From IMG/VR virus record IMGVR_UViG_3300029288_000097, positions 32,001 through 96,000 of that record: a DNA stretch of 64,000 bases. One strand, given 5' to 3'. The notes under the pieces are model-generated. The model was given only the letters and a program-made list of their open reading frames with translations, searched no databases and was not told where the DNA came from. The DNA is from a virus (Duplodnaviria; Caudoviricetes). Position 1 is the stretch's first letter. The number at the start of each line of letters is the position of its first letter. Of this stretch, positions 1-64,000 are shown piece after piece. Both the position numbers and the translations under genes were made by a program.

Positions 1-588
1 AATCTCGCCATCAAGAGCATGCATTAACTCTTCCAGACGATCTTCAGTCAGATTATTTATTCGTTGATCTACAGAGTCAAGCAGATCGACTTCAGCATTC
101 TCGTTTTGAGCTGTTTGACTCTTATCATATTCCAAGCCAAGCAACTTAACTCTACGATCCAAAGCGTTGAGTTTTAGAGTGAGAAGTCTATTATTATCTC
201 CTGGGCCTATTAACTGGTCATCGATTTGTTGTATAAGCCGGTCAAGGCTGGCTATAAGGCGTCCACGTTCCAGCTCACGGTCATCCATAGTGAGAGGCTT
301 GCCCATTTGTCGCCAGTCACTTTTAAGCTCCTCAATTTCACTTGCAACCAGGTCACGACTGATCCCGAGTAGTGATGCTATCTGATCTACCGGGAGTCGA
401 TATATAAGGTGTAGATGCTCTACCTTTGTGCGTACCGGCAGATTCACACGCAAGCCATAGCAACGAAACAGTTCATCTTCAGGATTCGCCAGCATAGGAG
501 CCAGCTCATCGTCCTCATGACAAGCTGGCATTTGATCTGGGCAATCATCATCTAAACCAGCGGGCAAGATCGGTTTATCGCGTCTCAT
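1..588 (-). CDS. HTH protein, probable terminase small subunit-like (3' end runs off the window; absent from the ORF track)
   Basis: ATG at 588 overlaps the primase stop (ATGA) and the frame is open to position 1. Translation MRRDKPILPAG...RLPVDQIASLLGISRDLVASEIEELKSDW...ALDRRVKLLGLEY has an HTH and an R-x-KLLGL motif common in TerS-like proteins. Confidence 0.6.
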   Translation of the reverse strand, partial: MRRDKPILPAGLDDDCPDQMPACHEDDELAPMLANPEDELFRCYGLRVNLPVRTKVEHLHLIYRLPVDQIASLLGISRDLVASEIEELKSDWRQMGKPLTMDDRELERGRLIASLDRLIQQIDDQLIGPGDNNRLLTLKLNALDRRVKLLGLEYDKSQTAQNENAEVDLLDSVDQRINNLTEDRLEELMHALDGEI

Positions 589-3434
589 TCTTCTTCCTCA
601 AACTTCGGTTCTATTATGCTCCATTGATGGGTATTAACTCCAAACTGTGAGCGCACACGTGCCAGGTCGATTTTGACACACATCTCTTGGATTATAGGAT
701 GGTCAGTAGGAAATCCCAACACTGGGCTATTACCACTATTGGCACAGTCTTTCAACAGGTTTCGGAAAGCAATATCATTCATCAATGCAGCTGATCCGGC
801 TGAAGTTAAATAAGATCGAATCTCAGACCTCCATCGGTTTATATCGAAGTAAGCTTTTTCACGATCTACAAGATCAAGCACAAATACGCTTCCCTGCAGT
901 GATGTATTCCTACGTGTGTTCATAATGATAGCAGAATCAGTAGCACGGAACAATTCATGCAGAGCAGATGATCCATAAGTAAGTTTACGTGCATCAGGAT
1001 CAGCAGCAAAAATGACACTAATAAAGCGGTCTTTACGAAGTGGGAACTCTAAGCCATACTCTTTGTAGATAAAGTACAGAACGTACAGACCGTACAGAAT
1101 AGCGGAGAATCCCCATCGTTTACGCTCAGTAACATCAGTCGAGCATTCAGCTTCGATCTTGTCGATACACTGTTCCATGATTCGCTTACAACGGTCAAGG
1201 TTATTGATAGTCCACTGAAGTATGATGGTTCCAAGCCATCCATCATGATCGCGTGAATGTAGCCAGCGCATTCTACGAGCCATAGCTACACGATCTTCAC
1301 CTTCCAGTGCTTTGATCTTGTATAGCCAATCGTGATTTATCGTTATGGAGAATATACGTTGGACGGCTGCATCTTCAGTTAAGGGATGCTCACCCGCGAT
1401 ACACATTGGGGCTTGAAATTGATCTGTGCAGACAGAGCGATCACTGCGCCCTGAACTACCACTGAGTCCATCCCATACCGAACGAATTACACCCAGGAAT
1501 TGTCCACCTTTAGATTTGCCATCATCTGGCCGTGGATTATCCCTGAAGTCATCAATAATGAGTGGGTATAGATTATTCGATGTTAGATGGCTATGCATGG
1601 CGAAGATGGTTGTTCGCTCATATGCTTTACCAATCTCGCAGCCATAATGAGGCCCAAGCATCTTAAACAAATGGCTTTTACCGGAACCAGCCAGACCATA
1701 AACAACGAGTACAGGATAACCCTCAACACGCTTCCTGAAAAATGCTGACATTGGACACCCGGCAAACCATGCCAGAGTAGGCCATATAAAGTGTGGCTCA
1801 TGATACTGACTATAGTATTCTCCGAATGTCTGAAGATACTCCTTGATGTCCTGCTCTTCAAGCTCTAAACGTGGGTTAGGTAAAGCTGTATCTGTGCCAC
1901 TGCCTGTCCATATATATTGCTCACTGGGCTGATCTGGTAGTAACAATACAGGTTTCTTTTTATGAACATCTAACCAGCCATAGTATGTAGACTCATGGAT
2001 TTCTGTTTCAGGACAATGCTCAGCTAACCATGCAATATACTGGGGCCAAGCTTTGGGTTGAAACACAGATATACCCGTAGGCATATGATTGATACGTGCA
2101 AAAGCTTTCGGATCGATATGTCCGGCAGGAGTGATCTCAACACGTTTTACCGGCTGTCCAGCTATTACTATGTCAGCCAGCCAGACAACATCATTCGTGT
2201 GGGCTTTGTGCAATTTACCAACTATATGCACTACAAAGTTGGAAAAACAAGTATGTTGGGCATTGGTTAAGTGAGTAAAAGTGCCTTTTTCAAAGAATGG
2301 ATCATCACCAACATCAGTCAAACTACCTTTAATTGGATCATAATTTTCCGGCTTAAAATCGATGCCCATTTTTGAGCAGTAAGCCTTCTTCATTCTGACC
2401 CAATAATCAACTATAGCCTCAGCATCAGGAGCTAAAGCAGCATAATTTGAGCGTAAACTTCTGAGCTTAGTAAGGTCTTGCTCATCGTAGGTGGTATCTA
2501 CTTCTGTATCACGAAACTGGTCATCACTGAGTAAGTTAGCAAGTTCCTTAAATACATTCTTACAAGCTTCTCGATTGATGCCTCCCTTACGTATTGTGCC
2601 AGCTAGATCGAGCATCATATAATGCCGTGAGCCTTCAGCCCAATCTTCTGAACCCTGGAATAGACACAACAATGCAAAGACTATGGATTTTGGAGCTGTG
2701 TTTTCGTTGACATGCTCAAACATTTTTTTGAGCTGTTTCATTGAATAGGTCGGAGGCTCTTTACCATCACGCTTGTTATAATGCGTGTTTACTTGGAAAT
2801 AAGTGCTGTACTCAGGCTTTACGTTAAAGGTGCCTGGTATACGCATGAGACGTGAATGTGAGCACACTTCCATGTCAGCTCCATAATACATTGCAAGCTG
2901 ACATAGTAGTGGAATAATGTGTTCTGCATACCGTTTCGGGTCTTTATCTACCTTAAACGGTGTATCAAGCTTATAGTAACCCTGAAGACCATCCTTACTG
3001 GATTCTACCCATACCGAAGCAGCATCTACACTTTTCATGTCAGCCAAAAATGCTTTGCCTGGCACTTGAATGTACTTAAAGAGATCAACGTCGAACCAGA
3101 GTGCAGGTATGTCTAAGATGTTTGTTTGTTTGCGCTTACCTTCACGAGTGTCTGTAGTACCGGTGGAAAAGTACATATTATACTTATGGCTGTGGACTCG
3201 CCACCACTCGGTATACAATTTTTCCGGGGCCGAATATGCATGCGAAATCATTGGCCCATCTTTTTTCTTTGTTTGGGCGGGTGCGCCTTCTACTTCATCA
3301 GCTTCGCAATCTGTCTCTGTTAATGTTTCTCCTGGCTTACTTTTCGATGTAGTTATGTATCCGTTCGGAGAGTCCCCAAAAAGAAAGCGCAAAAACGTAA
3401 TGGCTTTCTCGGCATCGGTTGTTAAAGTTGCCAT
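585..3434 (-). CDS. Primase-helicase (RepB/AEP-type primase, PriCT-like region, DUF927-like P-loop helicase)
   Basis: ALWFDVD, GLQGYYKL and SRLMRIPGTFNVK primase motifs; EGSRH; Walker A GLAGSGKS and Walker B LIIDD. Confidence 0.85.
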   Translation of the reverse strand: MATLTTDAEKAITFLRFLFGDSPNGYITTSKSKPGETLTETDCEADEVEGAPAQTKKKDGPMISHAYSAPEKLYTEWWRVHSHKYNMYFSTGTTDTREGKRKQTNILDIPALWFDVDLFKYIQVPGKAFLADMKSVDAASVWVESSKDGLQGYYKLDTPFKVDKDPKRYAEHIIPLLCQLAMYYGADMEVCSHSRLMRIPGTFNVKPEYSTYFQVNTHYNKRDGKEPPTYSMKQLKKMFEHVNENTAPKSIVFALLCLFQGSEDWAEGSRHYMMLDLAGTIRKGGINREACKNVFKELANLLSDDQFRDTEVDTTYDEQDLTKLRSLRSNYAALAPDAEAIVDYWVRMKKAYCSKMGIDFKPENYDPIKGSLTDVGDDPFFEKGTFTHLTNAQHTCFSNFVVHIVGKLHKAHTNDVVWLADIVIAGQPVKRVEITPAGHIDPKAFARINHMPTGISVFQPKAWPQYIAWLAEHCPETEIHESTYYGWLDVHKKKPVLLLPDQPSEQYIWTGSGTDTALPNPRLELEEQDIKEYLQTFGEYYSQYHEPHFIWPTLAWFAGCPMSAFFRKRVEGYPVLVVYGLAGSGKSHLFKMLGPHYGCEIGKAYERTTIFAMHSHLTSNNLYPLIIDDFRDNPRPDDGKSKGGQFLGVIRSVWDGLSGSSGRSDRSVCTDQFQAPMCIAGEHPLTEDAAVQRIFSITINHDWLYKIKALEGEDRVAMARRMRWLHSRDHDGWLGTIILQWTINNLDRCKRIMEQCIDKIEAECSTDVTERKRWGFSAILYGLYVLYFIYKEYGLEFPLRKDRFISVIFAADPDARKLTYGSSALHELFRATDSAIIMNTRRNTSLQGSVFVLDLVDREKAYFDINRWRSEIRSYLTSAGSAALMNDIAFRNLLKDCANSGNSPVLGFPTDHPIIQEMCVKIDLARVRSQFGVNTHQWSIIEPKFEEEE

Positions 3435-3468
3435 GTATTGGTTGACCTCACTCCTTTGGGTAATTGAT

Positions 3469-3567
3469 ATTATAGCTCACTCATAAATGTTTGTGGAGTC
3501 TTTTTTAGACCGATCTCGAAAAACTGGTAGTTGTACTAGGCTTGCCACTACTATTATGCGGTATAAT
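3469..3567. promoter_or_regulatory. Divergent promoter region with an imperfect CTGGTA-N4-TACTAG palindrome (3524-3539)
   Basis: TATAAT on the minus strand at 3469-3474 (TCCACA 17 bp upstream) and TATAAT on the plus strand at 3562-3567. Confidence 0.55.
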
Positions 3568-3576
3568 GGATATGCG

Positions 3577-5076
3577 ATGAGAAGACCTCCATGGTGGGCA
3601 GCCCAAAAAGAAGCCTATAAACGAGCAAAGACTCTTATACATGATGGTATCCCGCTCCTTATGGAAATGGGGACCGGCAAAACACGCATAGCAGTGCAAC
3701 TACTTGAGTATCTATTTAAGTATTATGATGTGCGGCTAGTCTATGTAGTAGCTCCATTAGCTGCCATGCATGTATGGGTAGAGAACTGGCACGAATGGGC
3801 TAAGACTCCAGTAGCCTTTATCGATTTACATGATACTGGTAGTGAGGGTATCAGAGAAGCAGTGCGTTTGTCAAAACAAGGCTCACCGGTCATCTGTTTG
3901 GTCAATTATGAGACTGCTTGGTTCCTGGGTAAAAAGCGGGTCAAGGTTAAATTAGACGGTAAAACACGAACTCGTTTGAAGCATGTAGATACTACGATGG
4001 GCGACATCAAATGGGATATGGGTATTCTCGATGAGTCCACGGCTATCAAACATCCTGGCTCTAAAGTATCATCGTTCTTCTGCCGGACAATGAAATCACG
4101 CACACGATTCCGTATGATCCTCACTGGCAGTGCTTATATCAAACGGCCACTCGATGTGTATGCACAGATCAAGTTTTGCTGCACCAATCCTATATTTCCG
4201 TGGGATTATGCTGGTTTTAAGGCAGAATACTCTATACCACATCCTACGATACCACAAGCGATCCTGAGTTATCGTAATCTGAATGACTTTGTAAAACGCT
4301 TAGCCAGTTGTGCAATTCTCCTCAAAAAAGAAGATGTGCTGGACCTACCACCATTTGTGCACGAAACACGTAAGATCACGTTGAGTGCCAAGAGTCGAAA
4401 AATATATAACGAGATCACCGAGGAAAATTATGCTTATCTGGAAGAGCTTGAAGCCGATGGCATAGAAATCACAGCCTCACATGTATTCGCTGTTCAACGA
4501 AAGCAGATGCAGATTACATCAGGTTTCATCTATCCTGACCTTATACAGATCGGCGAGGGTGATGATGCTAAAATGATAAAGCCGGACGCTGTGCGCCTTG
4601 GCACCGAAAAGGTTAATGTGCTCTTGGATATAATTGACAAACGTGCCGGGGAGCCCACTATCATTGTAGTGCAGATGGATGAAGAAGAGGATATTGTATC
4701 GGAGGCATTGACCAAAAGTTTTGGCTTTACTCCAAAGATACTTAATGGTAGTGTTAAGGGTGCAGCTCGCAGGCATGAAATGATTCGAGCAGCTGCGCGT
4801 GAAGGTGACCCTTATTTTGTGGTCAAAGAATCAGTAGTAGCTCGTGGTGTAGATATGCGGGCATTCGACATGACCATATTTTACTCACACACGCCAGATA
4901 CCGAAGACTACGATCAGATGATGTCTCGTAACCATCGTGGTGGACAAACAAAGAATATCACGTATATGCACCTACTATGTGAGAACACAGTTGACTTACG
5001 AATTATGCGTATATTGCGCAATGATATGAACCTGGCTCGTCAGATCGAGCGTGATTGGAGAGCTTTGATTAAATGA
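3577..5076 (+). CDS. SNF2-family (SF2) helicase/ATPase
   Basis: LLMEMGTGKT, ILDEST, MILTGS and SRNHRGGQ motifs; start moved to ATG 3577 because the upstream part of the ORF overlaps promoter elements. Confidence 0.9.
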   Translation: MRRPPWWAAQKEAYKRAKTLIHDGIPLLMEMGTGKTRIAVQLLEYLFKYYDVRLVYVVAPLAAMHVWVENWHEWAKTPVAFIDLHDTGSEGIREAVRLSKQGSPVICLVNYETAWFLGKKRVKVKLDGKTRTRLKHVDTTMGDIKWDMGILDESTAIKHPGSKVSSFFCRTMKSRTRFRMILTGSAYIKRPLDVYAQIKFCCTNPIFPWDYAGFKAEYSIPHPTIPQAILSYRNLNDFVKRLASCAILLKKEDVLDLPPFVHETRKITLSAKSRKIYNEITEENYAYLEELEADGIEITASHVFAVQRKQMQITSGFIYPDLIQIGEGDDAKMIKPDAVRLGTEKVNVLLDIIDKRAGEPTIIVVQMDEEEDIVSEALTKSFGFTPKILNGSVKGAARRHEMIRAAAREGDPYFVVKESVVARGVDMRAFDMTIFYSHTPDTEDYDQMMSRNHRGGQTKNITYMHLLCENTVDLRIMRILRNDMNLARQIERDWRALIK

Positions 5077-5345
5077 CCCCAGCTATAGCAGATATTGTTA
5101 TCACACATATCGATGACATGGATAAAGAATATTCATGCAAAGGTCGTTATTATGGCGATGGACGTGTGCTGGTACGACATGAAAATCGTTGGCTGGGTGT
5201 TGATCCTAACTGCTACCATTCAGATGATCCTAAACGACTCTTTATTGTGGCAACTGGCGAGTGGAGTTCGTTTAGAATACGGTCAGTGATTTTAGATTCC
5301 AAGGCCATAAAGAAAAATGCAAAACTGGTAAATATACCAGTTTGA
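5073..5345 (+). CDS. Hypothetical protein
   Basis: ATGA coupling to the helicase stop; 90 aa. Confidence 0.6.
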   Translation: MTPAIADIVITHIDDMDKEYSCKGRYYGDGRVLVRHENRWLGVDPNCYHSDDPKRLFIVATGEWSSFRIRSVILDSKAIKKNAKLVNIPV

Positions 5346-5370
5346 TTTCTCTGATAGGCTGAGGTATACT
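5322..5370 (+). promoter_or_regulatory. Sigma70-type promoter with a palindromic operator/activator site abutting the -35 box
   Basis: AAACTGGTA-AATA-TACCAGTTT (5322-5343); TTGATT 5342-5347; 17-bp spacer; TATACT 5365-5370. Confidence 0.8.
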
Positions 5371-5411
5371 GTTACTGTTCCGAAATCACCAAACAAACTG
5401 GAGGATAAATC

Positions 5412-6443
5412 ATGAGTAGTGACAAGACGACGGGTACTACCGAAGAACTACGCGTACGAATCCCGAAAGCTGTAAAAAAGCAGCAGATTTTCGAGATCAT
5501 CGCGGAGGATGAAGACTTTCGCTTCGGTCGTATCAAGATCGAGCGTGACCGCCAGCGGTACACCCTCGCAGCTCCGGTAGAGGACGACGAAGATGCAATC
5601 AAGAGCGTCAAAGCGTTCTACGGAGTCATCCCCTATTTCCGCAAGGCATACTTCAAAGATCAGAACGATGCCACCAAAAAGGTCGAGAAGCGCGAAGTCG
5701 CTATCGTCCGCTGTGACAAGTATGTTCCTGAACTTCTGTATATCTCCTATGCAGGCTTCTGGAACTGGAAGGGCTTCCTCGCCGCTCTGGAGAAGCAAGA
5801 CCTTCATTACTCTCAGGTCATCGTAAAATTCACGGCTGAGCCGGGACAGTCCAAAGATGGACAGTACAAGTTCTCCAAGCCAAAAATGGAGATCGTTCGT
5901 GCTCTTACCGAGGACGAGTGGAACTACATTCAGGAACTTAGCAGCGTTGTTCGTACCCGTGTGAGGAAGTACAGCGACAATGATGCCCTGGATGCTGCTG
6001 AGGATAAGTTCCTCGATGAAGACGATAAGCCGAAGCAGGAGCCGGAGGCCGATGACGATGATGCCATCGCAGCGAAGGCAGCCAGTCGAACTCGTACTAT
6101 CGTTGAAACTGACGAAGACGACGAGGAAGAGGAAAAGCCTGCAGCTAAATCCACCCGGAAGTCATCTAAGGCTGCCGAGACCGAAAAGCCCAAGGGCAAA
6201 TCGGTTGAGGATGATGATGACGATGACGAGCCTGCACCTAAGTCAACTCGAAAATCATCTAAGGCTGCCGAGACCGAAAAGCCAAAGGGTAAATCGGTCG
6301 AGGACGACGAAGATGACGAGGAAGAGCCAGCTGCAAAAGGCAAGGGCTCATTCCCTGAGTTGGATGAGGATGACGATGAAGACTTGGCTCCCAAGCGAGG
6401 CAAGGCCGGTAAGTCCGTCGAAGATGACGAGGACGAAGACTAA
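5412..6443 (+). CDS. Probable ssDNA-binding/annealing protein with a long acidic/basic repeat tail
   Basis: Globular N-half and Asp/Glu-rich C-half; lies between helicase and polymerase; strong GGAGG RBS. Confidence 0.55.
   Translation: MSSDKTTGTTEELRVRIPKAVKKQQIFEIIAEDEDFRFGRIKIERDRQRYTLAAPVEDDEDAIKSVKAFYGVIPYFRKAYFKDQNDATKKVEKREVAIVRCDKYVPELLYISYAGFWNWKGFLAALEKQDLHYSQVIVKFTAEPGQSKDGQYKFSKPKMEIVRALTEDEWNYIQELSSVVRTRVRKYSDNDALDAAEDKFLDEDDKPKQEPEADDDDAIAAKAASRTRTIVETDEDDEEEEKPAAKSTRKSSKAAETEKPKGKSVEDDDDDDEPAPKSTRKSSKAAETEKPKGKSVEDDEDDEEEPAAKGKGSFPELDEDDDEDLAPKRGKAGKSVEDDEDED
6135..6340 (+). repeat. 93-bp (31-aa) intragenic tandem duplication plus a partial third copy
   Basis: AAGGCTGCCGAGACCGAAAAGCC at 6168 and 6261; PA(A/P)KSTRKSSKAAETEKPKGKSVEDD occurs twice. 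Confidence 0.95.
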
Positions 6444-6449
6444 ACCATA

Positions 6450-6562
6450 ATTCGGGTGCGTGACCTGCCAGCAATAACCCGAATGTAGGAAAAAGGATAG
6501 GGGCCATGGCATTCCCTTAAACTGCCCGCCCGCAGTGCTATGGCCCCTACCTTTCATTTTTT
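6450..6562 (+). terminator. Two RNA hairpins (second has a 16-bp stem, 20-nt C-rich loop and downstream T-tract) before the DNA polymerase RBS
   Basis: ATTCGGGT/ACCCGAAT (6450-6484); TAGGGGCCATGGCATT/AGTGCTATGGCCCCTA (6498-6549). Confidence 0.6.
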
Positions 6563-6573
6563 GAGAGGATAGT

Positions 6574-9261
6574 ATGCCAGATACCACGACTGAAGCTACA
6601 ACTTTACGAAATGAGCAATGCGATTATTGTCAGTTTGGCATAAATGCTATCCCAGCACCTAAACATGTATGTCTTCTACCCGAGGAGATTGGGCCACACG
6701 ATGTAATGCTTGTCGCTGAGCAACCGACAAAGCAGGATGACATCTATGGGCAGGTCTTTTCAGGCAGGGGACTCGCAGACATCAAAGAGTTCCTTGTTAA
6801 GCGTGGCGTAGATGTATATGCTACTTATGCGTTGAAATGTGTCAAACCCAATAAGGATACAAAGCCTAAACCCAAGGATGCCAAGCTGTGTGGGTTTGGT
6901 GCCTCTCCTAAAAAAGGCGAACCTGTAGTCGGCGGGTATCTTGCTCAAGAGATCAAAATGGTCAAACCCAAGCATATTATATGCATGGGTGCGAACACAT
7001 TTGTAGCAGTAACCGGTAAGTCCTCCGGGTTTGGTGAACTTAAGAGCAATCGCTACTGGGATGAAAACCTAAGTGCTTACATCTACGCCACTGACCATCA
7101 TGCCTCAGCACTCTTTAATCAACAGGTTAAAGAACAGTTGATAGCTGACCTCAAACGCTTTATCGAATGGATGAACATACCTGAAGATAAAGTCGATTCG
7201 ATACAGTTCACACCACCAATCCGAGTGGCATCTACACTGAAATCTCTACGGATCATGCGCAAAAAGATTCGTGAAGCAGGTGGTGTTGTGGCTGTCGATA
7301 CCGAAACCCAAGGACTTAACCCATATATCGCTGGGAAGCATATACGATGTATTCAATTCTGCTGGGATGCAACCTATGGCGGGGTTTTTGTGCCACTTGG
7401 CCTTGAAGAAGATTGTTACTACACCAACAAGTCAGTTCAACACAATTACTGGCAAGAGGGTGAAACACTCGAAGAAGCAGTTGAGATCGTTAGAGACATT
7501 CTTCTTGAGAGTCAGTGCATCTGGCATAATGGTAAGTTTGACCGTATATGGCTCCACGAGTGGGGTAAGCGTGAGTTTGGATCACCGATCCTGGCACCAC
7601 ACGTCTACATGGATACTATGCATGTTGCTCACGCCTTAAATGAGAATCGGTCATTGAAGTTAAAACAGCTTATCACTACAGAGCTGGGATTCCCAACTTA
7701 CGACATTCAGGATAAACTCACCAAAGACCTGGATATTCTGATTCCGTATGCAGCCCGAGACACAGTAGCATCGTTACTTCTGGCTCTGAAATATTCTGGC
7801 ATCATGAAACGTAGAGACATGCGCAAGGTGCGAAGACTCTATGCAAAAGTCACTCGACGGTGCGATAGTGTATTTACCAAGATGGAATTGCAGGGCTGGC
7901 CGGTTAATGGTAAAAAAGCTGCTGAATGTAAAGTTGCTATCGATGCAAAGCTTGTGGAGACAGAAGCAACTATGGCAGCTATCTTGGAAAAGCATCGAGA
8001 GGGCTTGACCGACATCGGGTTACTCACCGAAAAATTACCTGACATTGATGCAAACCTCTATGCTTCACCCAAAAAACTTGGTAAGCTGCTTTTCTCTGTG
8101 CTGCGTCTTCCAATGAATCCTGATAAGTCGGTGGCTTACACGGACGGTGGTGATCCAGCCACAAATGAAGATGCTTTGGTTCACTTAAAAGGTGATAAGT
8201 TTGTGGACTTACTGCTGGAGTGGCGTGGCTTGGCAAAAGCTCTCTCTACCTATGTAGAACCAATGATCCGTGCTGCTAAAGGCCGAGGACGAATAACAAC
8301 CAGTTATAAGCTTACAGGCACCGTAACAGGCCGTACAGCGTCCGGGAAAGAGACTACACAGTCCAAGAGACAAGGCACATCAAAAGCTGAGGGAATGAAC
8401 CTTCAGAATCTACCCTATACGTGGCATATTCGAGATTGTATAGAAGCCCGTGACGGTTGGAGCATCATGGAAGTGGACTTCTCTCAGATCGAGCTTCGTG
8501 TAGCTGGTTGGCTATCGAAAGACCCGCTCTTTATCAAGGCTTATAATAAAGGCTGGGATATTCATGCTATCCGTGCTATGAGAGTTAATAACATATCTCA
8601 AGAACAATGGAATGAATTACCCAAGGAAAAGCAGAAAGAGCTTAGAAAGAAAGCCAAGGCCGTTAATTTTGGATTCTTGTATGGTATGCAAGCTCGAAAG
8701 TTCAAGATGTACGCATTGACAGACTACAGCCTCGATATTCCTTATCAGGAATGTGTTCATATCAGAGAGCAGTTCTTCTCCGATCATACTGGTCTGCAAG
8801 ACTGGTATCTACGCCAAGAAAATGAATGTCTGAATAAGGGTTATGTAGAAAGCCCTTCTGGTCGTAGACGCCATCTGCCGAATATAAAGCATAACCCAGA
8901 CACAAGTCGTGATGCCCGCACAAAATACAATGAAGCTGTGCGCATGGCTATAAACACCCCTGTGCAGGGTTTCGCTTCTGACCTAAAACTGATGTCTATG
9001 ATCGAGATTGATGAACGAGTTGAAGAACAATTCTCCGATGTAGCTGTGATGTTTGGTGAAGTGCATGACTCGATATTGTTGGAAGTGCGTGATGATGCAG
9101 TTGAGGAAGTAGCCAAGGTTGTATTGCGAATCATGAGCCATCCGAGCATCTTGGACGAGTTAGGTATTGATATTACGATTCCTATAATGGCAGAAGCTAA
9201 GGTCGGCAGAAGTTTAGGAACAGCTAAAGACTATGAAGTCGATTGGCGAGAGGCAGCATAA
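6574..9261 (+). CDS. polA: Family A DNA polymerase with an N-terminal family-4 UDG-like domain and 3'-5' exonuclease
   Basis: CDYC...AEQP...LKC...LC UDG-like region; VDTETQG, HNGKFD and YAARD exonuclease motifs; DFSQIELR, RKKAKAVNFGFLYG and VHDS polymerase motifs. Confidence 0.95.
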   Translation: MPDTTTEATTLRNEQCDYCQFGINAIPAPKHVCLLPEEIGPHDVMLVAEQPTKQDDIYGQVFSGRGLADIKEFLVKRGVDVYATYALKCVKPNKDTKPKPKDAKLCGFGASPKKGEPVVGGYLAQEIKMVKPKHIICMGANTFVAVTGKSSGFGELKSNRYWDENLSAYIYATDHHASALFNQQVKEQLIADLKRFIEWMNIPEDKVDSIQFTPPIRVASTLKSLRIMRKKIREAGGVVAVDTETQGLNPYIAGKHIRCIQFCWDATYGGVFVPLGLEEDCYYTNKSVQHNYWQEGETLEEAVEIVRDILLESQCIWHNGKFDRIWLHEWGKREFGSPILAPHVYMDTMHVAHALNENRSLKLKQLITTELGFPTYDIQDKLTKDLDILIPYAARDTVASLLLALKYSGIMKRRDMRKVRRLYAKVTRRCDSVFTKMELQGWPVNGKKAAECKVAIDAKLVETEATMAAILEKHREGLTDIGLLTEKLPDIDANLYASPKKLGKLLFSVLRLPMNPDKSVAYTDGGDPATNEDALVHLKGDKFVDLLLEWRGLAKALSTYVEPMIRAAKGRGRITTSYKLTGTVTGRTASGKETTQSKRQGTSKAEGMNLQNLPYTWHIRDCIEARDGWSIMEVDFSQIELRVAGWLSKDPLFIKAYNKGWDIHAIRAMRVNNISQEQWNELPKEKQKELRKKAKAVNFGFLYGMQARKFKMYALTDYSLDIPYQECVHIREQFFSDHTGLQDWYLRQENECLNKGYVESPSGRRRHLPNIKHNPDTSRDARTKYNEAVRMAINTPVQGFASDLKLMSMIEIDERVEEQFSDVAVMFGEVHDSILLEVRDDAVEEVAKVVLRIMSHPSILDELGIDITIPIMAEAKVGRSLGTAKDYEVDWREAA

Positions 9262-9602
9262 TGGAGCGTAACCTGCAGCGTAGTGTAATCGATTGGTTAC
9301 GCCATCAACCTTACTGCCGGGTCACCAATATTCATGGTTCCAGCTATCAGGAAAAAGGTATATCAGACCTGATCGTATGCTATAAGGGCAGGCATTGTGT
9401 TTTTGAACTCAAAGATGAAGCTGACATTGAAGAAGTGCAGCTGGCTTATTTACGCTCAGTTAGACGAGCACAAGGGATAGCGGAGATCATATATGACATC
9501 GAAACAATCAAAATCATCTTCAAATGTATCGACCGAGGAGACACCTGGGAACCCCAGAGTGATCTCTCACCCCGAAGAAGAAGGCTTCACTCTAAAGATT
9601 AA
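9261..9602 (+). CDS. VRR-NUC domain nuclease (Holliday junction resolvase-like)
   Basis: E..LQ, GISDL, FELK and Q..YL motifs. Confidence 0.85.
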   Translation: MERNLQRSVIDWLRHQPYCRVTNIHGSSYQEKGISDLIVCYKGRHCVFELKDEADIEEVQLAYLRSVRRAQGIAEIIYDIETIKIIFKCIDRGDTWEPQSDLSPRRRRLHSKD

Positions 9603-10425
9603 CGGTGAATCTTTTCACTTCGGTTACTCCAGGGCAGCCAAGTTCATGGAATGTCCTCATGCTTATGAGGAAACATATGTAAACGGCCATCGCACTCCAG
9701 GTGGCACAGCCATGCGCCGGGGAACTGCTTATCACGCCACACTTGAAGGATTACTTAACTTCAAGATAAACAGAAACGGTGAGCATTACCCCATAGAAAA
9801 GACAGAACGCTATGCATGGAAAAATGCACTCAAAGAAGATTTAGCTGAAGGAGAAGCTACACGTGTGGTGCAAGCTTCTCGTTTCTACCATAGCCGTATG
9901 TACCATCGACATAATCCGATAGCTGTAGAAGTTGACTTTGATTTCTGGAAGGATGATGTCAACTATACTGGCAAAATTGACCTTATCGAGTGGCAAGACG
10001 TAAAAGGTAAACGCAAGATATTTATACGTGACCATAAGTTCAGCTATGATACGTGGGCTGAATCCCGAGCAAAGTTTGGTGTGCAGCCTATTATTTATCA
10101 GTGGGCTTGGGAAGAGCAACTGAGCAAAGAGTATGCTGGTACTGAGTTTGACGGGCTTGAATATGGTGGTTTCAGCTATAATATAATTCGGCTGTTTCCT
10201 ACTCCTGTGATCCAAGACATCTTCATCAAGCCTTGCACTACAACGGCCTCAGCTTGGTGGAGTAAACAGTTGAAGATCATGGCCGAGTGTATCAAAAACG
10301 GTATATTCTTCGCTATTCCTGGCGATAAGAAATGCCAATACTGCGATCACAAGAAGCGATGCAGTCCGACTATTTACACTGTCAAGTCTACATTGATAGG
10401 CGACATAAGCGAGGATGAAGCATAA
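9493..10425 (+). CDS. PD-(D/E)XK (Cas4/RecB-like) exonuclease with an Fe-S Cys staple
   Basis: YS..AKFMECP, RGTAYH, TGKIDL, DHKF, QP..Y and CQYCDHKKRC. Confidence 0.88.
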   Translation: MTSKQSKSSSNVSTEETPGNPRVISHPEEEGFTLKINGESFHFGYSRAAKFMECPHAYEETYVNGHRTPGGTAMRRGTAYHATLEGLLNFKINRNGEHYPIEKTERYAWKNALKEDLAEGEATRVVQASRFYHSRMYHRHNPIAVEVDFDFWKDDVNYTGKIDLIEWQDVKGKRKIFIRDHKFSYDTWAESRAKFGVQPIIYQWAWEEQLSKEYAGTEFDGLEYGGFSYNIIRLFPTPVIQDIFIKPCTTTASAWWSKQLKIMAECIKNGIFFAIPGDKKCQYCDHKKRCSPTIYTVKSTLIGDISEDEA

Positions 10426-12383
10426 TGGAAAAGTTTCGATTGACTCCAACCTTTTTATCCAAGTACAAAGAACGCACTCCTCCATTTGGATTTGGTGGTC
10501 TGGGTGAACTGGTCTACTACCGCACTTATTCAAGAGTAAAAGCAGATGGCTCCAACGAGGATTGGACTGATACATGTCAGCGTGTAGTTGAGGGCTGCTA
10601 CAACATGCAAAAAGCTCATATCGAACAGTATAATCTTGGGTGGGATGGTAACAAAGCTCAATGCTCTGCCCAAGAGATGTTTGATCGAATGTGGACAATG
10701 AAGTTCTTACCTCCGGGTAGAGGCTTATGGGCTATGGGCTCTGCCATCACCGAAGAACGAGGATGCTTTGCTGCACTTAATAACTGTGCTTTTGTCAGTA
10801 CACGAGACCTGGCCTCAGATTTTGCTACGCCATTCTGTTTTCTTATGGATGCGTCTATGCTTGGCGTAGGAGTTGGTTTCGATACACTTGGTGCCAACCT
10901 TGTGACTCTAAAACAGCCACGCGAAGCAGTAGAGACATTTACTATCCCTGATTCACGTGAGGGATGGGTAGAATCTGTCTACAAGCTACTCCACAGCTAT
11001 GCTAAGGGTGGCCCTAGAGCTGAGTTTGACTACTCTCAGGTTCGTCCGGCAGGACTTCCCATCAAAGGTTTTGGTGGTATATCATCCGGCCCGGAGCCAC
11101 TGGCTGAACTACACGAAGAGATTAGACTTCTCTTGGATAGCTTTGTAGGAAAACATGTCAGTAAACGTGCCATTGTAGACATAATGAACCTGATAGGTAA
11201 ATGTGTCGTTGCTGGAAATGTCCGTCGAACCGCTGAGATGGCTATGGACTTCGATATGGACATCGAATACCTGATGTTGAAAGACTACAAAAAGAATCCT
11301 GATCGGGCAAAACATGGCTGGGCTTCAAATAACTCAGTGAATGTTTCAGTAGGAGAAGACTACAAGCTGGCTGCTAAGTTTACAGCAGAAAACGGAGAGC
11401 CTGGCTACCAATGGCTGGAAAATGCACAACAATTCTCACGCATGAATAATGGACCCGATGGTAAAGATCATCGAGCAGCCGGTGTAAATCCTTGTGGAGA
11501 GCAAACACTTGAATCCTACGAGCTTTGTTGCTTGGTAGAGACATTCCCTCATCGCTGTGAAAACTTATCCGACTATCAACGCACACTTAAGTTTGCCTAC
11601 CTCTACGCTAAAACAGTAACTCTGGGGCAAACACATTGGCCGGAAACCAATCGTATTCTTTTGCGGAATAGACGCATAGGATGTTCCATGTCCGGCATTG
11701 CACAGTTTATCACTGTCAATGGCATACATGAGCTGAAAAAGTGGTGTGAGGAAGGCTACAAGACTCTCCAGTATTACGATGATGTCTACAGTGATTGGCT
11801 GTGCATACCTCGGTCAATTAAGATCACCAGCATAAAGCCAAGTGGCACGGTAAGCTTATTGGCCGGAGCTACACCTGGTATGCACTATCCTGAAAGTCGC
11901 CATTATATTCGTAGAATACGTCTAGCAAAGTCAAGTCCATTAGTTCCTCCGCTGGTTAAAGCTGGCTACAAAGTCGAAACATGTATAGGGCAGGAAGAGT
12001 CCACCGTAGTGGTCGAAGTTCCAGTTCGTATCGAGGAAGAGATTCGCACTGTAAGTGAAGTAACCATGTGGGAGCAGTTGCACTTGGCCTCTTTTCTACA
12101 ACGTCATTGGGCAGATAATCAAGTATCTGTTACTGTTACGTTCAATCCTAAGACAGAGGGAGCCGAGATTGCAAACGCTCTGAACTATGTTCAGTATATG
12201 CTTAAGGGTGTATCATTCTTACCCTACAGTGTCGGAGCTTTCCCACAGATGCCTTACGAAAAAATTACTGAAGCACAGTACTTTGAGATGTCTGCTAAGC
12301 TGAAACAACTTGATTTCTCAGGCATCAATGACAATAAAGCTGACGTAGAACGATTCTGCGATGGCGATAAATGCGTGGTCTAG
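10425..12383 (+). CDS. nrdJ: Class II (adenosylcobalamin-dependent, monomeric type) ribonucleotide reductase
   Basis: YYRTYSR, FLPPGRGLW, LNNCAF, NPCGEQ, SIKPSGTVS and C-terminal CDGDKC. Confidence 0.95.
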   Translation: MEKFRLTPTFLSKYKERTPPFGFGGLGELVYYRTYSRVKADGSNEDWTDTCQRVVEGCYNMQKAHIEQYNLGWDGNKAQCSAQEMFDRMWTMKFLPPGRGLWAMGSAITEERGCFAALNNCAFVSTRDLASDFATPFCFLMDASMLGVGVGFDTLGANLVTLKQPREAVETFTIPDSREGWVESVYKLLHSYAKGGPRAEFDYSQVRPAGLPIKGFGGISSGPEPLAELHEEIRLLLDSFVGKHVSKRAIVDIMNLIGKCVVAGNVRRTAEMAMDFDMDIEYLMLKDYKKNPDRAKHGWASNNSVNVSVGEDYKLAAKFTAENGEPGYQWLENAQQFSRMNNGPDGKDHRAAGVNPCGEQTLESYELCCLVETFPHRCENLSDYQRTLKFAYLYAKTVTLGQTHWPETNRILLRNRRIGCSMSGIAQFITVNGIHELKKWCEEGYKTLQYYDDVYSDWLCIPRSIKITSIKPSGTVSLLAGATPGMHYPESRHYIRRIRLAKSSPLVPPLVKAGYKVETCIGQEESTVVVEVPVRIEEEIRTVSEVTMWEQLHLASFLQRHWADNQVSVTVTFNPKTEGAEIANALNYVQYMLKGVSFLPYSVGAFPQMPYEKITEAQYFEMSAKLKQLDFSGINDNKADVERFCDGDKCVV

Positions 12384-12392
12384 GAGGTATCA

Positions 12393-12953
12393 ATGCTGAT
12401 CGTAGGTATATGTGCTGATATGCAGCACGGTAAAGATACTGTAGCTCGAATGATGATAGAACTGGCAGCAGAACATAATGTTATTGCTGCCCGTCGAGCT
12501 ATGGCTGATCCTCTCAAAGAGGAGATCGCTGAATGTTTTGCTCCGATGTTGAATACGACCAGGGAAGAATTACTTCGTCAGATGAATACTACTGGTGAGA
12601 AAGAACGCTGGCGTCTTGTCATGCAATGGTGGGGCACAGAGTTCAGACGAACTGAAGATACACAGTACTGGGTTAAACGTATGTACGATTGGGTAACAGC
12701 TTTCCAAGGTGGTATTGTATGTATACCCGACATACGTTTTCAAAATGAAATTGATCTTGTAAAGCATTTTAGTGGCTATATGATTCGAGTCAATCGACCT
12801 GGATTCCCGGCTGATGATGCCCATGCATCTGAACAGGAATGGAAGCAGTTCAATGGCTGGGATCAGGTCATCGAGAATGATGGCACTGAAGAGGAGTTGA
12901 AAAATAAGCTGGTTGCAGTGTATACTCTACTTGAGGGTAGAGGCCAGTTCTGA
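12393..12953 (+). CDS. Deoxynucleoside monophosphate kinase
   Basis: GI....HGKDT, ADPLK, MQWWGTE, DIRFQNE and HASE motifs. Confidence 0.9.
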   Translation: MLIVGICADMQHGKDTVARMMIELAAEHNVIAARRAMADPLKEEIAECFAPMLNTTREELLRQMNTTGEKERWRLVMQWWGTEFRRTEDTQYWVKRMYDWVTAFQGGIVCIPDIRFQNEIDLVKHFSGYMIRVNRPGFPADDAHASEQEWKQFNGWDQVIENDGTEEELKNKLVAVYTLLEGRGQF

Positions 12954-13375
12954 TGTATGCGATCTTGCCGTACAACACCTTCATATGGGCTGGTGAATGC
13001 TATCCTGAGTATCTATCAGTCGGAGCCGAGGTAACTGGGTATCACTATAATGACAAACGCATTGTTCGATTCCCCATTACCAAAATAGAACGTCTTGAAC
13101 CTACACGATTGATCCAGTTGAAGTTTACTGATCCGAAGCTTAAGATACAGCGTTTCAGTGGCTTAACGAAAGTCCTGACTGTAGGAGGACCAACTGAGTG
13201 TTACAAAGCTCCGTATTTGATTGGTGTATGCCAGAATAATCCAAGACAACTTATGATGTTCAACGTAATGGAACTGACTGAGTTGACCGAGGAAGTACCG
13301 GTACTCAGGTTAGAATGGGAAGACCAGAACTACTTCTTATGGGCAGAAGGTGTACTTGTTGGGAGCCTTAAGTAG
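12953..13375 (+). CDS. Stand-alone Hint (intein-like) domain protein with catalytic residues replaced
   Basis: Follows the mini-intein pattern along its length (ILPYNTFI, LSVGAEVTGY, RFSGLTKVLT, VPVLRLEWE..NYFLWAEGVLVGS) but lacks Cys/Ser1, the block-B His and terminal His-Asn. Confidence 0.7.
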   Translation: MYAILPYNTFIWAGECYPEYLSVGAEVTGYHYNDKRIVRFPITKIERLEPTRLIQLKFTDPKLKIQRFSGLTKVLTVGGPTECYKAPYLIGVCQNNPRQLMMFNVMELTELTEEVPVLRLEWEDQNYFLWAEGVLVGSLK

Positions 13376-14972
13376 CAAAATAATAGTTGATAAGCTTATC
13401 AACTTATTCATAAATAACCCGGAAAATGGTAGAAAGATCGCGCAAAGTTTTGGGCTATGGGAGACTTTGCGCGATACTGTATTAAAGCCAATCCACCTGG
13501 CTTTATGCCGGAAAAATGTAAACTGGTTCATCGAGTATATCAGTCAAGATACCGAAACACAGGCTTACATTATTCAGCAGGGATTCCATAAAGAGTGGCA
13601 AGCTCTCATCTCTCTTTATGATCGTGTTCTTATTGCGGCTCCCAGAGGTCATGGAAAGTCTGTCCAGAACATTGGTAGGATCATCTGGGAACTCGGACGT
13701 AACCACAACATTCGTATCAAAATTATAGGAAGTTCTGACGATAAAGCTAAAGAAATCTTGGGCCTGGCACGTGAACTTATATCGAAGTCAGAGCGTGTGC
13801 ATGAAGTATTCCCTGATTTAGTTATCAATACAGAGCGTGGTGACACGCAGACCAAGTTCTTTGTTGTGCGTGATATTCCTTCCCGAGACCCGTCTGTAGA
13901 AGCATCTGGTGTGCTTTCCACTGGTGCTGGTGGCCGTGCTGACTTACTACTCTGTGACGACGTTGTAGACCTTAAAAACTCGGTTATTAACCCGGCACAA
14001 CGCGAACAGGTTATCAAGGCAATCAAAGAGACATGGTTCTCCCTGGTATCATCAACTGGTAAGATCGTATGGATTTGTACTCCTTACCATATTGCTGATG
14101 CTACTCATAACCTAAAAGATACTGGTGCATTCAAAGTTTGGTGGACACCAGCTATTCGATATGAGAAGCATTACGATGATACGGGTAATCTAATTCTTGA
14201 CGATGAAACAGGACAGGCTAAGGTCACAAAGATTATTCTGTGGCCGGACAAATGGTCCGAAGAAAAGCTTGAAGCTCGTAGACAAGAACTTGGCACTCGT
14301 GTATTTACTCGTCAGTATTTGCTTAATGCGATGTCTGATGAAGAACGAACCTTCCCGGAAACTGCTCTTGAGCGAAGTTTTGATAGTCTGCTCGCCGATA
14401 TAGGCGATGGTGTAAAGGAAGACTGGCCGACATTTGGTGGGTGTGACTTGGCTTCAGCCCTGGGTAAAAAGAACGCATTCTCTGTCATATGGACTATCGC
14501 AAAGAACCCAAATGATGGTAGACTGTATTTGAAAGAAATCTGGAGACGTAGAGCCCAATTCAATGACATCATGGCCGAACTAAAACGGCAGTGTAAAGTT
14601 CATCGCTGGAGACTGGCTTACGTTGAAAATAACTCATTCCAGCAGGCAGTTGTAGATGCTCTTGAAGCCGAGGATAAGTCTTTACCTATCAAAGGATTTA
14701 CAACTGGAGCTTATAACAAAAAGCACGAAGAGATCGGACTACCCGGTCTTAGTATAGCGTTTGAGAAAAAGAACTTTGCTCTTCCGGCAGCCAAGTTCCC
14801 CTTATCGCCAGATGACACAAGCTCTCTTGCGATTTTTATGGGAGAACTTCGTGCACATCCAGGAGGCGAGTTCTCCGATACTATTATGGCTCTATGGTTT
14901 GCTTATCGAGCTGCCATCGAATGTGGTAGTGATTTTGAGGACGCTTATATCGATGCAATAGCAGCAGCTTGA
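13350..14972 (+). CDS. terL: Terminase large subunit
   Basis: APRGHGKS Walker A, GGRADLLLCDD, ICTPYH, GGCDLA, YVENN and SDTIMALW motifs; start is GTG 13350 or TTG 13356/13359. Confidence 0.95.
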   Translation: MYLLGALSSKIIVDKLINLFINNPENGRKIAQSFGLWETLRDTVLKPIHLALCRKNVNWFIEYISQDTETQAYIIQQGFHKEWQALISLYDRVLIAAPRGHGKSVQNIGRIIWELGRNHNIRIKIIGSSDDKAKEILGLARELISKSERVHEVFPDLVINTERGDTQTKFFVVRDIPSRDPSVEASGVLSTGAGGRADLLLCDDVVDLKNSVINPAQREQVIKAIKETWFSLVSSTGKIVWICTPYHIADATHNLKDTGAFKVWWTPAIRYEKHYDDTGNLILDDETGQAKVTKIILWPDKWSEEKLEARRQELGTRVFTRQYLLNAMSDEERTFPETALERSFDSLLADIGDGVKEDWPTFGGCDLASALGKKNAFSVIWTIAKNPNDGRLYLKEIWRRRAQFNDIMAELKRQCKVHRWRLAYVENNSFQQAVVDALEAEDKSLPIKGFTTGAYNKKHEEIGLPGLSIAFEKKNFALPAAKFPLSPDDTSSLAIFMGELRAHPGGEFSDTIMALWFAYRAAIECGSDFEDAYIDAIAAA

Positions 14973-15012
14973 CATGCATTTTACTGGGCCATTGTGATAT
15001 ACTGAGGACAGC

Positions 15013-16794
15013 ATGGGAATCTTCAATTTTGCAGATAACGGAAAACGGGAACCAGCAGCCCCATGGACACGTAAAGTGGGTAAGATGGTTGCACGCCTAT
15101 TCGATATAGACTTAGGCTCTCAGCCCGTGCCACGTATAAATGACAGAGAAACTTTCACTGAGGCCGGAGTAGATGTTGGCACATCGGTTATATCGGCTGA
15201 TCTATGGAAAGTTTATAATGATCGCAAGAGCGTTTGGAAAGACATCGAAGAGATGGATCATAATTGTGAGATCACATCTACAGCTCTTGACATAGTAGCC
15301 GACTGTAGTGTTTCATACTCGGATGACGCCTCTAACGTAATCTTCCAAGTCAGTTCGGACAATGCTGAAGCCCAAAAGATACTCCGGGATTGTGCACAGC
15401 GTCTACATATCGAACGTGAGATATGGCAGCTGGCACGTAATGCGTTCAAGCATGGTAACGAGTTCCGTGAGCTAATTCTCGACCGAACTGTATCACCTTA
15501 TCGAATCAAGTCTCTCAAACAGACTGTTTCATACCATATATGGCCGAAGACAAATGACCATGGCGATAAGATTCCTGGCTGGGTTGTAGTTACTGACAAA
15601 GATGTCACTATGACTGGAGGTAAAGAGCTAGAAGAATGGCAGATTGTGCCATTCCTTTATGGCGATATTGCCGGGACTTTGGCTGTTCCTCCACTGGCAT
15701 CTGCTCGTAAAAACTGGATGCGTTTGGCGACAATGGAAGACAACATGGTCGTCAACCGTCTTACACGTAATGATCGCATTGTACATCGTGTTCCTGTCAA
15801 AGACTCCTGGACCAACAATGAGATCATGAGCACGATTAAGCGTTACAAAGATGCCATTACAAAAAGACGTTTAGTCAGTAGTGAAGGCTCAGTCACTAAT
15901 GTTGATAACCCTCTGACAGCTGATTCCGACTTTTATGTGCCTGACGATGGATCAGGTAAAGGTGGAGTCTCCATGCTGTCACCTAATAATGCACAGCTTG
16001 GCAACCTGAACGATGTCTATTATCATCGTGAGCGATTGATTATCAGGCTTAAGGTGCCAATGTCTTATCTGCAGATCATGTCGAGTCAGAAAACTCACTT
16101 GACAGCAGGTAAAGGTGCTTCCAACGTTGAACTTCAGTTTGCTCGAACTTTACGTATGTTGCAAGGTTCCATTAAAGATGGTTTGCGCCGAGTATTCGAT
16201 ATTGAATTGATGTTGCATGGCATTGCTCCAACACCTGATCTATATACTATCGATATGACCAAGATCAATACATCTGATCTCCAGAGTGATGCTCAGATCG
16301 AATTGACCTATGCACAGGCAGCAGTATACTTTATCGAAGCGTTTGGTGGAGCACTACCACCAGAGCTACTGGCATCCAAGTATATGCGCCTGACAAAAGA
16401 ACAGCAAGCTTTAATGGACAAGTTCCTTGAAGCAGACGCCAAGCGTATATGGAAAGCCAAAGTAAAAAGTATAGAGGCCGGAGCCAAAGCAGTTGAAGCC
16501 AAGTCTCAATTGATAAAAGACCGCACGCCAGGAGATGATCCTACAGGTAGCGGCAATCAGAACAAGTCTCTTGCTTCCAGGTCTACTGAGCAAAAAGGCA
16601 CAAAATCAGCTCCATCGCAAGGTGTTGATCTTGAGGATGTAGTAGACCTGTTTGCAGTATTTTATGACGGGATCGCTGACAAACTTCGGAAAGAAGGCCA
16701 GGATATTCCGGTTTTCTCTGAGGCAGACCGCGAAGAAATCAGGCAATCAATCCTGGAGCGGGTAACTGAGGATGGAGAACTTAGCATATCCTGA
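15013..16794 (+). CDS. Portal protein, T4 gp20-like
   Basis: Follows TerL; EITSTALDIVAD, L.TMED.MVV.RLTR, DFYVP, DVYY....L...LKVP.SYL and ELQFAR motifs; extended -10 TGTGATATACT upstream. Confidence 0.9.
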   Translation: MGIFNFADNGKREPAAPWTRKVGKMVARLFDIDLGSQPVPRINDRETFTEAGVDVGTSVISADLWKVYNDRKSVWKDIEEMDHNCEITSTALDIVADCSVSYSDDASNVIFQVSSDNAEAQKILRDCAQRLHIEREIWQLARNAFKHGNEFRELILDRTVSPYRIKSLKQTVSYHIWPKTNDHGDKIPGWVVVTDKDVTMTGGKELEEWQIVPFLYGDIAGTLAVPPLASARKNWMRLATMEDNMVVNRLTRNDRIVHRVPVKDSWTNNEIMSTIKRYKDAITKRRLVSSEGSVTNVDNPLTADSDFYVPDDGSGKGGVSMLSPNNAQLGNLNDVYYHRERLIIRLKVPMSYLQIMSSQKTHLTAGKGASNVELQFARTLRMLQGSIKDGLRRVFDIELMLHGIAPTPDLYTIDMTKINTSDLQSDAQIELTYAQAAVYFIEAFGGALPPELLASKYMRLTKEQQALMDKFLEADAKRIWKAKVKSIEAGAKAVEAKSQLIKDRTPGDDPTGSGNQNKSLASRSTEQKGTKSAPSQGVDLEDVVDLFAVFYDGIADKLRKEGQDIPVFSEADREEIRQSILERVTEDGELSIS

Positions 16795-17041
16795 CGAAGA
16801 GCTTAGAGCCAAAATTAGGTATCAGAATCCTATGGCTCAACTTCTTGAAGGCTATGATGAAGCTATAATCGGCACTGTAGAAATGTTTGGGCGACCACCC
16901 GTTGTTTGCTATGATAAAAGACTCCTCATGGATTTACTTATCGAAAATGGAGAGGATGGTCGGGAAGATATTGAACATCTCTTGAGTGCTGCTGATGAAG
17001 ATGCTCCAGTTTTCCTAACCCGTATGACTGTAAATGATTGA
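16772..17041 (+). CDS. Conserved small phage protein
   Basis: LEGYDEAIIG...VVCYD motif seen in phage hypothetical proteins. Confidence 0.65.
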   Translation: MENLAYPDEELRAKIRYQNPMAQLLEGYDEAIIGTVEMFGRPPVVCYDKRLLMDLLIENGEDGREDIEHLLSAADEDAPVFLTRMTVND

Positions 17042-17819
17042 CATTATATGCACAGACTGTGTGAAAGCCCTCTCTGAGTTGAAACCAAACTCACTCGATG
17101 TAATTGTGACCTCGCCACCCTACAATCTTGGAATCAAGTATGATTGCACTTACGATGATGCTATGAGCCGTGAAGACTACTTATTCTGGTTCGTAGATGT
17201 GGCCCACGCTATGTATACCGCTTTAAGCGACCAAGGCTCTCTTTTCCTGAACATTGGCTCAAAACCCACTGATCCTATGGTGCCATTCGATGTGCTTCAG
17301 GTGCTCACTCGAATGTTTAAGCTTCAGAATACGATCCATTGGGTAAAATCCATATCGATAAATGAGCAGAGCACGGGGCACTATAAACCGATCAATAGTG
17401 ATCGTTTCATAAATGATTGCCATGAGTATGTGTTTCATCTTACCAAGACTGGTAATGTAAAAGTAGATCGTCTTGCTATTGGAGTCCCTTATGCAGACGA
17501 GACCAATATAAAACGTTGGTCAGGTAAACAGAATGTTCGTTGTCGGGGCAATGCATGGTTCATACCTTACAATACCATCCAGAGCCGCGATAATGATAGA
17601 CCACACCCTGCCACTTTCCCGGTCGAATTACCCGAGATGTGTTTCAAACTTCACGGGATAGATCGGATTACGTGGGCCTGTGATCCATTCGTGGGCATAG
17701 GCAGTAGTGCCATAGCCGCACAAAGATTGGGTATTCCAAACTTTATCGGCATGGATTTATCTCCAACTTATTGTAGGAGGGCAAAAGACATGTTGAAGGA
17801 GGATGCAGATGCGGGCTAG
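17034..17819 (+). CDS. DNA amino-methyltransferase (N4-C/N6-A, beta class)
   Basis: VTSPPY, HPATFP and DPFVGIGSS motifs. Confidence 0.93.
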   Translation: MIDIICTDCVKALSELKPNSLDVIVTSPPYNLGIKYDCTYDDAMSREDYLFWFVDVAHAMYTALSDQGSLFLNIGSKPTDPMVPFDVLQVLTRMFKLQNTIHWVKSISINEQSTGHYKPINSDRFINDCHEYVFHLTKTGNVKVDRLAIGVPYADETNIKRWSGKQNVRCRGNAWFIPYNTIQSRDNDRPHPATFPVELPEMCFKLHGIDRITWACDPFVGIGSSAIAAQRLGIPNFIGMDLSPTYCRRAKDMLKEDADAG

Positions 17820-18240
17820 AATCGTTTTGTTCAGCACGATCATCCTGCTCCTCGCCGTGTGTCTATCGGCGATGGCTGATGGCACTACCGCTGTATGGCG
17901 GGACAACGGCTGGGATGTGACAACTACGCTTACTCATCCCGGAACCCTCGCAGGCACAGAGATCACACTAACTGGCAGTGCGACCTACTATGACTATGCG
18001 GGTAACGTATATGAGAGCGAAGCCGAACCTTTGGTCTTGACCGTGGGAGAATCTACCATTAAACGTGAATGGGTGTCAGATGAGACACTTCCCTCATGGG
18101 CACAGATCGATGCAGCTGCAACAACAGGTCCGGGTGGTTGTGAAATCTTAGCAGACGGCAAGTTTCGCACATGGGTTGAAGTCGCAAATAACGGAACTTC
18201 GGTTACACTTACATGCCGAGTCCGTTATCATCCACCTTGA
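17809..18240 (+). CDS. Secreted beta-rich protein with a signal peptide; possible TGA read-through to 18327
   Basis: MRARIVLFSTIILLLAVCLSAMA-DG signal; GAAGGAGG RBS. Confidence 0.75.
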   Translation: MRARIVLFSTIILLLAVCLSAMADGTTAVWRDNGWDVTTTLTHPGTLAGTEITLTGSATYYDYAGNVYESEAEPLVLTVGESTIKREWVSDETLPSWAQIDAAATTGPGGCEILADGKFRTWVEVANNGTSVTLTCRVRYHPP

Positions 18241-18330
18241 AGTGAAACTACGGCTGTGACTACTGCTGACACTACAACTACCACTGTAGACACGGAAGCG
18301 CAAGTATCGCTGCCACAAGTAGAGTAAACC

Positions 18331-18372
18331 AGAAAGTCCCCTCAGCTTTATACCCAGCCGAGGGGACTTTCT
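18331..18372. terminator. Intrinsic terminator hairpin
   Basis: AGAAAGTCCCCTC/GAGGGGACTTTCT inverted repeat. Confidence 0.8.
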
Positions 18373-18376
18373 GCAA

Positions 18377-18423
18377 AACAGGTATATATACCAGTTGCAT
18401 TTGGTTAGCTAATCAATTATACT
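18377..18423 (+). promoter_or_regulatory. Promoter with a palindromic site abutting the -35 box
   Basis: AACAGGTA-TATA-TACCAGTT 18377-18396; TTGCAT 18395-18400; 17-bp spacer; TATACT 18418-18423. Confidence 0.8.
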
Positions 18424-18463
18424 CATAGTGTGAGTAACAAAACTTAGACGGGAGGCATCATAG

Positions 18464-19486
18464 ATGGCAGTAGAAACGACAATGAAAGGTAGAGTAAGTT
18501 CTCAATTCGTTCAGAAGGGGGACGTAGGTCATATCTATGGGGGAGTTGAGATCACTGGCAAAGTCACAGCTGAGGAAGCTCTGGTTTTAGCTGGAGCCAA
18601 CTTTGAAGTAGCACAATGTGCCGCTCGTATGGGCGATAGAGATAGAACCAAAATTGATAATCTGTTCCACAATTTCAGAACGGATGTCTCCGGCCCCGAG
18701 AAATATCTTGGCACAGTCAAGGGTGATTACCATGTCATCCAGAATGAACGTGCATTTGCATGGATCGATGAATTGATTGGAGATCGTACAGCATGCACCA
18801 TCACTTCTGCCGGTACACTTTATGGTGGACGATGTGTTTGGGTGTGCATTGATCTTGGTGGCTACGAGGTGCTTCCTGATGATGAAGTCCGGCACCATTT
18901 GCTAATCGTCAATTCGCATGATGGCAGCTCCAATATGATCTTCCAGCTACTTGATAAGCGTGTAGTGTGCCAGAATGTCATATCTGTAACTGGTGGCGTA
19001 CACGGTTCAAGTGAACCACTGAAGATTCGACATACACGGCTGGCTGAAATCCGAATGGAAGATGTGCAGCAGGCTATCGAGTTAGCCGATACACACTTCA
19101 AAGAGGCCGAGGAAGCTATGAAGCACATGGCCCGTGTGTCTATCGATGAAGATGAACAAGACTTGCTTATATATGCTGGCTTGGGCGTATCAAAGAAGCA
19201 ACTACGAATGCTCAGCGCGGGTAAGTTTACCAAGTATCCTCAGTGGGTAAATCAGGCAACGTTGGTCAAGGCTGCTGTTTTACAGGGGCCGGGAGCTGAG
19301 TATGCACAGGGCACAGTATGGGGTGTGCTTAATGGCTTCACTTACTACTACGACCACATGAGACACGTCCGTAACTCCGATACGCGCCCGGATGTGGCAG
19401 TAGAGCAAAAGATTCTTCGCGGGAAAGGTGTTCGGGGTAAGAAGCTGGCATTTGAAGCTTGTTTGAGCTTCTGTAACCGGAACTGA
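18464..19486 (+). CDS. DUF932/DUF945 family phage/plasmid protein
   Basis: LG.V...Y..IQN..AF, SAG.L.GG, NSHDGSS, RVVCQN, IRHT and GTVWG.LNG.T.Y.DH motifs. Confidence 0.88.
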   Translation: MAVETTMKGRVSSQFVQKGDVGHIYGGVEITGKVTAEEALVLAGANFEVAQCAARMGDRDRTKIDNLFHNFRTDVSGPEKYLGTVKGDYHVIQNERAFAWIDELIGDRTACTITSAGTLYGGRCVWVCIDLGGYEVLPDDEVRHHLLIVNSHDGSSNMIFQLLDKRVVCQNVISVTGGVHGSSEPLKIRHTRLAEIRMEDVQQAIELADTHFKEAEEAMKHMARVSIDEDEQDLLIYAGLGVSKKQLRMLSAGKFTKYPQWVNQATLVKAAVLQGPGAEYAQGTVWGVLNGFTYYYDHMRHVRNSDTRPDVAVEQKILRGKGVRGKKLAFEACLSFCNRN

Positions 19487-19513
19487 CACAACTAAATAAC
19501 GAAAAATATAGGT

Positions 19514-19548
19514 AAAACAGCTGTCAGACTACCTCTGGCAGCTGTTTT
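19514..19548. terminator. Intrinsic terminator (probably bidirectional)
   Basis: AAAACAGCTGTCAG/CTGGCAGCTGTTTT. Confidence 0.8.
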
Positions 19549-19647
19549 GCTATGTACTTTTTCCAAATAATTTTTTTGATAGGACACCCTATTCGCTTGC
19601 AAGTTTGTTAAGCTAGATTCAGCGACTCATAAAAGGAGCGATTTGCT

Positions 19648-22600
19648 ATGGCAGAAACACTGTTAGCAATGGCCCGAGCATTACCGCTCTTGCTCGAAGA
19701 CCAAGGGATTAAGAAACGTAAAGACGTTAGCCCCAAGGAAGGCGAGAAAGAATACGGTGATGTGACCTTTGCTGATCCAACGAACAAGAAGTATCCGTTG
19801 GATTCTGAGAAGCACGTCAAGGCTGCCTGGAGCTATATTAACATGCCTCGGAATGCAGGTAAGTATAGTTCCAAGGACTTGGGTGCTATCAAGGGCCGAA
19901 TCAAAAGAGCTGCCAAGAAGTTCGGAGTTGCTATATCGGAAGATCAGGACTTCGGTTATGATATTCCGATAACCCAGGATCATTACCACTTGTATGGTTC
20001 GGTGGAAGATGTCCTTACCCGTATCAATCTGGCGTTTCACCAGTGGAGACGCACGCTAGAAAGTGAGATCGAGTATCGTTACAGCTCAATACTGGGCGTT
20101 TACACCGATCATATCGTTTTCTACACAGATAATTGGCGGGAGGGATTGATCTACTACACAGTCAGCTATACGGTTGACACCACCAATGGGAGTGTCACCA
20201 TTCTCAATGACGTTAATCGCGTGGATGTGACTGTGATAGTTACCGATCTTGCCAGTGTTGGTGACGATGGGGATGGCAATGCTCCAACTCAAACCGCTAC
20301 GGAGGACAAAGCGATGGCTGAGGACAAGAAAACCCCAGAAGTCGAAGCACAGGATGGAAGTACCAGCACGACAGTTGTTAAGACTGATGCCCCTGTGGGT
20401 ACCAGTGCTGACAGCCCGACTGTTGAACAGCCTAAGACTGATGCTTCGTCTGCTGGACCATCCGTACCGGATGCCTCAACTGAGGCCACCAGCGGCTCTC
20501 CGGTCGAGAAGTCTGATGACATTCCGGTCGGTCCGAGCGGTAGCGATGGTAGCAGCACCGGCACGGTAGCGGGTGCACTCTCTGATGGTGGAGCTGGCAC
20601 AAAGCAAGCACAGGAGTTCGAGGGCAAAGACGAGTTCTTTGTTCAATCGGATAACTATGATGCTGCAAACCAGCCCATGAGTTACATCAAACTCCAAGCA
20701 GTCGAGGAGAAAGATGGTAAAAAACTCATGACCATCCAAGGCATTGCCACTAGGGGTGACATTGTGAACTCCAAGGGGCAGGTCTACCCAACCGAAGTAT
20801 GGCAAGAAAACTTGCCGAGAATGAACGAATTGGCAACTCAAGGTAAGTTCCTTGGGAAGCTGGAACATCCGAAAGTTGAGCAAGGGCTGGTTGACGCTGC
20901 TCTTAAGTTCAACAAGTTCTGGATACAGAACAATGACGTTTGGTTTGAGGCAGTAGTTATGCCTACGGAACCGGACGGCAAGAATCTGCAGACCATGATC
21001 GAATCGGGTGTGCAGGTTGATCTTAGCTCTCGTGGCTATGGTCAATTTGTTCAGTGTGATTGGCGCGGAAAGCAGCGACAAGTCATGCAAAAAGGCTTCA
21101 TCTGCACAGCTATCGATGCTGTATGGATGGGTGCCAGCACCGGTTCCGGTGTAACAAGCGTCACATATCAAAGCGACTCAAAAACGGTCGCGGATCAAGG
21201 AGACAGTCCAGTGGACAAAGAGAAGAAGGACGAAACCCAGGTTCAGTCTGCTGAGGATCGTGCAGCAGCTATCCGAGCAAAGGGTGCCTTCGATGAGACT
21301 AAAAAGTGCCTCCTTCAGCAGTCCGGCCTTAGCACGGACGGGCAGAGGGCATATCAGGCCGCCCTTGATAAGGCGACCGATGGTAGCATTGAGTCTCTGA
21401 TGGGTGCATCCGATGCAATCTTGCCGAGTTTACAGTCGGTATTCCCGGTAACTCAGTCTGAGACGACCGAGGAAGCCGCAACTCAGTCCGAGACCTACTC
21501 TCCGGTATTCTTCTCCAAGCAGAATGCCGAGGAGTTGGCACCGAAGACAGTTGGCGAGATGATCGACAGAATGGTACGCGACCTGCCGGAGCGTTATGAG
21601 GGTCAGTCTGATCCGGTGCATAAGGTGCCTTCACACCTTACCAGCCCGAGAGAAGCCTGCCGTCTGATGCTTCAGAATGTCGCTCGACTTACTGCGCCTT
21701 CATTCCATGGCCCATCCGCAGCTCGCGGACTCTTGGCCCTGGAACAGGGCAAGATTGACAGAGCACAGGACATCCTCACTCAGGGTGCCGAGTATGCTCT
21801 GCAGTCACTTCCAACCGGAGCAACTACGGTTGCTGGAGACGGTGCTCCGCTCTCCAATTATCTGATCTTCCCGCTCATTCGCCGGGTGTTCCCGCAGTAC
21901 ATCCTGAACGAGATCGCTTCGATCCAGCCTATGGATAGGCCGAACGGTAAGATTTTCTGGCTTGACCAGTATCGAACCGAAGACCCGTCTGCAGGTGAGG
22001 TCACCCGAATCGATCTCAACACATCGTCCAGCCCGTTCAATACGAGCTATGCCGATCAGGACACTGAAGGCGAAACTGCCAAGATCATCCGCATGAAACT
22101 GTCCAGTCAGTTGATCGAAGCGCATACCAAGAAATTGGGTGCAGCCTGGTCAATTGAAGAGATGCAGGATTTGAGAGCCTATCATGGTCTCGATGCTGCA
22201 CAGGAGCTTCTTGCAGGTGTGGCACGTGAGCTGGCATTGGAGATCAATGCTGAAGTTCTCAACGACATGATTCTTCAGGCTTCCGCTGGAGCCCTGGAGT
22301 TTGGAACCACAATGCCGACAACTGGTTTTGATAACCAGCCGGAGTGGGATGCTTACATCTGGAACTATGTGTCCAAGATGGAAAACATCATCTTCAGCAA
22401 GCGCAACGGTGGGATCACTCACCTGATCTGCGGTATGGACGCCGCTCTCGCTCTCGCTAAGTCGAACCGAATGGCAATCTCGGTTGCCACTGGTGGCGAT
22501 GGTGCAATGAACGAGCAGTATCCGGGTGTGGCCGTCATGAATCTGGTTTCTGGCACCGGTCAGAGATACCGTATTCTGAAGACCAACTTCTGGGGTAGTG

Positions 22601-22824
22601 GCACCACCAATGGTGCTAAGATCATGGCGTTCCGAAGAGGAACCGAGTGGAATGACGTTCCTTACGTCTACGCGCCGTACGCGGACTTCACCACTCCGAT
22701 GTTCACTGACCCGCTGACATTCGATCAGAAGCAGGGTGTTATGTCTCGCTTCGCCAAGAAGTGCGTGACCCCTGATGCTATCGGAACCATCGAGGTCAAG
22801 AACCAGACTGGCGCACTCGTCTAA
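19648..22824 (+). CDS. Head polyprotein: DUF6582-like domain, acidic linker, T4 gp21-like prohead protease, scaffold, gp23-like major capsid protein
   Basis: FADP.NKKYPLD.E.HV.AAWSY; GKLEHP / SSRGYG / DAV protease motifs; PLIRRVFP..I..EI.SIQPM..P.G.IF, KKL.A.WS.E..QDL.AYHGLDA..EL and YVYAPY gp23 motifs. Confidence 0.92.
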   Translation: MAETLLAMARALPLLLEDQGIKKRKDVSPKEGEKEYGDVTFADPTNKKYPLDSEKHVKAAWSYINMPRNAGKYSSKDLGAIKGRIKRAAKKFGVAISEDQDFGYDIPITQDHYHLYGSVEDVLTRINLAFHQWRRTLESEIEYRYSSILGVYTDHIVFYTDNWREGLIYYTVSYTVDTTNGSVTILNDVNRVDVTVIVTDLASVGDDGDGNAPTQTATEDKAMAEDKKTPEVEAQDGSTSTTVVKTDAPVGTSADSPTVEQPKTDASSAGPSVPDASTEATSGSPVEKSDDIPVGPSGSDGSSTGTVAGALSDGGAGTKQAQEFEGKDEFFVQSDNYDAANQPMSYIKLQAVEEKDGKKLMTIQGIATRGDIVNSKGQVYPTEVWQENLPRMNELATQGKFLGKLEHPKVEQGLVDAALKFNKFWIQNNDVWFEAVVMPTEPDGKNLQTMIESGVQVDLSSRGYGQFVQCDWRGKQRQVMQKGFICTAIDAVWMGASTGSGVTSVTYQSDSKTVADQGDSPVDKEKKDETQVQSAEDRAAAIRAKGAFDETKKCLLQQSGLSTDGQRAYQAALDKATDGSIESLMGASDAILPSLQSVFPVTQSETTEEAATQSETYSPVFFSKQNAEELAPKTVGEMIDRMVRDLPERYEGQSDPVHKVPSHLTSPREACRLMLQNVARLTAPSFHGPSAARGLLALEQGKIDRAQDILTQGAEYALQSLPTGATTVAGDGAPLSNYLIFPLIRRVFPQYILNEIASIQPMDRPNGKIFWLDQYRTEDPSAGEVTRIDLNTSSSPFNTSYADQDTEGETAKIIRMKLSSQLIEAHTKKLGAAWSIEEMQDLRAYHGLDAAQELLAGVARELALEINAEVLNDMILQASAGALEFGTTMPTTGFDNQPEWDAYIWNYVSKMENIIFSKRNGGITHLICGMDAALALAKSNRMAISVATGGDGAMNEQYPGVAVMNLVSGTGQRYRILKTNFWGSGTTNGAKIMAFRRGTEWNDVPYVYAPYADFTTPMFTDPLTFDQKQGVMSRFAKKCVTPDAIGTIEVKNQTGALV

Positions 22825-22848
22825 ACCCGAGTCGTCACTGTGAGAAGC

Positions 22849-22880
22849 AAAGCCCCGGACTATATATAGTCTGGGGCTTT
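22849..22880 (+). terminator. Intrinsic terminator after the capsid gene
   Basis: AAAGCCCCGGACTA/TAGTCTGGGGCTTT. Confidence 0.85.
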
Positions 22881-22896
22881 GTGCTATAATGAAGCC

Positions 22897-23094
22897 ATGA
22901 GATATGTCCTGAATCCAACAAACAACCCAAGATACTATGGTACAAGCACAGTAATCCCAGCACACAATTATGGTGTTGTCAGCGATGAACAAGCAGATTT
23001 ACTAAGCAAGCCTGTTCTGGTTGAGGGAAGTTCTGAGTTCAGGCCATTGTTCGTGTCCAATGATCCGGGCCGAACACCAAATCAAATACCATAA
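22897..23094 (+). CDS. Small hypothetical protein, probably leaderless
   Basis: TGCTATAAT ends 6 nt before ATG 22897; no SD sequence. Confidence 0.6.
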   Translation: MRYVLNPTNNPRYYGTSTVIPAHNYGVVSDEQADLLSKPVLVEGSSEFRPLFVSNDPGRTPNQIP

Positions 23095-23105
23095 GGAGAC
23101 AGATC

Positions 23106-23450
23106 ATGGCAAGCATGAAAGACAATGTAACCAGCATCATTAACTGGCTACACCAGGCTATCGACATGCTTATCGTCCTCATCAGAGGTGGTAAAATTGA
23201 AGAGGCCGTCGAGTTGATCCAAGATGTACGTGATGTCATCTCGTCCTATCTTGGTGTCTTTCAGAGTTTCGTTCCAGACAATGCCATTACGACTATGCCT
23301 GGTAACTTCTGGAAGAAGCTGAAATGGATCGCGGATAATACTGGTTGGATTCAAGCTCTTGCACTTCTCACCAGTAGCACCAATCCATTTGAAGCATCAA
23401 AGACACGAGCAGCTGCCGTGGCCTCAAAGTGGGGCTTTACGACAACGTAA
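23106..23450 (+). CDS. Hypothetical helical protein (possible head component)
   Basis: TAAGGAG RBS; lies in the head region. Confidence 0.7.
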   Translation: MASMKDNVTSIINWLHQAIDMLIVLIRGGKIEEAVELIQDVRDVISSYLGVFQSFVPDNAITTMPGNFWKKLKWIADNTGWIQALALLTSSTNPFEASKTRAAAVASKWGFTTT

Positions 23451-23488
23451 CCACTTCCCTCGATGATGGGAAGCAAGGAGGAAGTACA

Positions 23489-24415
23489 ATGTATCGAATC
23501 ATAATTGTAATGCTGGCAATCTTGCTGAGCTTCACACCATCGAAGGCGAGCGTAGACAAGCTACCTGCCTCACATGATGACCACGTGAGGCAGGTAGAAG
23601 CTGCCAAGACTGCTACCCATAGTGACCCGCCATGGGCTGAACGAGAAGGAACAATAAAGCATGCTTTGACTTTAACCGATGGCAGTTCTGTATCACTCGA
23701 TTGTGTGCGTGTAGCTGCAATCTATAAGACTCCAAAAGAATACTTTGTCATCACTGAATGGTGGGATAATAGCGAAGATCATGCGATCATAGTAAATCAC
23801 GCAGCAGCCACAACTATGCTCCCCGGACAAACCATTGATGTAAGTGGCACAATCAGCTCCCTATCCGATGGAAGACGCCTTATAGATTATCCTCGTGTCC
23901 TTGGCTATACAGACAAAGAGGGCACTCTACTTGTTAAAGGTGGCCCATGTATAAAAGGCATCGATAAGCCTGTAGAATGGGCCTGGAAGACTGTACTTTT
24001 TACAACTACTCAGCCAAAAACCTACAAGACAGCAACTTCTAAAGTGGGTGTTAGAGCTGTAACAGCAACTACACTTGACTCAAGTCCCTACTCGATTAAA
24101 GGTCTAACCACATATGAGACTATTCAGGCTCTCATTGATGCAAAGCCAGCAGAGGGTGCATGGGTAAGATTACGTAAGTTGAATATCCATCTAACAGCCA
24201 CAGACGACACAAATGGACATTATCTTGTGGTTACTGACAAAAGCGATCAATACCTCCAGGTATTCACTACAGCTGCCCCTAAAGTCTCCACAGCACGAGT
24301 TGGACGCCTTATTGGTAAAGTGCACCTGTTGGACGAGAAGATAGTTTTACTGGTTGACAGTGGGCCGACATTTGATGCACAATTGGGCACCGGTGACATC
24401 TGGATTATCGACTAG
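23489..24415 (+). CDS. Secreted OB-fold-repeat protein
   Basis: AAGGAGG RBS; signal peptide MYRIIIVMLAILLSFTPSKAS; GQTIDVSGT and LLVDSG OB-type strands; related in style to the next gene. Confidence 0.75.
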   Translation: MYRIIIVMLAILLSFTPSKASVDKLPASHDDHVRQVEAAKTATHSDPPWAEREGTIKHALTLTDGSSVSLDCVRVAAIYKTPKEYFVITEWWDNSEDHAIIVNHAAATTMLPGQTIDVSGTISSLSDGRRLIDYPRVLGYTDKEGTLLVKGGPCIKGIDKPVEWAWKTVLFTTTQPKTYKTATSKVGVRAVTATTLDSSPYSIKGLTTYETIQALIDAKPAEGAWVRLRKLNIHLTATDDTNGHYLVVTDKSDQYLQVFTTAAPKVSTARVGRLIGKVHLLDEKIVLLVDSGPTFDAQLGTGDIWIID

Positions 24416-24423
24416 GAGGCATC

Positions 24424-25545
24424 ATGCGTCGAATATTCCTCGTATTACTGCTCTTATTGAGCATACAGTCAACATGTTTTGCACAGTGGACACCTCCACT
24501 TGGAGAAGCATCTACTGGTGATCCTTTACCATCAGCTCCACCAGCTGAGCATTCTATCGCATGGGCGAAAACCTTAACTGATGGAACTGCTCTCGATGAA
24601 CCTATCATCGATAAGGTTGTAACCCGTACATTCCCTGAGTTTGGCTATTTTTATATTCAGGAAATCGGAGCCGGTTTTGGACTACGAATCAAGTCGGCAG
24701 CTTGTCCTAATCCCGGTGATGTTGTAACAATCACAGCGGGCACTTTACAGACGGTTGAGTGCCAACGCTATGTTGATAGTGCATCTTATACCATATCTGA
24801 GCATAACCATACGTCCTCAGCCGTTGGTATGTCAAACAAAGCATTTGGTGGTGGGGATTTTCTTTATGATGAAGGACCACCCATCAGTGGACAGCAAGGC
24901 TTTTGGGATGGCAATGGCCTAAATACAATCGGCATGCTGGTTCGAGTATGGGGTAAAGTGACAGAAATTGACACCAGGGCCGCTCCGCTTTACTACTTTA
25001 TCGATGATGGCTCTGGCGTAGACATGGCCGTCGATCTCGAAGTTGCCCCAAGCCAACCTATTCCTTTCACAAGTAGTGTTGGTGATTACGTTTCTATAAC
25101 TGGCATAAGTTCATGCTTACCCGTTGACGGCTGGCCTGTAAGAGTTCTTCGTCCTTGTGCTCCATCTGTAAAAATCGCAAAAAGTACGGGTCAATCTGAT
25201 CCGGCCACCAAGAGCCCAATTAAGTTTACAATTACGTTCAGCGAACCTGTCTCGGGATTCGTGAACAGTGATGTTAAGTTTTCGGGTAGTGCCAAGCCAA
25301 CAGCAGCTCAAGTAATAGATAGTGGCGATCATACTTCCTACTCCGTTGAAATAAGTGGGATGTCAGTCACCGGCACAGTCGGTGTAAGATTGGACTATGG
25401 AGCTGCAAAAAGTGTATACTATGAAGGGGACTCCTTATCAGGGGCAACCACCACAATCAACTACCAATCCTACGTGCCCTACCGCACGTTAAATAAACGT
25501 ATGGGTGTAGGAAATGGCAGGTATCAACGTAAACCATTAAAGTGA
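24424..25545 (+). CDS. Secreted protein with tandem OB-fold domains (Armatimonadota surface-protein type) and a C-terminal Ig-like domain
   Basis: Signal peptide; YFYIQE, GDVVTI.AG.L, GLNTIGMLVRVWGKVT, YFIDDGSG and GDYVSITGISS; FTITFSEPVSGF Ig-like motif. Confidence 0.8.
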   Translation: MRRIFLVLLLLLSIQSTCFAQWTPPLGEASTGDPLPSAPPAEHSIAWAKTLTDGTALDEPIIDKVVTRTFPEFGYFYIQEIGAGFGLRIKSAACPNPGDVVTITAGTLQTVECQRYVDSASYTISEHNHTSSAVGMSNKAFGGGDFLYDEGPPISGQQGFWDGNGLNTIGMLVRVWGKVTEIDTRAAPLYYFIDDGSGVDMAVDLEVAPSQPIPFTSSVGDYVSITGISSCLPVDGWPVRVLRPCAPSVKIAKSTGQSDPATKSPIKFTITFSEPVSGFVNSDVKFSGSAKPTAAQVIDSGDHTSYSVEISGMSVTGTVGVRLDYGAAKSVYYEGDSLSGATTTINYQSYVPYRTLNKRMGVGNGRYQRKPLK

Positions 25546-25552
25546 GTAAGCC

Positions 25553-26557
25553 ATGAATGCTGTTCAAAGCACAATAACTTGGTTACCTGCTCTACTACAA
25601 GATAAAGATACAGGTGCAGGCTTAACCGGCATCGTATGGAATGCTTCAGGTATGGTAGTAAAATATCAGAAGCAAGGTAACGGCATTGTCACAAAGACCC
25701 TTACGATAAATGATTGGGCTGAAGGTATAGACGGGTCTTACAATATCCGTTTTACAGCTGCCGAATTAGACACTCTTGGTCTTTTCAGCTATTGGGTATC
25801 TCATCCCAGCTCAACAACATATCCGGGTGCCATAACAGTAGTTGAAGCTATTGCCTCTGATATAGCATCTGAGACTACATTAGATGCTGTAAAGACAGCA
25901 GTTGATGGACTACCTACTGATGTAGCTTCAAGCCAAGCCGTCTCGGAGTTATCCACAAAGATTGATAATATCGATGTGGCTGTCAGTGTACCTGCTGCTC
26001 CAGTTGGAGTTGGGTTTACTGTAAATACAACTCAACGAAAACAGACTTGGGTACCGGTACAATTGACCAATAGTGCGACTGGTTTAGGCATCAGTGGCAT
26101 AACATTCGATCAGGTAACTGTACAGTATCAAAAGCCAGGCGAAGAAGTCACTGTTAAAGTTTTAACTGAGGAACAATGGAGCGAAGGTGTAGATGGCTCC
26201 TATAGCGTATGCTTTATATCAGATGAAATAGATATGCTTGGCACCATGCACTATTGGGTGGAATACTCAACGGCAGCAACATACCCTGGCATTATTCTTG
26301 TCACTGAACCTGGAGCTGGCCCTGGATCAGTTGAAAAAACAATCAGAGTCAGTGTCAAAGGCCAACCTATCGAAAACTGTGAAGTCTGGATAAGTAGTGA
26401 TGCTGCCGGACGTGACAAAATTGCAGGGCCACGTTATACAAATGTGCTTGGTGTAGCAACATTCTACCTTGATCCAGGAGAATACTGGGTACACTATCGC
26501 AAAGCTCGTGAGGTTGAGTACGATAGACAACAATGGAAGGTGACAAGCGATGGCTGA
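25553..26557 (+). CDS. Virion protein with an internally duplicated Ig-like domain and C-terminal beta-sandwich
   Basis: TW.P..L....TG.G..GI...YQK.G....K.LT...W.EG.DGSY...YWV....TYPG.I.V.E occurs twice. Confidence 0.75.
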   Translation: MNAVQSTITWLPALLQDKDTGAGLTGIVWNASGMVVKYQKQGNGIVTKTLTINDWAEGIDGSYNIRFTAAELDTLGLFSYWVSHPSSTTYPGAITVVEAIASDIASETTLDAVKTAVDGLPTDVASSQAVSELSTKIDNIDVAVSVPAAPVGVGFTVNTTQRKQTWVPVQLTNSATGLGISGITFDQVTVQYQKPGEEVTVKVLTEEQWSEGVDGSYSVCFISDEIDMLGTMHYWVEYSTAATYPGIILVTEPGAGPGSVEKTIRVSVKGQPIENCEVWISSDAAGRDKIAGPRYTNVLGVATFYLDPGEYWVHYRKAREVEYDRQQWKVTSDG

Positions 26558-27329
26558 TCTTGATATTCTGGGCTATGCCCCAAATGGTTTAACTGGAGTC
26601 ACAGTCGAACAGATAACGGCCAAGCTTAACGGTCGTAATTTTCCAGTCTCTATGCTCGACATAGATAGCATTCTTGATGATGCTCTTGGTCAGTTGAACC
26701 TATATTCTCCGATTACCATGTTTGCTCTATTCGAGACAGTAGCCGACCAGCAGGATTACTATATATTCGATCCTGATGATCCGATCACGTCTGGATTTGC
26801 TGAGCGAGCAACTGCAATTCGAGAGGTTTACTGGAATCCGACTACAGATTTCTTCGATATTAGCGTATTCTCACCAGGATGGACGGAGTTCAACCAAGTG
26901 CTGCTTCTAGCGACCAGCAACTTCCACCAGCCATCACAGATGATGATTCTTCGTGCTAAGATTCTAAAATGGAAAGATCAATTTGGAGATCAAGGACACG
27001 ACATTATAGGTGCTGTAGGTGAACCTGGCTCAGTTCTACGCTTATACCCTACACCAGTGGATACAGGCACGAAAGTGTTGGTAGAATACTCAGCTGGCAC
27101 TACTCTTGAACTTGTAGCAGCTGCTCAAATATCTGCTCTTATGGATTGGGTATGTTACTATGCAGCTGATGCCCTGGCAAATAAATATGCTACAACGGCA
27201 GGAATCACCTTACTCGGGTTTGCAGACTCTACATCAGCAATGCGTTATTGGGAAAATAAGGCAAAACAGTACAAAGCTGATGCACTCGAACGACAAGGTG
27301 GACTGCATGGAGAGGTAGCACGGTCATGA
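26550..27329 (+). CDS. Head-tail adaptor/neck protein
   Basis: Position; DDAL...N.YSP and LRLYPTP neck-type motifs. Confidence 0.65.
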   Translation: MADLDILGYAPNGLTGVTVEQITAKLNGRNFPVSMLDIDSILDDALGQLNLYSPITMFALFETVADQQDYYIFDPDDPITSGFAERATAIREVYWNPTTDFFDISVFSPGWTEFNQVLLLATSNFHQPSQMMILRAKILKWKDQFGDQGHDIIGAVGEPGSVLRLYPTPVDTGTKVLVEYSAGTTLELVAAAQISALMDWVCYYAADALANKYATTAGITLLGFADSTSAMRYWENKAKQYKADALERQGGLHGEVARS

Positions 27330-27808
27330 CGATCTATGCTGACTCCAGACAAGCAGCAATGCACGCTAGACTTGCACAGGTGCTCGGGGCATTGATCGAG
27401 CAAATGCCTGATAACGTCAAGTTTATCGATCTCTGGCGTCCTGCCGTAGTAGATCATTCGGGTTTCGCTGACGACCAAACTGAAGTTTGGGTACGCATGG
27501 CTGAAAATGTTTTTGCCTTTAAGATGGAAAAAGCCGAACACTGGGTGCATACTCCAGCAGGCAAAGTTATGAAACCTAAAGGCACATATCTTATTCTTGC
27601 CGATGATTATGGACTTATGCCGGACGATCATGTCATACTCGATGGTATACCCTACATTATCGATGAAGAAGAGGCCAATAGTAGTATTCAGAAACTAACA
27701 CTCGATAAACAGGGGAGCCGCTTTGTGCAGCCTACCAGAACTGATGTAGATGGTGTGCCTGCCAGTCTAACATATCGGCAAATAGGTATGAAAGCCAGGA
27801 TAGCATAA
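27326..27808 (+). CDS. Head closure/stopper protein
   Basis: Synteny; DDHVILDGIPYII beta motif. Confidence 0.55.
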   Translation: MTIYADSRQAAMHARLAQVLGALIEQMPDNVKFIDLWRPAVVDHSGFADDQTEVWVRMAENVFAFKMEKAEHWVHTPAGKVMKPKGTYLILADDYGLMPDDHVILDGIPYIIDEEEANSSIQKLTLDKQGSRFVQPTRTDVDGVPASLTYRQIGMKARIA

Positions 27809-28278
27809 TGGCACAGATGTCTCTTCTAAAATCAAAACGAGTTCCCAAAGCATCACTTGATCGACTCTGGAAAGATATACAACAAGCTGAAGTTGAGACA
27901 CTTAATGCGGCAAAACCAGTGGTAAATGAAGTCATTCGCTTTGTAGTAGGAACTCGATACTATGATCTTAAGACTCTTGCTCGTATGGGACATCCTTATG
28001 CAACACATGCTCCTGGTGGCTTAAATCCGGGTGTTATCAATGTCCAGAGTGGTGAGTTCTTTAGATCATTCCGAATAACTGGCCCTGAAGTTACACGATC
28101 TCGAACAACAATTTTTGTATCAAACTCTTCATGGAAAGGTGATCTGCTAATCGCCGGTGGTGGTAGAATGATACCTCGTCCATGGGACACATATTTGATG
28201 TGGCATCTACAAAGAGCACTTCGTCCTAAACTTGGTGCTTTATTTGCTTCACGCTTAAAACTGCGTAAACTTGATTAG
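27808..28278 (+). CDS. HK97 gp10-like tail completion protein
   Basis: Basic protein with SG.F.RS and GG..M.PRP motifs. Confidence 0.65.
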   Translation: MAQMSLLKSKRVPKASLDRLWKDIQQAEVETLNAAKPVVNEVIRFVVGTRYYDLKTLARMGHPYATHAPGGLNPGVINVQSGEFFRSFRITGPEVTRSRTTIFVSNSSWKGDLLIAGGGRMIPRPWDTYLMWHLQRALRPKLGALFASRLKLRKLD

Positions 28279-28288
28279 GTGGTCAACT

Positions 28289-28693
28289 ATGGCTGATGCC
28301 GGAGCATTCATAAATCAAATACGAAGTCGTATAGTAGAACAACCTCAGTTCACAACAGGTTTCAATGCCGAGCTGATCTATCGTCAATACTTGCCGACTG
28401 TAAAAGAGCCCAAGTTTCCTTGCATCACCTTGGTTTATGAAGAAGAAAGCGAGGAAGTATTTGCACCTCTCTCCAATGGTATGCTTTACATTGGAATACA
28501 TAAAAAAGATTTTAATGCGGTACAATCTGCTATCTATTGGATTGGACAATGCCTCCACAACTATATGGTTTCTGTGCCTGACGTAGTTACCATCTTCCAG
28601 TGCCATAAAAAAGGTACACCTCCATCTCCTGTATGGAATGACGATCAACAGTCATGGGGAGCTATGCTCGCCTTTGAAGTGAGATTTGGTTAG
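28289..28693 (+). CDS. Tail terminator protein
   Basis: Synteny before the tube gene; P.FPCIT motif. Confidence 0.65.
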   Translation: MADAGAFINQIRSRIVEQPQFTTGFNAELIYRQYLPTVKEPKFPCITLVYEEESEEVFAPLSNGMLYIGIHKKDFNAVQSAIYWIGQCLHNYMVSVPDVVTIFQCHKKGTPPSPVWNDDQQSWGAMLAFEVRFG

Positions 28694-28779
28694 AAAAATA
28701 GTTCCGACAGGACAGGTCTGACGCTTCCTTTTATGCTAAGCTAGTAGTGGCAAATCCTATAGAAAGGGAGACAAAGCTA

Positions 28780-29376
28780 ATGTCAGTCAACGTAGAGAAC
28801 ATCTCCCTTGGCATCGGTAACCTCGAACTCGGGTCTTTCACAGCCTCAGTATTCGATGGTTATACGGATGTAGGTGCTATCAAGAGTGAAGTAAACATCG
28901 AGCACACCCGCGAAGTGCTGGACTTTGAGTCTGGTCGTCCGCTGGTGACCCTGTTGCAGGAAGTCATTCGTGAATCTGTTACAGTCACAGCGACTCTCGC
29001 GGAACTCAGCCTTGCCACTCTTAAGATGGCCCTCGGCCAGGGGAACATCACATCGGGGACGACTACCTCATTCCTTGACGGATCGTCTGACGCTATGCGG
29101 GGTGATTTGCAATCCGGCAAAGTAGCTCTCGGCACTGGTGATCTGTTCAAGTTTGGTGGAACGCCCACACATGCGTATGTCGGCTTGCGCTTTACTCACC
29201 GTAAAGCCAGCGGAAAGCGACATATCTTTGAGGGCTATAAAGCGTCACCCCAGGGTGCACTTACCCTCCCATTCCGCGAGTCGGACTGGAACACTTATAG
29301 TGTAACGTTCCGACTCCTGGCAGACACGACAAAAGCAGCGGGAGAGCAGTACTACCAGCTCTTTATCGAGACGTAA
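28780..29376 (+). CDS. Major tail tube protein (non-contractile type)
   Basis: About 198 aa, beta-rich; ATLAELSLATL, L.F.E.DW.TYSVTF; followed by chaperones and tape measure; no sheath gene nearby. Confidence 0.85.
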   Translation: MSVNVENISLGIGNLELGSFTASVFDGYTDVGAIKSEVNIEHTREVLDFESGRPLVTLLQEVIRESVTVTATLAELSLATLKMALGQGNITSGTTTSFLDGSSDAMRGDLQSGKVALGTGDLFKFGGTPTHAYVGLRFTHRKASGKRHIFEGYKASPQGALTLPFRESDWNTYSVTFRLLADTTKAAGEQYYQLFIET

Positions 29377-29410
29377 TTAAGTTGAGTTCTGTCGTGCCGG
29401 TATGCTATAC

Positions 29411-29446
29411 TGAGAGCAGGTAATTGTACCAGATTACCTGCTCTCA
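29411..29446 (+). promoter_or_regulatory. 14-bp perfect hairpin containing a CAGGTA-ATTG-TACCAG site, just after the extended -10 TGCTATACT
   Basis: TGAGAGCAGGTAAT-TGTACCAG-ATTACCTGCTCTCA. Confidence 0.6.
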
Positions 29447-29467
29447 ATTCATTTAGGAGGCATCAAA

Positions 29468-29983
29468 TTGGCTAAAGAAGAGAAAGACACAGCTGTAAAA
29501 CCGGAAAAGAAGTTCAAGTGGGATTCTACCTGTCTTGAACGCGATGAGTGCGAGATTGATCTGCGCAATGCTGATTCTAATGGACGGCCCTTTAAGTTTC
29601 TTGAGCTGTCACGCACTCCACTACTGAAGTTTGTTGAAGAGTGCATCGACCGGGAGTTTCTAAATGAAAAGGGTGAGCGTGAAGAGTTCACCAAAATTGC
29701 AGACTCACAGTTGGATGTACTTTGCCGGTATTTCTCAGAATCTACCAAGACCCCGAGTTTGGTAGTAAAGGGTGACTATGATCCCACAATGGATAAAAAT
29801 TACAGGTCACCTGAGTTCTTCAAAGAATTAGACATTACAGCTCGGGTATTCGGCGACCTGATTGAACAGTTCTTCAATGTGCAGCATCTTGAGGAGATAC
29901 TGTCAACGGGGGGAAACTGGCTGATGATTCCGACCGTCAGACGGGTTCAGAGACAGACGGAATCAGAAGACGCCAACAACTAG
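29468..29983 (+). CDS. Tail assembly chaperone (gpG analogue), TTG start
   Basis: AGGAGG RBS; lies between tube and tape measure. Confidence 0.85.
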   Translation: MAKEEKDTAVKPEKKFKWDSTCLERDECEIDLRNADSNGRPFKFLELSRTPLLKFVEECIDREFLNEKGEREEFTKIADSQLDVLCRYFSESTKTPSLVVKGDYDPTMDKNYRSPEFFKELDITARVFGDLIEQFFNVQHLEEILSTGGNWLMIPTVRRVQRQTESEDANN

Positions 29984-30315
29984 ACTCATCCTCGATCCCA
30001 GGTAGTGATTTTGCTGGAGTAGTTGATTGTATTACAGGTGATAAAGGCTGGTCATTAGAATATGTGCTCAGTCTTACATTTAGGCAAATAGCAACCTTAT
30101 GGGAACGCTACTGGGATCGAACTATGTGGAACCTGAATCAACAAGCCCGTCTTGGTGGTTTAGGATTGCTTGGTGGTCTCGGCAGTAGCAGCTCTACCGA
30201 TAATACTGAATCAGCCAATACCCAAAAAGTGATCGATGCGACATCAGATGATGGTGTGGCAGAAATGGTTGGTTTAGGACTTCCTGTGAAGTTCATACCA
30301 GCCCAAGAGGGTTAA
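29468..30315 (+). CDS. Frameshifted tail assembly chaperone (gpGT analogue)
   Basis: The -1 frame after 29917 reads LADDSDRQ...KGWSLEYVLSLTFRQ... and joins the track ORF 30064-30315 without a stop. Confidence 0.88.
29911..29917 (+). other. Programmed -1 frameshift slippery site G GGA AAC
   Basis: In-frame X XXY YYZ heptamer; the -1 frame is open from here through 30315. Confidence 0.9.
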
Positions 30316-30322
30316 GGTTACT

Positions 30323-33300
30323 ATGCGCATACCAATTGAGATAGATTCATCTGCAGTATCTCCAGGATTACGGCAAGCCGAAAATCTTGTTGATAGTGCA
30401 ATGGCTCGTATGCAAGCTCGAATCAATGCCGTCAAAGGCCCGTCCTTCGCTGGAGGAGCCGGAGGCGGTCTTGGTTTGGCTACTGATCTACGTCTGGCTA
30501 ATAAAGAGGTCAGTGGCATTGCAAAAACGCTCACTGGTATGGGTAGCCTTACTACAGGACTTGGAATAGGTGCAGCAGTCGGTGGAGCTGCACTGCTTGA
30601 ACAAAGTCTCGAACGATCTATCCGCAAGGCAAAAGAGTTTCAAACGGCTACATTGGCTATCGCGGCCACCATGGGTTCTATCGGCGAGTGGAAAAGTGGA
30701 CCTGGTGGCAAAGCTCTAGCTCCTGTTCAGCAAAACCAACGTAATATGTGGGAAGCTGAAAAATACAGGATGAAAATACTTGAGCGATCAGCCAAAAACA
30801 TCCTCACATTTGAAGAACAGCTTAGTGCTTTCCAAGCAGGGCTTTCTTCAGGTGCTCGAAAAGGTTTGAATCCTGACCAGATCATGAAGTTGACCGAGCA
30901 AACTGCCGTAGTTGCTAAAACTCTCGGTTTGCGCGGTGAGCAGATTGCAAACGCCTCACGTCTTATGATGGGTGGTGGTGTCAATATTGCACGTTCTACT
31001 ATAGGACGAGCTTTAGGTATCACCAATGCAGATATTGCTACCCGACAAGGACCAGAACTTGCTAAGTTTCTTAACCAACGCATGAAGGGTTTTGAAGCGA
31101 TGCAGGGACAGTTCGAGAACTCCATAGAAGGTTTAACCTCTACTCTGGAAGCTAAAATTGATGTACTAGCTTCCAGAGTTGGTGAAAAGTTCTTCAAGGG
31201 CATTGCACCTACAATGAAACAGATCGGGTTACTTGGTGAACCTGATCGTTCTGAGTATCGCTCTGATGCTGAATATAAGAAAGCTGTAGCCAGCTATCAG
31301 AAGCAATCACAGACAATGGATAAAGTTGTCGGAGCTGCTGCTGAAGCATTCAATGGTCTTTTTGAGGGAGTAAAAGGTGTCGTAGAATCGGACACATTCC
31401 AGACTCTACTCGAAGTGCTTGTACAGATAGCCAAGGTATCGAAGACTATTATGCTGGCAGCTATTTTCAGCAAAATAGCTGGTGCTGTCGGAGCTGCTAC
31501 TGGTGCTCTTCAAAAGTTTCTAGCTATGGCCCGTAGTGTAGGCACTATAGGTGGTGGAGGTGGTGGAACAGGTGCCAGTGGCATCATGCCAGCCGACATC
31601 GTAGCCAGTGTCTTGACAGGTGGTGGTCGTGGAGCCAGAGGTGTTGGTGCCCAAGGTCTTGGAGCTGAATTAGGTTTAGCTGGTTTTAGTGGAGCATCTG
31701 CAGAAGATGTTGCACGGCGTTTTGGTGTAAACCCAGAGGCCAAATATGCCACTCGTATGCGCCAGGTTCGAGGTATAGTTGGTGGTCGTTCTGCTATGGC
31801 TGAGGCAATGGTTATGGCTCTCGGCTATGGTGCTGCGGGTCTACCTCAAACTCAACGTTATGGTGCCAATTTCTCAGCTGAAGTAGAAAGACAGGCAAAA
31901 ATTGCCGGTAAGCGTGACTACTACAGTATCAAAGGTGGTATACGTGGCCTAAGCGAAGAGGAAGCTGTTCTCTCGAATAGATCACAATTTCTTGGTGGAA
32001 CTGAACGCCAAGCTGCGATGGAACGATTAAATGCCATCAATATGGAAAAGATGGCTCTCGCGCAGCAAATGACAATGATACCTTATGCCTCTCTTCCATT
32101 TGCAGGTAAGATGGGCCGTCGTTGGAGTGGATTCACTGGACATGCACAAGAAGCTCTTCCTATTGCTATGCTTGGCCTTATGGGTGGTCAGATGGCAAAA
32201 GACATCATTCCTGGCACAATAGGAGATGTCATAGGGAATGTTGTTCAGGGTGGCTCTCTCGGATATTTAGGTAAAGGTATCAGACCAGGTTTAACTACCA
32301 AAGGTGCTGTTGGAGCTGGTGTTGTTGCTGGTATTGGCTCAAGTCTTGTAGACTACTACCAAAAGAAGTCTATGGAAGACTTGAACAAAGGCACTACAGG
32401 TGGGCAATATGCAGGCATGGCTCTTGGCGGGGCTGCTAAGTGGGGTGCAGCTGGTTTTATGGTTGGTGGCCCTCTGGGAGCAGCTGCCGGAGCCATCGGT
32501 GGTGCTGTACTTGAGCCTCTTATCTCTTCTATGAAAAAAGCACAAGCTCAAGCTGAAGCTTCTGCTAAAGCTCTTGAAGAGATGTCTGCCAAGTTCCCAC
32601 AGGCAGCTCAAATCACAAAAACCAGTCAACAAATACGTAATATAGATAGACAATTACAAACAGGCCGGAAACCAAGTACAGAACGTGATCCAAATTGGTT
32701 TGCACGTCAGTACTGGGCTTTATCTGGTTGGATGGGTGCACCTGTTAAAGTAACGGAACCCGGTCGAAAACTCACAGCAGAAGAACAGAAAGACTTAGCT
32801 GCTCGCCGTGATGCTCTAAAAACTCGCCGGGAGCAAGAACGTCAAGTTGCAATATTTGAAGGCGATCAGGGACTCACTGAAGACCTGAATAGACGCAAAG
32901 CACAACTCGATCTCATTTCCCAGTATGGTGGAAAGAGTATCGATACTCAGATGCGCATTGCAAAGCTTCAAGCTGAGTATTCAGCAAAATCTCTGGAAAA
33001 AGACAAAGCTCAGATTCCAGTTGATTTCAATATGGAAGCATTCGGCAAGCGCATGAAAGACAAGAGTAATCCTCAATATCAACAGTGGCAGAAGGAATAC
33101 CAAAAGTGGCGACTCGGACGCACAGATGAAGAAATCAAAAATGGCAAAGCTGATTATGCTTCATTTATCTCATCCAAAGCTGACGAAGAAGTAAGGAAGC
33201 TGCAAGAAGCAGCCTTACCCGCTCTTAAAGCAGAAGTTCGTGCAGCAGGCGAAGCTACTGTTAAGTCACTACAGCTACAGTCAGGTGCTATGCAAGCTGC

Positions 33301-35107
33301 CGGACAAGATCGAGGATCACTGGCAGCTTATAAAGAATATCAGGCCAGCCTTTATGAAAAAGCTCCTTTATTCAAGGGTGGCATGGGTAGCACTGAGTTT
33401 AAGCAATATCAATCTGGCATGCTCGGTCAGTATAAGCGTGACCTACGAGAACAATATGATGTTGGTATGCTCGGGCTGCAAAGCAATAACTTGGAACGTA
33501 CTAAGTTAGGGCTTGAACGCACACGTCTACGTGAGGATGTATCACTGAAACTTTCTCATCTTCAGTTAGATGCACAGCGTATCGACATTACCGGCCAGCA
33601 GACTCAACTTGAATCAAGACGACTTAATCTGCAGGGACAACAACTCGATCTCACAGGCCAAAAGCTCGGTTTACAAGCTCAAGCCTTACAAGATGAACGT
33701 GCTCAAACTCTTTTAGGTATCGCTAAGGGTCAGCAATCGATGAAACGGGTTACCGAAGATTATCAGATTGCTAAGCCTGAAGCACAATTGAACTATCAAG
33801 GGGCTCTTCTCAACGAGCGGAGAGCCAACATATCACCACAACTATTTTATGGTAATCTCGGCCCAACATCAGAAGCCGCAAGTGCTATTCGATATAAGGT
33901 TGAAGCTGAGTTTGCCAGTAAGTTTGATCCTGGAAAATATGAATCTGCTTATCGAGAAAGTCTGAAGATTCAAGAAGAGCAGATGGGTGTTGATAAGCAG
34001 CTGGCCGAACAAAATACAAAACGAGCTGCTTTAGGGCTTGATCGTGTTGAAGAGGATTATGCTTCTGCAATGGCCGATCTAACTGTTCAGCTACGTGGCA
34101 TGGAACGTCACATGGCTGAAATTGGGATCAGCGAAAAAGAGAATGCAATCGCTCAAGAAAGTAACAAGATCGATAAAGATGAGAATGCACTTGCGAAAAA
34201 GGGTGTGACTCTTAAAGAGCAGGAAAACGAACTTGCTAAGAAAGAGAATGCTATCTCCCAGCAACGCACTGTGCAAGATGCCCAAATCACCGATAAAGAG
34301 CTTGCCATTAAACAGAAGAGTTTAGACATCCAGGACAAAAAACAGCGGCGTGATATAGGTGAACTTGGTAAAACACTCAAAGACATTGGTGGCACAAATA
34401 TACCAGGTTTACCAGGCGTTGGTGGTGTTCCGACCTTGACTGGAAAACTGCCTACTGGAGTTCCTACAGGTAGTCCACAATTCACCATGCCTGCTGGAGT
34501 TCCTGGAGGTATGGGTGGTGCACCAATCAAGCCTGGACAAACAATTGATATGGGTGGTGGAGTAAAAGCTATTGCCAAGATGACCACTGATGGCAAACTT
34601 ATGTTTGAGGGTGCCAACGGTTATTCCATTATGGATCAGACTGCCAAGGGTAAGTTTGTAAATGCTCTTGAATCTGGAAATGTTGGTGAGGCACTTAATC
34701 TCAGCAATCCGACAATGACACAGGCTAAACTCGAACGAATAAGTTCTCTCCCTGAGCTTGGTCAAAAGTTCGGACTTGAAAATACAGCCATACATGCTGC
34801 ATATGCTAAGCCACTTGGCTCTAAAAAAGACTGGGAGCGTGTGCGTGAATTGATGGATAACGGCATGACCAAAGAACAGGCCAGCCAACAAGTTATCAAT
34901 TCTAATGCTCAACGTGCTTATCAAGATGATGTTGCTAAACAAAAAGCGGCCTCTGGTGGTGGTAGAAAAGAAATGGGTAGCATCACAGTTAATGCACCAG
35001 TCAGTATAACATCAGAACAGAAAATTGATCCATCATCTCTTCGCCGAGACTTTGAAACTTGGCTTAATGATTGGTGTAAGACTCAACAACTGAAAGGAGG
35101 CGGCTAA
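30323..35107 (+). CDS. Tape measure protein
   Basis: 1594 aa, Ala/Gly-rich and helical with heptad repeats; directly follows the chaperones. Confidence 0.92.
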   Translation: MRIPIEIDSSAVSPGLRQAENLVDSAMARMQARINAVKGPSFAGGAGGGLGLATDLRLANKEVSGIAKTLTGMGSLTTGLGIGAAVGGAALLEQSLERSIRKAKEFQTATLAIAATMGSIGEWKSGPGGKALAPVQQNQRNMWEAEKYRMKILERSAKNILTFEEQLSAFQAGLSSGARKGLNPDQIMKLTEQTAVVAKTLGLRGEQIANASRLMMGGGVNIARSTIGRALGITNADIATRQGPELAKFLNQRMKGFEAMQGQFENSIEGLTSTLEAKIDVLASRVGEKFFKGIAPTMKQIGLLGEPDRSEYRSDAEYKKAVASYQKQSQTMDKVVGAAAEAFNGLFEGVKGVVESDTFQTLLEVLVQIAKVSKTIMLAAIFSKIAGAVGAATGALQKFLAMARSVGTIGGGGGGTGASGIMPADIVASVLTGGGRGARGVGAQGLGAELGLAGFSGASAEDVARRFGVNPEAKYATRMRQVRGIVGGRSAMAEAMVMALGYGAAGLPQTQRYGANFSAEVERQAKIAGKRDYYSIKGGIRGLSEEEAVLSNRSQFLGGTERQAAMERLNAINMEKMALAQQMTMIPYASLPFAGKMGRRWSGFTGHAQEALPIAMLGLMGGQMAKDIIPGTIGDVIGNVVQGGSLGYLGKGIRPGLTTKGAVGAGVVAGIGSSLVDYYQKKSMEDLNKGTTGGQYAGMALGGAAKWGAAGFMVGGPLGAAAGAIGGAVLEPLISSMKKAQAQAEASAKALEEMSAKFPQAAQITKTSQQIRNIDRQLQTGRKPSTERDPNWFARQYWALSGWMGAPVKVTEPGRKLTAEEQKDLAARRDALKTRREQERQVAIFEGDQGLTEDLNRRKAQLDLISQYGGKSIDTQMRIAKLQAEYSAKSLEKDKAQIPVDFNMEAFGKRMKDKSNPQYQQWQKEYQKWRLGRTDEEIKNGKADYASFISSKADEEVRKLQEAALPALKAEVRAAGEATVKSLQLQSGAMQAAGQDRGSLAAYKEYQASLYEKAPLFKGGMGSTEFKQYQSGMLGQYKRDLREQYDVGMLGLQSNNLERTKLGLERTRLREDVSLKLSHLQLDAQRIDITGQQTQLESRRLNLQGQQLDLTGQKLGLQAQALQDERAQTLLGIAKGQQSMKRVTEDYQIAKPEAQLNYQGALLNERRANISPQLFYGNLGPTSEAASAIRYKVEAEFASKFDPGKYESAYRESLKIQEEQMGVDKQLAEQNTKRAALGLDRVEEDYASAMADLTVQLRGMERHMAEIGISEKENAIAQESNKIDKDENALAKKGVTLKEQENELAKKENAISQQRTVQDAQITDKELAIKQKSLDIQDKKQRRDIGELGKTLKDIGGTNIPGLPGVGGVPTLTGKLPTGVPTGSPQFTMPAGVPGGMGGAPIKPGQTIDMGGGVKAIAKMTTDGKLMFEGANGYSIMDQTAKGKFVNALESGNVGEALNLSNPTMTQAKLERISSLPELGQKFGLENTAIHAAYAKPLGSKKDWERVRELMDNGMTKEQASQQVINSNAQRAYQDDVAKQKAASGGGRKEMGSITVNAPVSITSEQKIDPSSLRRDFETWLNDWCKTQQLKGGG

Positions 35108-35478
35108 TGTCAGATGTAGTGCTTAATGGCATCACTCTTCCATGTGATCCTGACGATCTAAACTTCGGCGGGAAAAAACGTGGAGCCGTCTTTAAGACTA
35201 TTGATGGTGGCATAGTAGTCCAGGATCGTGGATTTAACACAGGTGACCAAACAATTCAATTGAAAGGTCGTCTCACTGGAAACTCCATAGTTCAGGCTCT
35301 TTATGCTTTATATAGAAGTACCGGTACCACATTCTCGTATACCGACTTCAAAGGTAACTCAGCCACGGTTGTATTTACCCCTGGAGCCGAATCTCTGCGT
35401 GTACGTCCTATTAAAGGCTCGAACACTGGTTACGAATATGAAATGTTCCTCACCGTAGTTTCTGGCTCAGTGTTTTGA
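35107..35478 (+). CDS. Distal tail (Dit-like) protein
   Basis: Immediately after tape measure; KTIDGG.VVQD and I.L.G motifs. Confidence 0.7.
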   Translation: MSDVVLNGITLPCDPDDLNFGGKKRGAVFKTIDGGIVVQDRGFNTGDQTIQLKGRLTGNSIVQALYALYRSTGTTFSYTDFKGNSATVVFTPGAESLRVRPIKGSNTGYEYEMFLTVVSGSVF

Positions 35479-35526
35479 CGAACGGTATTTCTTGTGCTAT
35501 ATTAAGATAGCTGGGAGGCATACCAC

Positions 35527-36483
35527 ATGAGCCAGAAACACACCATACTCCTTATACGTCAACGTCCTGCTTTCGGCGATGCTTTACTTCTCGGCCCACT
35601 TATCCGTACTATCAAAAATATCTACCCCACCAGCACGCTTACAGTAATGACCGATTCAACCTATATGGCCGGAGCATTACCCTTAATCTTTCGAGGAGTT
35701 CCTGGTGTAGATCGCGTAGAATGTGTTCCAAGTCTTGAATGGACTACAGACAGCAATAAATGTGTTGATCCTATTCTACGAGGTGCAGGTATTGAGGCTC
35801 CTTATAGTGTGACACACGCTAATCTCGTAATGGATTGCAATGGAGCTTATATGGCTTTTGAAAGACAGTATGGTGGAGATATACCATACGGCATCCAGGA
35901 GTTCTGGCTTAAGCATTTCAATTACTATGATAGTACCATCGATCTTCGCCCCAAATGGAACATTCCTGCCACTGCCTTAGAAGCTGTAGATGAATGGCTG
36001 ACCTCTGTAAATCTACAGAATAAACCTATGGTGGGTATTGTGTTACGAGCCGGTGATAAAGTTAGAGACTGGAATTACAGTAAACACTCAACTGACATTG
36101 CCGATTGGCTGCATACTAAAGGTATATTACCAGTTGGTATCGATCCATTTATAAATCTTCGTTCGATCTATGGTGTCTCCTGCATCGGACGCCAGCTTGA
36201 CTTTGTAGCTGCTCTCATACAACGTTGTAAAGTGATCCTTACACCTGACACAGGGTTATTACACCTCGCAGAAGCCGTAGGAACGCCTACAGTGGGCCTC
36301 TGGGGTATTATGCGACCAGAACTAAGGGTCGCAGGCTATCGCTGCAATATCGTGCCAAAAACAAGCTTAGGGCAATGTGACCAGCAAGGTTGCCCATGTT
36401 GTAGCTGGAAGTTCCAACGCTGGTCATGTCTCAACAAAATCACACTCCCTATGATTCTTAATGGACTTCGAGAAAGTCTATAA
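35527..36483 (+). CDS. GT9-like (heptosyltransferase-type) glycosyltransferase 1
   Basis: AFGDALL.GP.IR.IK..YP, TPDTGLLHLAEAVGTPTVGLWG and a C-terminal Cys cluster. Confidence 0.9.
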   Translation: MSQKHTILLIRQRPAFGDALLLGPLIRTIKNIYPTSTLTVMTDSTYMAGALPLIFRGVPGVDRVECVPSLEWTTDSNKCVDPILRGAGIEAPYSVTHANLVMDCNGAYMAFERQYGGDIPYGIQEFWLKHFNYYDSTIDLRPKWNIPATALEAVDEWLTSVNLQNKPMVGIVLRAGDKVRDWNYSKHSTDIADWLHTKGILPVGIDPFINLRSIYGVSCIGRQLDFVAALIQRCKVILTPDTGLLHLAEAVGTPTVGLWGIMRPELRVAGYRCNIVPKTSLGQCDQQGCPCCSWKFQRWSCLNKITLPMILNGLRESL

Positions 36484-37217
36484 TGATGAAAACCAGACCT
36501 ACGGCTACACTCACGGAGCCTCAAGTTATTGAAGTTCTCCGTAGACTGGATGCAGGTGAATATCAGCATGTCATTGCCAAAGATTATGGTGTGAGTATAA
36601 AAACGATCAGTCGTATAAAGACTGGCGAAACATGGAATGAAGTCACACAACGTTTTCGTTCTAAGCATCCACTGGCAAACATAACACAACCTATTATTCG
36701 ACTGATGCCGGTAAAAGCTGAAACTATTGATACCATCGATACTGTAATAGCCATCAAAAATCATTTTGGTTTTGACTTTGCACAGCCGATTCACTGGGGA
36801 TGGTTCGATGGGTGGGATGGTTTACACGCTATTGCCTCTGATGGTATCATACTTTGGGAGTCCACTGATCTTGTACATTATGCACAGCATTTAGCTGAAT
36901 CACAGATAGATGCCCACCCTGTTTGGGCAAATAGAGCAGAAGAACTTCCGACATTTGATCTTGAAGACATCATGACCCTTCCTGTAGGAGACAAGTTTGA
37001 TATAGAATTGGAAATCGATGGTATTGCAAAACTAACCTGTAATAAGCACCAAGCATTCATCCAACAACGATTCATAAATATAGCTCGTAAAATGAAATTA
37101 GACATTCGGGTGGCCGGTAAGCAAGAACACTTCGTATATCTTACCAAACAAAAACCTAAGTCACCCTTGAACACTGTGCATGTTGTAATAGCATGCCTAG
37201 CGACAATGACCGATTAG
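36483..37217 (+). CDS. HTH DNA-binding protein with a C-terminal alpha/beta domain
   Basis: LTEPQV.EV...L..GE.Q..IAKDYGVS.KTISRIKTG.TW HTH. Confidence 0.75.
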   Translation: MMKTRPTATLTEPQVIEVLRRLDAGEYQHVIAKDYGVSIKTISRIKTGETWNEVTQRFRSKHPLANITQPIIRLMPVKAETIDTIDTVIAIKNHFGFDFAQPIHWGWFDGWDGLHAIASDGIILWESTDLVHYAQHLAESQIDAHPVWANRAEELPTFDLEDIMTLPVGDKFDIELEIDGIAKLTCNKHQAFIQQRFINIARKMKLDIRVAGKQEHFVYLTKQKPKSPLNTVHVVIACLATMTD

Positions 37218-37228
37218 GAGGCATCAAA

Positions 37229-37501
37229 ATGAATGAAATCAGTGACGGAAGTGGAGGATTCCCGGAAGGAGTCCCTATCAAGACAGAGAAACTTGGCACA
37301 GAGCCAATCCAACGCTCAGTAGCCAACCAGACCAAGGTAAATGGCATCAAAGACATGCTCACCTATGTTATCAAGGAAGAAGAGATCGACGCTTTCTTCC
37401 TTGAGTTTATGGGCACAGCAGCCAAGATGGGGTATCGTCTCCAGGCTGAACCCAAGGTTCTACTCGCTCAAATCGACAAAGCAGCAGAGGCAGGCGCGTG
37501 A
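37229..37501 (+). CDS. Hypothetical protein
   Basis: AGGAGG RBS; GTGA overlap with the next gene. Confidence 0.7.
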   Translation: MNEISDGSGGFPEGVPIKTEKLGTEPIQRSVANQTKVNGIKDMLTYVIKEEEIDAFFLEFMGTAAKMGYRLQAEPKVLLAQIDKAAEAGA

Positions 37502-38508
37502 CAGCTCGAAAACCTTACGTTCTCGTAGTTAGGCAACTCGGAGGCGTAGGTGACGTTATTATGCTGAGCTGTGTGTTCCGGGGACTACGTGAAAAGTACC
37601 CGGAACACACAATCAAATATGTAACAGCACACATCTACCTTGGAGGAGCCCTCACTGACATTGCTGACCACAATCCTTATATCGATGAAGTTATCTGGAT
37701 TGAACCATACGAAGGTTGTAGTTTACGAACACGGGAGGTATGGGGTCAATACTATGGTGGCTGTCCTCCAATCGAAAATGAAGTGTTGTGGCAAAAAGCA
37801 GACTTGGCCGTTTGCTTAAATACCCCATGCGTAGACTATGAATGGGAACATATGCACGATAAAGCTGTAGAAAAGCCTCGATACCAGATATGGTGTGAAG
37901 CAGCTGGAGTTGTGCCAAGTTCATATGCTCCAATCTATCGAATAACTGACGAAGAACGCTTAAAAGCTCATAAAGTATTCGATGAACGAGGCTGGACAGG
38001 TCAACGTGTAGTTGGTGTAGGCATCAATGCTTGTGATCCAAAGCGCGGAGTTGCTGCCGCAAAAACTCAGCAAGTATGTGTTGGACTGCAAAAAGCCGGT
38101 ATCATACCAGTTACTATCGACAATAGTATGTCCATTCCTGGTATTCAATCAATCATAGGACATCGATTACGTGATCTAATTCCCTTACTTGAGTTAATGG
38201 ATGTTGTCGTGTCTGTCGATAGTGGTCTGATTCATATGGCCGGAGCTGTAGGCACTCCTGTAGTCGGTTTATTCGGGCCAACAGACTATCGAATGCGCAT
38301 GGGAAACTACCTTGGTAGTGCAACAGATAGTCGAACACTAATGCCTTGTGCACCTTGCTGGTATACATTCCAGTGCCGAAAAGACATCAATCCTGCCCGG
38401 CATGTGGAATGCCTACAAAAAATAACTCCAGAGTGTATAATAGAAGAGACATTACGTTGGGTAGACAGAGGCCGAAAAGTTCCACTTAATGAGGCTTCTG
38501 TGCTATAA
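37498..38508 (+). CDS. GT9-like (heptosyltransferase-type) glycosyltransferase 2
   Basis: GGVGDVIM, NPYIDEV, SVDSGLIHMAGAVGTPVVGLFGPT and CAPCW...C...C. Confidence 0.92.
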   Translation: MTARKPYVLVVRQLGGVGDVIMLSCVFRGLREKYPEHTIKYVTAHIYLGGALTDIADHNPYIDEVIWIEPYEGCSLRTREVWGQYYGGCPPIENEVLWQKADLAVCLNTPCVDYEWEHMHDKAVEKPRYQIWCEAAGVVPSSYAPIYRITDEERLKAHKVFDERGWTGQRVVGVGINACDPKRGVAAAKTQQVCVGLQKAGIIPVTIDNSMSIPGIQSIIGHRLRDLIPLLELMDVVVSVDSGLIHMAGAVGTPVVGLFGPTDYRMRMGNYLGSATDSRTLMPCAPCWYTFQCRKDINPARHVECLQKITPECIIEETLRWVDRGRKVPLNEASVL

Positions 38509-38515
38509 TGAACTT

Positions 38516-38890
38516 ATGGCATCTCAGATAGAATTACAAGATGATACCGGCACAAGTATAACCAACTTCGACTTCGGTGCCATTGATGGTGGAGACGATC
38601 TTGAGATCAAGTTCTACGTCAAAAATATAGGCGCGACATCTGCAAACTCAGTTCGAGTTTATGCGCAGCGTCTTTCTCAGAATGATGGAATTGATCTCAT
38701 ATTGATGGCCTTCGATAATGGAGGTAATCCCGGCTCCTACATCAGCACTCTGTCAGAAGGACTTGCATTCGGCACAATAGCTGCCGGAGAATCACAGCCG
38801 TTTTGGATAAAAGTAACGGTTCCCACAGGCACGACTCCTGCCGGAAACCCAAGACTTTTCAACATAATGGTCGAATACACAGGAACGTAG
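38516..38890 (+). CDS. Ig-like virion protein, probably leaderless
   Basis: DFGAIDGG, FYVKN.G, FWIKVTVP; TGTGCTATAAT ends 6 nt before ATG. Confidence 0.7.
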   Translation: MASQIELQDDTGTSITNFDFGAIDGGDDLEIKFYVKNIGATSANSVRVYAQRLSQNDGIDLILMAFDNGGNPGSYISTLSEGLAFGTIAAGESQPFWIKVTVPTGTTPAGNPRLFNIMVEYTGT

Positions 38891-38902
38891 GAGGAATACA
38901 CC

Positions 38903-39406
38903 ATGCCTGCAACCTTTGCATGGGCACAAACAGTCGGTGCACCACCCGGAACCAGATCATCTTTAGGTTCGACCGGAAACTTGGCGAACTTTAAGAATAT
39001 CGATTCCGTTGGAACCAGCGACTATGCAACTCACCCGATCCCAGCGGGTAACAATTCGTATGAAGTATGGCTGCAAGGCTATTTCAGTGGAAGTTTCAAC
39101 TTCATCTATGATCTTCGATTCTGGATGTCAACAGACTTCTCACCGAATACGGGCTTGACTGTTCGAGCAAATATGACACAGCAAACATTCGCGCAGCCAA
39201 CCAATGCAACTTCATCCATTGCTACATCTACGATTGGCACCAGCGATCCGGGAGCTGCAAATGTCTCCATAGGCGGGAGTCTTAACTCTTCGTTGTCGAG
39301 TAGTGGTTATACTGACTACCTCGTGCTGCAACTGCAGACAACAACTGCGGCTGCCGCAGGAGATACATCACTCGCAACATTCTCTCTGTCCTATATCGAA
39401 ACCTAA
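38903..39406 (+). CDS. Ser/Thr-rich beta-sandwich virion protein
   Basis: GGAGG RBS; NSYEVW and TDYLVLQL motifs. Confidence 0.7.
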   Translation: MPATFAWAQTVGAPPGTRSSLGSTGNLANFKNIDSVGTSDYATHPIPAGNNSYEVWLQGYFSGSFNFIYDLRFWMSTDFSPNTGLTVRANMTQQTFAQPTNATSSIATSTIGTSDPGAANVSIGGSLNSSLSSSGYTDYLVLQLQTTTAAAAGDTSLATFSLSYIET

Positions 39407-39417
39407 AGGAGGCATAC

Positions 39418-40218
39418 ATGACTGTAACACCAGTGGAGATTCCTGAAGACAAGAAACTCCAGGCGTTTTGTGACGACTTACGCCAGCCAAAAGTAACATT
39501 TGGTCGTTGCGCAATCACGGGTGAATGGGGTAAAGTGGCTGCCATAGATTTGGGCGACATCAGTATCAACGTTCCCAATATCGAAGATGGTGTTCTCTAC
39601 GATCCTGACACAAAAGAAGTGACATTCACCAAAGCCCGGCCTGTGATTTTTCAGAATCAAGCTCTGATTTCACGCACAGGTTTAGAGAAATTGATCGCCT
39701 ATTTGGATGACCAGACTAACCCCATTCCATCCGTCACACCCGAACTGGTTTATAAATGGCAGGTAACCTATACTGATGGTTCTGCTTTAAGTCAGTTTAG
39801 AACCAAAGTCGGCACCAATGATGAGGAAGAAGTAATTTCCAGTGAAATTGACTTCCCCAGAATTGCACAATTATCTGTTGTTCCTAACTTTCCAGCCGTC
39901 CCTCGGGCAGAAGGACTTCCCACTTACACATTTGTCCGTGAGACTGGTCAAGTCTATCGTAATGGTGAAGTACTCGATCTGATGTTCGATGCTGTTTACC
40001 CGGCAGAAATAGATATAATCTATGCTCGGAAAGTGAATATCACTTTTGGCTCCGGTATGGCACCCAATAGTCTTGATCGAAATATTGTAGCAGCACATAC
40101 ATCCGTGTTACAACTACTTGGCTGGAAAGTGGGTGGATTGCACGGTGATGGCCCTGGGTGTATCATTGCTATCGATGAACGGGGTAATTGGCGTCCATAT
40201 GAGTATATAGAGGGCTGA
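39418..40218 (+). CDS. Hypothetical protein
   Basis: AGGAGG RBS; 266 aa. Confidence 0.7.
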   Translation: MTVTPVEIPEDKKLQAFCDDLRQPKVTFGRCAITGEWGKVAAIDLGDISINVPNIEDGVLYDPDTKEVTFTKARPVIFQNQALISRTGLEKLIAYLDDQTNPIPSVTPELVYKWQVTYTDGSALSQFRTKVGTNDEEEVISSEIDFPRIAQLSVVPNFPAVPRAEGLPTYTFVRETGQVYRNGEVLDLMFDAVYPAEIDIIYARKVNITFGSGMAPNSLDRNIVAAHTSVLQLLGWKVGGLHGDGPGCIIAIDERGNWRPYEYIEG

Positions 40219-40219
40219 G

Positions 40220-40804
40220 ATGAGCACATCATTCCCTACTAACTTGGATAATCTATCAAATCCTACCGGGTCTACAGAAACATATAATGTGGACCCGGCT
40301 CTTGGTCATGCCAAACAACATACCGATGCAAATGATGCGATAGAAGCTATCCAAGCCAAAGTAGGGATCGATGCTTCAGCCAACACCGATAGTTTAGACT
40401 ACAAAGTTCGTAATGGTGGATCAATCAGAAAAACAGTCCAGGTGACAACTGATAGTATAGCAGCTGAGGCTACTGATTCTGCCAAGACTCTAACTTTAGG
40501 CAAAACTTGTATTGCCTTAAAGATTGAGACTGACTACCCAGCATGGGTCAGAGTATATTCTTCGACAGCCGCTCAAACAGCAGATGCCAGTCGAGAAATT
40601 ACAGCTGACCCCACAGGAGAACATGGAGTTTTACTGGAAGTATTAACTACCAGTGCTAATCTAGCTTTGGACCTTGCACCGGCTGCCATGTGCTATTCGC
40701 TTGAATCGAGTCCGGGCACAACGTTACCAATTACGGTGACCAACAAAGACTCTTCAAGCCGAGAAATCACTGTAACTGTAACAGTGGTTCCAATGGAAGG
40801 TTAA
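40220..40804 (+). CDS. Tail fibre/appendage protein
   Basis: FPT.LD.L.NP...HA.QH...NDAI.AIQ.K.G N-terminal motif typical of fibre anchors. Confidence 0.65.
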   Translation: MSTSFPTNLDNLSNPTGSTETYNVDPALGHAKQHTDANDAIEAIQAKVGIDASANTDSLDYKVRNGGSIRKTVQVTTDSIAAEATDSAKTLTLGKTCIALKIETDYPAWVRVYSSTAAQTADASREITADPTGEHGVLLEVLTTSANLALDLAPAAMCYSLESSPGTTLPITVTNKDSSSREITVTVTVVPMEG

Positions 40805-40805
40805 A

Positions 40806-41690
40806 ATGGCAAAAACAAGCTTTGTTTCAGTATCAGGCTGCACAAGTGATGCTGCGTTTAGAACACTTGGACTACTAATTAGTGGGGCACTTGAAGCAGT
40901 TGGCTTAATAAAAACTGCGGACACTGGTCAAATAGACTGGGGTACCGTTACAAAACCTACAACTACTTATGCAGTTGCAGGCTATGAGATACGTACATTT
41001 CCAGCTGGAACATTGCAGACAGCTAACCCACTCATTGTTAAAGTGAATTATGGTAGCACAAATAATAGTGCTAATGTGATGGGCATTCAGATTCAAGTAG
41101 GACACGCTACTGATGGAGCTGGAAACTTCACAGGAGATTACTCAGATACCTATAGTCTATACCCAAGCTCCAGTAACTCTAATGGGGCTCAATGTTATGT
41201 AAGCTGTGACACAGAACATCTTACCATCGCACTGTTTTTAGGCATATCTGGCACCACAACAAACTACTCGATTGTATGTAGTATGGATCGTCTACGTGAT
41301 TCCGATGGTGTGGCTCTTGATACTGGAGTCAATATCCTCACTATGTACTCCGGCTACTTCGGCCAGCGTATGCTTCCAGCCACAGGTGCACAATTCCCAT
41401 CCTCAGCCTTAACCCAACCAATGGCTTTATTCCCTGGTGGTTCCGGGGCACAAACAGTAGTTGGTAAAAATATATGTTTTTCAAACGTCTACCCATACTT
41501 AGGCTGCACTGGAAACCCTGACATGAATGCAGTTGTATATCCAGCTGGTAATATGCCTATAAATGGTGGTGTTGTCATTCAATTCCCAGTCTATGGTGTC
41601 CTACATGATTATGTTCTTGTTGGTCCATATGTAGGAACTTATGGTGGTAATACTACGGCACAGTGGGGGCTAGGAGTCCGATATGAGTAA
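40806..41690 (+). CDS. Virion appendage protein, paralogue A
   Basis: Shares ALEAVG.IKTADTGQIDW, AGYEIR and TDGAGN with the next gene. Confidence 0.7.
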   Translation: MAKTSFVSVSGCTSDAAFRTLGLLISGALEAVGLIKTADTGQIDWGTVTKPTTTYAVAGYEIRTFPAGTLQTANPLIVKVNYGSTNNSANVMGIQIQVGHATDGAGNFTGDYSDTYSLYPSSSNSNGAQCYVSCDTEHLTIALFLGISGTTTNYSIVCSMDRLRDSDGVALDTGVNILTMYSGYFGQRMLPATGAQFPSSALTQPMALFPGGSGAQTVVGKNICFSNVYPYLGCTGNPDMNAVVYPAGNMPINGGVVIQFPVYGVLHDYVLVGPYVGTYGGNTTAQWGLGVRYE

Positions 41691-42546
41691 AACAGTCTAT
41701 TCAGTGGCACCAACCAACAGTTCTACTGCGACATTCCGCTTATGGGGCAAAGCACTTTCTGATGCACTAGAAGCTGTAGGCTTCATAAAAACAGCAGACA
41801 CCGGACAAATAGACTGGACTTCCGTTTCAGTTCCCGGAACAAGTACATATGCTGGTTATGAGATTCGTCGTCTGTCCGATACACTTCAGGCTACTACACC
41901 AGTATTCGCAAAAATCGAATATGGCACAGGCTCATCATCTACTTATCCTAAGTTACAGATCACAGTTGGACGTGAGACAGATGGTGCAGGCAATATTATA
42001 GGTGTATCGGCGACTGCTATAACATTTGGTGGTGGTGCTCAATCTGCAACTGCTTACGACTGCTATGTTTCAGGTGGTGAGGGTTATGTAGCATTCGGAC
42101 TTTACATAACCTCCTCAACAACAAGTCATCCTTGGTTATTTTATCTTGCACGACCTCGTGATGCAAATGGTACGCTTAATGAACAAGGTATCAATATAGT
42201 AGGACAATCAGCCAGTGCAACATTCTACCACCAATGGTTACCCGAGATTGGCTCTCCAGTTCCTTATACACCTGCAGGTGGTCCATTTTGTTCTGGACCA
42301 AAATCAGGAACAGGTGCTTATGGAAGTACAGTAGGCATATTTCCTATCTTTACAAATATGGGTTTTGCTGCACACCCAGATGGTATAGGAATTGCTGTTT
42401 TTGCTGCAGACATCGGAGCCGGTGGTCAAGTTATATCAGTTTCAGTTTTTGGTGCAAACCATGACTTTGTATCATGTGGTGTCGGAAGTGGTGGTTTTAT
42501 CAATGGTAATTCTACTGCCAGCACACTACTTCTCAGGTGGGAATAA
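41683..42546 (+). CDS. Virion appendage protein, paralogue B
   Basis: Full-length paralogue of 40806-41690. Confidence 0.7.
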   Translation: MSKTVYSVAPTNSSTATFRLWGKALSDALEAVGFIKTADTGQIDWTSVSVPGTSTYAGYEIRRLSDTLQATTPVFAKIEYGTGSSSTYPKLQITVGRETDGAGNIIGVSATAITFGGGAQSATAYDCYVSGGEGYVAFGLYITSSTTSHPWLFYLARPRDANGTLNEQGINIVGQSASATFYHQWLPEIGSPVPYTPAGGPFCSGPKSGTGAYGSTVGIFPIFTNMGFAAHPDGIGIAVFAADIGAGGQVISVSVFGANHDFVSCGVGSGGFINGNSTASTLLLRWE

Positions 42547-42732
42547 ATGGCAATCACAGCGGGAAGCATGGGTGCAGATACAACTGACCTTTATATATCA
42601 ACAGAACGATCCATCTGCACAGAACCAACCTATATGAAAGAAGATACTTGCACGAGAACCTATGTCGATGGATTCCCGAGCACAGGAGCCGTACGTCCAA
42701 CTGAAGGCCAATTACTACCAAGATCAACGTAG
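42547..42732 (+). CDS. Small tail-associated protein
   Basis: C-terminal RPT.GQL.PR motif; abuts its neighbours. Confidence 0.55.
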   Translation: MAITAGSMGADTTDLYISTERSICTEPTYMKEDTCTRTYVDGFPSTGAVRPTEGQLLPRST

Positions 42733-42744
42733 GAGAACAATGCC

Positions 42745-45700
42745 GTGGCTACTCAAACAATCGGCCTTAGCGCATTCATCCTACATGAGCGTGGTGGTCC
42801 CCATACCTACGATCAAGCTGGTTTAACTTACGACCAGCTCGGGATTCTATACGACAGTAATCCACCCTACATCAGGTCTTTCCAAGGCAAAGCTTACCTG
42901 ATGAATCCATTCAGCTACCAAACCATCCAATTTCAAGCACGAATGTTGGGTGCTAATGTAGCCACACTAAGCATGCGTTCACGCCTGGCAAATCAAACTA
43001 TCGCAACCTTGTCCATGCGAACATTCATACGAAACACGGCTTTTATCAGCTCACAAAGTCGTATTTCTGTTGTGACTAATCAATCAATCAACTTTACTGG
43101 TCGAATTACTCCTTGTGTTCGATTTACAGCACAAGCTCGAATCAGTCAAGTAAGACCTGTAGACATACAGTTCATGGCTCTTTTACGGCCAGCCGGACAT
43201 ATTCGTCTTCAAGCACGAATATTGCACTACCACCAAGAAGAACTTTCCAGTCAAGCTCGACTTTCACAGTATAATGTCTTCACAACCACCACTCGTGCTC
43301 GCATAATTTATTTGAGCACGATTGATCTGCTGGCACGTATAAAGCAACATTACACACAACTACTTGCCAGCAGAACTCGCATAGCCAAGAAATCAACGAA
43401 AACTGTAAGAATCAGAGGTAAAATCTGGCCTTACTCTCGTTTGATGGCACGTGCTCGAATCAAAGATGTTTCCTGGAAGCGAAGATACATAAATGCTCTA
43501 ACAAAACCTTTGGCACAAGGCACTATTCCGGGCCGTGGTGATCTTCTCAGACACACCAATGGAAACATCTATTGTGTCTATGCTGATGTTTATATGAATG
43601 CTGTAAGTGAGCGCAGGCTTTATCTTTCGATCTCAACGGATAATGGTTTGACATGGGGCACTCGGATTCAACTGACTTCCGGTTATATTGACAATATGCC
43701 AAGTCTCCTACAGTTGGATACCTCCAGCACAACATCGGACATAGGTATTGCCTTTGTCAGGGGTAACCCACGCAACATCTATCGTTTAATATTCACCACA
43801 ACCGGAACTGTGAGTTTTAGCCCACAACCGATTATGTATGGTGCTTATACAACTAATAATGCTATATACCCTAATCTAGTGAAGCTTACATCGGGCAAAT
43901 ACCGAATCTACTATCTATCCAATGCGCTCTCTTCCTACCTGGCATACTCAGACAGTCCGAGCACGGTTTATACTGGCACAACACAATGGAGCAGTGTTGC
44001 TGCTAAATATCCCGGTGGAGTGAGTAGTAATTACATGGCAAGCCTATCTGTAAGACGCCATGCTGACTCTGGGCATTTCATAGCAATCGTAACATATATG
44101 ACTGCAAAAGATGGTGCAACAAGTCCTGTATCTTACCTCGATGCAAATATGGTCTACGCATTAGCCATGACTGCATCAGCTGATGAAGGTGTCAACTGGT
44201 CAACTCTACAAGTAATGGATAGTTCATCAGATACTCATTTACTGTCCTTAAAAGAGAAATCCTGTCCAATCTCTGGTGACTTCACTGAACTAAGTGATGG
44301 GAGTATTGGTTTACTCTATCAGAAAGGTGATGTACACCAAGTCATAGATACTCAAACCTCTGTTACGTACGATAGTTACACTCGTTGTGCTGGCGTTATC
44401 TATGACACATTGCGTGAGACTCTGATTATTGCTGAAGCGAATACAGATTCGTACGGAGATCGTACTTTATACGGTGGTCTCCTATTCTGCAAACGAAATA
44501 CACAAGGTGTATTTGAGGTAACTTTTGAGCTTAATCCTCGATCAACACCTCCTGTATGGTCCACAATTTTACGTGCAATAGCACTTAGCCCCGATAGTCG
44601 CTACTTACTATTAGCTGCTGACGGTGGTATATCAGTGCTCGATATGCAAGCCGAAAGCCATGAAGATTGGACATTTCAAGAGTTTCGACAATCAACATGT
44701 TCATTCCTTAAAGGAAATGACATTGCATGGGCTGACTGGCTATCAAATACAAAAATAGCCTTTGGGTATAGCTCAGGACAAGCCTCTGGTTATACATGGG
44801 GAGGAGCTTTTGATCTTACTGATCCTGAGAGCACTTACTACGGTCTGTACGCCACTTCTAGTGGTAGTAATAACTGGTCTACCAACCATACCTGTATCAT
44901 CCAAGATGGAGTTATTTTCGCCATATGCAATGGCTATCTGGTTGCTTCTGATGCAAACACAGGTGCATTTTTAAGCTCATACTATCCTGGTTCAAGTTTA
45001 GGTTCAAATACTCTTGTTTATGATGCTTTGAATAGTGAGTGTCTGGTATCCACTTCAACAGTACTTTACTGTGTAGGATTTAATTGGATAACCAAAGTGC
45101 TATCACTCCAACGCAGTTTTTCAGAATCAAGTGGTAACCCACGTATACTCCAAAGTGGAGACTACTTTGGGAACGCTGAAAATAACATCATAATCCCACC
45201 AGAATCAAATGCCAGTGATTACTCGGTTAGTGTGTACAATCCATTAACTCAAACCGTTATCGGGTTCATCCATGGAACTGACATCACACCTGGCTTAAGC
45301 ATATACGATGACAATAATCAGTATAGTAATCCAAAAATCCTCGATGTAGATGGTAAACAATGGCTGATATGGACTGGGGGATCGGCGGGTCTATGCTTCA
45401 TGCCAATCAAAAATATAGGTAAGCTTCGCTATGGGGTTTTTGTCTATAATCAGACGACAAAACAACTGGAAGAAGGCGATGCTGCATTCTATGATATTGA
45501 AAATGTGCGTACAATCAACTCTGAAGACTACAATCAGCTAGAGTTTCCACGTTTAGTCTCTCGAACTGATGGTGCTTTACTAATCTACTGTCGTCTATCA
45601 GACATCACACGTGCAAGTCAGCCCTTTGCCCCAATCATAGCTCTTGGCTGGACAGATGGTATGACTCTAAGCATGCGCGGTCGAATTGTGCTACCTACTT

Positions 45701-46731
45701 CAATCTATATGCGTGGACGCATATCATTCTCATATACAAAAACACTAAGCTTACAAGGTCACCTTGTCCCCGCTGGACATATTCAATTTCAAAGTCGTAT
45801 CTTGAATAGCTACACAAAAACGTTCGATATGACTGCCCGAATTAAACAGACTTATAGTGCTACCCTAGACATGCAGGCATTCTTACGAGGAGCTGGTCAC
45901 TTTGAAGCCCGTGCAAGGCTGCTACACGCCCGATCCTACGCTTTTACAGCAAAAGCCAGGATATTAGTCACTCCACTACGTACAGTGGCTTTCAGAGCGC
46001 GTCTGACACATTTACAGAGCTTAACACTTAAAGCTCGGTTGATTCCCAAACGATCTATCTATTTGCGTGCTAAGATCAGTCACAGCTACACAAAAACATT
46101 ATCGAGTAAAGCACATATCCATATACTCGGACGCCCAACTATAAGTTTCACGGCTATCATCCAAAAACAACAGTTGAATACCTTGGCCCTCCAAGGTTAT
46201 CTAATGCATGGATCAGCTCCCGAGATGCGCGGACGTATAGCTCAACGCCAGGGTTGGCCGGAACCAGATAGTGGAGATGAACAGTGGTATGTTTTCACTG
46301 AAACAGCTCTCAGAATCAGAGCAAACATTGGAGATGTTACTTACAGCAGTGCTTCGTTTAGTGGTCGTGGTCGTATCAGACCATTCCGATTGACTACTTT
46401 ATCAACTATGGCAAATGTAGTGCTTTGTAACTCAATACAGATGCAGGCAAATATCAAACCATGGCGATCCTACGTCTCACTACCGTGCACCTTTGATGTT
46501 CAAAAACTGGTAACCAAACGCATTCGTATGGTATTCTATACTCAAGGATTCTACAAAACAAGTGCGCTTACTATGCGAGCAAATATCGAACGGACGATCA
46601 CGGCTCGCTTCACAGGACACTTTATTGTTCCTGCAGCTACTATCACAAGTTCAGTTATTACAGTATCCTACAGTAGCCAGCTTAAGTATGTAAGACAATT
46701 CTCAATCAAAGCATTCATACTGGATCAATAG
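42745..46731 (+). CDS. Large tail/receptor-binding protein: Arg-rich beta repeats flanking an Asp-box (sialidase-like) propeller with an inserted second propeller
   Basis: STDNGLTW and SADEGVNW Asp-boxes; repeated xxMRARI-type units at both ends. Confidence 0.75.
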   Translation: MATQTIGLSAFILHERGGPHTYDQAGLTYDQLGILYDSNPPYIRSFQGKAYLMNPFSYQTIQFQARMLGANVATLSMRSRLANQTIATLSMRTFIRNTAFISSQSRISVVTNQSINFTGRITPCVRFTAQARISQVRPVDIQFMALLRPAGHIRLQARILHYHQEELSSQARLSQYNVFTTTTRARIIYLSTIDLLARIKQHYTQLLASRTRIAKKSTKTVRIRGKIWPYSRLMARARIKDVSWKRRYINALTKPLAQGTIPGRGDLLRHTNGNIYCVYADVYMNAVSERRLYLSISTDNGLTWGTRIQLTSGYIDNMPSLLQLDTSSTTSDIGIAFVRGNPRNIYRLIFTTTGTVSFSPQPIMYGAYTTNNAIYPNLVKLTSGKYRIYYLSNALSSYLAYSDSPSTVYTGTTQWSSVAAKYPGGVSSNYMASLSVRRHADSGHFIAIVTYMTAKDGATSPVSYLDANMVYALAMTASADEGVNWSTLQVMDSSSDTHLLSLKEKSCPISGDFTELSDGSIGLLYQKGDVHQVIDTQTSVTYDSYTRCAGVIYDTLRETLIIAEANTDSYGDRTLYGGLLFCKRNTQGVFEVTFELNPRSTPPVWSTILRAIALSPDSRYLLLAADGGISVLDMQAESHEDWTFQEFRQSTCSFLKGNDIAWADWLSNTKIAFGYSSGQASGYTWGGAFDLTDPESTYYGLYATSSGSNNWSTNHTCIIQDGVIFAICNGYLVASDANTGAFLSSYYPGSSLGSNTLVYDALNSECLVSTSTVLYCVGFNWITKVLSLQRSFSESSGNPRILQSGDYFGNAENNIIIPPESNASDYSVSVYNPLTQTVIGFIHGTDITPGLSIYDDNNQYSNPKILDVDGKQWLIWTGGSAGLCFMPIKNIGKLRYGVFVYNQTTKQLEEGDAAFYDIENVRTINSEDYNQLEFPRLVSRTDGALLIYCRLSDITRASQPFAPIIALGWTDGMTLSMRGRIVLPTSIYMRGRISFSYTKTLSLQGHLVPAGHIQFQSRILNSYTKTFDMTARIKQTYSATLDMQAFLRGAGHFEARARLLHARSYAFTAKARILVTPLRTVAFRARLTHLQSLTLKARLIPKRSIYLRAKISHSYTKTLSSKAHIHILGRPTISFTAIIQKQQLNTLALQGYLMHGSAPEMRGRIAQRQGWPEPDSGDEQWYVFTETALRIRANIGDVTYSSASFSGRGRIRPFRLTTLSTMANVVLCNSIQMQANIKPWRSYVSLPCTFDVQKLVTKRIRMVFYTQGFYKTSALTMRANIERTITARFTGHFIVPAATITSSVITVSYSSQLKYVRQFSIKAFILDQ

Positions 46732-46732
46732 C

Positions 46733-49381
46733 ATGCCAACAATCAATGACAGCTTACGAGATGGACGGGGTATTAAGATACTTGATACCCAATTAGACAG
46801 CACTGCCAACCAGGTAGGAAGATATGATCTTCTCTATCATACCAATGGCAACGTCTATATCGTTTTCGCTCGTAATTGCCAAACTTATGCGTCTGGAGCT
46901 GTTGCTGACCGCCAGATTTGGGCCGCTGTTTCTGCCGATGGAGGTACAACATTCTCAACTCCAGTGCAGATCACCAATCGAACTGGTTACTGGCATGATT
47001 ACCCATGCATATGCCAAATCGAACCGGATGACATTGATTCTCCGATTGGGGTCATATACCAGTCTGCTTCTAATTGGAACAGCACATACAGTGCTGCTCA
47101 AAATAAACCAATTCCATACAGATTTCTTATTGACACTGATCTAAATAGAATCAGTCCTATAGATGTATTAACCAACTATATGTCTGATTGTTCAGAAGGA
47201 TCATTACTCCGAGCCAGTAATAGTTTTATCTACTTTACACTTAGTAGCACAGATGACGCTTTTTACATATGGGAAAATCAAATTGTTGAGTTAAACTCGG
47301 CTGATGGCTTCCTTGATAATGCATGGACACGTCGATATGTGTCAAACTTTGGTGGAACAAACGATGTATTATCCTTTCAAGTTCGCATTCTAAGTAATGG
47401 CGATCTTCTGATGGTATTTGCGGGCAAGACCGCTTCTACAGGAGACTTAGAACTCACAAATCTGTTTTATACAATCTCAGCAGATGAAGGTTATACATGG
47501 AGCACCCCAGTTGCATTAACCAGTTACACAGGCACACCCGCCATCGACATTGTAGGGCTCACAAGTGTGCTGGCTACTGATGCAGCACAACTATCTGATG
47601 GCTCTATTGCTATTGCGTTCCAAGAAGGTATTCCACCACAATCGATAGGCTACTACAGTTCTCCATCTTATAGCATTGGTTCATATGGACGAACACCAGT
47701 AGTGCTCAATGGGCATAATTATATGCTTCTTCCCGTCTCCTCGGGTACTATTAGTGGCTTAAACGTTTATGATTTGACCACACAAACAATACTACTTAGA
47801 ATCACAACATCGAGCACTCCTCCTGTATGGAGCCAATCAATATACCGAATTGCTGTGAGTCCTGATGAAAAATATCTTGCTGTTGCAACAGATTTAAGTC
47901 TGGATATTTTTCATATCGAAGACTCAAATCCTGCCAACTGGACAGTAACCAGCCTACGCACTACAACTACACCAGCCTTACGCGGTAGCACAATCTATTG
48001 GGTTGAGTTTGTAGATGATACAACGCTTCTTTTTGCTTATTCATCTTCGGGCACATCATATGTATGGGGTGGCAAAGTAGATGTGACAAACATTGCTGGA
48101 GGAATTACAGACCTCTACAGTGCCGGTCGAAGTGTAACAGGTTTTAGCTATCCAACCATGCTTACGCCTTACATCGATGCCACAAATGATCGAGTATATG
48201 TATCAGGTGGATCAGCTATATGGAAGACAAAAATATCAGATGGAACAGCAGACTATGGCTTATCTATTAGCACTTCCGGGTTAGAGTTTATAACTTATGA
48301 TTCAGTAAATAATCAATATGTGATAGCTGGTTCATCTGGCATCTACAGATATTCAGACACAGGATCAACTTTCTCATTCATTGATTCAATAACATTAACG
48401 TCTACACCAAACATGCTACCTGCTAATATCTATTCTGCTATTGCTTACCCTGATAGTGGCATAATGTTTCACTTTAATGTGGCTCCTGGTTGGTATGATT
48501 TTGTCACACGGCAGTGCATTGGTCCGTTAATTAGTACAAACGATGATCTACTAGGGCTTCGACAGTACTCAGATAACCCTAATAATCCACCACGCTTTTG
48601 CCGAAATGGGACATGGGTCACACTTGGTGGTTCTGACTATGTACGTTTCTTTCCGATCTTAAACGTTGGTCGATTACGTTGGGGCATATTCTCCTATGAT
48701 CCTATCACAAAAACCTTAGACACAAGCAGTTCAGATTTCTATAATCTCGTAGATGATACATGGGTTCCAGCTGCAGACTGCGATCAACTCGTAATCCCTA
48801 AAATATGCCCTGCACCAAGCGATAATGTGGTCTTGGCTGCATTCCGATACCAACCAGGGCATATCGGTGGACGTGCTTTAGCTTTTGTCACAGGTGTTAT
48901 GAATCTGGAGCATCAGCAGCTCAGTATGCGAGCTTCTATCGCTAAACGTGAACCAGCTGAAACTACCACAATGCGTGGCCGAATTGCACAAACTACAATC
49001 AGAACTCTCGGAATGAAAGCACAAATCCATATGGCTCAGTGTCTTAAAATGCGTGCCTGGATTATCCCAGAACAAACACAGACATGCACTATGCGTGCTT
49101 CAATCCGAGCACTGAAATCCCAAAGCTGGTCAATGCAATTTACTGTCCAACAGCTCGTGAAAACTCGTAGATTCCGATTGCGGTTCACAGTCAATACGGG
49201 GTATACTGGTAATTGGCAGATGACGATGCGTGCCAAGATTCTTGGCTACAACTACTACCGTTTCACAGGACATTTCATAGTTACAGCATCACCGGCTACT
49301 ACCGGTGCATATTCATTCACTGTCGATACATCTGGACGTAGAATGTTGACAATGAAAGCTTATATAGGATCACCAGCATGA
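46733..49381 (+). CDS. Paralogous Asp-box propeller tail protein with C-terminal Arg-rich repeats
   Basis: SADGGTTF and SADEGYTW; shares HTNGN.Y, LSDGSI, STPPVWS and RFTGHFIV with the upstream gene. Confidence 0.75.
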   Translation: MPTINDSLRDGRGIKILDTQLDSTANQVGRYDLLYHTNGNVYIVFARNCQTYASGAVADRQIWAAVSADGGTTFSTPVQITNRTGYWHDYPCICQIEPDDIDSPIGVIYQSASNWNSTYSAAQNKPIPYRFLIDTDLNRISPIDVLTNYMSDCSEGSLLRASNSFIYFTLSSTDDAFYIWENQIVELNSADGFLDNAWTRRYVSNFGGTNDVLSFQVRILSNGDLLMVFAGKTASTGDLELTNLFYTISADEGYTWSTPVALTSYTGTPAIDIVGLTSVLATDAAQLSDGSIAIAFQEGIPPQSIGYYSSPSYSIGSYGRTPVVLNGHNYMLLPVSSGTISGLNVYDLTTQTILLRITTSSTPPVWSQSIYRIAVSPDEKYLAVATDLSLDIFHIEDSNPANWTVTSLRTTTTPALRGSTIYWVEFVDDTTLLFAYSSSGTSYVWGGKVDVTNIAGGITDLYSAGRSVTGFSYPTMLTPYIDATNDRVYVSGGSAIWKTKISDGTADYGLSISTSGLEFITYDSVNNQYVIAGSSGIYRYSDTGSTFSFIDSITLTSTPNMLPANIYSAIAYPDSGIMFHFNVAPGWYDFVTRQCIGPLISTNDDLLGLRQYSDNPNNPPRFCRNGTWVTLGGSDYVRFFPILNVGRLRWGIFSYDPITKTLDTSSSDFYNLVDDTWVPAADCDQLVIPKICPAPSDNVVLAAFRYQPGHIGGRALAFVTGVMNLEHQQLSMRASIAKREPAETTTMRGRIAQTTIRTLGMKAQIHMAQCLKMRAWIIPEQTQTCTMRASIRALKSQSWSMQFTVQQLVKTRRFRLRFTVNTGYTGNWQMTMRAKILGYNYYRFTGHFIVTASPATTGAYSFTVDTSGRRMLTMKAYIGSPA

Positions 49382-51210
49382 GCCAGGACTTAAACATAAT
49401 TGAAGTATCTATAGAAGACTCACTTGGTCAAATAGCCAAAACTTGCACATTAACTTTGGCTCCGGCTTCTGCTGTCACTGCACCAGTTGCAGAGTTTGGA
49501 CGCCCTGGCGATACTCCACGCCTATGCTCAACTGATATACGACCTAATGGCGTGATATTCGATATTGTGGCTGGCTACGGAGGCGTTGTCCCTCATGTAA
49601 TCTTTAGTGGCTCTATCGAATATATGGATGATCTTGATGATGCCGAAGCTATGACATTCAAAATCATCCTATCAGAAGTTCCAAGAGGTTTTCCTCATAG
49701 GCAAAAACGAAGTGCTGTCTGGAATATGACTGATAAAGGCGAAGACAGCATGGAGGCTGTAAGTGCTCACCAGGTTTTATCCACAATCTGTGGAAAGGCT
49801 GGTATTGGCGTAGGTCGATGTGACTTCCCAGACTATAATATCTGGGGTACATACGAAGTGGCCCAACAATCTCCCATAGAAGTGGCTCAAAGTCTTTATG
49901 GCCCATTCAATATCAGTGACCATTTGAAATACTTTACTCGAATCGATAGAAATGGTCTGAATGTCATTGCCGTCAACTACGCCAAAGCATCTGGTATAGC
50001 ACACTACGAGCCCGCTTCACTGCTTAAAAGACAATCACACTATGAAGTATTTGTGCCCGAAATCACCAACAATGGTGACATCCTACTCACTGGTGGAGAT
50101 CGTTACACGAATAAAGCTGATGCTTTAGGGCATTGGGAAGTAGACTGTTATCATACTTACTATGAAAACTCCTCCGATCTGACAGAAGGTGCCGGTGTCA
50201 CTCGTGAGACAGAGAAATGGTCAGATTTTCAATTCAGAGTTGAGCTTACTATCCAAAAAGAAGTAATAGGAGACAACACCACAATCAATATCCCAGCCAT
50301 TCCCGGTGGAGATATTGATACCGTAGTTGCGGCAGTAAAAAATGGTGATTTTGATACATGCACCATTCTTGAAAGCTTTTGCACTCATATATTCGAGCAA
50401 GTATCAGGTGATATTCGTGGCAGCTATATGGTAATGCAGGAACGCGAGACCAATGTTACCTATGAAGAGAAAAACTTCAATGGAAACGGTATGCTTGCAA
50501 CTTCTTTTATGGATACTACGAAACTTGTCCCGACTTATGATGAGATGGTAGAATCCCATAGCTGTGGTGATGGATTAGCTCCAACACATATGGTGCGAAA
50601 CTGGTACTTCTATGATGAAGTAGGATCACCGTCTGCAACTGTTACAGCCGAATATTATTATGCCCGAGGGTGGCATCTAGCAAAGACCAGTGTTCAAAGT
50701 GGTGAGAACATGGGTATGACTAATGCTCAGATTCAGTTCTACCTAAATGCCTGGAATGCTTTAGAGAATCCACCTGCTGTACAGATTCCAAAGAAAGGTG
50801 TCCGATTCACCAGCAGTAAGACTCCTCTTTGTAAATACATGCTTCTTAACGGGACAAAGCTTGAACCGTTAATTATGCCCAAACTTCAAGCAAATCAGTC
50901 GTTTATCATAGACGAAGCATACTGGGCTGCTCTTGCAAAGTCACGTGCTGCAAAACAAATCAGTGGTCCTGGTATGGATTATGGTGGTCTTGGTAAAATC
51001 TGGAGTATAGTAACACAAGCTATGGCTTACCATACAGGTAGTTTCTACTGGCTCGTTGTCTCCGGGACTTACAGTATTGACACAACTCCTGTAGTTGGGG
51101 AATCAATCAAAGTAGGTGGAGCTGCTGGCATTTGTGAATCATATAAGCATATGATTACATCAGATGAAGCAATCACACAAATTACACTAAGGAGGCTGGC
51201 ATCAGACTAA
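49378..51210 (+). CDS. Baseplate hub/Tal-like protein
   Basis: N-terminal V.I.DSL...AKTC.LTL and IFSG.I; C-terminal ES.KH.I......T.I.L. Confidence 0.6.
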   Translation: MSQDLNIIEVSIEDSLGQIAKTCTLTLAPASAVTAPVAEFGRPGDTPRLCSTDIRPNGVIFDIVAGYGGVVPHVIFSGSIEYMDDLDDAEAMTFKIILSEVPRGFPHRQKRSAVWNMTDKGEDSMEAVSAHQVLSTICGKAGIGVGRCDFPDYNIWGTYEVAQQSPIEVAQSLYGPFNISDHLKYFTRIDRNGLNVIAVNYAKASGIAHYEPASLLKRQSHYEVFVPEITNNGDILLTGGDRYTNKADALGHWEVDCYHTYYENSSDLTEGAGVTRETEKWSDFQFRVELTIQKEVIGDNTTINIPAIPGGDIDTVVAAVKNGDFDTCTILESFCTHIFEQVSGDIRGSYMVMQERETNVTYEEKNFNGNGMLATSFMDTTKLVPTYDEMVESHSCGDGLAPTHMVRNWYFYDEVGSPSATVTAEYYYARGWHLAKTSVQSGENMGMTNAQIQFYLNAWNALENPPAVQIPKKGVRFTSSKTPLCKYMLLNGTKLEPLIMPKLQANQSFIIDEAYWAALAKSRAAKQISGPGMDYGGLGKIWSIVTQAMAYHTGSFYWLVVSGTYSIDTTPVVGESIKVGGAAGICESYKHMITSDEAITQITLRRLASD

Positions 51211-51401
51211 TGGCTGACCAACTCTTAGAATACGGCATAGTTATCGCTTTAAGCAAAAATCCTGACTGGTGTACTATCACAGACGGTTACTTCAGTGCGT
51301 CAGCATATATCTCAAGCGGAGTAACTGTTCAAGTAGGTAAAAGCTACATGGTCCATAAACGTGGCACTACTTACTACATAGGTCAGGAGATTCAAAGCTA
51401 A
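51210..51401 (+). CDS. Small OB-fold-like tail tip protein
   Basis: G.V.......C.I.DG...VQVG..Y.V pattern; coupled to neighbours. Confidence 0.5.
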   Translation: MADQLLEYGIVIALSKNPDWCTITDGYFSASAYISSGVTVQVGKSYMVHKRGTTYYIGQEIQS

Positions 51402-54400
51402 ATGAGCGATCCAGTCGTATGTAAAATATGCGGTTTTGCAAAAGAATCAACCGCAAAAGAACAGACACAGGCTGTTAAGAGTCAGGAAGATGAAAGTACT
51501 GAAGCTTTAACAGGTGGATTTAACCGTGCCTACCACAAAGCAGACGCAGCCATCGTTTTTGTCTTGGGTTATAAAACCAAAGATGGTGGCGTAAAAACTC
51601 GACAAATAGACGTTTTCTCTGCCATGAATGGCTATCATATTCGCTCAATGCCTGATCGCCGATACCGTAATCCTGTAATGGTTGGTGGTGGCGACAACTT
51701 CATTGCTGTTGTAGATCGCTTCCAGGATACCGATGTCATCCGAATCACGGATAAATACTTTGGTCTTACTGAAGATGACTTCGATGACTATGGTCTTCCT
51801 CGGGAAGAAATAGACCTTGATAAAGTCGATGATCTACTGCAAGTTACAACACCCCAGGGCAGCCGAGTGACCGGACTTACCATCCTTCCCCGTGGGATTT
51901 TAATAGCTAACATCACAAAAGAAGATGGTATCCCACGCTACATCAAAGTTGATGTACGCACAACTTTAGGACAAGACACACAGCCTGGTTTCAATGGTAT
52001 AGATACCCTGACAGACCCTTTCTATTCGTGGGGTAACATGATAGGGGCTCCGGCTCCATATGACATTGCTCTCGGCTCCAGTATGCTTCTCTTTGCTACA
52101 ATCATAAGTGATGGTCAAGATAAACATGGAGTAGCCATAGTTGATCTTACATTGGGTGAAGTAATAGCCTATGTCGGTTTACCAAGTAAGTATACACCTC
52201 TTCAGGTATCACACGGGCAAGGAGTTATCCATGTTCTTGTAAAAGATGAAGATGCACCGGTATCTGATAACGAGACTGATCCTACGTTCGGTAATAAAGT
52301 TCTCCGTATCCCAGTCATCTATGGAAATTACATGCTCTCTGGCGGTCTTGAAAACGATGCTATGATTCTGGAACCGCAAGACTACCAAGTTTCAAAAACC
52401 TATCAGGTTAAAGATGCTGCGAGTGAACAAGACACAGATTTACCCGCTTACATAGAAGGTGCTCGTCAACTGAATAGCAACTATGATGTCGATGCAATCG
52501 GAGACAAGGTGACAGCCGAAGATATAAGTGTAACGGCCCCTAGCGGCCTCTCAGAGGGCCAAAATACGGCTTCTAGCACAGAGCTTGCCTCCAGACCTCA
52601 GACCACGGATTCTGATGCAGCAAGCAACACCTATGACGATTCTCGAAATATACCTGTGAAAGTTATCACTCTACCTGATGACAGACGCATATTTGCTATC
52701 GGAACTGTTGGAAATACATTAGTTGAGGGTGGTTATGCATGGGATGAGGCTAATACAGAAGACCCCAGAGACACCAGCAAACCTCTCTTCTTCGTATTTC
52801 ACAATTCACACTATGACTATCTGTCTGATGGTGGATTCATCTACGGTTGCGTAAAAGAGGTAAATAAAACTGATGCAAGTGGAAACGTAATCAACGGCTC
52901 CGATGGAGAACCTGAAACTGAATATAAAAGTGTAGTTGTCACAAACGATTTCACTCCAATAGCTATGGGATTCGATAACCAAGCCGTCCCTGGTGTGCTA
53001 CGCACTTTACCTGACATGGGTGTGGTCTTAGTCGATGCAAAAACAAATCGTCCTATGTATCGGCATCCAAAAAATCTTGGAGTAAAAGTCTATGCTGGCT
53101 CATACGCCAGTGCTCAATACACTGATGAGAATAAAGTCATTCGTTCAGTATGTTCCGATGAAGCTGACAGTTTGGCTACTACATTAGATGGCATCACACG
53201 ACCTATAACGCCACCAGCAGCTCGAAAACCAGAACGCGATCCTACACCGCATGAAATACCTGGTTATGATCCAGACTACTATCCTGTAGAAGCCTATGGA
53301 AATGCACACGAGTATGATATGCCTTTTGAGGTATTAAGCAGAAGTGTGGTGCCTGGCAGTGATAAAGCTCTTGTCCAGCTGGCTCATAGTTCATGGAGTA
53401 TGCGTGAAGATAACATAGCAGCTATCACTCCCGCCTTACTCCCTGAATGGCGTGATGGCCTTATATTTGATATGGAGCCAGTTGTCACTATCGACAAAAA
53501 CTCAGAAAATGGCGAGACATTCTGGGAAAAAGGGTCTTCATCCAATGATCCAAGTTTTGTCGCTACAGCAGCCGGTGGTTTCTGGTTCCTTGACTTACTC
53601 AAAGTCCGCACTCGTTTGAAAGACGAATATGAAGAAGACCTTATAGAGCTACAAGAGCAGCTTCAGACTCTCCAGGATCAAAAACAAGCCTATGAAGATG
53701 AATTGAACGGTGATCCAGCTCCTACTAATGAGCGAAAAACACAACTTCAGAGTCTTATAACGAGCATAGAAAATCAAATTACATCTGTTGAAAACCAGAT
53801 CGATGCAAAAAAAGATGCCATAGCTGAGTGTGGTGATGACTACGACAGTAATCCAGTAATGTTTCGCACTCCCCGGAATATCTTAAACAAAGTCTACAAG
53901 CTGGATGCTCATAATGCACAGACCATTGATCCTATAGAAGGCACTCAAAACATCAAAAGTGTCACTCCCATTGATGAAGGAAATGGTGCATGGGATTCCT
54001 GTAATGTTGAGATAGTTCGACACGATACTGAACTGAACACAGACGTAACCGAAACAAAAGAATGCGGCATTCTTGTTGATCCCGGCATCCGTAGTTGGAT
54101 TGGTCTCGATGTCAAATGTAATTACTGGGGAGTCTTTGTAAATGGTATAGCTGGCTACTCTTTCGATGAGACCATAGAAAACGGTCTTGGCCGATGTGCT
54201 GGCACAAATAGAGTATATTCACACTCACCCGGAGATAATCCCTTTGATTGGGTTGATGGTAGCATCTATGAAGCTGGTTACATTTGCAGCCCATGGGGAG
54301 ATGGTGCCTGGGGTCGATTTGAAGTACTTGTCGAGTTTAATGGTAAGCCAGCCAAGAAAATAGCAACCAGAGTTACCTACTATGAACAGCTATATGATCT

Positions 54401-54932
54401 GGCTCCATCTGAATTACAAACTCGTCTTATGGCTGATATGTTGGTCGAAGATGATGTAGAGAATGGATTTCACGATGGAAAAGTCTATTATTCTGACGAG
54501 ATAATCGATGAAGTCCGTATCCGTATACGGTTAGTCAACTATGCTACCGATGTCTTTATGATCGGCTTCAAAACGCTCTCTATCGATCATCCTTGGTGGT
54601 GGAACTGTCCTGGATATGATCCAGGGTATCTGGCAGGTAATAACTGTGAAGCCATGGGTTGTGGTAATCTTACGTGCACATCTCTGATGTTTGGTGGCGA
54701 TCATAAGCTCTACCCAGCCCAAGAGTCAATACCACTGACACGACAGCTTATATGGGAAGGTGAGGCCACATATACCATCAAAGATTCTGACAATCCTTAT
54801 CTTCAGGATGGTTTACAAGTTGGTTATTTTATGGACTGTTATTTCAATTTTGATCTTATGGCACCTATGACAGCTTATCGTGTTGACATCAGTGAAGATA
54901 CATACAAACCCGGCGAAACAACAGGGCTATAA
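51402..54932 (+). CDS. Large acidic tail-tip protein with an internal coiled coil
   Basis: 1176 aa; heptad segment LIELQEQLQTLQDQK...IENQITSVENQID. Confidence 0.65.
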   Translation: MSDPVVCKICGFAKESTAKEQTQAVKSQEDESTEALTGGFNRAYHKADAAIVFVLGYKTKDGGVKTRQIDVFSAMNGYHIRSMPDRRYRNPVMVGGGDNFIAVVDRFQDTDVIRITDKYFGLTEDDFDDYGLPREEIDLDKVDDLLQVTTPQGSRVTGLTILPRGILIANITKEDGIPRYIKVDVRTTLGQDTQPGFNGIDTLTDPFYSWGNMIGAPAPYDIALGSSMLLFATIISDGQDKHGVAIVDLTLGEVIAYVGLPSKYTPLQVSHGQGVIHVLVKDEDAPVSDNETDPTFGNKVLRIPVIYGNYMLSGGLENDAMILEPQDYQVSKTYQVKDAASEQDTDLPAYIEGARQLNSNYDVDAIGDKVTAEDISVTAPSGLSEGQNTASSTELASRPQTTDSDAASNTYDDSRNIPVKVITLPDDRRIFAIGTVGNTLVEGGYAWDEANTEDPRDTSKPLFFVFHNSHYDYLSDGGFIYGCVKEVNKTDASGNVINGSDGEPETEYKSVVVTNDFTPIAMGFDNQAVPGVLRTLPDMGVVLVDAKTNRPMYRHPKNLGVKVYAGSYASAQYTDENKVIRSVCSDEADSLATTLDGITRPITPPAARKPERDPTPHEIPGYDPDYYPVEAYGNAHEYDMPFEVLSRSVVPGSDKALVQLAHSSWSMREDNIAAITPALLPEWRDGLIFDMEPVVTIDKNSENGETFWEKGSSSNDPSFVATAAGGFWFLDLLKVRTRLKDEYEEDLIELQEQLQTLQDQKQAYEDELNGDPAPTNERKTQLQSLITSIENQITSVENQIDAKKDAIAECGDDYDSNPVMFRTPRNILNKVYKLDAHNAQTIDPIEGTQNIKSVTPIDEGNGAWDSCNVEIVRHDTELNTDVTETKECGILVDPGIRSWIGLDVKCNYWGVFVNGIAGYSFDETIENGLGRCAGTNRVYSHSPGDNPFDWVDGSIYEAGYICSPWGDGAWGRFEVLVEFNGKPAKKIATRVTYYEQLYDLAPSELQTRLMADMLVEDDVENGFHDGKVYYSDEIIDEVRIRIRLVNYATDVFMIGFKTLSIDHPWWWNCPGYDPGYLAGNNCEAMGCGNLTCTSLMFGGDHKLYPAQESIPLTRQLIWEGEATYTIKDSDNPYLQDGLQVGYFMDCYFNFDLMAPMTAYRVDISEDTYKPGETTGL

Positions 54933-56197
54933 TGATACTCTATACCACATTCAATCAAATATTGGCTGCCATGGAAGACGCCACAACATACCTAAAGTGG
55001 ATCGAAGATAAACTTACAGGTAATCGAAACACCTATGGCTTAGATACGCCCATTTACATCCTCGATGTGTTGAATACTATGGGGATTCATGATGCTCTCT
55101 TACTGATGGACTGCTGTATTCAAGATGTCACTGCTATTCGGAAAATCATCGGTATAGACCTTGCACGTAATTTCCAGGGAGCATGGCAAGCTTACACCTC
55201 TGCTGGGGATATGGGCAAATTAGATAACCTACTTGTATTTGCTGAACGCTGTATGGATGCTCAAAGTGCTGATACCACACGCTATGACTACTGTGGTGAT
55301 CCTATCCCAGGCAGCGGTGATGTGACTTCAGCTCAAGTAGATACATTGATTACTCAAATAACTGCCATTTACGATGAATGGGTTTACTCTATACCAGTGC
55401 AGCCAATCTATAGCTGGACACCTGTCGGGGCTACTACGCGTACAAATGATAGCATACCAGCCTATCAGCAAGATGAATGGGCTTATGAAACTGAAGCTTA
55501 TGTAGATTGGATGAATCCTGGTAGTTCACTCAAATCGAGTGATGTTGCTTCTATGGGAAATAAAGATATTGCTCAATCCATGGCAAATGATCCTGACACA
55601 TTCTACAACATCTCCCTACAACTCCAACAGAAAATACTTGATACTACCAACTACCTTTACCAGCGAGTTAAAATCTGGCCGAGAGGTAGTGATACTATGG
55701 TTATCAACCATGAAGCACAAGCTGCTCAATATGCAGCCAAAGCAGCTATTGCAGCTGCACGTCTCGCTTCCAGGGGTATAGGCAGCCTCACAACAATTAT
55801 GCTATACTGTCAACGAGCACAAGCATCTACCAACTCGGCCAACTATCGAGCAATAACTCGTGCTATGTTACGAACCAGAGAACTCGGCTCTATGATAATG
55901 CCCTATCCGGCATTCCCAGCTGATGATCCGGCTTACGATATTGAAGTGGACATCATCAATCAGGCACAGAATCTTAGGGCTTCATTGTTCCGAGACCAAG
56001 CATTCATTACCCAGTATGATGCAGATTATAACGGTGACTTGAATGCTACTGAGTTCATAGCCCTCGAAAATGGGGTAAGAACAGCTATGAAAGCAAAGGC
56101 AAAAGAACTGTCCGATGCTTATTATGCTGCACAAACTTCAGGTGGCACAGATTTAGTAGCCACGATTGACGGTATACTCAGAGGGTATCTGGTGTAA
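54932..56197 (+). CDS. Hypothetical virion-region protein with an EF-hand-like motif
   Basis: DADYNGDLNATE loop near the C-terminus. Confidence 0.65.
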   Translation: MILYTTFNQILAAMEDATTYLKWIEDKLTGNRNTYGLDTPIYILDVLNTMGIHDALLLMDCCIQDVTAIRKIIGIDLARNFQGAWQAYTSAGDMGKLDNLLVFAERCMDAQSADTTRYDYCGDPIPGSGDVTSAQVDTLITQITAIYDEWVYSIPVQPIYSWTPVGATTRTNDSIPAYQQDEWAYETEAYVDWMNPGSSLKSSDVASMGNKDIAQSMANDPDTFYNISLQLQQKILDTTNYLYQRVKIWPRGSDTMVINHEAQAAQYAAKAAIAAARLASRGIGSLTTIMLYCQRAQASTNSANYRAITRAMLRTRELGSMIMPYPAFPADDPAYDIEVDIINQAQNLRASLFRDQAFITQYDADYNGDLNATEFIALENGVRTAMKAKAKELSDAYYAAQTSGGTDLVATIDGILRGYLV

Positions 56198-56232
56198 AAT
56201 ATATCTAAAGCTATTTCCAGGAGGCATCTATA

Positions 56233-56622
56233 ATGCGTCGATTGAATGAACTGCTATTACATACAAGCACGGAATATGCAGAACTTCTCCTGGGAGTAAT
56301 ATCAACATTCACAGGCATTTGGCTGTGTTTCCCCGTTTGCCATGCTGGTTTCTGTGACTGGCAACTCCAACAACATGTCCCGGAATATTGGGGTGTTATG
56401 CTCCTGATCGCTGGTCTCCTCAAACTATCTGGAATCCTCTGGTTGGTATTCAAAATCCGTCAAACTTCATGTGGGATTGCAACTCTTGTATGGTTCTTTC
56501 TTACCTTGACCTTTTTTATGTCTAACCGACCTGAGTTCTGTACGATGGCGGCTCCTCTAACCCTTGTATTAGCCGTCTTCAACGCCCTAATCTACATCAA
56601 ACTATGGATGGTAACTCGATGA
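56233..56622 (+). CDS. Multi-pass membrane protein (holin candidate)
   Basis: Four hydrophobic segments; GGAGG RBS. Confidence 0.6.
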   Translation: MRRLNELLLHTSTEYAELLLGVISTFTGIWLCFPVCHAGFCDWQLQQHVPEYWGVMLLIAGLLKLSGILWLVFKIRQTSCGIATLVWFFLTLTFFMSNRPEFCTMAAPLTLVLAVFNALIYIKLWMVTR

Positions 56623-56990
56623 ACTGGGAAACTCTAGTGGTGGCCCTCCTTGGTGGAGGACTCGTACAAGGCATTGCAAGTCTGGCAAGTTATTATGTAA
56701 GACGAAAAGAAATCAAAGTCACTGATGATGCTGGTGTGCGCGATTCACTTCAAAAACAAGTGGACGGTCTTATGAAAGAGCGAACCCAACTCATAGCTGA
56801 GATTGACAAACTTTCTGATCGATGTGGTGACATTGAAAAAGAAAATCGTGAGCTGAGTCGGCAAAATAGAGAGCTAAATGAGGAAATAACCAAGTTACGT
56901 AAAGAGAGTTTCGATAAAGAGTGTGAAATGACATGTAAAATCGATACTCTTAAACAAGAGGTCGAGAAACTGAAAAATGCGTCTTGTTGA
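56619..56990 (+). CDS. N-terminal TM plus coiled-coil protein (holin/spanin-like)
   Basis: LVVALLGGGLV TM followed by a long heptad pattern. Confidence 0.6.
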   Translation: MNWETLVVALLGGGLVQGIASLASYYVRRKEIKVTDDAGVRDSLQKQVDGLMKERTQLIAEIDKLSDRCGDIEKENRELSRQNRELNEEITKLRKESFDKECEMTCKIDTLKQEVEKLKNASC

Positions 56991-57258
56991 TCGCATAAAA
57001 CGAGCTGCTACAGCCAAACTTAAGCATATTCGCTTCGATGGTAGTATCAGCACTGACATTACCCATTACTGCCCGGAATGCGGATTCCCCAAGCCGGAAC
57101 GTACAGTGCTGCCCGGAGTAGATTTTGACGAGCATGGCTGGTATCAGGTAGAACAGTATACCTGTCAAAATACTGATTGTGGTCATACTTGGAAAGAGAA
57201 AGTTATCGTTCAGGGTGGTGGCCGTGTTCACTACTATGGAGGTAATCCACGTGGCTAG
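56977..57258 (+). CDS. Zinc-ribbon protein
   Basis: CPECG ... CQNTDCGHTW. Confidence 0.65.
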   Translation: MRLVDRIKRAATAKLKHIRFDGSISTDITHYCPECGFPKPERTVLPGVDFDEHGWYQVEQYTCQNTDCGHTWKEKVIVQGGGRVHYYGGNPRG

Positions 57259-57646
57259 AGCAACTGAACTGAAGAATCCTGATGGATCACATGGTGGTTA
57301 CTGTGTCTTTTGCCCGGCTTGTAAATGTGGGCATATGTTCGATAGTCGTTGGGAGTTCAATGGCGATATGGACAGACCTACATTCCGACCATCTATGCTT
57401 GTCCACGAACACAAGTTTGGTAATCGTATCAGACCGGCTTGCCACTCATTCATAACCAATGGCTTTATCACATTCCTTGATGACTGTGGTCACGAACTGG
57501 CCGGACAACAAGTAGAGCTACCTGATTGGGATGAAATGGAAAAGCAGCCTTGCATCCCTTGTGAAGAATGTGCCAAAGAGCCATGCTGTGAAGATCATAA
57601 AGAAAACCCCAATGTAGTTGGCTGCATCGACGGTGTACGCCTCTAA
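57251..57646 (+). CDS. DUF6527-like Cys/His-rich protein
   Basis: FCPAC...H, W.FNGD..RPTF.PS, CHSFIT.G...FL.DC.H.LAGQ.V.LP; GTG start with GGAGG RBS. Confidence 0.75.
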   Translation: MARATELKNPDGSHGGYCVFCPACKCGHMFDSRWEFNGDMDRPTFRPSMLVHEHKFGNRIRPACHSFITNGFITFLDDCGHELAGQQVELPDWDEMEKQPCIPCEECAKEPCCEDHKENPNVVGCIDGVRL

Positions 57647-57700
57647 ATCCCCGCATTTGTACCAGGTGTCTCTTTCTTCGATCCATGCTATACTGTCCCT

Positions 57701-58135
57701 ATGTTACAGCGTTTTGTGGCTTGCATGCTATTGATATTGAGTAGCGTACAGCCTTTATCTGACAGTCCAAAACCCATACTTCCCACACCCAAAAAGAAGA
57801 TTGTGCAGAAACAACCTGCCGAAGTGTGGTATGATGGACAGGTCACAACCTATGCGAAATACTTTGAAGGTCGCCGAATGGCCTGTGGACGTATATTCAG
57901 GCATTCGGGGCACGACATAGCTTGCCGTGGTGGGATTTTAGGCCGTAGGGTAGAACTTCGATATGGCAAAAATGGCCGATCCGTGTGTGTCATTTCAGAT
58001 CGTGGCCGACTGCCTTTCCATCAACCGTCCTGCTGGCAATTCGACGTACCCAAACAAGTGGCTCGTGAGCTTGGACTATATTCACTCAAAAACGGGAAAA
58101 CCGACCGTAAAATCCGTTGGAGGTATATCGAATGA
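57701..58135 (+). CDS. RlpA-like double-psi beta-barrel lytic transglycosylase with a signal peptide (endolysin candidate)
   Basis: G..T.Y...FEGR.MA.G..F, ISDRG and FDV....A.ELG. Confidence 0.8.
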   Translation: MLQRFVACMLLILSSVQPLSDSPKPILPTPKKKIVQKQPAEVWYDGQVTTYAKYFEGRRMACGRIFRHSGHDIACRGGILGRRVELRYGKNGRSVCVISDRGRLPFHQPSCWQFDVPKQVARELGLYSLKNGKTDRKIRWRYIE

Positions 58136-58416
58136 CTCATTACTTTGCCGACTGGCGTTTGTGGCTCCTATCATTACTCATGGGGCCAATTGCATGGATC
58201 ATCATTATCAAAACCTATCTCGTTTTAAGCAAACAGCTTGGCTACATCCGCAAATGGTATGTCGGCCTCCCAGTTTACTACTGGTTCTGCATGCTTCTCA
58301 TCATTCTCGGTGCCAAGAATCTTAGCCCTAAGCATTGTGAATGGCGTAGATTGGACGGTAAGTGGTATGTAACCGTAAACACGCCAGGATTCCAAGCAGA
58401 AGGGCCAAAGAAATGA
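58132..58416 (+). CDS. Small membrane protein
   Basis: Two hydrophobic helices; GGAGG RBS. Confidence 0.6.
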   Translation: MTHYFADWRLWLLSLLMGPIAWIIIIKTYLVLSKQLGYIRKWYVGLPVYYWFCMLLIILGAKNLSPKHCEWRRLDGKWYVTVNTPGFQAEGPKK

Positions 58417-59633
58417 CAACACCCATCGTCCTGTACACGACACCAACACTCGAAAAGACAGACTCGACCGGAAAGACCTTATTCTGGGAAGGCTATGCAT
58501 GCCAAAACCCAGAAGAAGGCTATTGCTATATCTATTCAATCTCCTGGCAGTCACTCAAAAGTGGTGGCTCTTCAGCCCGAGTTACAAGTGACCATAGTAA
58601 GGTCAAAGGCAAAAATGTGGGCCGTGCCAATGAGACCTCGGACGAAGAGCAGGCTATCTTCGAGATCGGCGTTAAAGAGCGCGAGAAGCGCGATTCTGGC
58701 TATCATGAGGCCGGACAAGAGGCTGACATCCTACCACTGCCAATGCTGGCCCACGTATTCTACGATGTGATGGCCTACGAGTTCGACAAAAAGGGCAATC
58801 TTATCCGTGAATATGTGAAGACCAAAGGTCAAAAAGCCAAAATCAAGTTCCCATGTGGAGCCCAACCCAAGTTTGATGGCGTCCGCTGCCTGATGGACAG
58901 TGAAAAAGCCTGGAGCCGGAACGGTAAACTCTGGAAACCTGAGATCGTAAGACACCTGATGTTCGATACCAATGGTAGTATACTCGATGGAGAACTGATT
59001 CTGGCTCCTGAAGCCGGAGGATTCCAGAAAACCACATCTGCAGTCAACAAAGTATCGGAGCTGACACCCCACCTGCAATACTACGTTTATGACTGTCTGC
59101 CGGACGAACACAACATCGATGAGCATACGCCTTACAAGCAGAGGTATGCATACCTGCAATATATGTTCAGAAGTGCCAAAATGAGCGGCCTACTGCCCGA
59201 AAACGTGATTCTGGTCAAGACCGTAGAGGTTCGAGACGAAGATCATGCCGTTAGAATGCACGATAAAGCTGTTGCGATGGGCTATGAGGGACTTATTGTC
59301 CGAAATTGGAATGGTAATTATGGCCTGGACAAACGCTCTCATAACCTGCAGAAAATCAAAGTATTCGTTACCGAGGAGTTCAATATCGTTGACTGTATAG
59401 ATGGCCGGGGTGCAGATGAGGAAGCAATCATCTATGTCTGTGAGACAGACGAAGGTAAACGCTTCAAAGCCCGTCCTGGTGGCACCATTGAGAGTCGTAA
59501 AGGACTCTGGCTATCATTCTGCGAGGGTTCTTATGATCCAATTGGCAAGAAACTCACCGTCAAGTTCCAGAATTATACCGATGCAGGTAAACCCCGGTTC
59601 CCAGTAGCCCTGGCAGTGAGGGATTATGAGTAA
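58413..59633 (+). CDS. ATP-dependent DNA ligase
   Basis: AQPKFDGVRC (motif I), LDGEL, YVYD, YEGLIVR, LQKIK and PRFPV. Confidence 0.95.
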   Translation: MTTPIVLYTTPTLEKTDSTGKTLFWEGYACQNPEEGYCYIYSISWQSLKSGGSSARVTSDHSKVKGKNVGRANETSDEEQAIFEIGVKEREKRDSGYHEAGQEADILPLPMLAHVFYDVMAYEFDKKGNLIREYVKTKGQKAKIKFPCGAQPKFDGVRCLMDSEKAWSRNGKLWKPEIVRHLMFDTNGSILDGELILAPEAGGFQKTTSAVNKVSELTPHLQYYVYDCLPDEHNIDEHTPYKQRYAYLQYMFRSAKMSGLLPENVILVKTVEVRDEDHAVRMHDKAVAMGYEGLIVRNWNGNYGLDKRSHNLQKIKVFVTEEFNIVDCIDGRGADEEAIIYVCETDEGKRFKARPGGTIESRKGLWLSFCEGSYDPIGKKLTVKFQNYTDAGKPRFPVALAVRDYE

Positions 59634-59898
59634 GATACTCCGAGTAAAGATCATAGCACCCAAACATGCACACTATGGCGAAATAGGCACCATAGAAATC
59701 CCCAGAATAGCTATTATCGGAGCCACAGGGATATTTGACAACTATGAATCCTACATACGAGTCAGACGCGACGGCATCATACCAAAATGGAGCCACATGT
59801 ATCTGGTCACACTCGAAAGTGGTATTCAATGCTTTGCCCAACGGGGCACACTTAAGGAGATAGCTTATGACGAATCACCAAATGGTCTGGCCCGCTGA
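59626..59898 (+). CDS. Hypothetical SH3-like protein
   Basis: RVKI....H.HYGEIG.I ... YLVTL. Confidence 0.55.
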   Translation: MSKILRVKIIAPKHAHYGEIGTIEIPRIAIIGATGIFDNYESYIRVRRDGIIPKWSHMYLVTLESGIQCFAQRGTLKEIAYDESPNGLAR

Positions 59899-60499
59899 CT
59901 TTCTCAACTGGGCAAGAGATCATAAAACGCTCAACATCGCGTTTACCGGCCATCGCCCGGACAAGTTAGGTGGGTATGGCTCAATCCGAAATATATACCT
60001 CAATAACACAATGCGGCTTTTAGACCTCATCGGCATCGAACGTATCCGATGGGCTTATGACGGCATGGCCCAAGGGTATGATTGGGAGGCTCTGAAAGCC
60101 TGTTTTCAGCTTGGTATCGCAGTCGTAGCCTGCAAACCCTCGGACCATCAGCACATCATATGGCCCGAACGTGCACAGCAGCTCTATAGATCGCTCCTGA
60201 ACCAGCTTAAAGCCTCCGGTGGCCGTATTGTCGATATAGAACACTGCATCCTGAAGCCTACAGTAGGTGAAAGTGCTTATTGGAGCCAGAAGTCCGGCCT
60301 CATTGAAGCCTATCATAAATCGAAATCCAGTAAACACCAGGCAGCACTCTTATGTGAACTGCGCAACCAGTATATGGTCGATTCAGCTGATCTTGTTATC
60401 GCATGCTGGAACGGCAGTCCCGGTGGCACAGCAAATTGCATCAAGTATGCTGAAAAACTTGGTATACCCTGGATAAATATAATGGAGTTGAGCAAATGA
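59867..60499 (+). CDS. SLOG superfamily protein (YspA/DUF1273-like)
   Basis: FTGHRP.KL, GMAQG.D, RNQYMVD and WNG.PGGTANC. Confidence 0.88.
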   Translation: MTNHQMVWPADFLNWARDHKTLNIAFTGHRPDKLGGYGSIRNIYLNNTMRLLDLIGIERIRWAYDGMAQGYDWEALKACFQLGIAVVACKPSDHQHIIWPERAQQLYRSLLNQLKASGGRIVDIEHCILKPTVGESAYWSQKSGLIEAYHKSKSSKHQAALLCELRNQYMVDSADLVIACWNGSPGGTANCIKYAEKLGIPWINIMELSK

Positions 60500-61140
60500 T
60501 GAGAATTGGTTTCGTTGGAGTCCCTGGATCAGGTAAAACGTCCACAGCTCGCGGCCTGGCCTCAGTCTGTCGAAGTATACCTGGTCTGAACAATGTTGAG
60601 CTATCTGCAGAGTATGCTCGACGTTACATCATCAAATATGGTGATATTACCAATATCTGGGAGCAGTTCCGTATTCTGAAGAAGCAGATGGACTGGGAAG
60701 ATTCTGTTGGTGATGCAAATATAGTCATCACAGACGCCCCGATCTTCATGGGAATGGTCTACGCACGCATGTTATCCCAGGGCACGCCCAAAGATATTAT
60801 GGTTCTCAATGACCTGTTCAGCGAGTTGAACAAAGCCAACCATCCCCAGCCTCGGTATGACATCATATTCCACCTTCCACCGATCCTGAAGCCGGTCAAT
60901 GACGGTGTTCGCCCAAAGAGCAACTTTGATCGCACATGGCGTCAAGATACTGATAACTCGATCTTGGGTGTTTTCGAGATATTCAAGCCGTTGCTGTTCT
61001 ACACGGTGGACCTTCCCGACCTTGAAAGTCGAATCACCTGGTGCAAAGAATGTCTGGCTACCTACATACGAGATTGCAATGAAGCCGGAGCCACCCTGGG
61101 CCAGGCCAACTTCACTCCTCCGGCGATGGGAGGCATATAA
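60496..61140 (+). CDS. NadR/AAA_28-like P-loop nucleoside/nucleotide kinase
   Basis: GVPGSGKTS, EYAR, ITD.P, YDIIF and DGVR. Confidence 0.85.
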   Translation: MMRIGFVGVPGSGKTSTARGLASVCRSIPGLNNVELSAEYARRYIIKYGDITNIWEQFRILKKQMDWEDSVGDANIVITDAPIFMGMVYARMLSQGTPKDIMVLNDLFSELNKANHPQPRYDIIFHLPPILKPVNDGVRPKSNFDRTWRQDTDNSILGVFEIFKPLLFYTVDLPDLESRITWCKECLATYIRDCNEAGATLGQANFTPPAMGGI

Positions 61141-62102
61141 TGGCTATTCTCGTCACCGGTGGCTGTGGTTACATCGGCAGCCACACGGTCAAAGCTCTTC
61201 TTGCTGCGGGCGAACAGGTCATCGTGCTCGATAATCTGTGCCAAGGCCACCCTGAAAGTATCGGTGATGCCCGGCTGGTAGTCGGAAATTATGGTGCACC
61301 ACATGTAGTTGGTAAGATATTCAGTACCAACGAGATCGAAGCTGTAATTCACTTCGGAGCATTCGCATGTGTTCCCGATTCTGTGGTCAATCCCAGCCGG
61401 TATTATGACAATAATGTCGTAAAAACACTCAATTTACTCAATACCATGCACCGATTTGGCTGTAACAAGATCATTTTCTCGTCCAGCGCGGCTGTCTACG
61501 GCGATCATGGCGACAAAATCATCACCGAAAGTGATCCAACGGTGCCTATCAATCCTTATGGGTGGTCAAAACTACTGATCGAGCAAATCTTGGCCGATTA
61601 TGACATAGCCTACGACCTGAAATCCATCAGTTTTCGCTACTTCTGTGCTGCCGGAGCCTCCCTCGATGGTTCTATCGGCGAACAACACAGCCCCGAACAT
61701 CATCTGATCCCTAATATCATGCACACCCTCGTTGGAGATCAGCATTTACTCAAAATCTACGGTAGTTCGTGGCCTACTCATGACGGAACTTGTGTCCGGG
61801 ATTTTGTCCATGTCTGTGACATAGCAAATGCGCATATTGCAGGTTTGAATGCGCTCAGAGATGGACATAATAGCGATGTTTACAACATCGGCAGTGGCAC
61901 CGGATACTCGGTTCATGACGTAATAAATGTCATAGAAAATGTCACCCAACGTGTAGTAGCTTATACCTACGAAGAAGCACGCCCCGGCGATCCCGCGATG
62001 CTTGTTGCGAGCAATACAAAGCTCCGGGAAATCTACACTGTCAAACACGATCTGGAGTGCATCATACGCACGGCCTGGATGTGGCACGCGAGGAATCACT
62101 GA
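61140..62102 (+). CDS. galE: UDP-glucose 4-epimerase
   Basis: GGCGYIGSH, FSSSAAVYG, YGWSK (YxxxK), DGTCVRDFVHV and RPGDP. Confidence 0.93.
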   Translation: MAILVTGGCGYIGSHTVKALLAAGEQVIVLDNLCQGHPESIGDARLVVGNYGAPHVVGKIFSTNEIEAVIHFGAFACVPDSVVNPSRYYDNNVVKTLNLLNTMHRFGCNKIIFSSSAAVYGDHGDKIITESDPTVPINPYGWSKLLIEQILADYDIAYDLKSISFRYFCAAGASLDGSIGEQHSPEHHLIPNIMHTLVGDQHLLKIYGSSWPTHDGTCVRDFVHVCDIANAHIAGLNALRDGHNSDVYNIGSGTGYSVHDVINVIENVTQRVVAYTYEEARPGDPAMLVASNTKLREIYTVKHDLECIIRTAWMWHARNH

Positions 62103-62431
62103 TGCTAAGTATATTCTGGAGAATCTTCTGGCGCACAATCAATCGTAGAGCCCTCTACGTGGTCAAAAAACGCGGTATCCGGCAAGAATCAGGTGGTTGG
62201 GTGTATCAAACCTCAAATATGAGGATCGAAGCTCCTGGAACTGCCGTAAGAGTATCTGTACCGGTACGTCCGGGTGAAACTGCTTTAGTGGACGATGGAA
62301 ACAAATACTGGCGTATCGTCTACTGGCTGGACAATGGAGTCATAAAAATATGGAAGTTCGGCCCTTGGGCGAAACAAATAGGACAGGTATGTTGGAGAAT
62401 AAAGAGGCATAATAGAGGTAAGATTCTTTAA
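62102..62431 (+). CDS. Basic, Trp-rich hypothetical protein
   Basis: TGATG coupling to galE. Confidence 0.6.
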   Translation: MLSIFWRIFWRTINRRALYVVKKRGIRQESGGWVYQTSNMRIEAPGTAVRVSVPVRPGETALVDDGNKYWRIVYWLDNGVIKIWKFGPWAKQIGQVCWRIKRHNRGKIL

Positions 62432-62447
62432 CCGGGAGGGTAACACC

Positions 62448-62852
62448 ATGAGGATCGTAGCATGTGGTGGCTGTTTCGATGTGATCCACGCCGGTCATGT
62501 CAAACTGCTCGAAGAAGCAAGGAAGTTAGGCGACATGCTTGTCGTACTCGTCAATGAAGATGCGTACGTGGCCCGTAAAGGCCCGAATCGACCGATTATG
62601 CCACTGGAGGACCGGATGGCTATTCTGCGGGCACTGAGGCCCGTCAGCGCGGTCCTGAGCTTTCCCGATGACACTCCGTGCAGGATGCTCGAATTGATGG
62701 AAGTAGATGTGTTTGTGAAGTATATCGAGTACCAGGGTCAAGACATCCCCGAAGAAGCCACAATGAGAAAGATCGGTGGCGAGGTAGTCTATATCGATTC
62801 AGGTATCGATGTGCACAGCAGCACCCTTATAGGGGATAATATTGAGCACTGA
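62448..62852 (+). CDS. HIGH-family sugar-phosphate nucleotidyltransferase (RfaE domain II/HldC-like)
   Basis: GGCFDVIHAGHV..L.EA..LGD.LVV.VN.D, KGP.RPI....R and F..DTP. Confidence 0.85.
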   Translation: MRIVACGGCFDVIHAGHVKLLEEARKLGDMLVVLVNEDAYVARKGPNRPIMPLEDRMAILRALRPVSAVLSFPDDTPCRMLELMEVDVFVKYIEYQGQDIPEEATMRKIGGEVVYIDSGIDVHSSTLIGDNIEH

Positions 62853-63135
62853 ATATAAGACGATCAAAGCAAAGGATGTTCTGGCCCTCTACTACCCGGA
62901 GCGCGAGACATTTGTCGGTATCAAAGCAAAAACTCGTGAGTCAGTTCCAGGGCTTCTGATATTCGAGGATATGGCCTCTCTGACGCTGTATCAGTGTGCA
63001 ACCAATGAACATACGGATGCCACACCAAAAGTTTTGGAAATTGAACAGGCCAGAGACATTGTGCGTATCTGCCCTGCATTCAATGCACTGATATTGTTTA
63101 AGCCACCAAAAAAGCTGGTAGTAGAGTTTCTGTAG
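62842..63135 (+). CDS. Hypothetical protein
   Basis: TTG start with AGGGG RBS; ends before the terminator. Confidence 0.55.
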   Translation: MSTEYKTIKAKDVLALYYPERETFVGIKAKTRESVPGLLIFEDMASLTLYQCATNEHTDATPKVLEIEQARDIVRICPAFNALILFKPPKKLVVEFL

Positions 63136-63171
63136 AACCCTCGGTACCCTCGCTGGGGCCGGGGGTTTTTT
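63136..63171 (+). terminator. Intrinsic terminator ending the rightward operon
   Basis: AACCCTCGGT/GCCGGGGGTT stem followed by a T-run. Confidence 0.85.
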
Positions 63172-63368
63172 GTGCCTGGGTTTAGAGGTCTAAGTTTTTG
63201 TACTTCAGAGACATGATTATAGCTGATAGATTATAGCCCATAGTCCATAGCGTCTGAACCTAGCAGACTGGTATTTGTAACAGGCCAGGGTATGGGGGTT
63301 TGTCACAACCTGAACACATGTCTGACATATTCCCACACCCTGGTATTTATAACAGGTGCCTGGTAAAC

Positions 63369-63878
63369 TTACCGGGCCTCCAAGGTTTTTCTAGCTCGCT
63401 TTAATATCTTGTTCAGCTCTCGCGTATCCATGCTAGCTTCAAAAGTTGTTAATCGATCCATCACATACTCAACATCTCTCAAAACACTATACATTCTACT
63501 GGGTTTCAGTGTACCACTTGCTTTAGCTCTACACATTGCCCTGCAAGCGGCGACTATGTATGTTATCTCATCACCAAACCCCATAAGTACATGAAGCTCT
63601 GGCAATGACTTTTGGTACCCTGTGTTTGGAAAACTATCCCATGCATTGCCAAAATCAGCAGGTACAGGTTTGCCCCATAAAGTCTTGACTATAACGCATG
63701 CTAGTGAATGATGCCCCGAACCATAGTTTAGTATTCTAATGCACTCCTCAAGCTTGTTTGCACGGAATAGCCTCAAGAAGTTCTTAAACATCTGACTAAA
63801 CACTGTAACCGACTTCTCATTCACTCTTTTTGTGCTTACATTATTGCGTACCTTTTTTGTGCTTGCCTTAACTGTCAT
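63369..63878 (-). CDS. Hypothetical basic protein
   Basis: GGAGG RBS before ATG at 63878; has its own promoter. Confidence 0.7.
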   Translation of the reverse strand: MTVKASTKKVRNNVSTKRVNEKSVTVFSQMFKNFLRLFRANKLEECIRILNYGSGHHSLACVIVKTLWGKPVPADFGNAWDSFPNTGYQKSLPELHVLMGFGDEITYIVAACRAMCRAKASGTLKPSRMYSVLRDVEYVMDRLTTFEASMDTRELNKILKRARKTLEAR

Positions 63879-63910
63879 GATCGTAACCTCCAAGCTTGCC
63901 CTACATGTAT

Positions 63911-63957
63911 ATTATGCCATGTATAGCTCAGTCTGGGAACTGGTAAATGTACCAGTT
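63911..63957 (-). promoter_or_regulatory. Leftward promoter with a perfect palindrome abutting the -35 box
   Basis: AACTGGTA-AATG-TACCAGTT 63938-63957; minus-strand TTCCCA (63939-63934), 17-bp spacer, CATAAT (63916-63911). Confidence 0.8.
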
Positions 63958-64000
63958 TTTACTAATGTCCAAGCAAGGCATGAATCGAATTATACAGGCC

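Follow-up and report, generated by a model that had tools for sequence, protein, structure and literature searches.

In a clade of uncultured phages of about 100-115 kb with T4-like portals, the gene for the large terminase subunit (terL) is preceded by a small gene encoding a stand-alone Hint domain of the mini-intein type, represented here by P0001, in which the residues for splicing have been replaced. We are close to certain that this gene is a domesticated Hint domain that no longer splices. The most economical reading of its role, because of its translational coupling to terL, its co-divergence with TerL and the genes that relatives carry in the same slot, is that the protein assists the terminase as a partner without catalytic activity, its position being equivalent to that of the small terminase subunit (TerS). 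From these observations we infer binding to the terminase and a role in packaging, and we put the probability of this reading at roughly one in two.

Gene organization upstream of terL

The DNA that was analyzed, called the window below, is a stretch of 64,000 nt from an IMG/VR virus record of 113,976 bp that is rated 100% complete by CheckV. Near-identical DNA is present in landfill and wastewater metagenomes. An ORF of 140 codons with a coupled ATG had been noted ahead of terL in a preliminary description of the window, and both were present as described (Table 1). The terL gene of the window has no in-frame ATG ahead of the Walker A motif. Its start was assigned to a TTG at −17 relative to the end of the Hint-like gene because in two related loci (L011 and L040) a TTG at that position is the only start available. 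A GTG at 13350 was considered as well and was ruled out since the codon is not conserved in the relatives. Gene calls for terL differ among these relatives; in L001 the gene was called from a downstream ATG, giving a protein of 516 aa, and in others a length of 537 aa was obtained.

Table 1. Positions of the Hint-like gene, its neighbors and its conserved segments in the window
Feature	Position	Strand	Basis and remarks
Hint-like gene P0001	12953..13375	+	ORF and translation; 140 aa, free-standing splicing-dead mini-Hint (intein fold)
TGATG junction	12951..12955	+	Read from sequence; TGA of dNMP kinase gene overlaps ATG of Hint-like gene
dNMP kinase gene, usual 5' neighbor	12393..12953	+	PF21448, E 6e-17; phrog_139, E 2e-37
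terL, 537 aa	13359..14972	+	phrog_38, E 2e-64; start is TTG conserved in relatives
Overlap of Hint-like gene end and terL start, 17 nt	13359..13375	+	Sequence read and junctions of relatives; translational coupling
Shine-Dalgarno-like GAAGGT	13346-13351	+	Within conserved A-E-G codons of the Hint-like gene
T4-like portal gene (gp20 family), 3' of terL	15013..16794	+	PF07230, E 1.7e-30
Block B equivalent, residues 69-79 (SGLTKVLTVGG)	13157..13189	+	Alignment census and structural register
Family-specific loop G-x-C-x-x-N-P-[KR]-x-L, residues 91-100	13223..13252	+	Census; AF2 model
Block F/G equivalent, residues 122-138	13316..13366	+	Alignment census; invariant W122, G133, L135 and G137

The beginning of terL contains some further features. 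A palindrome of 20 nt occurs at 13385-13404, and a strong hairpin, whose stem has about 15-17 bp and includes a perfect 12-nt inverted repeat, is found at 13435-13477, about 75 nt inside the coding region; the 161-nt region around it has a folding z of −2.9. A version with an 8-bp stem apparently exists in L005, and not in L001 or L003. The hairpin could modulate terL translation or could be due to chance. Downstream of the portal gene lies a single ORF of 1058 aa (19648-22824), the counterpart of which in L104 has 955 aa and matches Peptidase_S77 and Gp23.

The Hint fold of P0001

The structure of P0001 was predicted with AF2 using 23 homologues, which gave a model with a pLDDT of 94.1 and a pTM of 0.87. 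The model aligned with the NpuDnaB mini-intein (4o1r) with a Z-score of 16.2 and an rmsd of 2.0 Å over 132 of the 140 residues. There were 30 chains from inteins, BIL domains, Hedgehog and Vint proteins that matched the model with Z-scores of at least 8, while the next match had a Z-score of 2.8. A shallower model built from five sequences had a pLDDT of only 70 and the Hint match was already clear with it. The preliminary description had traced a mini-intein pattern from one end of the protein to the other, and its block assignment agrees with the structural register, which pairs residue 4 of P0001 with the first residue of inteins and residue 138 with the final one. Outside the fold there are three residues at the N-terminus and two at the C-terminus. 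The predicted model also shows the horseshoe shape of Hint domains that had been expected on the basis of this pattern.

Sequence profiles recovered related domains as well. A profile of the family aligned by hhalign with the Hint_2/PT-HINT protein P0024 with a probability of 89.7% and an E-value of 1.8e-6, whereby the family sequence WAEGILVGS paired with FAEGILVHN of P0024, and the solved BIL2 domain (6y75) was matched with an E-value of 0.0015. No family member matched a Pfam Hint model at E=0.1 or better. P0001 itself gave no match to Pfam, NCBIfam or PADLOC models, and in the PHROGs it produced only weak matches (E 0.07 and 0.22) to two short families labelled 'TerL'. A search of solved structures with the single P0001 sequence did not yield a match either. 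Judged by the predicted model and the profile alignments together, the Hint resemblance of P0001 is confirmed to be real and not a chance similarity.

Homologues were collected from sequence databases by two types of searches, of which the word-indexed search returned four and the exhaustive profile search returned 21 clusters at 50% identity. With one exception, P0024 with a length of 369 aa, all clusters consist of free-standing proteins of 94-166 aa. The GenBank phage collection contained no homologue of P0001, and the sole TerL match in that collection was distant (P-RSP2, 31% identity). Other small Hint-only proteins in phages are found in BFVD and the ESM Atlas.

Loss of catalytic residues and a conserved loop

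The catalytic positions were examined in 49 unique family sequences, some positions being counted in fewer aligned members. The position of intein residue 1 (residue 4 of P0001) is occupied by Ile in 39, Val in two, Leu in two and Met in one of 45 aligned members. In block B the Thr (T72) is retained in 48 of the 49 sequences, and the His position (residue 75) has Leu (40), Val (4), Tyr (3) or Met (2) and never His. The Asp position of block F (residue 119) carries Glu (22), Arg (13), Gln (4), Leu (3) or other residues. At the penultimate His position (residue 137) all 49 members have Gly, and the terminal Asn position (residue 138) is taken by Ser (26), Thr (13), Asn (3) or Glu (2). The family C-terminus thus reads LVG[S/T] where inteins show VHN. 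The two residues that follow position 138 are variable and do not include a fixed +1 nucleophile. No exteins were found; the gene has its own start and stop codons, and fused forms were not encountered, which is weak evidence. P0001 cannot splice or cleave, since exteins are missing and other residues have taken the places of the position-1 nucleophile, the His of block B, the Asp of block F and the His-Asn pair at the end. The loss of the catalytic residues, originally noticed in the window protein only, is thereby upheld across the whole set of unique members.

Full or almost full conservation is seen at G24, T72, G79, G91, C93, W122, G133, L135, V136 and G137. Two of these, G91 and C93, belong to a loop (residues 91-100) that the AF2 model places between strands 88-92 and 100-121, at the site where inteins have an endonuclease insertion or a split site. 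Within this loop C93 is present in 49 of 49 sequences, G91 in 45 of 49, N96 in 39 of 49 and P97 in 37 of 43. The loop, with the consensus G-x-C-x-x-N-P-[KR]-x-L, is a candidate functional surface of the protein. The most divergent member that was found (L105:2561-3007, from a locus with a TerL that is 49% identical) keeps G-P-C-A-M-N-P-R-Q and ends in LLLCQ. As L105 maintains the loop and not LVG[S/T], conservation is stronger in the loop than at the C-terminus, where the splice junction used to be.

Conservation next to terL

To the extent that relatives carry the Hint-like gene, it is located immediately 5' of terL in each of them, which amounts to about 35 unique loci. These include the assemblies L001-L009, the IMG/VR loci that have upstream DNA and a TerL of at least 58% identity, the distant locus L105, and the weakest profile matches P0026 and P0022. 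The expectation that homologues would be conserved beside terL was thus borne out. In nearly all loci the stop codon of the Hint-like gene overlaps the terL start, either as ATGA (−4), through a TTG (−17) or through an ATG (−8 to −17). An exception is L108, with a gap of 91 nt between the two genes. In most loci the Hint-like gene also overlaps the dNMP kinase gene on its 5' side. The kinase gene is no longer adjacent in L008 and L105, and the Hint-like gene still abuts terL there.

The sequences point to purifying selection. For four orthologous loci pS was 0.62-0.85, which is saturated, against a pN of 0.09-0.30, and the dN/dS of the Hint-like gene was around 0.1 where it could be computed, similar to that of the adjoining kinase gene. 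None of the 49 unique copies is frameshifted and all are intact. Neutral decay, which the preliminary description had put forward as a possible contrary outcome, was thus not seen. Pairwise identities of the Hint-like protein and of TerL are correlated with r=0.92, a value that was not reached in any of 2000 permutations of a Mantel test. The Hint-like protein diverges faster than TerL, with an identity of about 30% where TerL holds 60-70%, and the family is conserved down to about 25% identity. TerS genes typically also evolve faster than TerL.

In a TerL tree, 27 loci with the Hint-like gene and three loci without it (L104, L049 and L106) are united in a single clade (support 100/100). The branching at its base is compatible with a single gain as well as with a later loss. 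In both L104 and L049 the kinase gene is the direct neighbor of terL. In L104 the kinase gene (2235-4629 for the region with terL) overlaps terL, and in L049 (1559-4126) it ends about 160 nt ahead of terL. The kinases of these two loci have 243-270 aa, as compared to 186 aa in the window. No Hint sequence was found elsewhere in the L049 record, which is 39% complete. The N-terminal region of TerL looks alike whether or not a clade member has the Hint-like gene. The three members without the gene indicate that these phages either do not need its function or obtain it by other means.

Genuine inteins occur in the same clade. They interrupt terL near residue 100, in the Walker A region, in L008 (5371-7908), L047, L048 and L051 and in the proteins P0040, P0042, P0045, P0071 and P0080; LAGLIDADG domains are present in some of these inteins, and one of them, with about 140 aa, is a mini-intein. 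The terL gene of the window has no intein. The class II ribonucleotide reductase (RNR) is 815-974 aa long in L003 (2424-4871), L004 (1947-4871) and L007 (740-3664) and 652 aa in the window (10425-12383), and the L007 protein has a weak LAGLIDADG_3 match. The long genes probably contain RNR inteins, present in some clade members and absent in others.

The question of the small terminase subunit

In more distant relatives the position 5' of terL is occupied by another type of protein. In L054 and L065, with TerL identities of 29-31%, an HTH protein with matches in two TerS families, phrog_1889 and phrog_2606, is encoded directly 5' of terL, and in L054 this gene overlaps the terL start. HTH-like basic proteins are also encoded in this slot in L027, L059 and L064. 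The complete genome to which the window belongs gave no match to seven TerS models (PF11053, PF03592, PF05119, PF16677, PF11123, phrog_1889 and phrog_2606), nor did phmmer searches of it with the TerS-like proteins of the outgroup as queries. Eight small ORFs of the window were compared to the PHROGs and no TerS match was obtained. The missing TerS is weak negative evidence because sequence searches easily overlook TerS proteins and the ORF scan covered a selection of the ORFs.

The Hint-like protein resembles TerS in that its gene is adjacent to terL and, in almost every locus, overlaps the start of terL. It gave no match to TerS families in Pfam, PHROG or NCBIfam, has no HTH and is all-beta in the model. 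With a pI of 5.3-7.9 it is not basic. Hint domains are normally monomeric and TerS proteins form rings. Repeat arrays of the pac type were searched for in and near the Hint-like gene, where only short two-copy matches were detected. Two roles had been suggested for the protein in the preliminary description. The idea of a packaging accessory in the TerS slot has gained from the adjacency and overlap with terL, the co-divergence, the HTH TerS proteins in the slot of relatives and the negative outcome with the seven TerS models. For the other idea, a decoy or inhibitor of inteins or of Hint-based host proteins, nothing was found in its support.

A bolder subset of the terminase-partner reading is that the Hint-like protein is a functional TerS, in which case an intein-derived all-beta domain would have displaced the ancestral HTH TerS and would both recognize DNA and activate TerL. 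We consider such a complete replacement a tentative idea and rather doubtful.

Alternative explanations

A possible, although not a probable, explanation is that the domesticated Hint protein has no relation to packaging and serves in host takeover, in counter-defence or as a partner in nucleotide metabolism, the gene being a mere passenger of the operon upstream of terL. Overlap with the upstream dNMP kinase gene in most loci would fit with this, as would the three clade members that are without the gene and the lack of TerS-like features in the protein. Linkage to terL nevertheless survives in L008 and L105, where linkage to the kinase is broken, and the overlap with the terL start and the tight co-divergence with TerL also speak against this explanation. 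Moreover, PADLOC and other family collections gave no match, and the distribution is not patchy or mobile as in accessory genes. A quite different possibility is that some chemistry persists, with Cys93 acting as nucleophile together with Thr72 and Trp122, either through a class 3-like thioester or by cleavage or ligation in trans, for example of TerL. In class 3 inteins, too, position 1 has no nucleophile and an internal Cys takes over, and in the P0001 family Cys93 and Trp122 are invariant and Thr72 is present in 48 of 49 members. The conserved residues are not at the W-C-T positions of class 3 (B:12, F:4, G:5), however; by our own block counting Cys93 precedes block F and Trp122 belongs to block F instead of block B. 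Class 3 inteins further require both the block-B His, which never occurs in the family, and the terminal Asn, which is mostly replaced. There are no exteins to be processed, and Cys93 is in the loop of the endonuclease insertion or split site, which in known inteins is far from the catalytic cleft. Residual chemistry is accordingly improbable.

Terminases are hot spots for inteins, and genuine inteins circulate in the terL and RNR genes of this clade, which could suggest that the Hint-like gene is a decaying or selfish relic without a function for the phage, such as an escaped intein or a leftover of a terL intein. This explanation is very improbable and already largely refuted by the intact state of all 49 unique copies, the low nonsynonymous divergence next to saturated synonymous sites, the vertical co-divergence with TerL and the lack of an endonuclease domain. 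The Hint-like protein showed no detectable similarity to the inteins that clade members carry in terL or RNR genes, and the domestication is therefore old. We give equally little credence to the possibility that the Hint ORF and terL form a single gene, joined by programmed +1 frameshifting or split by a sequencing error, so that TerL would carry an N-terminal Hint domain. It could be raised because terL of the window has no ATG start and its frame is already open over the last 62 nt of the Hint ORF, stop codon included. Many relatives, however, have a plain ATGA stop/start overlap, and there are several loci whose terL frame becomes open no more than 7-17 nt ahead of the stop and has a start codon at that point. 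L108 has an intergenic gap of 91 nt, the aligned junctions have no slippery motif in common, and contigs from independent samples span the junction without indels. A fused long form was not found, which carries little weight.

Comparison with known Hint proteins and a possible role

The terminase-partner reading can be put in mechanistic terms. The Hint-like protein would be a domesticated and vertically inherited component of the packaging module, translated just ahead of TerL from the coupled, overlapping frame. The loop G-x-C-x-x-N-P-[K/R]-x-L, together with the conserved strand at the C-terminus, may serve to bind TerL and perhaps also DNA, and such binding could regulate or initiate packaging.

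Class 1 mini-inteins such as NpuDnaB, gp41-1 and NrdJ-1 have the same fold over the whole length (Z-scores of 14.9-16.2, rmsd 2.0-2.5 Å, 121-134 residues), with the same size and layout of blocks A, B, F and G as P0001. Unlike these proteins, P0001 is not inserted in a host protein and is devoid of the Cys/Ser at position 1, the His, the Asp, the His-Asn pair and the +1 nucleophile. The two groups also differ in the loop with the invariant Cys, which is conserved in the P0001 family whereas inteins have a variable linker, an endonuclease insertion or a split site there. By sequence the closest proteins are those of the BIL/PT-HINT/Hint_2 type, such as BIL2 of the Tetrahymena BUBL locus (PDB 6y75/6tmm) and the metagenomic P0024; for relatives of this type the E-values were 2e-5 with Foldseek, 0.0015 with the profile (BIL2) and 1.8e-6 with hhalign (P0024). 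BIL and PT-HINT domains are non-mobile Hint domains. They are parts of larger proteins and keep the cleavage residues (P0024 ends in HN), in contrast to the P0001 family, which is stand-alone and inert.

Splicing has also been lost in the yeast HO endonuclease and other 'escaped' intein genes, which derive from inteins and survive as independent genes. PI-SceI and HO bind DNA in part through their Hint domain, and domain I of PI-SceI matched P0001 with Z-scores of 12.3 for the shallower and 12.8 for the deeper model. In HO and the escaped genes a LAGLIDADG nuclease domain supplies the function, whereas P0001 is a bare Hint domain of 140 aa without a nuclease. The HTH-type TerS proteins (phrog_1889 and phrog_2606) share with P0001 the position 5' of terL, the start overlap, a similar size and the faster divergence than TerL. 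Their structure is different: TerS combines an HTH with a helical or beta-barrel oligomerization core, and the all-beta Hint fold of P0001 is unrelated to this and matches no TerS family. Full-text searching of the literature yielded nothing beyond inteins of the ordinary kind in terL; a terminase accessory with a Hint fold was not among the results. Within the Hint superfamily, the P0001 family is a new variant that has no annotation and is linked to terL unusually closely.

The general view of inteins is that they are selfish elements. To our knowledge, clear retention of the intein Hint fold in a non-splicing role is rare, and the cases we know of keep a nuclease or the cleavage reaction. 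Here a bare and inert Hint domain is translationally tied to the DNA-packaging ATPase across a lineage of environmental phages. The roughly 21 clusters at 50% identity, for which no Pfam, PHROG, NCBIfam or PADLOC model exists, provide a new family for annotators. If the protein binds TerL, terminases would have a subunit of a new type and intein domestication a further case, and it would explain why TerS goes undetected in such genomes. If it is indeed the TerS of these phages, it would be the first one with a fold unrelated to all known TerS proteins, and the first intein fold recruited into the essential machinery of virion assembly.

Follow-up and report, generated by a model that had tools for sequence, protein, structure and literature searches.

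The window analysed here, a 64,000-nt stretch of the 113,976-bp genome of an uncultured phage, contains an uninterrupted reading frame of 1058 codons plus stop (Table 1), hereafter the head ORF, that encodes a protein of 1058 aa. Its domains follow one another in the order DUF6582, T4 gp21-type protease (Peptidase_S77), helical scaffold region and gp23-type capsid domain. Pfam assigned DUF6582 (PF20223) to residues 19–99 (E = 2e-33; 115 bits against a gathering cut-off of 27.3), Peptidase_S77 (PF03420) to residues 341–499 (E = 4e-14; 53 bits against a cut-off of 27) and Gp23 (PF07068) to residues 805–1047 (E = 3e-37; 129.5 bits), and the PHROGs matches were to a head maturation protease and a major head protein. 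Together with an AlphaFold2 (AF2) model, these data confirmed the single four-domain ORF described by an earlier sequence-only reading of the locus; its description of one gene for the whole head proved overstated, the portal (gp20-like, Portal_T4) and other head genes being separate. A whole-genome search located a Gp23-type capsid gene once, as the head ORF itself, and found no gp24-like paralogue in the genome; in the absence of a second Gp23-type gene, the shell subunit must come from 19648–22824. No cultured relative emerged from phage records: tblastn recovered T4-like cyanophages only, with ~26% identity and separate genes, and TerL matched at ~22%.

Table 1. Features of the head ORF and its upstream flank (positions in the window; SD, Shine–Dalgarno motif; arrows mark predicted cleavage)
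Feature	Position	Strand	Basis
Terminator-like hairpin, then 96-nt non-coding gap, 5′ of the head gene	19511–19551	+	Consensus scan only
SD AAGGAG 19633–19638, 9 nt, ATG 19648: full-length start (1058 aa)	19633–19650	+	Read from sequence
Fused head protein ORF	19648–22824	+	ORF reading, Pfam
DUF6582, residues 19–99, optional module in the family	19702–19944	+	Pfam
Domain X, residues ~112–195, present in the close family	19981–20232	+	AF2, conserved residues
Linker 1, residues 196–333, disordered, acidic, Ser/Thr/Pro-rich, C-terminal end L-x-Q333↓S/G	20233–20646	+	pLDDT, alignment
Internal site 1: GGAGG 20301–20305, 8 nt, ATG 20314 (M223); predicted 836-aa linker–protease–scaffold–capsid product	20301–20316	+	Read from sequence
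T4 gp21-type prohead serine protease, residues 334–508, C-terminal end at conserved YQ508↓S	20647–21171	+	Pfam, structure match, alignment
Internal site 2: AAGGAG 21197–21202, 8 nt, GTG 21211 (V522); predicted 537-aa scaffold–capsid product	21197–21213	+	Read from sequence
Scaffold/delta-like region, residues 522–719, mostly helical	21211–21804	+	AF2 helices 535–711, Q sites, T4 gp23 alignment
Predicted mature gp23-type major capsid protein, residues 720–1058	21805–22821	+	Pfam, T4 gp23 structures, AF2 model

Comparison of the protease region with the T4 gp21 structure (PDB 5JBL) brought the SRG motif into register (E = 3e-8), and the catalytic residues His407 and Ser460 were near-invariant and invariant, respectively, in the family alignment. 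The capsid region matched T4 gp23 structures with E = 2.5e-15, the alignment to T4 gp23 placing the mature N-terminus at ~711–720. Q333 of the L-x-Q↓S/G motif was kept in 62/62 proteins and Q508 (YQ↓S) in 61/62, and further conserved Q↓S sites were present in the scaffold region at 596, 613, 625 and 719. The protease is predicted to cut at such L-x-Q↓S-type sites, with Q333, Q508, Q596, Q613, Q625 and Q719 as the candidates.

About half of the homologues contained DUF6582, the N-terminal slot across the family being filled by DUF6582 at the N-terminus, by DUF6582 inserted after domain X, by ChaB or by none of these; DUF6582 was also found joined to an S78 protease in P0068, and a literature search for it returned no paper. 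Domain X was modelled (AF2 pLDDT ~90) as a single helix against an antiparallel sheet, with Q110, H112, G117, S118, W133, L149 and Y169 conserved. Foldseek found no match to it in the PDB at E 0.001 or better, VIA-align returned only cystatin/NTF2-like matches at Z 5–7, the range of common arrangements, and the ESM Atlas yielded unnamed viral clusters only, all below 0.85; that it might be a protease-inhibitor-like prodomain is speculation only. A swappable N-terminal module agrees with the idea, put forward in the sequence-only reading, of covalently loaded accessory domains: the full-length product would carry this module, and we infer that its N-terminal domains would thereby reach the prohead.

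The three in-frame starts with SDs, at 19648, 20314 (M223) and 21211 (V522), were found exactly where they had been claimed, and the internal two do fall at predicted domain junctions, each lying in the AF2 model in a disordered segment separating folded domains (pLDDT <50 across residues 196–321 of linker 1) and each in weakly folded mRNA. Both are among the least-folded 3–4% of 60-nt mRNA windows in their ORFs, site 1 falling within the weakest 4% of ORF windows and within the weakest 7.5% even inside its own linker. Predicted folding was −14.4 kcal/mol at the 5′ start, close to the ORF mean, against about −8 at the internal sites, values that vary among homologues; the tighter 5′ folding seen in this window is a weak hint of an excess of short products. 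The three SDs are of similar apparent strength, so that a steep product ratio is not predicted from sequence alone, and in the core clade the presumed bulk product begins with GTG, an unexpected start codon for what would be the virion's most abundant protein.

In-frame starts preceded by an SD of at least 5 bases numbered 3 per 1059 codons in the head ORF against 0.45 per 1000 across the window's 47 remaining genes. Within a single genome this excess is modest; it is only through conservation that the internal signals lie far above chance. The third of these 3, GTG 22219, was rejected as a true start since it falls within the capsid domain, whose conserved residues account for it. A further column of SD plus start, at residue 855 (12/28), was discounted likewise: it too lies inside that domain, where Gln-Glu codons spell CAGGAG, and such columns can therefore arise from protein constraint alone. 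Acidic, Gly/Glu-rich linkers also readily encode purine-rich SD-like words, so that the SD signal follows in part from composition: on resampling with the amino acids fixed, the SD alone was kept about half the time (10.6/22 and 9.7/16).

Conservation of the internal SDs and starts had been set beforehand as a test, and both were found to be kept at the nucleotide level in hypervariable linkers. For site 2, 28 distinct homologous ORFs were compared, sequences that are related and hence not independent events, and 25 of them had an in-frame SD plus start downstream of the protease, within a linker 2 of 19–36 codons; the background over these 28 ORFs, 0.0063 per in-frame codon, corresponds to 0.18 expected per linker 2. 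A start-capable codon was located 4–12 nt 3′ of the internal SDs in nearly all homologues, and the Val codons at site 2 were all GTG where read, against 24.5% GTG usage elsewhere in these ORFs. The SD, A(A)GGAG, was retained though the residues that it encodes vary (QGD, KGE, EET, QGA, EGE, KES, TEE), and synonymous resampling, by which SD plus start should be kept in 4.8/22, contrasted with an observed 22/22. Site 2 recurred in L043, L045 and L047 at 32–35% identity, and in four fused relatives at only 21–28% protein identity (residue 380 in L054, 377 in L055, 376 in L056 and 305 in L058).

Site 1 occupies a column with M in 42, V in 12 and L in 2 of 62 proteins (M/V/L in 56/62); the linker around it otherwise defies alignment, and flanking columns reach only 20–50%. 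SD plus start was present in 23 of 27 linkers, the SDs being of 5–7 bases with a spacing of 5–12 nt, and was kept in 16/16 where synonymous resampling gave an expectation of 7.0/16. Among the distant fused relatives, site 1 was missing from L043, L045 and L054–L058; judged by this distribution, site 1 and with it the predicted three-tier scheme is clade-specific, not universal. A gene in which only site 2 works, yielding a scaffold–capsid protein beside the full-length one while a weak or lineage-specific site 1 contributes little output, would accord with those absences, with the persistence of site 2 to 21–28% identity and with the smaller resampling excess at site 1. However, in the clade at or above about 49% identity the two sites are equally regular, and the constancy of its start column in an unalignable linker, the length and spacing of its SDs and the low structure of its mRNA all argue against this two-product alternative, which we regard as unlikely.

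Slightly less likely still is that the full-length polyprotein is the sole product, with a protease on every shell subunit, and that the internal motifs are relics of gene fusion or by-products of acidic linkers. Fusion genes are indeed usually annotated or discussed as single products (PMC7302621, PMC5513430), linker composition accounts for about half of the SD retention, and the existence of separate-gene relatives makes ancestral start sites plausible. Relatives further removed have, like T4, one gene each for protease, scaffold and MCP, and the first of these boundaries falls where site 2 lies, which counts in favour of the internal starts as well; above about 35% identity no true split form was found, the shorter homologues being fragments on 1–5-kb contigs. 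Two candidate split forms were rejected, P0102 because it begins 20 nt from a contig end and P0100/L060 because its break falls on a run of N within linker 2, and no homology was detected linking the head ORF, in its first 222 residues or its scaffold region, to the genes of the split relative L024. Against the polyprotein alternative, neutral relics would not outlast divergence to 21–50% identity in linkers otherwise free in residues and length, and selection for initiation is indicated by the restriction of Val codons to GTG, by the fixed distance from SD to start and by the weak folding of the mRNA. Moreover, the internal SDs were lost exactly in those lineages, L020 and L037, whose genes are generally SD-less; both lack them at either site and yet retain a Met in each linker.

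It has been suggested, though not without dispute, that SD-like words slow ribosomes during elongation, and both internal motifs directly follow folded domains, as would be expected of translational pauses at domain borders that aid co-translational folding. Pausing, however, needs no start codon, yet one is positioned downstream of the SD in nearly all homologues, and the SD-less lineages still keep Met, so that this explanation appears highly improbable. That the fusion is an artefact, with separate genes run together through faulty sequencing or assembly or through a recoded stop, has in its favour only the apparent split in L060, itself the run of N already described, and is scarcely credible given a frame open in >60 independent metagenome assemblies.

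The reading that we prefer, and consider likely, is that three in-frame starts give rise to three co-terminal proteins from a fused T4-type head module, composed of an N-terminal accessory part, a gp21-like protease, a scaffold/delta region and a gp23-like capsid protein. We infer initiation at the internal starts and the product ratios; the gene probably yields several nested proteins, not one polyprotein. Translation from GTG 21211 would supply the scaffold–capsid protein as the building block of the shell, translation from ATG 20314 the same protein with a protease tethered to its inward-facing N-terminus via the disordered linker, and translation from ATG 19648 a version extended by domain X and DUF6582. 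By co-assembling via their common capsid domain, the products would place sub-stoichiometric proteases and accessory domains in the prohead without separate targeting signals, whereupon cleavage at the L-x-Q↓S-type sites would free the mature capsid protein (~720–1058) and clear the interior.

The head ORF is colinear with gp21, gp22 and gp23 of T4 and the cyanomyophages, with homologous protease and capsid domains and, in the same phage, a gp20-like portal, and T4 likewise removes an N-terminal capsid propeptide by means of its protease. T4, by way of difference, divides these functions among three genes and adds gp24, gp67, gp68 and internal proteins, where a single ORF is present here, and the T4 protease is specific for Glu at cleavage sites, whereas the candidate sites of the head protein have Gln. 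The predicted 537-aa product, a ~198-aa helical N-terminal region joined to an HK97-fold capsid domain, also resembles the delta-domain capsid proteins HK97 gp5 and T5 pb8, whose phages, unlike this one, encode the protease in a gene of its own.

Nested protease/scaffold genes are established for lambda (C/Nu3), HSV-1 (UL26/UL26.5) and the Haloferax virus HFTV1 (gp17/gp17.5, by Ribo-seq; bioRxiv 10.64898/2026.09.13.751334). In each, one ORF places an N-terminal protease before an assembly region, an order shared by the head ORF (S77 at 341–499, then AF2-predicted helices at 535–711). Initiation within the frame of these known genes yields a truncated, co-terminal assembly protein, and the C-terminus common to both products brings the protease into the procapsid; in the head ORF the corresponding start signal is present, conserved and in unstructured mRNA, and initiation at it is probable. 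The head ORF differs in having two putative internal starts, not one, in its S77 (T4 gp21-type) protease, and in a common C-terminal part that includes the capsid protein, so that the protease would sit covalently on a shell subunit, not on a free scaffold. No sigma-70-like promoter, as an HSV-1-type scheme would entail, was found near either internal start, although the sigma-70 consensus may not be that of the host.

Protease, scaffold and capsid functions are also united in single genes in small actinophages (clusters EE, AN, AX, FE, CW and DM, and Rhodococcus phage RRH1), siphophages with 14–17-kb genomes and an HK97-like capsid subunit, for which nested starts are not described (PMC7302621, PMC5513430). 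The head ORF has Pfam matches to S77 and Gp23, not to S78 or PF05065 (the HK97 Phage_capsid family), and no sequence relationship between it and the actinophage fusions was found, RRH1 gp07 being without a Pfam match. The present family, with dozens of clusters at 50% identity, is T4-type (Portal_T4, S77, Gp23), has genomes of about 100–115 kb and carries an extra N-terminal module; its contigs occur in anaerobic digester and sediment samples. As a side test, the actinophage fusions were scanned, and most also show an in-frame SD plus ATG at the protease/scaffold border: those of RRH1 (274), GMA5 (265) and Jeanie (276) fall in a common alignment column, each being the sole match of this kind in its gene, while those of Saphira (160) and Adaia (162) share another.

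The finding builds on two known arrangements, the nested protease/scaffold genes of lambda, HSV-1 and HFTV1 on the one hand and the actinophage protease–scaffold–capsid fusions on the other, and extends each. How a phage with a fused protease–capsid gene avoids one protease per shell subunit has been an unanswered question, to which conserved internal starts offer a concrete, testable answer that appears to recur in unrelated fusion genes. More tentatively, and with rather less than even confidence, internal initiation may be a general, repeatedly evolved means of setting ratios in such genes, T4-type here and HK97-type in the unrelated actinophages, with the slot before the protease serving as a swappable cargo position (DUF6582, ChaB or none) loaded covalently via the shell subunit. 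For annotation, the one called gene here probably corresponds to three proteins; for the biology of the family, it would represent a natural system in which covalent attachment to the capsid protein directs a protease and cargo domains into the capsid, of interest for both prohead assembly and capsid-based encapsulation.

The single 1058-codon open frame previously read at 19648-22824 (+) was confirmed as the head gene, its DUF6582, protease and capsid domains were all matched by Pfam, with which PHROGs concurred, and the three start contexts were found as earlier described (see table). The source of the window is a 113,976-bp IMG/VR virus record, judged complete and encoding TerL and a T4-type portal (Portal_T4), in which no second Gp23-type gene was found. 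Between the portal and head genes lie a DNA methyltransferase (17034-17819) and a DUF932 protein (18464-19486; PF06067, E 2e-35; phrog_1221), an interval at which T4 carries core genes 67 and 68. A terminator-like hairpin with an 18-bp stem (19511-19551) stands immediately 5' of the head gene, and the 96-nt gap after it could house a late promoter. For the ORF called from GTG 23429 (23429-24415), the true start is probably ATG 23489 (codon 21), set in a strong AAGGAGG-7nt-ATG context.

Features of the head gene and protein, and in-frame Shine-Dalgarno (SD)+ATG signals in actinophage fusion genes
Feature	Position	Strand	Source or remark
Full-length start, AAGGAG-9nt-ATG	19648	+	sequence
Site 1, GGAGG-8nt-ATG, M223	20314	+	sequence
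Site 2, AAGGAG-8nt-GTG, V522	21211	+	sequence
DUF6582	residues 19-99	+	Pfam
Peptidase_S77 (T4 gp21 prohead protease family)	residues 341-499	+	Pfam
Gp23 major capsid protein	residues 805-1047	+	Pfam
DUF6582	residues about 28-91		AlphaFold2
Domain X, helix-plus-sheet, well predicted	residues about 112-195		AlphaFold2
Disordered acidic linker, includes M223	residues 196-321		AlphaFold2
Protease	residues about 330-495		AlphaFold2
Second disordered segment, includes V522	residues 496-533		AlphaFold2
Helical region	residues 535-711		AlphaFold2
Short disordered stretch	residues 717-734		AlphaFold2
Capsid domain	residues 740-1058		AlphaFold2
Q333 + next residue	20644-20649		conserved Gln in 62/62
Q508 + next residue	21169-21174		conserved Gln in 61/62
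Q596 + next residue	21433-21438		conserved Gln
Q613 + next residue	21484-21489		conserved Gln
Q625 + next residue	21520-21525		conserved Gln
Q719 + next residue	21802-21807		conserved Gln in 62/62
RRH1 fusion gene	L061:4439-6424		SD+ATG at residue 274
GMA5 fusion gene	L062:568-2529		SD+ATG at residue 265
Jeanie fusion gene	L063:571-2544		SD+ATG at residue 276
Saphira fusion gene	L066:985-2568		SD+ATG at residue 160
Adaia fusion gene	L068:982-2583		SD+ATG at residue 162

An AlphaFold2 model of the head protein was generated with 62 homologues as input, residues 1-222 being modelled separately. The T4 gp21 structure 5JBL matched the protease (E 3e-8), their Ser-Arg-Gly motifs being aligned, with Ser460 being invariant and His407 near-invariant across homologues, and T4 gp23 structures matched the capsid part (E 2.5e-15), an alignment in which the counterpart of the gp23 maturation site falls at about residues 711-720. 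Fold matches to domain X were generic only (cystatin/NTF2-like). Six conserved Gln, each followed by Ser, Gly or Ala, often with Leu at P3 and mostly located in low-confidence or disordered inter-domain segments, are probable cleavage sites, which suggests that the gp21-type protease here cleaves after Gln, not Glu; Q719 agrees with the maturation position expected from the gp23 alignment.

A large protein collection yielded 66 fused homologues (930-1090 aa, 38-85% identity), about half with DUF6582 and half without, and an exhaustive search of cluster representatives returned 72 clusters at E below 1e-30, among them dozens of fused proteins 800-1225 aa long, with identities as low as about 24-30%. 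The whole head gene is colinear with gp21, gp22 and gp23 of T4-like cyanophages (about 26% identity), and split forms occurred only in more distant relatives, as in locus L024 (28% identity), which has separate genes for a 210-aa protease, a 366-aa scaffold and a 392-aa capsid protein. Seeming splits in close relatives were rejected as pieces truncated at contig ends or, for L060, as the effect of a stretch of Ns.

Internal starts were assessed at the DNA level in 28 distinct near-complete ORFs from 49 fetched loci, and scored as an in-frame ATG or GTG whose SD, 4 bases or longer, lay 4-12 nt upstream. These ORFs are akin to one another, so the counts that follow are not tallies of independent events. 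Site 2 was conserved in linker 2, the stretch that begins after a Tyr-Gln-Ser conserved at the end of the protease, in 25 of these 28 ORFs; the background in the same ORFs (0.0063 per codon) gave an expectation of 0.18 per linker 2. The SD was the 6-mer AAGGAG in most ORFs, and while its encoded residues varied (QGD, KGE, EET, QGA, EGE, KES, TEE), the nucleotides A(A)GGAG were constant. Val codons at site 2 were all GTG, compared with 24.5% GTG among Val codons overall. In the core clade the presumed bulk product thus begins with GTG, an unexpected start codon for what would be the virion's commonest protein. When codons were redrawn synonymously, SD+start was expected to survive in 4.8 of 22 cases but was observed in all 22. 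Of another five fused relatives, with identities of 21-28%, four carried an SD+ATG immediately 3' of the protease (residues 380, 377, 376 and 305), the fifth being ambiguous, and site 2 is thus both old and general.

Conservation of site 1 was upheld in part: SD+start was present in 23 of 27 examples of linker 1, between domain X and the protease, but no counterpart was found in any of those five relatives, and site 1 is therefore specific to the closer clade. Its column held Met in 42, Val in 12 and Leu in 2 of 62 proteins, adjacent columns reaching only 20-50%, and all 16 clean cases kept SD+start, compared with 7.0 expected on synonymous redrawing.

The module upstream of the protease differed among relatives: an N-terminal DUF6582, a DUF6582 placed shortly ahead of site 1, ChaB, or no module at all. 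Two distant fused genes at 32% identity (L043:358-3819 and L045:247-3756) had an N-terminal ChaB (PF06150) in place of DUF6582, so this slot is swappable. In six aligned proteins (P0035, P0043, P0051, P0054, P0057 and P0058; alignment A1) a DUF6582-like segment followed domain X, just 5' of the site-1 Met, rather than being N-terminal; elsewhere DUF6582 was joined to a prohead protease of the unrelated S78 type. Glycosyltransferase genes (GT4/Glycos_transf_1) lay directly 3' of the fused capsid gene in three distant fused relatives (L054:4419-5708, L056:4361-5662 and L057:4946-5481), in which capsid glycosylation is a possibility.

Acidic Gly/Glu-rich linkers readily yield SD-like words, and with the protein sequence kept fixed roughly half of the SDs would outlast resampling; enrichment of SD+start within this genome taken alone was modest. 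The sole other column rich in SD+start hits, at residue 855 (12/28), was rejected as arising from conserved Gln-Glu-Leu/Met codons within the conserved capsid domain. When the 60-nt windows of each ORF were ranked by folding, both internal sites fell among the 3-4% with the least structure, site 1 lying in the weakest 7.5% even against windows of its own linker. In the present window, folding was average at the 19648 start (-14.4 kcal/mol) but weak at the internal sites (about -8), a difference that would favour the shorter products, the pattern differing among homologues.

Both internal SDs were absent from loci L020 and L037, and the site-2 SD from L022, all three retaining Met in both linkers. 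SDs preceded only 1/7 ordinary genes in L020 and 0/3 in L037, so the internal signal follows the initiation signal of the phage's ordinary genes and the family covers hosts with different initiation signals; those of L020 and L037, it is suggested, do not depend on SD-led initiation.

The nested co-terminal products proposed in the sequence-only reading are backed by this comparative evidence of conserved internal SD+start, and it is likely that there are three, of 1058, 836 and 537 aa. The 537-aa product would resemble a capsid protein that carries a delta domain. In the 836-aa product the protease would be tethered to a shell subunit through its N-terminus, which faces inward, and in the 1058-aa product protease plus domain X/DUF6582 would be tethered there, thereby loading these domains into the prohead in sub-stoichiometric numbers; the T4 ratio is about 55 gp21 per about 930 gp23.

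Lambda and HSV-1 are established cases of a protease/scaffold gene nested by means of an in-frame internal start, and the arrangement was recently demonstrated by Ribo-seq in the archaeal virus HFTV1 (bioRxiv 10.64898/2026.09.13.751334); the head gene would likewise be nested, but with the nesting reaching the capsid protein itself and with a third tier. Small actinophages possess single-gene protease-scaffold-capsid fusions, described with no mention of internal starts (PMC7302621, PMC5513430); the head gene is the same kind of fusion, but in a T4-type lineage whose genomes measure about 100-115 kb and which is found in metagenomes only. A limited side test covered actinophage genes that are unrelated to the head gene and bear the label 'major capsid and protease fusion', from RRH1, GMA5, Jeanie, Saphira, Adaia, Schiebs and Whytu. 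Exactly one in-frame SD+ATG per gene was present in RRH1, GMA5 and Jeanie, at a common alignment column on the protease/scaffold border; Saphira and Adaia shared a position at that border, Schiebs had one nearby, and none was found in the Whytu gene (L067). The presence of such signals in unrelated genes hints that an internal start at the protease/scaffold border is a general solution in fusion genes, and the head gene would appear to unite two known schemes, nested protease/scaffold starts and the single-gene protease-scaffold-capsid fusion.
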